From positions 9,710 to 29,835 of the forward strand of contig CAZYCQ010000042.1 in NCBI GenBank assembly GCA_964645535.1: a stretch of DNA of 20,126 nt, written 5' to 3'. The notes under the pieces are model-generated. The model was not told the DNA's origin. It searched no databases and saw only the letters and a program-made list of their open reading frames with translations. A program made the position numbers and the translations under genes. This document shows, piece by piece, positions 1 through 20,126 of the stretch (the stretch's first letter is position 1; each line of letters starts with the position of its first letter). The stretch comes from an uncultured archaeon. GTDB taxonomy: Archaea; Asgardarchaeota; Heimdallarchaeia; Heimdallarchaeales; Kariarchaeaceae.

Positions 1-621
1 TTTGTATAGTCCTCCGAGGTGGACGGAGGTTAATAAGTTCTGATATCTGTCCATAAAAATGCTTTCAACTTCATCTCTAGTTCGAGTATCTGGTTTTCTA
101 TTTCCAAAGTGCGTTTTTATTTCAATAAAAATATCCGTCAGTCTTCCATAATAGTATAGATCTTCAATCATTTTGATCTTGTCTTGTTTTTCAATTTCAT
201 CTTTTTCGTCATAAAGGATTTCCCCTACCATATCGAGTAGCTCATTATCTGAGACATGGTCAATTGCTTCCCTGATTTCTTTTTTAATATGTTTTAGAAT
301 TGATTGTGCGCGTTTTTGTCGTGATAATGAAATTGTTGCTTTTTTTAAAGACGGTGGGATATAATTTTTTTGAATATTTTCAGGTTTAACATACACTCGG
401 ACTTCTTTTCCGAATATTTGATGATCTGTTGAGTTCTGTTCTTTTAGTTCAGGTTTAAAATCTGGTTCTGGATCTAAGGCATCTTTACCGAAGAATTTTT
501 CCAATCCATTGTTTATCTGTTTCAGGTGGGGAATCCAAACCTTTTCACGATATTCCTTAAATTTTCTTCTATTTTTAAATTTCCAAATTGCATTTTTCAA
601 TCGAATAAACCATTTAATCAA
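1..621 (-). CDS. Hypothetical protein, 3'-truncated by the window edge (at least 207 aa); missing from the supplied ORF track
   Basis: Manual translation shows a minus-strand frame open from 663 to below 1 (LIKWFIRLKNAIWKFKNRRKFKEYREKVWIPHLKQ...LDMVGEILYDEKDEIEKQDKIKMIEDLYYYGRLTDIFIEIK...). The first in-frame start is TTG at 621. It lies directly downstream of, and co-oriented with, 677..910. Start uncertain. Confidence 0.7.
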   Translation of the reverse strand, partial: MIKWFIRLKNAIWKFKNRRKFKEYREKVWIPHLKQINNGLEKFFGKDALDPEPDFKPELKEQNSTDHQIFGKEVRVYVKPENIQKNYIPPSLKKATISLSRQKRAQSILKHIKKEIREAIDHVSDNELLDMVGEILYDEKDEIEKQDKIKMIEDLYYYGRLTDIFIEIKTHFGNRKPDTRTRDEVESIFMDRYQNLLTSVHLGGLYK

Positions 622-676
622 AATCGATATGATATGGTCAATGAATTGAATGGAACTTATGGGTCATTATTTCCCC

Positions 677-910
677 TTATTCTAGCATATCCGAAAAAAA
701 ACGATTGATGCAAAGACGTTTATTGCAGACTAATATAATGTCCTTTTTGTCTTCCAATGAAAATCCGATATTCATGAAATTTATCGGTTTACCACATACT
801 GGGCATTTCAACTTTCCTTCCAAAAAGGCTTTCCATTTTTTATGTTTTCTGAGAACTAATTCCAGATCGTTATCATTTGAAAGTTTGGGTTCGAAAAGTT
901 TGGATGACAT
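677..910 (-). CDS. Small zinc-finger protein (CPVC...CxxxxC)
   Basis: 77 aa with CPVCGKPI and a distal CNKRLC pair, giving four Cys arranged as a zinc ribbon/treble-clef-like site. Confidence 0.7.
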   Translation of the reverse strand: MSSKLFEPKLSNDNDLELVLRKHKKWKAFLEGKLKCPVCGKPINFMNIGFSLEDKKDIILVCNKRLCINRFFSDMLE

Positions 911-1060
911 AAAATTACTTCATTCTTTTTTCGTTAAGATGAAACTTAAGTATGTCCATTGTTTCATCATGTTTTATTAGAAATTACTGAATAAAAAATC
1001 GAAAATCTAATCGGAAATCTTTCCCTTCTGGAACCTGAGTGGTTGATTTTTCTTTTGTCA

Positions 1061-1558
1061 TTATCCTCCACAGAGGAGTGTGTTTATTGAATTTGCCCCT
1101 CTGAAGCCGGACCACATTTGGCAGTTGACGGTATTTCCTCCACTTGTCGGATATTTTCCGAGTACTACTTTAGGATATAGGTGGAAATATATTTCTTGAA
1201 CTGTAGTTCCTATTTTATATGTATATGAAATAATCAACCTTGTTCCCTGTGGTGTTTCTTCTATATTGACGATTGTTCCACCCATAAGAATGATGTCTTG
1301 TGTTCCTTGATAGTAGCGTTCAACAGTTGTATAGTCGCTGCAAACGAAGATAAATTTATTTGCTGGTCTTGATTCATAGACCTGTCCTGACAAGACGATC
1401 TGTCCTCTTTCAAGGCAACCCTTGATTGCTCGATCAAGACTGCTGAACGCGGTATTCCGTTCTGGCAATTGTGCGTTTGCAAAATATGCAAAGGTATTGA
1501 AGCCACTTATAAAAATAAGAAAGATTAACGTCAATCTGATTGATTTTTTAGGTGGCAT
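1061..1558 (-). CDS. Secreted/exported hypothetical protein
   Basis: Basic N-terminus plus hydrophobic stretch ending ANA (signal-peptide-like). Four Cys, possibly disulfide-bonded. Confidence 0.7.
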   Translation of the reverse strand: MPPKKSIRLTLIFLIFISGFNTFAYFANAQLPERNTAFSSLDRAIKGCLERGQIVLSGQVYESRPANKFIFVCSDYTTVERYYQGTQDIILMGGTIVNIEETPQGTRLIISYTYKIGTTVQEIYFHLYPKVVLGKYPTSGGNTVNCQMWSGFRGANSINTLLCGG

Positions 1559-1576
1559 GAACTAATGCTCAAAAAA

Positions 1577-1588
1577 AAATTTAAATTT
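1577..1588. promoter_or_regulatory. Palindromic TATA box (AAATTTAAATTT) in a 41-bp divergent intergenic region
   Basis: Perfect 12-bp palindrome with core TTTAAA at 1580-1585, about 22 nt from ATG 1558 (-) and about 24 nt from ATG 1609 (+). This is typical archaeal TATA-to-start spacing for leaderless transcripts. Confidence 0.5.
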
Positions 1589-1599
1589 AACGAAAGGTT

Positions 1600-2250
1600 A
1601 TGGGATTTATGAACAGGTCATTCTTTTTGTGTTTTATGATCTTCCTTTCATTTTCTCCTGTAGTTGTTTCAGGTCGATATCAATTGGATTATTCAATAGT
1701 GATCGATGAATTCATTATGTTACCGAATGATGCTTTGGGTCTTGATGATGGTGTCAATGTGACGGGTTATTTTGAAAGCCGTGTTGAATTTTTGAATTCA
1801 ACACAAATAGGGGTTTTCAATTCCAGTTCCATAATGACTTTCGGTGTTGGTTCGGAAGTGAATTCCACTTCGTTTCCTGGTTTACTGATTTTTTCAGGTT
1901 ATACTGATTTTCTGGATGAAAAGACTTTGGTTCCTGTCAAAATTTTCTTTGATTTCATTTTGTTGGAGGGTGGTGGTAGGGTTGTGTACCCTGCATTCAA
2001 TTTCACACTTCCTTCTGATTTTCTTGATGATTCCGGTCAATGTTTGGGAACGCCCAAAGATGTTTTGGATGCCTGTGAGAGATCCTTTTCCTTTTCCTAT
2101 TGGAATGTGACGGCAGAATTCAGTACTCGTTTTACCGAGGTTTCACCTCCTTCATCAGGTAGTTGGCTTCCTCTTCTTTTGGTGTTGGGTATTCCTGTTC
2201 TTCTTATTTTTGTTCTAGTCAAGGCGATCAACAATTCGGATCGGAACTGA
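1600..2250 (+). CDS. Cell-surface protein with signal peptide and C-terminal membrane anchor (start may be ATG 1609)
   Basis: N-terminal hydrophobic signal, several N-x-S/T sequons (NVT, NST, NSS, NFT), Pro/Ser linker, then TM helix WLPLLLVLGIPVLLIFVLV. Confidence 0.75.
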   Translation: MGFMNRSFFLCFMIFLSFSPVVVSGRYQLDYSIVIDEFIMLPNDALGLDDGVNVTGYFESRVEFLNSTQIGVFNSSSIMTFGVGSEVNSTSFPGLLIFSGYTDFLDEKTLVPVKIFFDFILLEGGGRVVYPAFNFTLPSDFLDDSGQCLGTPKDVLDACERSFSFSYWNVTAEFSTRFTEVSPPSSGSWLPLLLVLGIPVLLIFVLVKAINNSDRN

Positions 2251-2331
2251 TGGTTTCTTTCTTTGCTTCATTCTCTGAGCCGTTTCTTTTTGCTTTATTT
2301 TGAAGAAGTTTTTTGTCGTTTCATTGATTAA

Positions 2332-3189
2332 TTGTTGGGAATCTTTTTTTTGTATGTGTGGCGATGGTATTGGATGGTGGAATATTTTTTTCTTGTTTTT
2401 CGTTTTTTGGTTATTCTTACCTTTTTGCTGATCAATTTTCAGTTGTGGTATTATTATCGGCACACTGGTATTCCTGAATTTGGTCTTTTGTTTTTCCGTT
2501 TTCTTTTTGGGATTGTGGTTCTTTTTCAGGTGAATTTTGTGTTTTCTGAGTTTTCTCTCAAATTGTTTTTGGTTCTTTTTGTGACGGTTTATGTTTTTCT
2601 GTTGCTTTTCATGCGTCGTGTTGTTCGAGATCTTTTTTCATTGTTTTTGTTGTTTGTCTATGCGGTATTGTTTGTGGTGACGTTTTTTTTGGAGCCTGTT
2701 CCGTCTGGTTCATCTTTTCTTGGTTTACCTTTTGGTGGTGTCCGTTTCATTTCTTTTTCAGGAGTGATTGGTTTTTCTGTAGGTGGTGTTGTGGTGTTCA
2801 CAAGTGAGCATCCGTGGCCGTACATTTTCTTTCGTTTGGTTGTGGATCTGTACCTTCTGATGAGGATTTTTTTGATTGATGCGCTTGATGTGAAGTCGAA
2901 ATCGAGTTGGTTGTTCTATATAGGGCTTCATGGTGTTTTTGATTTTCTTTTCCTGTTTTCGTTGGATGGTGTTCGTCTTTTCATTTTATTGGTTGCGAAC
3001 GTCTTTTTCTTTTTGATGGTGTGGCAAAGGCCGCATTCTTTGGTTTTGACGAATCCGCAGTTGATTTCGTTATATGGTCGTATTTCTGGTCTTCGGGAAA
3101 TGGATGATGGTCATGTTCCTTTCACGAATTCGCAGGAGTTGATTGATTATATTTCGCATGTTGGTGAATTAATGAACGATGATGGTTGA
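2332..3189 (+). CDS. Polytopic membrane protein (about 7 TM segments, short cytoplasmic C-tail); start uncertain
   Basis: 285-codon ORF of alternating Phe/Leu/Val-rich helices and charged loops, with a hydrophilic C-terminal tail. TTG start with no clear SD. Confidence 0.65.
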   Translation: MLGIFFLYVWRWYWMVEYFFLVFRFLVILTFLLINFQLWYYYRHTGIPEFGLLFFRFLFGIVVLFQVNFVFSEFSLKLFLVLFVTVYVFLLLFMRRVVRDLFSLFLLFVYAVLFVVTFFLEPVPSGSSFLGLPFGGVRFISFSGVIGFSVGGVVVFTSEHPWPYIFFRLVVDLYLLMRIFLIDALDVKSKSSWLFYIGLHGVFDFLFLFSLDGVRLFILLVANVFFFLMVWQRPHSLVLTNPQLISLYGRISGLREMDDGHVPFTNSQELIDYISHVGELMNDDG

Positions 3190-3243
3190 TTTCATACTCG
3201 ATTGGCTATATTATGTGTTTGTGATTTGACGAATGATGTGATT

Positions 3244-4671
3244 TCAAACGACGCAGCAGCTCATTTTCTGGACATTTATTCTGAATGCCTGTGCCACTCG
3301 TTTCAGTCCTTCAGACATGGTTGGGAAGACATGGACGGTATCGATGATGTCATCGACGGTCAGTCCATATTTTACGGTCATGGTTGCTTCATGGATGAGG
3401 TCTGCCGCGAGGTTGGATACGATGGACACTCCTACGACCTTATCGGTTTCCGGATCGACCATCATCTTGATGATTCCATATTGTTCCTTGAGTGCCTGTG
3501 CTTTTGGGATTGTCGCCAGATCCAATGTTCTGCAATAGCAGTCGTCATGTGACTTGAGGTATTCCTTTTCGGTATATCCTACCATGGCGACTTGAGGTGT
3601 GGTGAACACAGCCAAGGGCACTTTGAGGTAATCGATCCATTTCTGGTTTCCCATGAGGGCGTTATGTGCGGCGAAATATCCTTCTTTTGCGGCAATGGTT
3701 TCCAAAAACATGGTTCCTGCCACATCTCCTGCTGCATAGATATGGGGTTGAGTGGTTTGGAGGAATTTGTTGATCTTGACAAATCCTCTGTGGTCTGTTT
3801 GCACTCCTGCCTTTTGCAGATCCAAGGTGTCGGTGTTCGGTGTGATGCCGACTGCCATGAGGATATGGGAGCAGGCTATGGGTTCCCTTCCTTCTATCTG
3901 GACAATTTTTTCTCCGGTTTCGGACTTTTGCAGTCTCTTGACGGATGCATTGAGGATGAACCTGATTCCTTCCTTTTCAAGGGCTTTCTGCAATTCATGT
4001 GCGATTTCCGGATCTGCGTTGGGGAGGATGTGTGGCATACGTTCAACGACAGTGACTGTGGATCCGAAATGGGTGAACGCCTGTGCCATTTCCAGTCCGA
4101 TAGCTCCTCCTCCGATGACGACAAGATGTTTGGGCAATTCGTCAAGGGAGAATATCTCCCTGCTTGTGAGTGTCTCGACCTCATCAATTCCTTCAAAGGG
4201 GATGATTCTTGGGCGTGATCCAGTTGCGATCACGAATTTTTTGCCGGTGTATCGTTTTCCGTTCACCTCTATTTCGGTGGGGGTGACGAATTTGGCTTTT
4301 CCTTCCACATATGTGAAATTGGTGAAGGTTTCCGCCACCTCTACATAATTTGACTTTCTCAGGTGGTGAACCATCTGGCGAACCTCATCCATGGCTGCAG
4401 CGAAGTCAAGCTTGGTGTTGCATGTTCCTCCGATGGCGTTGTATTCGGATCTTGCCCCATAATAGTAGTTGTTTGACATCTCAATGAGAATTTTTGAGGG
4501 AACGCATCCGACATTCACGCAGGTTCCACCGATGGGGAGGCCTCCATTGACCATGAGGGTGGAAAATCCCAATTCGGACGCTTTCGTTGCCGCGGAAAAG
4601 CCGGCGGCTCCTCCTCCTATAATGATCAGGTCATAAATGGATGAGGGTTTACATGATTCACAATCAGTCAT
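3244..4671 (-). CDS. merA: Mercuric reductase (pyridine nucleotide-disulfide oxidoreductase class I)
   Basis: FAD motif IIIGGGAAG, redox-active GGTCVNVGCVPSK, NAD(P)H motif VIGGGAIGLE, IYAAGDV, and HVFPTMSEGLK lacking the HPTxxE catalytic pair of lipoamide dehydrogenase. Diagnostic C-terminal vicinal cysteines (MSCCVV). Confidence 0.9.
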   Translation of the reverse strand: MTDCESCKPSSIYDLIIIGGGAAGFSAATKASELGFSTLMVNGGLPIGGTCVNVGCVPSKILIEMSNNYYYGARSEYNAIGGTCNTKLDFAAAMDEVRQMVHHLRKSNYVEVAETFTNFTYVEGKAKFVTPTEIEVNGKRYTGKKFVIATGSRPRIIPFEGIDEVETLTSREIFSLDELPKHLVVIGGGAIGLEMAQAFTHFGSTVTVVERMPHILPNADPEIAHELQKALEKEGIRFILNASVKRLQKSETGEKIVQIEGREPIACSHILMAVGITPNTDTLDLQKAGVQTDHRGFVKINKFLQTTQPHIYAAGDVAGTMFLETIAAKEGYFAAHNALMGNQKWIDYLKVPLAVFTTPQVAMVGYTEKEYLKSHDDCYCRTLDLATIPKAQALKEQYGIIKMMVDPETDKVVGVSIVSNLAADLIHEATMTVKYGLTVDDIIDTVHVFPTMSEGLKRVAQAFRINVQKMSCCVV

Positions 4672-4866
4672 TGGTTGTATTTGGTTTTCTTCCCTCTTGT
4701 AATCACTGTTATAAAATCAATAAATGGATGTGCGGTATTTTTCTGTTTTTGAAACGGTTGCGGTGAGTGAAAACGATATCTTGGGAGTACTGGGCTTGAA
4801 ACGGCAATATTGTGTTATTCATTTTAAATGGGTCTCTTTTAATGAAAATGAGATGCAAGAAAATGT

Positions 4867-5064
4867 ATGGAAGAACAGAACAAGAAGGGGACATTGGGTG
4901 CTGTTGCCCTTGCCGCTTGCTGCGCCGCTATCGTCATTCCGACTGTGGTTGTGGCAGTGGGCACCACAGGGGGTCTTGTCTTCGCCCTTGTAAAATTGAA
5001 ACGATTTATCCAAGACCGCTTTGCAAAAGGGAACGAGGTTTCCTCAATTCCTGTCAGCCCTTAA
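4867..5064 (+). CDS. 65-aa membrane peptide with intramembrane Cys-Cys; MerF/MerT TM1-like putative Hg(II) transporter/binding protein
   Basis: GTLGAVALAACCAAIVIPTVVVAVG resembles the first helix of MerT/MerF (small residues, Cys-Cys, then Pro). A second short hydrophobic segment and a basic tail follow. Divergent from merA. Confidence 0.6.
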   Translation: MEEQNKKGTLGAVALAACCAAIVIPTVVVAVGTTGGLVFALVKLKRFIQDRFAKGNEVSSIPVSP

Positions 5065-5070
5065 GTTCTG

Positions 5071-5130
5071 AGATTCCTGATGTGAACTACTGGTCCATGA
5101 TGTAAAATGTTGATCCATAATGTGAAGTAC
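5071..5130. repeat. Three degenerate 20-bp tandem repeats (consensus approx. TGATCCATGATGTGAAnTAC)
   Basis: Units AGATTCCTGATGTGAACTAC / TGGTCCATGATGTAAAATGT / TGATCCATAATGTGAAGTAC. Unit 1 vs 3 is 15/20 identical; unit 2 vs 3 is 14/20. Confidence 0.55.
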
Positions 5131-5232
5131 AAGTGATACTTGGGTTGTCGTTGGATGTTATGCAGAAGCACGTATCTGTTGAAAACATAAAGGATGAGAG
5201 GTTTTTTTAATTAGTAAAAAATTCCAGAATCA

Positions 5233-6429
5233 ATGGGTGAAAAAATGAACAAAATTTCATTGGTTGTTTTTTTCTTCATTTTCATTTTTCTTCCCAATAA
5301 CACAATCGCAACAAATGAAGGAATTGAATTCATTGTAGTTGGGGAATATGGGCTGAATGAACCTGATGTGCTTGAAATTCCAAACCACTTGTTTGTTACT
5401 CCAGAAAGGCTGGTGATTTCAGATAAATCTGGAAAGATTCTCGTCATTGATAAGCAAGAATGGACTTTGGAACAAACAATAGTGCCTTTCTTTTCGAATG
5501 GTTCAAGTATCGGGAGTGTGTATGAGACCATTTCCTTTGGGAACGGCACTTTTATTTCGTTAATAGACAATGGGGTTTTGGTAAGAATCTATGAAAACGG
5601 AACTGCAATTATGATTGGCAGGCTCCCAATTGCAGAAGATCGGGAGTATCTAAATGCCAGTGATGTCTATCATTTAGGTTTGGACATGAGTGATGCTGCA
5701 AATCCGATGGTATTGATTCAACATCCTACTTCTTTGTTCTTGACGGATATTGGAATCTCTCCATTGGAAAATATTCTTAATTTTCAAGGAGAGACCTTAT
5801 TTGCAAACTATACTGGATCTATTCAGGATCCCATGTACAATATTTCCCGATACTCTCTTCCTTTTATTGATTCTGAGATGATTTATTACGGCTCGTCTCC
5901 GATCTTTCCTATTGCAATAAACAACACTGTAATTTTTGAGAAATTTGGATGGAATAATGGGAGTTATGGCATAATTGATCGAATTATGCCCAACAATCAG
6001 CCAAGTGACCGGTTTCATTTCAACATTGTTGGTCCTTACTCTTGGTTTGGCTATGGGGCGATATTGAGCATTAAAGGCAATCTGCTCAATGTTTTAAGTT
6101 CAAATTTATTGTCTGCCGGTTCAATTTCGGAAATTCAAGGAATTGGATCGATAGAGCAAATAACCTCAATTCAATATGATCTGGCAACCAATGTTACCTA
6201 TATAATTTCAAACAAAATGGTTTATGGGATTCTCTTTTCAAAAATTTCTTTGTCAAGCACGACCTCTGACAGCGGTGATCTATTCCCTAATATCAGTGCC
6301 CCAATTGCCATTTTAATGGTATTTGCATTTTATTTTCTTTTCTTTGTTTTATTTGCTGCTTTGACGCTTGTTGTTGTCCGCAAAATCTACAGGCTAATCA
6401 AGAATCAATTCAGGTTAAGGGAGGAATGA
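5233..6429 (+). CDS. Exported beta-rich protein with C-terminal TM anchor; first gene of the ABC operon
   Basis: Signal peptide, beta-strand-rich body (propeller-like start: HLFVTPERLVISDKSGKILVID), many N-glycosylation sequons, and a C-terminal TM helix with a basic tail. Abuts the next gene (stop 6429, ATG 6430, preceded by GGAGG). Confidence 0.8.
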   Translation: MGEKMNKISLVVFFFIFIFLPNNTIATNEGIEFIVVGEYGLNEPDVLEIPNHLFVTPERLVISDKSGKILVIDKQEWTLEQTIVPFFSNGSSIGSVYETISFGNGTFISLIDNGVLVRIYENGTAIMIGRLPIAEDREYLNASDVYHLGLDMSDAANPMVLIQHPTSLFLTDIGISPLENILNFQGETLFANYTGSIQDPMYNISRYSLPFIDSEMIYYGSSPIFPIAINNTVIFEKFGWNNGSYGIIDRIMPNNQPSDRFHFNIVGPYSWFGYGAILSIKGNLLNVLSSNLLSAGSISEIQGIGSIEQITSIQYDLATNVTYIISNKMVYGILFSKISLSSTTSDSGDLFPNISAPIAILMVFAFYFLFFVLFAALTLVVVRKIYRLIKNQFRLREE

Positions 6430-9099
6430 ATGGTGAAACTCAAACATGCTGTATCTATTCTTCTATCTGGACTTATTGCAGAATTGAATGTTTGGATTTC
6501 ACTTATGATTATCTTTGGAATGCTTACTGGTCTTTTATTGCAAAACAGGTCAAAAATTCAAATATTCCCATTGCAAGCAAAAATTTTTATTCCCAAGCTA
6601 TATAAAATACAGATTCTGACTCTCCTTATTTTCATGACAATGCTTTTTTCTGCCTTGTTGCCGAGCTTGCAAAAGCAGTACTTCTCTGACCAATTGGATC
6701 CGAACCTTCATCCCTATGGTCATATTGTATTGGAGGAAACTATTGCGGACAACATCCTTGGTGTTGATGATGATGCAATAGACAGAATGGCTGTGATGAT
6801 GGATGAAAAATTACTTTCTCATTTTTCTAGCTCTGCAATTGAATATTCTTTCGATCAATTTTTCTATTTGCAATCTTATGTTAATTTTACATTGAATGAG
6901 CCCATCTTTATTGATGGTACTGAAGTAGATACCTATGCAAATACAGCAACTGTTGTAATTGTTCCTGACACTTGGAATCTTGATCTTACCACTGGTGTTG
7001 GTTATTTCATTCCCTATCAAAGTGAAATGGGCAATGTGAACATATTCTACTCAAACGCAAAAAACAATGTAATAACCTTTAGATCACAGGATTCTCAAAA
7101 TCTCAATCAAACGAACATTGTGCTGGAACCTTTCTTGAAATCCAATCTCGATTTCCTTCCCAAGATTCCTCCCACATTTCAACTTGAAAATATCATTTTT
7201 ATGACAAGGGAAACTCTTCTTAATCTACATCCATCTCTTCAGGTTCTTGCGGGCTATTTCAGTTTAATTCGGTCGGTCTCAAGCATTTGGTTCAAATTTG
7301 GGGATATTCCTGATATCTCTTTTGTTTCTTTTGTAGAATCTACTGTTTTGCCGAATTATGAAATAACGGCATTTCCCTTATCGCAAACCTTGGAAAATCA
7401 GGAAAATGTCGCCAATCTTCTTTCAAGGATATTGATTTCAAGCCGAATTGCCATGGGGATAATATTGGCAGTACTTTTTTTTGCCAATTGGAACCAATAT
7501 TCCGATGAAAAGAAAAGATTGATGAGGCAAATCAAAAGGAAAGGTCGGAAGCCGGATGTTTTTTCAGCTTTTTCTGAAATGTTTGAATTGTGTGCGTTGT
7601 TGATGGTGCCTGCATTACTCAGTCTATTTCTTTACTTTATGGACATTGACCTTTTTGGATCTGTTTTGCGTGATTATCTTATTTCCATTGGGTTGGTGAG
7701 CCTTTTGTTTCCGATAGAAAAGCGACCATTGCCTTTAAGGGAACAATTGGGCGTTTATTCCAAATTAAGCCCCTTGTCAATATTTGTCATGGTCATCTAT
7801 GGTTTGTCCTTTGTTTCTCTCGAATCCAATTTCAATGATTATCTGATATTGGTATCCCCAATTATCGGAATGATTTTTGGCTATATCTATCTGCCTTCAT
7901 TTGTTGTTGCTGCCCTTAATAAAATCCCTTCCCGGAAAACACAAACGATACTTTTGAAGAAGGAAATCATGAATGTCATCGTTCATGAAAAAATTATCCT
8001 CAGACATGTGTTCCTGCTGTTGATTGTATCTGGTTTGATAATTGCCAATTCACATTATCAAACAGGTGTATTGGAAGACGAGAATATTGCTGTCGGCGGA
8101 GATTTTGGAATATCCAATTTGCCAAATGAAATCGTGGTACAAAAACTCGCTAACTTATCCTATGTTTCGATTTACTCTTCATTTACACATATGTCATTTG
8201 CGGATGAACGACTTAATTCGGAAACTGGACAAAAAATCACGATCAATCTCATAAAATTGCAATCTAATTATCTACAAATAGCGCAATCCAATTCTTATCT
8301 ACGACCTGTTTTTCAAGACATTGAAAAAGTGATCGAGGGTCAAATTGTGTTTTTCGGCGATCCTGACCTCCTTTCAAATGTAAAAGGTCTTGGCGAGTTG
8401 AGGATACCCAACATGAACTTTTTGGGTCCAAATTATGTTTCATTGTCAATTGAAGATATCTCATTGGGTGGACAATTGGTCGGCAGAACATGGCTATCCA
8501 CAAACGAAAATTCAAAACAAATTTCATTGTTGCTTCCCCCAGAAAAATTTGACCCCTTATTCAGATTCCAACTGGGATATATTCTGCAAAATGTAACGGT
8601 TGGTCTTTTTTCACAAGGCTTTGAAAAGAAAGAGGCTATTGAATTACTTAAAACAGAGTTCTGGAATTATCCGGAAGCTATCCTTAAGTTTGTTCCATTA
8701 GAGCAAGAAATGGTTCGCCCATCTTATCGCCTTTATTCATATATGAAAATCAAGGATCTGATTTTCATAATTGTTCTTCCCTTGGTAGCATTTGAAACAT
8801 GGAACCTGTTCAGCTTTAGTAAATTAAGGTTTGATGAAAACCTTCGATGGGCTGTTTCCGTTGAACATCTGAAAAAATTACGAAAACGCTCATTTTCTGC
8901 CTTTATCTATGGTTACGTCTCAATTTATTTCCTTTCTTCTGCAATGTTCCTAATTAGCATTTTACGAACCGCGATTCATCTACTTGGGATTGTAGCAGTG
9001 AATCATGTCAATCTGCTCTTTCACTATACCGTTGTATTTTGGGGGTTGTTGGGCCCTCTCACTATTTTTGCAGCATGGAGGTCTGCCAATGTCAATTAA
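6430..9099 (+). CDS. Large ABC transporter permease, FtsX/MacB-like duplicated architecture (divergent)
   Basis: 889 aa with a TM-extracellular domain-TM cluster repeated twice, a 'VGGDFGI' motif at the start of the second extracytoplasmic domain, and a position just upstream of two ABC ATPases. Confidence 0.75.
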   Translation: MVKLKHAVSILLSGLIAELNVWISLMIIFGMLTGLLLQNRSKIQIFPLQAKIFIPKLYKIQILTLLIFMTMLFSALLPSLQKQYFSDQLDPNLHPYGHIVLEETIADNILGVDDDAIDRMAVMMDEKLLSHFSSSAIEYSFDQFFYLQSYVNFTLNEPIFIDGTEVDTYANTATVVIVPDTWNLDLTTGVGYFIPYQSEMGNVNIFYSNAKNNVITFRSQDSQNLNQTNIVLEPFLKSNLDFLPKIPPTFQLENIIFMTRETLLNLHPSLQVLAGYFSLIRSVSSIWFKFGDIPDISFVSFVESTVLPNYEITAFPLSQTLENQENVANLLSRILISSRIAMGIILAVLFFANWNQYSDEKKRLMRQIKRKGRKPDVFSAFSEMFELCALLMVPALLSLFLYFMDIDLFGSVLRDYLISIGLVSLLFPIEKRPLPLREQLGVYSKLSPLSIFVMVIYGLSFVSLESNFNDYLILVSPIIGMIFGYIYLPSFVVAALNKIPSRKTQTILLKKEIMNVIVHEKIILRHVFLLLIVSGLIIANSHYQTGVLEDENIAVGGDFGISNLPNEIVVQKLANLSYVSIYSSFTHMSFADERLNSETGQKITINLIKLQSNYLQIAQSNSYLRPVFQDIEKVIEGQIVFFGDPDLLSNVKGLGELRIPNMNFLGPNYVSLSIEDISLGGQLVGRTWLSTNENSKQISLLLPPEKFDPLFRFQLGYILQNVTVGLFSQGFEKKEAIELLKTEFWNYPEAILKFVPLEQEMVRPSYRLYSYMKIKDLIFIIVLPLVAFETWNLFSFSKLRFDENLRWAVSVEHLKKLRKRSFSAFIYGYVSIYFLSSAMFLISILRTAIHLLGIVAVNHVNLLFHYTVVFWGLLGPLTIFAAWRSANVN

Positions 9100-9952
9100 A
9101 TTTAGTCAAGTCACACACATTTATCCTGGTCCTAAATTTCAACCTCAAATGAATATCATCGCTCTTGATTCGGTTTCTTTTCAAATACCAAAATCAAAAA
9201 CAGTTGCTATTTTTGGACATAGCGGTTCTGGTAAATCTACATTCCTCAACATTCTTACAGGTAATCTCCGACCTACCGCTGGGCTGGTATTTATTGATTC
9301 TGTGGCAATTTATGGATTGGATGACGACGACCTGCAAAACTTTATCTCAGAAAATATTTACTATATCACACAAGATTTGGAAGATAACCTTATCTCTGGA
9401 TTATCCGGAAAAGAAAATGCGGTTTTAAGTCTAATGGCGTCAGGAAAGACCGGTTCAATCTTCCCTTACTTTGAATTAATGGAGATCGAGCATCTTTACA
9501 ACCTTCCTGTCAAACGTATGTCTTCTGGAGAAAAGCAACTTCTTTCATTGACCCTCGCCCTGATTTTAGAACCCAAAATTCTCGTAATGGATGAACCAAC
9601 AAGTTATTTGGATGCAAAAACCAAAATTGTCGCTATGCATAAGGTTCTGGATTTTTGCAAAGAAAAAGAGATTTCTGTTATCTTTTCAACCCATGATGAG
9701 GATATTCTGAAGTTGGCTGATCTGGGAATTGGGATATTCTATGGAAAATTTGATCGAATAATTGAAAATCCATCCTCGATCTCAGAAATCCGTGAAATTA
9801 TCGAAGGAAAATTCTATTTGCTCCCAATAGATGACAATGGGACAATTGTGATTCCTAAATTTGCAAGGGAACAGGTAGGTATCAAAAATAGAGTCAGGAT
9901 GGAAATTGTCGGAAACAAAATAATACTTGCTCCCGAGGAGGAAGGGCAATGA
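9089..9952 (+). CDS. ABC ATP-binding protein (LolD/MacB-like) with C-terminal AbrB/SpoVT-like swapped-hairpin domain
   Basis: Walker A GHSGSGKST, signature MSSGEKQ, Walker B ILVMDEPT, H-loop STHD, and C-terminal IDDNGTIVIPKFAREQVGIKNRVRMEIVGNKIILAP. Start re-called at ATG 9089 (GGAGG at 9077-9081) instead of 9005. Confidence 0.9.
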   Translation: MSIKFSQVTHIYPGPKFQPQMNIIALDSVSFQIPKSKTVAIFGHSGSGKSTFLNILTGNLRPTAGLVFIDSVAIYGLDDDDLQNFISENIYYITQDLEDNLISGLSGKENAVLSLMASGKTGSIFPYFELMEIEHLYNLPVKRMSSGEKQLLSLTLALILEPKILVMDEPTSYLDAKTKIVAMHKVLDFCKEKEISVIFSTHDEDILKLADLGIGIFYGKFDRIIENPSSISEIREIIEGKFYLLPIDDNGTIVIPKFAREQVGIKNRVRMEIVGNKIILAPEEEGQ

Positions 9953-10554
9953 AGCCAATTATTTCACTCAATAACATCTCAAAATCCTACATTTCTGCTG
10001 ATGGACGGAAAAGAACCATTCTCCATGATCTATCCCTTCAGATCTTTAAGAATGACTTTATCTGCATTAAAGGACCCAGTGGAAGCGGAAAAACAACACT
10101 TCTTAGATTGATTTCTGGTTCTTTAACCCCTGATTCCGGAGACATAACCTACTTCAACACAACAAGGGAAAATATGACATTTATGTGGCAAGAAACTGCC
10201 CTTGTGCCCTTTTTCAATGTCAACGAAAATCTTTCTGATACTGGAAACCCCAGTGTTTATGATTTCCGCGATTTCTTAGAGGAGGACATTATGGACAAAT
10301 ATCCTGATGAATTGTCAAAAGGACAAATTCAACGGGTATTGATTGCGAAATCCATATTGGATGCCAAGGATGTGCTCTTTTTTGACGAGCCCACTGCAAA
10401 CCTTGACCTACCGAATGTCAAAAAAATCGCAAATCTCTTTAAAAAACTAGTAAATGACGGTTTTACTCTGATATTCGTTTCCCATTCAAAATTCATGATG
10501 GATATTGCTGACAAATCATTTGAACTTGCTGATGGAAAGCTTACGGGTATTTAA
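9949..10554 (+). CDS. ABC ATP-binding protein (LolD/MacB-like), short
   Basis: Walker A GPSGSGKTT, signature LSKGQIQR, Walker B VLFFDEPTANLD, H-loop VSHS. ATGA overlap with the upstream gene. Confidence 0.9.
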   Translation: MKPIISLNNISKSYISADGRKRTILHDLSLQIFKNDFICIKGPSGSGKTTLLRLISGSLTPDSGDITYFNTTRENMTFMWQETALVPFFNVNENLSDTGNPSVYDFRDFLEEDIMDKYPDELSKGQIQRVLIAKSILDAKDVLFFDEPTANLDLPNVKKIANLFKKLVNDGFTLIFVSHSKFMMDIADKSFELADGKLTGI

Positions 10555-11698
10555 AGTCCGAGTTAAAGCTATGTATCTTACCGTCACTATGATTGCTATG
10601 GGGATCATCCACGAAATGAACGATGCCGTCTCTTCATAGGTTGTTCGTTCTCCTCCTTCACCATTGGGAATTAGGAATGATGTCGGATATTGATACAGAT
10701 TCAATGTGAAAGATGCATTTTCCTTTCCCGAGTAATAGATGAGCAGTCTGAAATCCATTGGATTGTTATCAGGTTCATAGTCAATGTAATTGTCGGCACC
10801 TGGCTGTCCTGAATGGATATATGCCTTCATACTAACCTCATCAAGCTCTTGTTCAATCTCGAATTGGAAGAAATGCAATTCATCTTTATGGTTTTCATCA
10901 ACTTGCTTGTAGTATATGTCCTTGTTCAAAATCGGGTCATATCCCCGTTAATAGGATTTGAAATAGTTCCTGTAGTCGTCCTGTACCTTTTCATCGATGT
11001 TTGACAGGAAAATGACTGTTAGCGTCCCTTCTGCCTTGACTGATGAAAGGTTTGCTACAACCATTGATTTGATTTCCATTGTCATCGGCAAATCCAGATA
11101 ATCTCCGGATCTAATTTCGTATGTTTTTTCCTTGATCAGATAATTGAACCGGTCTAGTTGATCTACCCTGTATTTGAAGATGGCAACCCCTTCCTCTTCG
11201 TAATAGATGGCGATTCTTACTTTTTCATACCAGAACCCCATCTCCAACTGAACTGTTGGTGTTGTAATATTGAGGGAAACCACACTTACTTTATTGCTGA
11301 TGTTTCCTGGAGCAGAGAAAAGCCCTTCCCATTTTTTAAACGTAAGATAGGAAACGTTCCATACCATGTAAGGGTCTATCAGGAAATCATATGAATCATA
11401 TGTTTCAACAACTTCATCAAAATATGCTGGAATTGGATCAGATTCATTGTAAAACATGACAAATCTGAAATACACCATTGACAGAGACATTGGTCAACGT
11501 CAGCAAAGCTGGGGGATCCCAATAATAGTCCCTCAAAAAATACTTGAATTGAGTAAGATCCACCGTGAGGATTTCAGGAGATCCTAGACTTGCTTGACCT
11601 TCCGTCTCCATGACTACCGGATATTCTTCAATGAACGCATTCGACATGCTGACCATTGAAACCAATAAAACAATTAATGTAAAGAATGTCTTTCTCAT
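10516..11698 (-). pseudogene. Disrupted surface protein (signal peptide + C-terminal TM anchor), split into three ORFs
   Basis: 11444..11698 has the signal peptide and an SD-like GAGGT. 10948..11490 overlaps it in another frame (frameshift near 11470-11490). TAA at 10948-10950 is followed in frame by RGYDPI and ORF 10516..10929, which ends in a TM helix with a basic tail. Confidence 0.75.
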
Positions 11699-11979
11699 TT
11701 ATATGACCTCACAGATATTGTATTGGCGTTCCTCCTCTATTTGGGATTGAGGCTTGACCCAACGTAAATGAGTATTCGAAAAGATCCGGAATTGTGACAT
11801 ATCCCCATCCCAATCTGATGTCTCATGGGTTTTAGTTTTTCGGTTTTCCCTTGTCTCATGGAATCAGGAACGGACAACTATCATGAGCTACCCTCTGCTC
11901 TTTTAGACGTTTCTTCTCATTTCCGTATCAAATCTCAAATATGAAAAATTACGTGTTGTATGCCGGTTTGTTTTTCAGA

Positions 11980-12918
11980 CTACTGGCTTTTGACTTCCTT
12001 GATCTTCTCGATGAGCTTGGGAACTGCCTTGAAGAGGTCGGCAACAATGCCGTAGTCGGCCACCTTGAAAATGGGGGCTTCCTCGTCCTTGTTGATGGCC
12101 ACGATGATGTCGGACGTGGACATGCCTGCAAGGTGCTGGATGGCTCCTGAAATGCCGACTGCAATGTACAGCTTGGGTGAGACGAATTTTCCGGTCTGAC
12201 CGACCTGTTCGGAATGGGGTCTCCAGCCTGCATCGACGACTGCCCTGCTGGCTCCGACTGCGGCTCCAAGAACGTCTGCAAGCTCCTCAATGAGGTGGAA
12301 GTTTTCGGGGCCTCCAACACCTCTTCCTCCTGAAACAATGATGTCTGCCTCTGTCAGCTCGATCTTGTCGGTGGAGGCGGCAAGAACCTCTGTCAGCTTG
12401 CTTCTTCCATCCACCTCATCTGCATCGACACTGATGTCCGTCACCTCGGCACTTCCCTCTCCCATTTCGGGAGTATCGAATACACCGGGTCTGACGGTGA
12501 CCACGACCTTGGATGCATCCACCTGAATGGTGGAGAGGATCTTGTTGCCGTGGATGGATCTGACGAAAGTCTTGCCGTCGACTACCTTGGTGATGTCCCC
12601 TGCATAGGCCGCATCAAATTTGACGGCAAGTCTAGGTCCGATTTCTCTTCCCCAGACGGTTCCGGGAAGAACATAATAGTCTGCCTCAACGGATGCAATG
12701 GCCTTTGCAAACAGTGAGGGATGGTAGGGATCAATCTCCGCCTTGAAGACCTTTGAAAAGCCAAGCTTGCCTGCATCTTGCAGGGTTGCGTCGAGGTCTT
12801 TTCCAACCACGACGGCGACGTATTCATCTCCCTGCATCTCCTTGGCTGCTTTGGTTGCCTCTAGGGCTGCCTTGACGGTCTTGCCGTTGTATGATTCGAG
12901 GAATACTGCCACTTTCAT
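11980..12918 (-). CDS. etfA: Electron transfer flavoprotein alpha subunit
   Basis: [83 protein letters not shown]. Confidence 0.96.
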
Positions 12919-12919
12919 T

Positions 12920-13699
12920 TCAGATCACCTTCTCCTTGTTGTGGAGTGCATCCACGAGTTGTTCGATGGCCTCGTCAAGGTCTCCCTTGAAGATGACTCC
13001 TCCCTTCTTGGCAGGTGGGAATTCAACCTTGACCTGCGTGACCTTCCTGTTGGATGTACCTGCAAATTCAAGATACTCCGCACCATCTTTTTCGTCCACC
13101 TTCTTCTTCTTGGCCTTCATGATGTCGGGAAGCTTGGGATACCTCGGCTCGTTCAATCCCTTGTCGGTCGTGACTATTGCAGGAAGGGTAAGTTCGAATT
13201 TTTCCTTGCGGGCGGTGGCGTCCCTTGTGACAACAACCTTGCCTTCTTCCACCTCCAATCCCGAAATCTCGGCAACAACAGGCATGTTGAGGAGTTCACC
13301 GACTGCGGGTCCGACAAAGCTGTCGGCAGTGTCGGTTGCCAACCGTCCTGCAAACACAAGGTCGGGCTGGAGTGCCTCCAGTTCCTTGGCAAGCACCTTG
13401 GCGATACCCAGAGGATCACTGTCCGCAAGAGCCTCATTGTTCACCAATACGGCATCATCGGCACCCATTGCCAATGCCTTCCTGATGACCTGACTCTCAA
13501 CTCCTTTTCCAAGTGTCAGGAGTGTGACAGTTCCTCCCAATTTCTCCTTGGTCTGGATGGCTGCCTCAAGAGCATACTCATCATATGGTGATGCAATCCA
13601 CTCAATGGAATCGTCATAGACGACGTCCTTTCCATCGTCCCTGATCTGGAACCTTGTTTCCGTATCAGGTACGGCTTTGAGCATGACGACGATTTTCAT
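12920..13699 (-). CDS. etfB: Electron transfer flavoprotein beta subunit
   Basis: MKIVVMLKAVPDT, PYDEYALEAA, RKALAMGADDAVL, NEPRYPKLPDIMKAKKK. Lies 1 bp upstream of etfA. Confidence 0.95.
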   Translation of the reverse strand: MKIVVMLKAVPDTETRFQIRDDGKDVVYDDSIEWIASPYDEYALEAAIQTKEKLGGTVTLLTLGKGVESQVIRKALAMGADDAVLVNNEALADSDPLGIAKVLAKELEALQPDLVFAGRLATDTADSFVGPAVGELLNMPVVAEISGLEVEEGKVVVTRDATARKEKFELTLPAIVTTDKGLNEPRYPKLPDIMKAKKKKVDEKDGAEYLEFAGTSNRKVTQVKVEFPPAKKGGVIFKGDLDEAIEQLVDALHNKEKVI

Positions 13700-13839
13700 C
13701 AGAAAGAATACGATGACTTTCTTTTTTTAGATTTGTCATTTAATCCGATTATTTACGCGTATCAATGGAAATAAATTGAGAAATTCACAAAAAATCTGGC
13801 GTTCGTTCGTACCGCAAATCTGGCAACACAGATGTTTAA

Positions 13840-14982
13840 ATGCAAGAATTCCCTAAGGGATATGTGTCAAACACCTCTGAGATTGACAATCTCTATGAAA
13901 TTGCCGATGAACTGGCCCAAACCATCCTCAGCAATACCGAAATCCTCCTGAACCTTCCGAAGATTGACGAACTGGGATGGAAAACACTCCCTCCCCCTTC
14001 AGAAAAACCCATGACCATGGCAAGTGTGGATGGTGGATCTCGCCTCCTTCAGGGAAGAAGCCTCTACTTGCTCTTCGCCCAAGCCGCTGGACGACCAATG
14101 GGAATCGGGGGAACACAGATGCCTAAGGATTACCCATGGATTGTGGAACGATATGCCGAAAAGGTGTCTTCTGGAGGACAATTCGCCAGTGATCTGCTCT
14201 CACGCATTCGTGAACGGCTTGAACTGAGCGTCGCCATCGATCTCATGGAACGGTTCTCTCCCGAATACATGCTCATGGATGGCACCCTCGATGGACTCTT
14301 CATCATCGGCATCCCGACACGACTTATCCTCTCCACCCTCAATGGAGAAGAAGACCTCAACGATGACCTCCGACTCTTCAAAGGAGAATTGATCGCTTAT
14401 GGAGATGTTCTCAAAGAATTCATGGAAACCGCTGAAAAACAGGGAACAAAGGTGATCGGACTATCCAAGGACAGCTACAGCAAAATATTCGTCCCGGCAG
14501 AACTCAGGGAAATGGGAATCAACGATTCCATGTACTTCTCAATGATAACACAAGGAAGAAGAGGCTACTCAACTGTCAATACACGAAAAGGAATCGAAAA
14601 ACTGAAGATGATGAAAATTCCCAAGACCGACGAATCATTCATTCTGACCCTCTGGAAAGACAACAAGATCCAACTCAAGGACGATGACACCAACATCAGC
14701 ACCTTCTTCGCAAATTTCGCAAATAGAGGCATTCCCGTCCGAGTAGACTACTTCGCCAACAGGGGACTGTCCCCCGATGAGATCATCGCAGACCTTCAGA
14801 ACGTCTCCGATGGAAAGGACTGGTTCATTCCCCCCCGCCTGGCACATGAAAAGGCCAAAGTCAAAAGCGACCTGTTTGATGTGTTCGTCAAGCAGATCTA
14901 TCGAAGAATTGAAGCCTCCAATCCAACACTCGCAAACCTCGTGCTTGGTGCAACCCGTAGAATGAGAACACAGGGCGGCTGA
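13840..14982 (+). CDS. nurA: NurA-domain nuclease (RNase H-like fold)
   Basis: Motifs ASVDGGS, RERLE, MLMDGTL, VIGLSKDS, VRVDY and PPRLAHEKAKV match the conserved NurA catalytic blocks. Confidence 0.8.
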   Translation: MQEFPKGYVSNTSEIDNLYEIADELAQTILSNTEILLNLPKIDELGWKTLPPPSEKPMTMASVDGGSRLLQGRSLYLLFAQAAGRPMGIGGTQMPKDYPWIVERYAEKVSSGGQFASDLLSRIRERLELSVAIDLMERFSPEYMLMDGTLDGLFIIGIPTRLILSTLNGEEDLNDDLRLFKGELIAYGDVLKEFMETAEKQGTKVIGLSKDSYSKIFVPAELREMGINDSMYFSMITQGRRGYSTVNTRKGIEKLKMMKIPKTDESFILTLWKDNKIQLKDDDTNISTFFANFANRGIPVRVDYFANRGLSPDEIIADLQNVSDGKDWFIPPRLAHEKAKVKSDLFDVFVKQIYRRIEASNPTLANLVLGATRRMRTQGG

Positions 14983-15067
14983 AGCATATGACGGGCTGCG
15001 CGGATGAAACATGAGACCGAATGCGCAGTTAGATGACAAGATGCACGGCTGAACGATAGCATCAAGA

Positions 15068-15144
15068 AAGATGCAAGATACAAGATACAAGACACAAAAC
15101 ACAAGAGACAGAACACAAATCACAAGGCACAGAACACAAATCAG
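15068..15144. repeat. 11 degenerate 7-bp tandem repeats (AAGAyAC-like) between convergent nurA and ftsZ
   Basis: aagatgc aagatac aagatac aagacac aaaacac aagagac agaacac aaatcac aaggcac agaacac aaatcag. The last unit overlaps the ftsZ stop codon. Confidence 0.85.
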
Positions 15145-16457
15145 ATGTCCCAGATCGTCTTGATCTGTGGTGGAGCACTGTCAAACTCATTGTCCCAATC
15201 CGTCACCGTGTCCTCCCTAGGAACACTGGCCGTGTATGGAGAATCCACCCCCGAAAGGATGATGGTCAATTCCACCTTGGGTCCAAGACTGGGATCTATG
15301 TGAGAACCCCAAATCACCTTCGACCCCCTTCCCAATTCATTGGTGACGGTACGGACACACCTCTGGATCTCCTCAAGACTCAACGTGTCCCCACCCGCAA
15401 TATGGATGAGGGCCGCCTTCGCATCCATGATCTGGATGTCCAAAAGACTGTACGCAAGACTCTCCCTGAGTGCATCCTCAATACGAGTGGGACCCTCGCC
15501 CTCTCCTACTCCAATCACGGAACTCCCTCCTGCCTTCAGCACCTGCCGGATGTCTGCAAAGTCCACATTGACATAGGCCGCCGTTCGCACAAGATTCACA
15601 ATGCCCTGCACCGCACGGATCAGAATCTCATCGGCAACCTTGAAGGCAGTGTCCAAGGGAAGGGTGTCGTCAATCAACAACAGCTTCTGGTTCGGTATGA
15701 CTATCACTGTGTCGCAAGTCGAATACAGCTCCTTCAACCCATCAAGCGCATTGTTGACACGATCCTCGCCCTCCATCTCAAACGGAAGCGTGCAGACACC
15801 CACAACCAATGCACCCTCACTCCGGGCAATGTCTGCAATCACAGGAGCAGCACCCGTACCGGTTCCACCTCCAAGACCTGCCTGCACAAAGACCAAATCA
15901 GCATCCTTGACCAGCTCACGGATATCCTCTGTCGATTCCTCCGCTGCCGCTCGACCTATGATCGGATCACTCCCTGCACCAAGACCCTCCGTCAACTCAG
16001 ATCCCAAAATCAACTTCATGTCTGCCTCACTGTTCAGCAAATGGTACGCATCCGTATTGGCCGCAACCGTGATCGCACCCTGGATCCCTTTGCGCGCAAG
16101 ACGACTCACCGCATTTGAACCGGCTCCTCCAACTCCAATGGCCAGAATCTTGTCCTGCTTTTTCTTCAGCAACTCCTGAATAAATGAATTCATCTTTGAC
16201 GATGAAAATTTCGAAACCGTAGGCTTGACCGGCTTATGCGCATTCTTCACCAAATTCGTCATGAATTTGTTCTTGGAATGCACCTCTCCAATCCCAAAGG
16301 ATTGCGGAACCGCCTTGGGCTCCTCATCCGGCTCCGAAACATCGGCTCTCACCGGATTCCAACTCTTCTTGGGATCCTTCCCATAAGGCCAACGAGGATC
16401 TACTGGCTTGTCCATGTTGTCCATGATGTCCAAAATATCGTCTATCGGGGATGGCAT
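15141..16457 (-). CDS. ftsZ: Cell division protein FtsZ (archaeal type, long N-terminal extension)
   Basis: IGVGGAGSNAV, AANTD, GLGAG, tubulin signature AGLGGGTGTG, LPFEMEG, VIPNQKL, T7 loop NVDFADIR, VIWG. Confidence 0.96.
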   Translation of the reverse strand: MPSPIDDILDIMDNMDKPVDPRWPYGKDPKKSWNPVRADVSEPDEEPKAVPQSFGIGEVHSKNKFMTNLVKNAHKPVKPTVSKFSSSKMNSFIQELLKKKQDKILAIGVGGAGSNAVSRLARKGIQGAITVAANTDAYHLLNSEADMKLILGSELTEGLGAGSDPIIGRAAAEESTEDIRELVKDADLVFVQAGLGGGTGTGAAPVIADIARSEGALVVGVCTLPFEMEGEDRVNNALDGLKELYSTCDTVIVIPNQKLLLIDDTLPLDTAFKVADEILIRAVQGIVNLVRTAAYVNVDFADIRQVLKAGGSSVIGVGEGEGPTRIEDALRESLAYSLLDIQIMDAKAALIHIAGGDTLSLEEIQRCVRTVTNELGRGSKVIWGSHIDPSLGPKVELTIILSGVDSPYTASVPREDTVTDWDNEFDSAPPQIKTIWDI

Positions 16458-16573
16458 TCTTGTAAATCAAACAAAACACAATATATGAGATAAAGGCATA
16501 CTCGTGACTTATGCACGTGACACTCCCGTCCCTAGACGACAGCTTAATGAAGGACAAGTAACTATATCCATTC

Positions 16574-17554
16574 GTGGTAGAACAAATTGTCGACCTCAAC
16601 CTAGGTATGCCCCAAGACCTCAGAGAACGACTCGAAAAACAACATTACTACCTCGCAGGAAAACATAGCGGCGTCAAACTGTGCCACTGGACCAAAAAGG
16701 ACATCACTGGAGAAGGACAGTGCTATAAACACAAATTCTACGGAATAAAATCCGCTAACTGCATGCAGGTGTCCCCTGCACTCACTTGGTGCACTGAAAG
16801 ATGCCTCTTCTGCTGGAGAAGCGAAAGCTATGCAATGGGTGACGATATGTCAACCATCCAACATGACGCTCCTGACTGGCTCGTAAGAGAAATGATAAAA
16901 GGACAACAAAAACTACTCTCCGGATATGGAGGAAACCCTAAGGTCGACAAAAATGTATGGAAAGAGGCTCAACACCCAAAACATGTCGCTATCTCTCTCA
17001 GCGGAGAACCAACCCTCTATAAACACCTCGACGAATTCCTCGAAGTATGCCATGATCTAGGAATGACTACATTCCTCGTAACCAACGGAACAAACCCTCA
17101 AGTCCTAAAAAATCTAAAAAACCTCCCAACTCAGCTCTACCTAACCGTCGCTGGACCTACTCCCGAAATCCACTCCGCCATCACTAGACCATTCAACCCA
17201 AAAAAAGCATGGGAAAACCTAAACAAAACACTCGATGTAATGGCTGAAATCAATACCAGAAAAGTAATCAGAATGACCCTCGTAAAAGGAAAAAATATGA
17301 AACACCCTGAAAAATACGCACAAATGTTCTTCAGAGCTAAAGCACACTTCCTCGAAGCTAAAGGATTCGTATCTGTAGGCGACGCAAGAAATAACTACGG
17401 ATACGAAAGAATGCCTGACATAAACGATATCCTACAATTCTCCAAACAAATCGTCCAAAATTCCCCTCAACACCTCGAAATCATTGACCAATCTAAATCT
17501 TCCTGCGCTGTCCTAATGGCTCCTGAAGACTACCCATGGAGATACCTCGAATAA
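16574..17554 (+). CDS. taw1: 4-demethylwyosine synthase TYW1/Taw1 (radical SAM); start may be ATG 16607
   Basis: HSGVKLCHWTKK, CYKHKFYGI, CxxxCxxC (CTERCLFCWR), KHVAISLSGEPTLY, TFLVTNG, LEAKGFVSVG. No flavodoxin domain (archaeal form). Confidence 0.95.
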   Translation: MVEQIVDLNLGMPQDLRERLEKQHYYLAGKHSGVKLCHWTKKDITGEGQCYKHKFYGIKSANCMQVSPALTWCTERCLFCWRSESYAMGDDMSTIQHDAPDWLVREMIKGQQKLLSGYGGNPKVDKNVWKEAQHPKHVAISLSGEPTLYKHLDEFLEVCHDLGMTTFLVTNGTNPQVLKNLKNLPTQLYLTVAGPTPEIHSAITRPFNPKKAWENLNKTLDVMAEINTRKVIRMTLVKGKNMKHPEKYAQMFFRAKAHFLEAKGFVSVGDARNNYGYERMPDINDILQFSKQIVQNSPQHLEIIDQSKSSCAVLMAPEDYPWRYLE

Positions 17555-17652
17555 GAAAAAATAAAAAACGATACCAACCACCAAATTAAAATGCACCAAT
17601 GACTCTATTGAAAATATACATCACTTATCGTGATTATCGTGAGGTAGATAAC

Positions 17653-17919
17653 ATGTCCGAAGTCGATAAACAAGTTGCAGAAGCAATGGAAATCCTGACT
17701 CACATCGCTGAAGATTCTTCAGTACCTAGAAATATCAGAAAAGCAGCAACTAAATCCATTGAAATACTGCAAGACGAAACCATGGACCTAAACGTCCGAG
17801 CAATAAATGCAATCGACCTGCTCGATGAATCAACCGCTGACCCCAACTGCCCATACCACGCAAGAACTATGCTCTGGCAAGCTATAACCAGACTCGAACT
17901 ACCACCACAAGCAGATTGA
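17653..17919 (+). CDS. UPF0147 family protein
   Basis: IAEDSSVPRNIRKAA, AIDLLDE, DPNCPYHARTMLWQAITRLE. Start re-called at ATG 17653 (GAGGT SD at 17641-17645). Confidence 0.92.
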   Translation: MSEVDKQVAEAMEILTHIAEDSSVPRNIRKAATKSIEILQDETMDLNVRAINAIDLLDESTADPNCPYHARTMLWQAITRLELPPQAD

Positions 17920-17976
17920 AAAGACCTAAAGAAAAATTAATTACCCAATAATCCAATACTAAAAATCAGACAAAAA

Positions 17977-18087
17977 GGCGAGGTGCCGGAGTGGTTAACG
18001 GGGCGGTCTCGAAAACTTAACACTGAGCTGTTAAGTCTTGAAAACCGCTGAGCTATGCTCGCATGGGTTCGAATCCCATCCTCGTCA
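17977..18087 (+). tRNA. tRNA-Ser(CGA) with 29-nt intron at 37/38 (18014..18042); CCA not encoded
   Basis: Acceptor GGCGAGG/CCTCGTC, D arm CCG-GAGTGGTTAA-CGG, anticodon stem GCGGT/ACCGC with loop CT-CGA-A^A, variable arm GAGC-TAT-GCTC, T arm ATGGG-TTCGAAT-CCCAT. The intron hairpin ACTTAACA/TGTTAAGT sits in BHB-like geometry. Confidence 0.92.
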
Positions 18088-18168
18088 TTTACATTTCAAT
18101 GGATTTCTGGAAGCTATTGGTTGATTTTTCCTTCCTTCAATGGTCTAATGTTTAGGTGTAAATTTAGT

Positions 18169-18909
18169 TTATTCGTGTGATCCTTCTCCGAGCACGTATT
18201 TGGTCTCCTTTTCGTCAAGAACAGAAAATACGGCTCTTCGATCGATTTTGATGGTTCCCACACCGTTTTTTGCAAGATTTGTTCTGAGTGAATTGACGAT
18301 TTTGCTGTGGAAGTTTCTGTAGACGAGCATTGCAGGGAATAATGCGGGGGAGATCATGATGAGTACCACTGCGGTCAGGATTGCATAGAGGATGAGGATT
18401 GTTATGGGGTCTGCAACGATGTTCCTTACTAGTAATTCCCTTCTGATGAGGTTGTATCCTGTTATCATTCCTGTAATTACGAGGAAATTGTTGATATAAT
18501 CCAAAATGTCGATTGATGCAATTTGGAATGTTCCGTCATAGTTGGCTACTAGCACTCTTGAATCGTTGGTGACGAATCGGATTGGTTGGTATAGGCCAAC
18601 AATGAGGAGAGCAATTACAGTGGCTGCAATGATTTCAAGGATAATCATGAGGGTATCTTCTGGGCGATACACAGTCAGGAGGTAATAGAGGATCAGATAG
18701 AAAATGGAGATGAAGCTGACGATGAACCTCCATGAGAACCCTAACACCCTGAAAATGCTTCTGTAATCACTGTCGGGTATATTCAGTTGCAGGTATGCAT
18801 TCTTGAGATCTTCAGAGTAGAGGGCCTTTGCAAGTATTCCAGATAGTTGCAGCAAATCTTCCTTGTCATCTTTTGCTGCCTTGACTGGCCGGACGAAGAA
18901 GATTTCCAT
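18169..18909 (-). CDS. Hypothetical membrane protein (about 4 TM)
   Basis: 246-aa ORF with four hydrophobic segments, convergent on the tRNA. Confidence 0.7.
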   Translation of the reverse strand: MEIFFVRPVKAAKDDKEDLLQLSGILAKALYSEDLKNAYLQLNIPDSDYRSIFRVLGFSWRFIVSFISIFYLILYYLLTVYRPEDTLMIILEIIAATVIALLIVGLYQPIRFVTNDSRVLVANYDGTFQIASIDILDYINNFLVITGMITGYNLIRRELLVRNIVADPITILILYAILTAVVLIMISPALFPAMLVYRNFHSKIVNSLRTNLAKNGVGTIKIDRRAVFSVLDEKETKYVLGEGSHE

Positions 18910-19181
18910 ATTATAATTTCAAATATGATTTTGAAGTGGAGTCTCTCATATCGTCGGACAACTCTGCTTGTTTCCAGTTTCAATCTCTAATGGGTAATCT
19001 GAACAATTGCAACTATCTCGCTGTTGTATATGGGCACATATGGTTGTCAACATGGATGGTCACCTGTGATTTCCTCCACTTTCTTGTTCCCTTGTTTCTG
19101 AAGCAGATTTTATATTCATCAACTTCCTATGGAACGCAATTGCAATTCAAATTCTACCGGAGGGTCTTGGTTCCGAAAGGG

Positions 19182-20126
19182 ATGTTTTCCGTCAGTCTCC
19201 ACCCCGAGGATCTGGAGGCGATCAATGGCGTGGTAGCCTATCTGCGCATCCTGAATGTACCCATGAAACCGGAAAAGCCTGCCATTTTGTCACGCGTAAA
19301 TCCGACAACCATTCAGATTCGAGACCCCTTTTTCGGCATCATTGCCAAGGAGATGGATGGACAGTTCCGCATTGTCGATGTGGATGTCAAGATTGAACTG
19401 GACTTCTTTCCCTATTCGCTGTTTGCGCTGGAACATCTGAAGGAACTCGGTTTCAGGTGCACACGTATCGGAACCGTCGACCAGATTCCCTCCTTCAGAT
19501 GCATGCATCTTCGATCCCTCTACATCTCTGTCGAAGACGGTCACTTTCTTGCCCTTTCTCAGTTGCATCAACTTACCCAACTGGAACATCTCTTCCTGTA
19601 TATCCATTCTCCCACCCTTCAGTTGGACAGCTTCCCTCTCCTGAAAAGCCTAGGAATCAGGACTTCGATGCTCCGCATTGATGAATCCTTTCCCGATTGG
19701 ATACAGAACCTCAGTATCCAAGGTGCGGATGTCCATTTCATCACTAAGCGGGAAGCCATCATCTATCTCCGGCTCACCGGTTGCAGAATCCATAATGTCC
19801 ACTTCCCGGACACATTGCCGAACCTGAAACGACTCTCCCTGATCTCATCGCAGTTCATGACCTGCCATTCACATGGCATCGAAGACCTGAAGCAGCTTGT
19901 GTTTCTTGAACTCGATGATGTCAATATCGATGAAATCAATCTCCGAGACACTCCGTTGATGTTCATCATCCTCAAAAACCTCAATTGGAAATACCTGCCC
20001 AAAATCCCCGAATACCTTTTCGCTCTTCACCTCATCTCACTTCCCAACATGACCATCCCCTCTTGGGTCAAAAAACATGTCACCTCATCAATGGCTCTGC
20101 AGGTCATTGACTGCAAATTCGAATGA
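19182..20126 (+). CDS. Leucine-rich-repeat-like protein (start probably ATG 19182, not 18936)
   Basis: Repeated LxxLxL units (LTQLEHLFL, LLKSLGI, IQNLSI, LPNLKRLSL, LKQLVFLEL, LFALHL). AAGGG precedes ATG 19182, and C-rich third codon positions begin there. Confidence 0.7.
   Translation: MFSVSLHPEDLEAINGVVAYLRILNVPMKPEKPAILSRVNPTTIQIRDPFFGIIAKEMDGQFRIVDVDVKIELDFFPYSLFALEHLKELGFRCTRIGTVDQIPSFRCMHLRSLYISVEDGHFLALSQLHQLTQLEHLFLYIHSPTLQLDSFPLLKSLGIRTSMLRIDESFPDWIQNLSIQGADVHFITKREAIIYLRLTGCRIHNVHFPDTLPNLKRLSLISSQFMTCHSHGIEDLKQLVFLELDDVNIDEINLRDTPLMFIILKNLNWKYLPKIPEYLFALHLISLPNMTIPSWVKKHVTSSMALQVIDCKFE

Follow-up and report, generated by a model that had tools for sequence, protein, structure and literature searches.

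A tRNA-Ser(CGA) intron in an Asgard archaeon repeats the adjoining anticodon arm and may have arisen by local duplication

Introduction

Intron gain by tandem genomic duplication has been proposed for spliceosomal introns. In archaeal tRNA genes, canonical hBHBh' introns (Marck and Grosjean, 2003, as cited in 10.64898/2026.10.13.758758 and PMC4090602) are placed at position 37/38, are cut in their bulges, have both flanking helices h and h' and are removed by EndA and RtcB. Relaxed BHB substrates, such as the classes HBh' and hBH, miss one flanking helix or bulge and are handled in the TACK and Asgard archaea by an (alpha-beta)2 EndA with the Crenarchaea-specific L1 loop (PMC5829648). According to Kaneta et al. 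(2018, PMC5829648), Asgard archaea have this type of EndA, in which the L1 loop confers broad substrate specificity, and such enzymes are reported to cleave relaxed motifs.

Several routes by which tRNA introns or their host genes change have been described. In the Thermoproteales, near-identical introns are found in different tRNA genes, a DNA-level gain of BHB introns by transposition after species divergence (Fujishima et al., 2010, as presented in PMC4090602). In Lachancea, tRNA-Leu(CAG) came from tRNA-Leu(UAG) by U34C, an anticodon switch in an intron-containing gene (PMC4090602). The review by Yoshihisa that presents both the Thermoproteales transposition and the yeast anticodon switching does not describe duplication-born BHB introns (PMC4090602). 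Direct repeats near intron borders have been read as insertion footprints, in a survey that included four archaeal introns only and took repeats anywhere within ±40 bp (PMC11782384). According to a recent preprint, Asgard archaea have unusually many tRNA introns, with repeated and recent gains; local duplication was not tested there, and the route of intron arrival was explicitly left open (10.64898/2026.10.13.758758).

Here we describe a tRNA-Ser(CGA) gene of an uncultured Asgard archaeon with a 29-nt intron. As seen for the canonical hBHBh' class, the intron is at 37/38 and has two 3-nt bulges and both h and h', and both EndA and RtcB are encoded in the genome. It differs from that class in its central helix, where 2/4 positions pair and the two strands are near-identical and not complementary. 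Like the hosts of relaxed substrates (PMC5829648), the archaeon has two EndA paralogues, but whereas HBh' and hBH miss one flanking helix or bulge, the Ser(CGA) intron has all of these and a weak central helix. With the Thermoproteales it would share a DNA-level gain after species divergence; the Ser(CGA) intron, however, is present once only and resembles the exons on either side of it. With Lachancea it has in common that an anticodon-related segment of the intron reflects a wobble base unlike that of the exon. As for the repeats in PMC11782384, a direct repeat runs across both borders with a spacing equal to the intron length, but in that survey the repeat was not linked to BHB symmetry.

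Results

The tRNA-Ser(CGA) gene and its surroundings

The window, by which we mean the whole stretch of 20,126 nt that was analysed, contains one tRNA gene, on the plus strand at 17977–18087. It belongs to a genome of 3.62 Mb (176 contigs, 41% GC), called G000 here, and related genomes are numbered G001, G002 and so on. The Rfam tRNA model RF00005 covers 17977–18087 end to end (46.4 bits), the anticodon loop carrying an insertion of 31 nt, and ARAGORN with introns allowed reports tRNA-Ser(CGA) with an intron of 29 nt. Default ARAGORN, which runs without introns, does not call the gene at 17977–18087. The gene is made up as follows:

17977–18087, plus strand: tRNA-Ser(CGA) gene, pre-tRNA of 111 nt (Rfam RF00005; ARAGORN with introns)
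17977–18013, plus strand: 5' exon, ending at A37 in the canonical placement (cloverleaf; the only cut with both flanking helices is after 18013)
18014–18042, plus strand: 29-nt intron at the canonical 37/38 position (ARAGORN cloverleaf and cut enumeration)
18043–18087, plus strand: 3' exon, starting at A38 (ARAGORN cloverleaf and cut enumeration)

The tRNA is of class II with a long variable arm (GAGC-TAT-GCTC), a D stem of 3 bp, the anticodon stem GCGGT/ACCGC, the loop CT-CGA-AA, a G2-U71 pair and A as discriminator; CCA is not encoded. Because of the repeat described below, the placement of the intron slides across 18010–18016 with the CGA product unchanged.

Just upstream of the tRNA (16574–17919) lie a Taw1-like radical-SAM protein and a UPF0147 protein, in an arrangement that is conserved across the family. 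The neighbouring features are:

16574–17554: Taw1-like radical-SAM protein carrying a wyosine-formation domain, just upstream of the tRNA
17599–17919: UPF0147 protein, immediately upstream of the tRNA
18169–18909, minus strand: ORF of 246 aa without a Pfam match, downstream of the tRNA
18936–20126, plus strand: leucine-rich-repeat protein, downstream of the tRNA

Synteny with the relatives ends just upstream of the tRNA, where the blastn alignment stops near 17920, and nothing in the window downstream of the tRNA (18088–20126) matches them. The tRNA-Ser(CGA) gene may mark a rearrangement or integration boundary.

A direct repeat across both intron borders

The segments GTCTCGAAAAC (18006–18016) and GTCTTGAAAAC (18035–18045) are direct repeats with an offset of 29 nt, exactly the length of the intron, and their sole difference is at the wobble position, C at 18010 against T at 18039. 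The earlier note had reported two such 11-mers that differ at position 34 alone, and its coordinates and sequence are borne out. An in-register match of at least 10/11 was reached by 3 of 200,000 shuffles of the intron (p ≈ 1.5e-5), and by 59 of 200,000 when the two bases forced by the BHB, C(-6) and G(-3), were kept fixed. None of the other offsets (51 tried at this place) gives a boundary repeat as good as 29. The 11-mer repeat is statistically real, beyond chance.

With a single 4-nt gap the repeat becomes longer and reaches into the variable arm. It then spans 24 columns, in which 18 of the 20 aligned bases are identical: GTCTCGAAAAC-TTAA-CACTGAGCT (18006–18029) aligns with GTCTTGAAAAC-CGCTGAGCT (18035–18054), and the gapped self-alignment score was met by one of 200 intron shuffles, the second duplicated segment (after the gap) making a small contribution to it. 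The 7-mer CTGAGCT is found both as the intron hairpin loop and at the start of the variable arm and has no pairing role. It was shared with exon 2 in 0.6–1.4% of the shuffles of the 18 nt between the repeats (p ≈ 0.006–0.014). The two putative duplicates are:

18006–18029, plus strand: duplicate copy A, GTCTCGAAAAC-[TTAA]-CACTGAGCT (gapped self-alignment; p of CTGAGCT)
18035–18054, plus strand: duplicate copy B, GTCTTGAAAAC-CGCTGAGCT (repeat match, gapped alignment and shuffles)

Copy A consists of G30-A37 of the working anticodon arm followed by a degenerate copy of positions 38 to ~47, which is now the 5' part of the intron. The first 8 nt of copy B are the 3' end of the intron and form a pseudo anticodon loop whose wobble base, at 18039, is T, while its remainder is the working 3' strand of the anticodon stem with the start of the variable arm. 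The collinear similarity of the 5' exon end plus intron start to the intron end plus 3' exon start thereby exceeds what the splicing motif requires. Two pieces are not accounted for by a simple tandem duplication, GTTAA (the 5 nt between the copies) and the TTAA insertion at 18017–18020, and together they make up the rest of the intron hairpin.

Splicing motif and endonuclease

All 29-nt excisions were enumerated for BHB geometry. A 5' cut at 18005–18009 leaves GCGGT-CT-TGA-AA-ACCGC and a 5' cut at 18010–18016 leaves the CGA product, in agreement with the two excision products that had been proposed earlier. The cut after 18013 (37/38) alone has h of at least 5 bp, h' of 8 bp and AAA/AAA bulges. 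As it is the only one with both flanking helices, the earlier view that BHB geometry favours 37/38, and thus CGA, holds. In this register the two 3-nt bulges are AAA 18012–18014 and AAA 18041–18043, each cut after the second base. The predicted elements are:

18015–18036, plus strand: intron helix h', 18015–18022 with 18029–18036, 8 bp, loop CTGAGC at 18023–18028 (RNAfold)
18008–18014, plus strand: 5' half of the relaxed BHB, C32-U33-C34-G35 (18008–18011) and bulge A36-A37-a (18012–18014), cut after 18013
18037–18043, plus strand: 3' half of the relaxed BHB, CUUG (18037–18040) and bulge a-a-A38 (18041–18043), cut after 18042

The h' pairs nearest the bulges, A18015-T18036 and C18016-G18035, correspond to the tRNA pairs 39-31 and 40-30 formed across the two copies. 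The central helix is CUCG/CUUG (C-G, U.U, C.U, G-C), where the CUUG of 18037–18040 pairs with positions 32–35 through C-G and G-C only. This gives 2/4 pairs, with the two mismatches that had already been pointed out, instead of the four base pairs of a canonical central helix. The scoring used in the preprint (10.64898/2026.10.13.758758) needs at least 3/4 central pairs, and by it this intron is not even relaxed or BHB-like.

RNAfold gives an MFE of -15.5 kcal/mol (z = -4.3), using a shifted helix 18009–18012/18038–18041. In this shifted register (UCGA/UUGA) 4/4 central positions pair, the flanking helices are not adjacent and 2x1 internal loops take the place of the bulges. Since every base next to the cuts is A, the CGA product does not differ between the two registers, and any cut pair inside GAAAAC yields the same CGA tRNA. 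Efficient splicing is an assumption, since the central helix has 2/4 pairs and the MFE register is not a textbook BHB. With the C of an exact copy at 18039, the canonical register has -9.0 kcal/mol and the competing shifted one -17.6 kcal/mol; with the present T the values are -9.9 and -15.5 kcal/mol. That this C-to-T change was selected would be speculation from a small energy shift alone.

Two EndA paralogue ORFs with N- and C-terminal domains (PF01974/PF02778) were identified in the genome, at L054:1192–1788 and L055:1360–1998. One resembles most closely the catalytic alpha subunits of the heterotetrameric enzymes of Aeropyrum and Pyrobaculum, while the other is a divergent paralogue. RtcB is also encoded (560 bits). 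By analogy with the enzymes reported to cut relaxed motifs, the encoded (alpha-beta)2-type EndA plausibly cuts the predicted relaxed BHB at 37/38. The AAA bulges are not a general preference of the enzyme, as AA at -2/-1 was seen in 0/10 non-Ser introns of the family (read by eye).

Related Ser(CGA) genes

A BLAST search with the pre-tRNA against 40 relatives was insensitive and matched 3' halves only. Ser tRNA genes were therefore collected with a covariance model made from the gene, first in the 40 relatives and afterwards across 83 genomes of the class. A single-sequence model with explicit structure was used because MAFFT misaligned the anticodon arm of Ser(CGA) and Ser(UGA). The genes for the Taw1-like radical-SAM protein and the UPF0147 protein are found upstream of Ser(CGA) in G002, G003, G004, G005 and G008, and with the same upstream genes these Ser(CGA) loci are orthologous to that of the window.

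The closest relative is G002, with 91–96% aa identity in the flanking genes, and its syntenic Ser(CGA) is intronless. The same is seen for G004 and G005, while the syntenic gene of G003 has an intron in the T loop only and none at 37/38. In G008 the Ser(CGA) intron is 19 nt and ends AGAG-CT, and in G001 and G010 the introns are 12 and 15 nt and end in the canonical complement CGAG. From these intron states, the 29-nt intron with the CTTG copy is specific to G000. Being missing at the syntenic loci it may be a lineage-specific gain in G000, or may have been lost in the lineages of G002, G004, G005 and G003. Since synteny identifies the locus as the orthologous Ser(CGA) of the relatives, C34 of the exon would be ancestral and the intron copy the one that changed, unlike in Lachancea. 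Pattern scans of public metagenome and genome collections found no allele of the gene, with or without the intron.

Two further features of these loci were observed. The insert in the T loop of the G003 gene (same genus; L035:1501–1612, which is G003:C8:55490–55601) is ~27 nt long, GGGGGTTCAAA-atccaagaattgaacaccttggatgaa-ATTCCCCC. The D, variable and T arms are strongly divergent among the syntenic Ser(CGA) genes of the genus (the window, L034, L035 and L008), with flanking proteins that are 85–96% identical at those loci; G2-U71 and the discriminator A are kept in all. Judged from this comparison, the body of Ser(CGA) at the syntenic locus appears to evolve unusually fast for a tRNA.

Copies of exon sequence in other introns

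Introns were tested for copies of adjacent exon sequence by a boundary-repeat scan and by gapped alignment against intron shuffles. Copies at p ≤ 0.01 were found in 6 of ~61 introns, where ~0.6 would be expected by chance:

G000 Ser(CGA): repeat of 10/11, 24 columns with one gap (p ≤ 0.01)
G000 Ser(UGA): CTTGAAAA twice, 27 nt apart (p ≤ 0.01)
G001 Ser(GGA): CTGGAAAG twice, 12 nt apart (p ≤ 0.01)
G004 Ser(UGA): TGGTCTTGAACACCAG and TGGTCATGAAAACCAG, 14/16, both stem halves copied (p ≤ 0.01)
G013 Ser(GCU): 19/21 at offset 27 (p ≤ 0.01)
G009 Leu(UAG): the intron copies variable-arm and T-arm sequence (p ≤ 0.01)

The Ser(UGA) gene of G000 (C29:3019–3131; L004:120–232, minus strand) carries an intron of 27 nt at 37/38. 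The 3' end of this intron, CTTGAA, is a repeat of the gene's own anticodon loop, and the central helix CUUG/CUUG has 2/4 pairs. The repeat is limited to 8 nt and the interior of the intron has no further match to its own exon 2. Synteny around this gene was not established by blastn. The genome also has Ser(GGA) and Ser(GCU) genes. For the Ser(UGA) gene of G004, the predicted fold builds h' from the duplicated stem halves.

Some details of these genes are worth recording. The G004 Ser(UGA) gene (L053, G004:C136:4916–5126, minus strand) has two introns, of which one of ~29 nt interrupts the D arm and the one in the anticodon loop holds a near-complete second anticodon stem-loop, with copies 36 nt apart. 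In G009 Leu(UAG) (L052, G009:C436:98–307, minus strand), the intron sequence TTAGGAAATTCGATGGATCGAA corresponds to TTAGG-AATTCGTGGGTTCGAA in the exon, and 0/200 shuffles scored as high; TTAGGA is present in both the anticodon loop and the variable arm, as would suit a templated insertion primed by microhomology. The 12-nt introns of G001, ATTTAGCGAGAG in Ser(CGA) and AGTTAGCTGGAA in Ser(GGA) (L008 and L036), are alike at 8/12 positions. This hints that the introns of Ser isoacceptors within one genome may be related or homogenised.

Non-Ser introns of the family were sampled by length only from 17 long Rfam tRNA matches, among the matches listed for the family (mostly intronless), and none of the 16 introns has a significant exon copy. 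Other families of the class contributed another 15 Ser introns and a Leu intron, and none of these was significant against shuffles either. Exon copying as a general property of Asgard Ser introns had been considered, as there are several anticodon-arm look-alikes by eye, but none is significant, and the idea was dropped because no further intron of the class was significant against shuffles. It should be noted that dominant exon-exon matches bring the shuffle test to saturation (200/200), so that it detects strong repeats only. With 31 other introns of the family and class, Ser and non-Ser, lacking a significant exon copy, duplication is at best a minority route. The exon-copy signal is real but confined to a few genes, mostly tRNA-Ser genes in the family of the window.

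Discussion

Origin of the intron by local duplication

We consider it somewhat probable that tRNA-Ser(CGA) is a normal single-product gene with a young 29-nt intron that was created by local duplication, and this is the best supported of the explanations considered. Birth by duplication was among the origins suggested in the earlier note, and it has gained from the 24-column repeat, the shared CTGAGCT (p ≈ 0.006–0.014), the lineage-specific occurrence at a syntenic locus and the five other introns with exon copies. Recombination between isoacceptors, suggested alongside it, is not needed since the C/T difference is a single transition.

The duplication would have been local and roughly tandem, ~20–25 nt long, and would have extended from G30, in the anticodon stem, to the beginning of the variable arm. 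What then became intervening sequence would be the first copy's 3' part together with the 5' part of the second. Two Ser loops, C32-U33-N34-G35-A36-A37-A38, would face each other with C32-G and G35-C as closing pairs and with two AAA bulges, and the stem halves, now present twice, would supply the flanking helices (pairs 31-39 and 30-40), giving a two-fold-symmetric proto-BHB. Later on, the intron hairpin would have been lengthened by the TTAA insertion and a G-to-A change, and the pseudo-loop would have come to read UGA through a C-to-T change within the intron copy. A duplication of this kind could be tolerated because the Ser anticodon loop is quasi self-complementary. It could be spliceable at once owing to the two-fold symmetry of the BHB motif: the duplicate supplies flanking helices, bulges and two closing pairs, so a broad-specificity (alpha-beta)2 EndA could act on it directly.

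When two copies face each other, the central helix is made of positions 32–35 against their own copy, and its pairing requires that the combinations N32-N35 and U33-N34 form pairs. In Ser(NGA) loops, C32 and G35 provide the closing pairs at no further cost, and the two AAA bulges come from A36-A37-A38. With G34 all four central positions pair by wobble, as seen for G001 Ser(GGA), while U34 or C34 leaves two pyrimidine mismatches in the middle, as seen for G000. Related genes have CUUG, CAUG/CUAG or CAAG/CGAG at the 3' site of the intron. Such a series fits a stepwise maturation, and would equally fit decay in the opposite direction. As a tentative generalisation, which we hold with less confidence than the reading of the single gene, a duplicated or templated quasi-palindromic anticodon arm may be a way in which archaeal BHB introns arise de novo, with CUNG maturing to CNAG by later point changes.

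Alternative explanations

It is possible, though unlikely, that there was no duplication and that the repeat reflects constraint and composition, with a symmetric BHB tolerated or preferred by the EndA of the lineage for Ser pre-tRNAs. Pairing with G35 and C32 dictates C(-6) and G(-3), so that 2/11 matches follow from the BHB, and the intron is A/T-rich. Both Ser introns of G000 end CTTGAA, AA at -2/-1 mirrors A36-A37 in 7 of ~18 Ser introns of the class, and the repeated CTGG of G001 Ser(GGA) is the wobble-complement of itself. Yet the repeat is hardly ever reached by shuffles when the forced bases are fixed (59/200,000), and the copied inner bases (UU) give mismatches that selection for a BHB would remove; same-genus orthologues carry the complementary CGAG or CAAG. 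The repeats of G004 and G013 moreover reach far beyond the BHB core, and CTGAGCT is located in a hairpin loop where it has no pairing role.

The layout of a direct repeat, a 6-bp stem with a 6-nt loop and a second direct repeat could also bring to mind a mobile hairpin module that was inserted into the anticodon loop with a target-site duplication of 8–16 bp. Ser(CGA) has an 11-bp repeat around the 18-nt TTAACA-CTGAGC-TGTTAA, and Ser(UGA) has an 8-bp repeat around 19 nt. We find this improbable. Neither hairpin recurs at up to 2 mismatches in the 3.6-Mb genome, apart from one unrelated 2-mismatch match to the UGA hairpin, whose matches at 3 mismatches are at chance level; blastn-short likewise finds no other copy of the Ser(CGA) intron in the genome. 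This lack of recurrence argues against a mobile module. The two hairpins are also unrelated in sequence, and the Ser(CGA) loop matches the adjacent exon, as predicted by local copying and unlike a foreign insert. No mobile-element association is reported for Asgard tRNA intron gains in the preprint (10.64898/2026.10.13.758758).

Acquisition of the intron, or of its 3' end, from the Ser(UGA) paralogue by gene conversion or isoacceptor recombination would explain the TTGA. In the same genome, the mature Ser(UGA) anticodon arm has exactly the sequence of copy B extended by the following base, GTCTTGAAAACC. Both Ser introns of G000 start AA..TT and end CTTGAA, and the 12-nt Ser(CGA) and Ser(GGA) introns of G001 resemble each other as well. 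We nevertheless regard this origin as very improbable. The intron interiors and the anticodon stems differ (GCGGT vs. CTGGT), with identity beyond the ends at chance level, and one C-to-T transition suffices. The interior match is to the variable arm of Ser(CGA) itself and not to the Ser(UGA) gene.

We give almost no credence to a dual-anticodon gene that yields Ser(CGA) or Ser(UGA) by alternative splicing or by precise DNA deletion between the repeats, as the earlier note had raised: a 29-nt excision with cuts 5' of position 34 (junction ...GGUCU/UGAAAACC) would give a perfect Ser(UGA) anticodon arm, and in-register direct repeats could in principle allow slippage deletion with either outcome, but the cut pairs at 18005–18009 have at most 3/4 central pairs and no flanking helices, the repeat is 4 nt on the 5' side of the mismatch against 6 nt on the 3' side, and the genome has a dedicated, intron-containing tRNA-Ser(UGA) at G000:C29:3019–3131 besides its GGA and GCU genes, while the related Ser(CGA) introns end CGAG or AGAG or are absent, and do not keep the copy. 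The same note had seen no good BHB for the UGA route, which is what we find, no UGA cut pair having any flanking helix; two of the three observations that it named as refuting its reading, a separate Ser(UGA) gene and orthologous introns that do not keep the copy, are what the genome and the orthologues show. The Ser(CGA) gene is thus expected to be an ordinary single-anticodon gene, which from its sequence would give one product with the junction ...CUCGAA/AACCGC. For annotation this means that strict BHB classifiers reject introns of this type, and that the pseudo-anticodon loop is not to be taken for a second anticodon.

Implications

The CUUG, CUAG/CAUG and CGAG/CAAG variants form a natural substrate series for the central-helix pairing needs of the Asgard endonuclease. 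If birth from a duplicated anticodon arm is true, some intron gains, at least a minority, would have a simple mechanism that can be tested, and there would be a concrete answer to how tRNA introns arrive in Asgard archaea and why the signature concentrates in tRNA-Ser.
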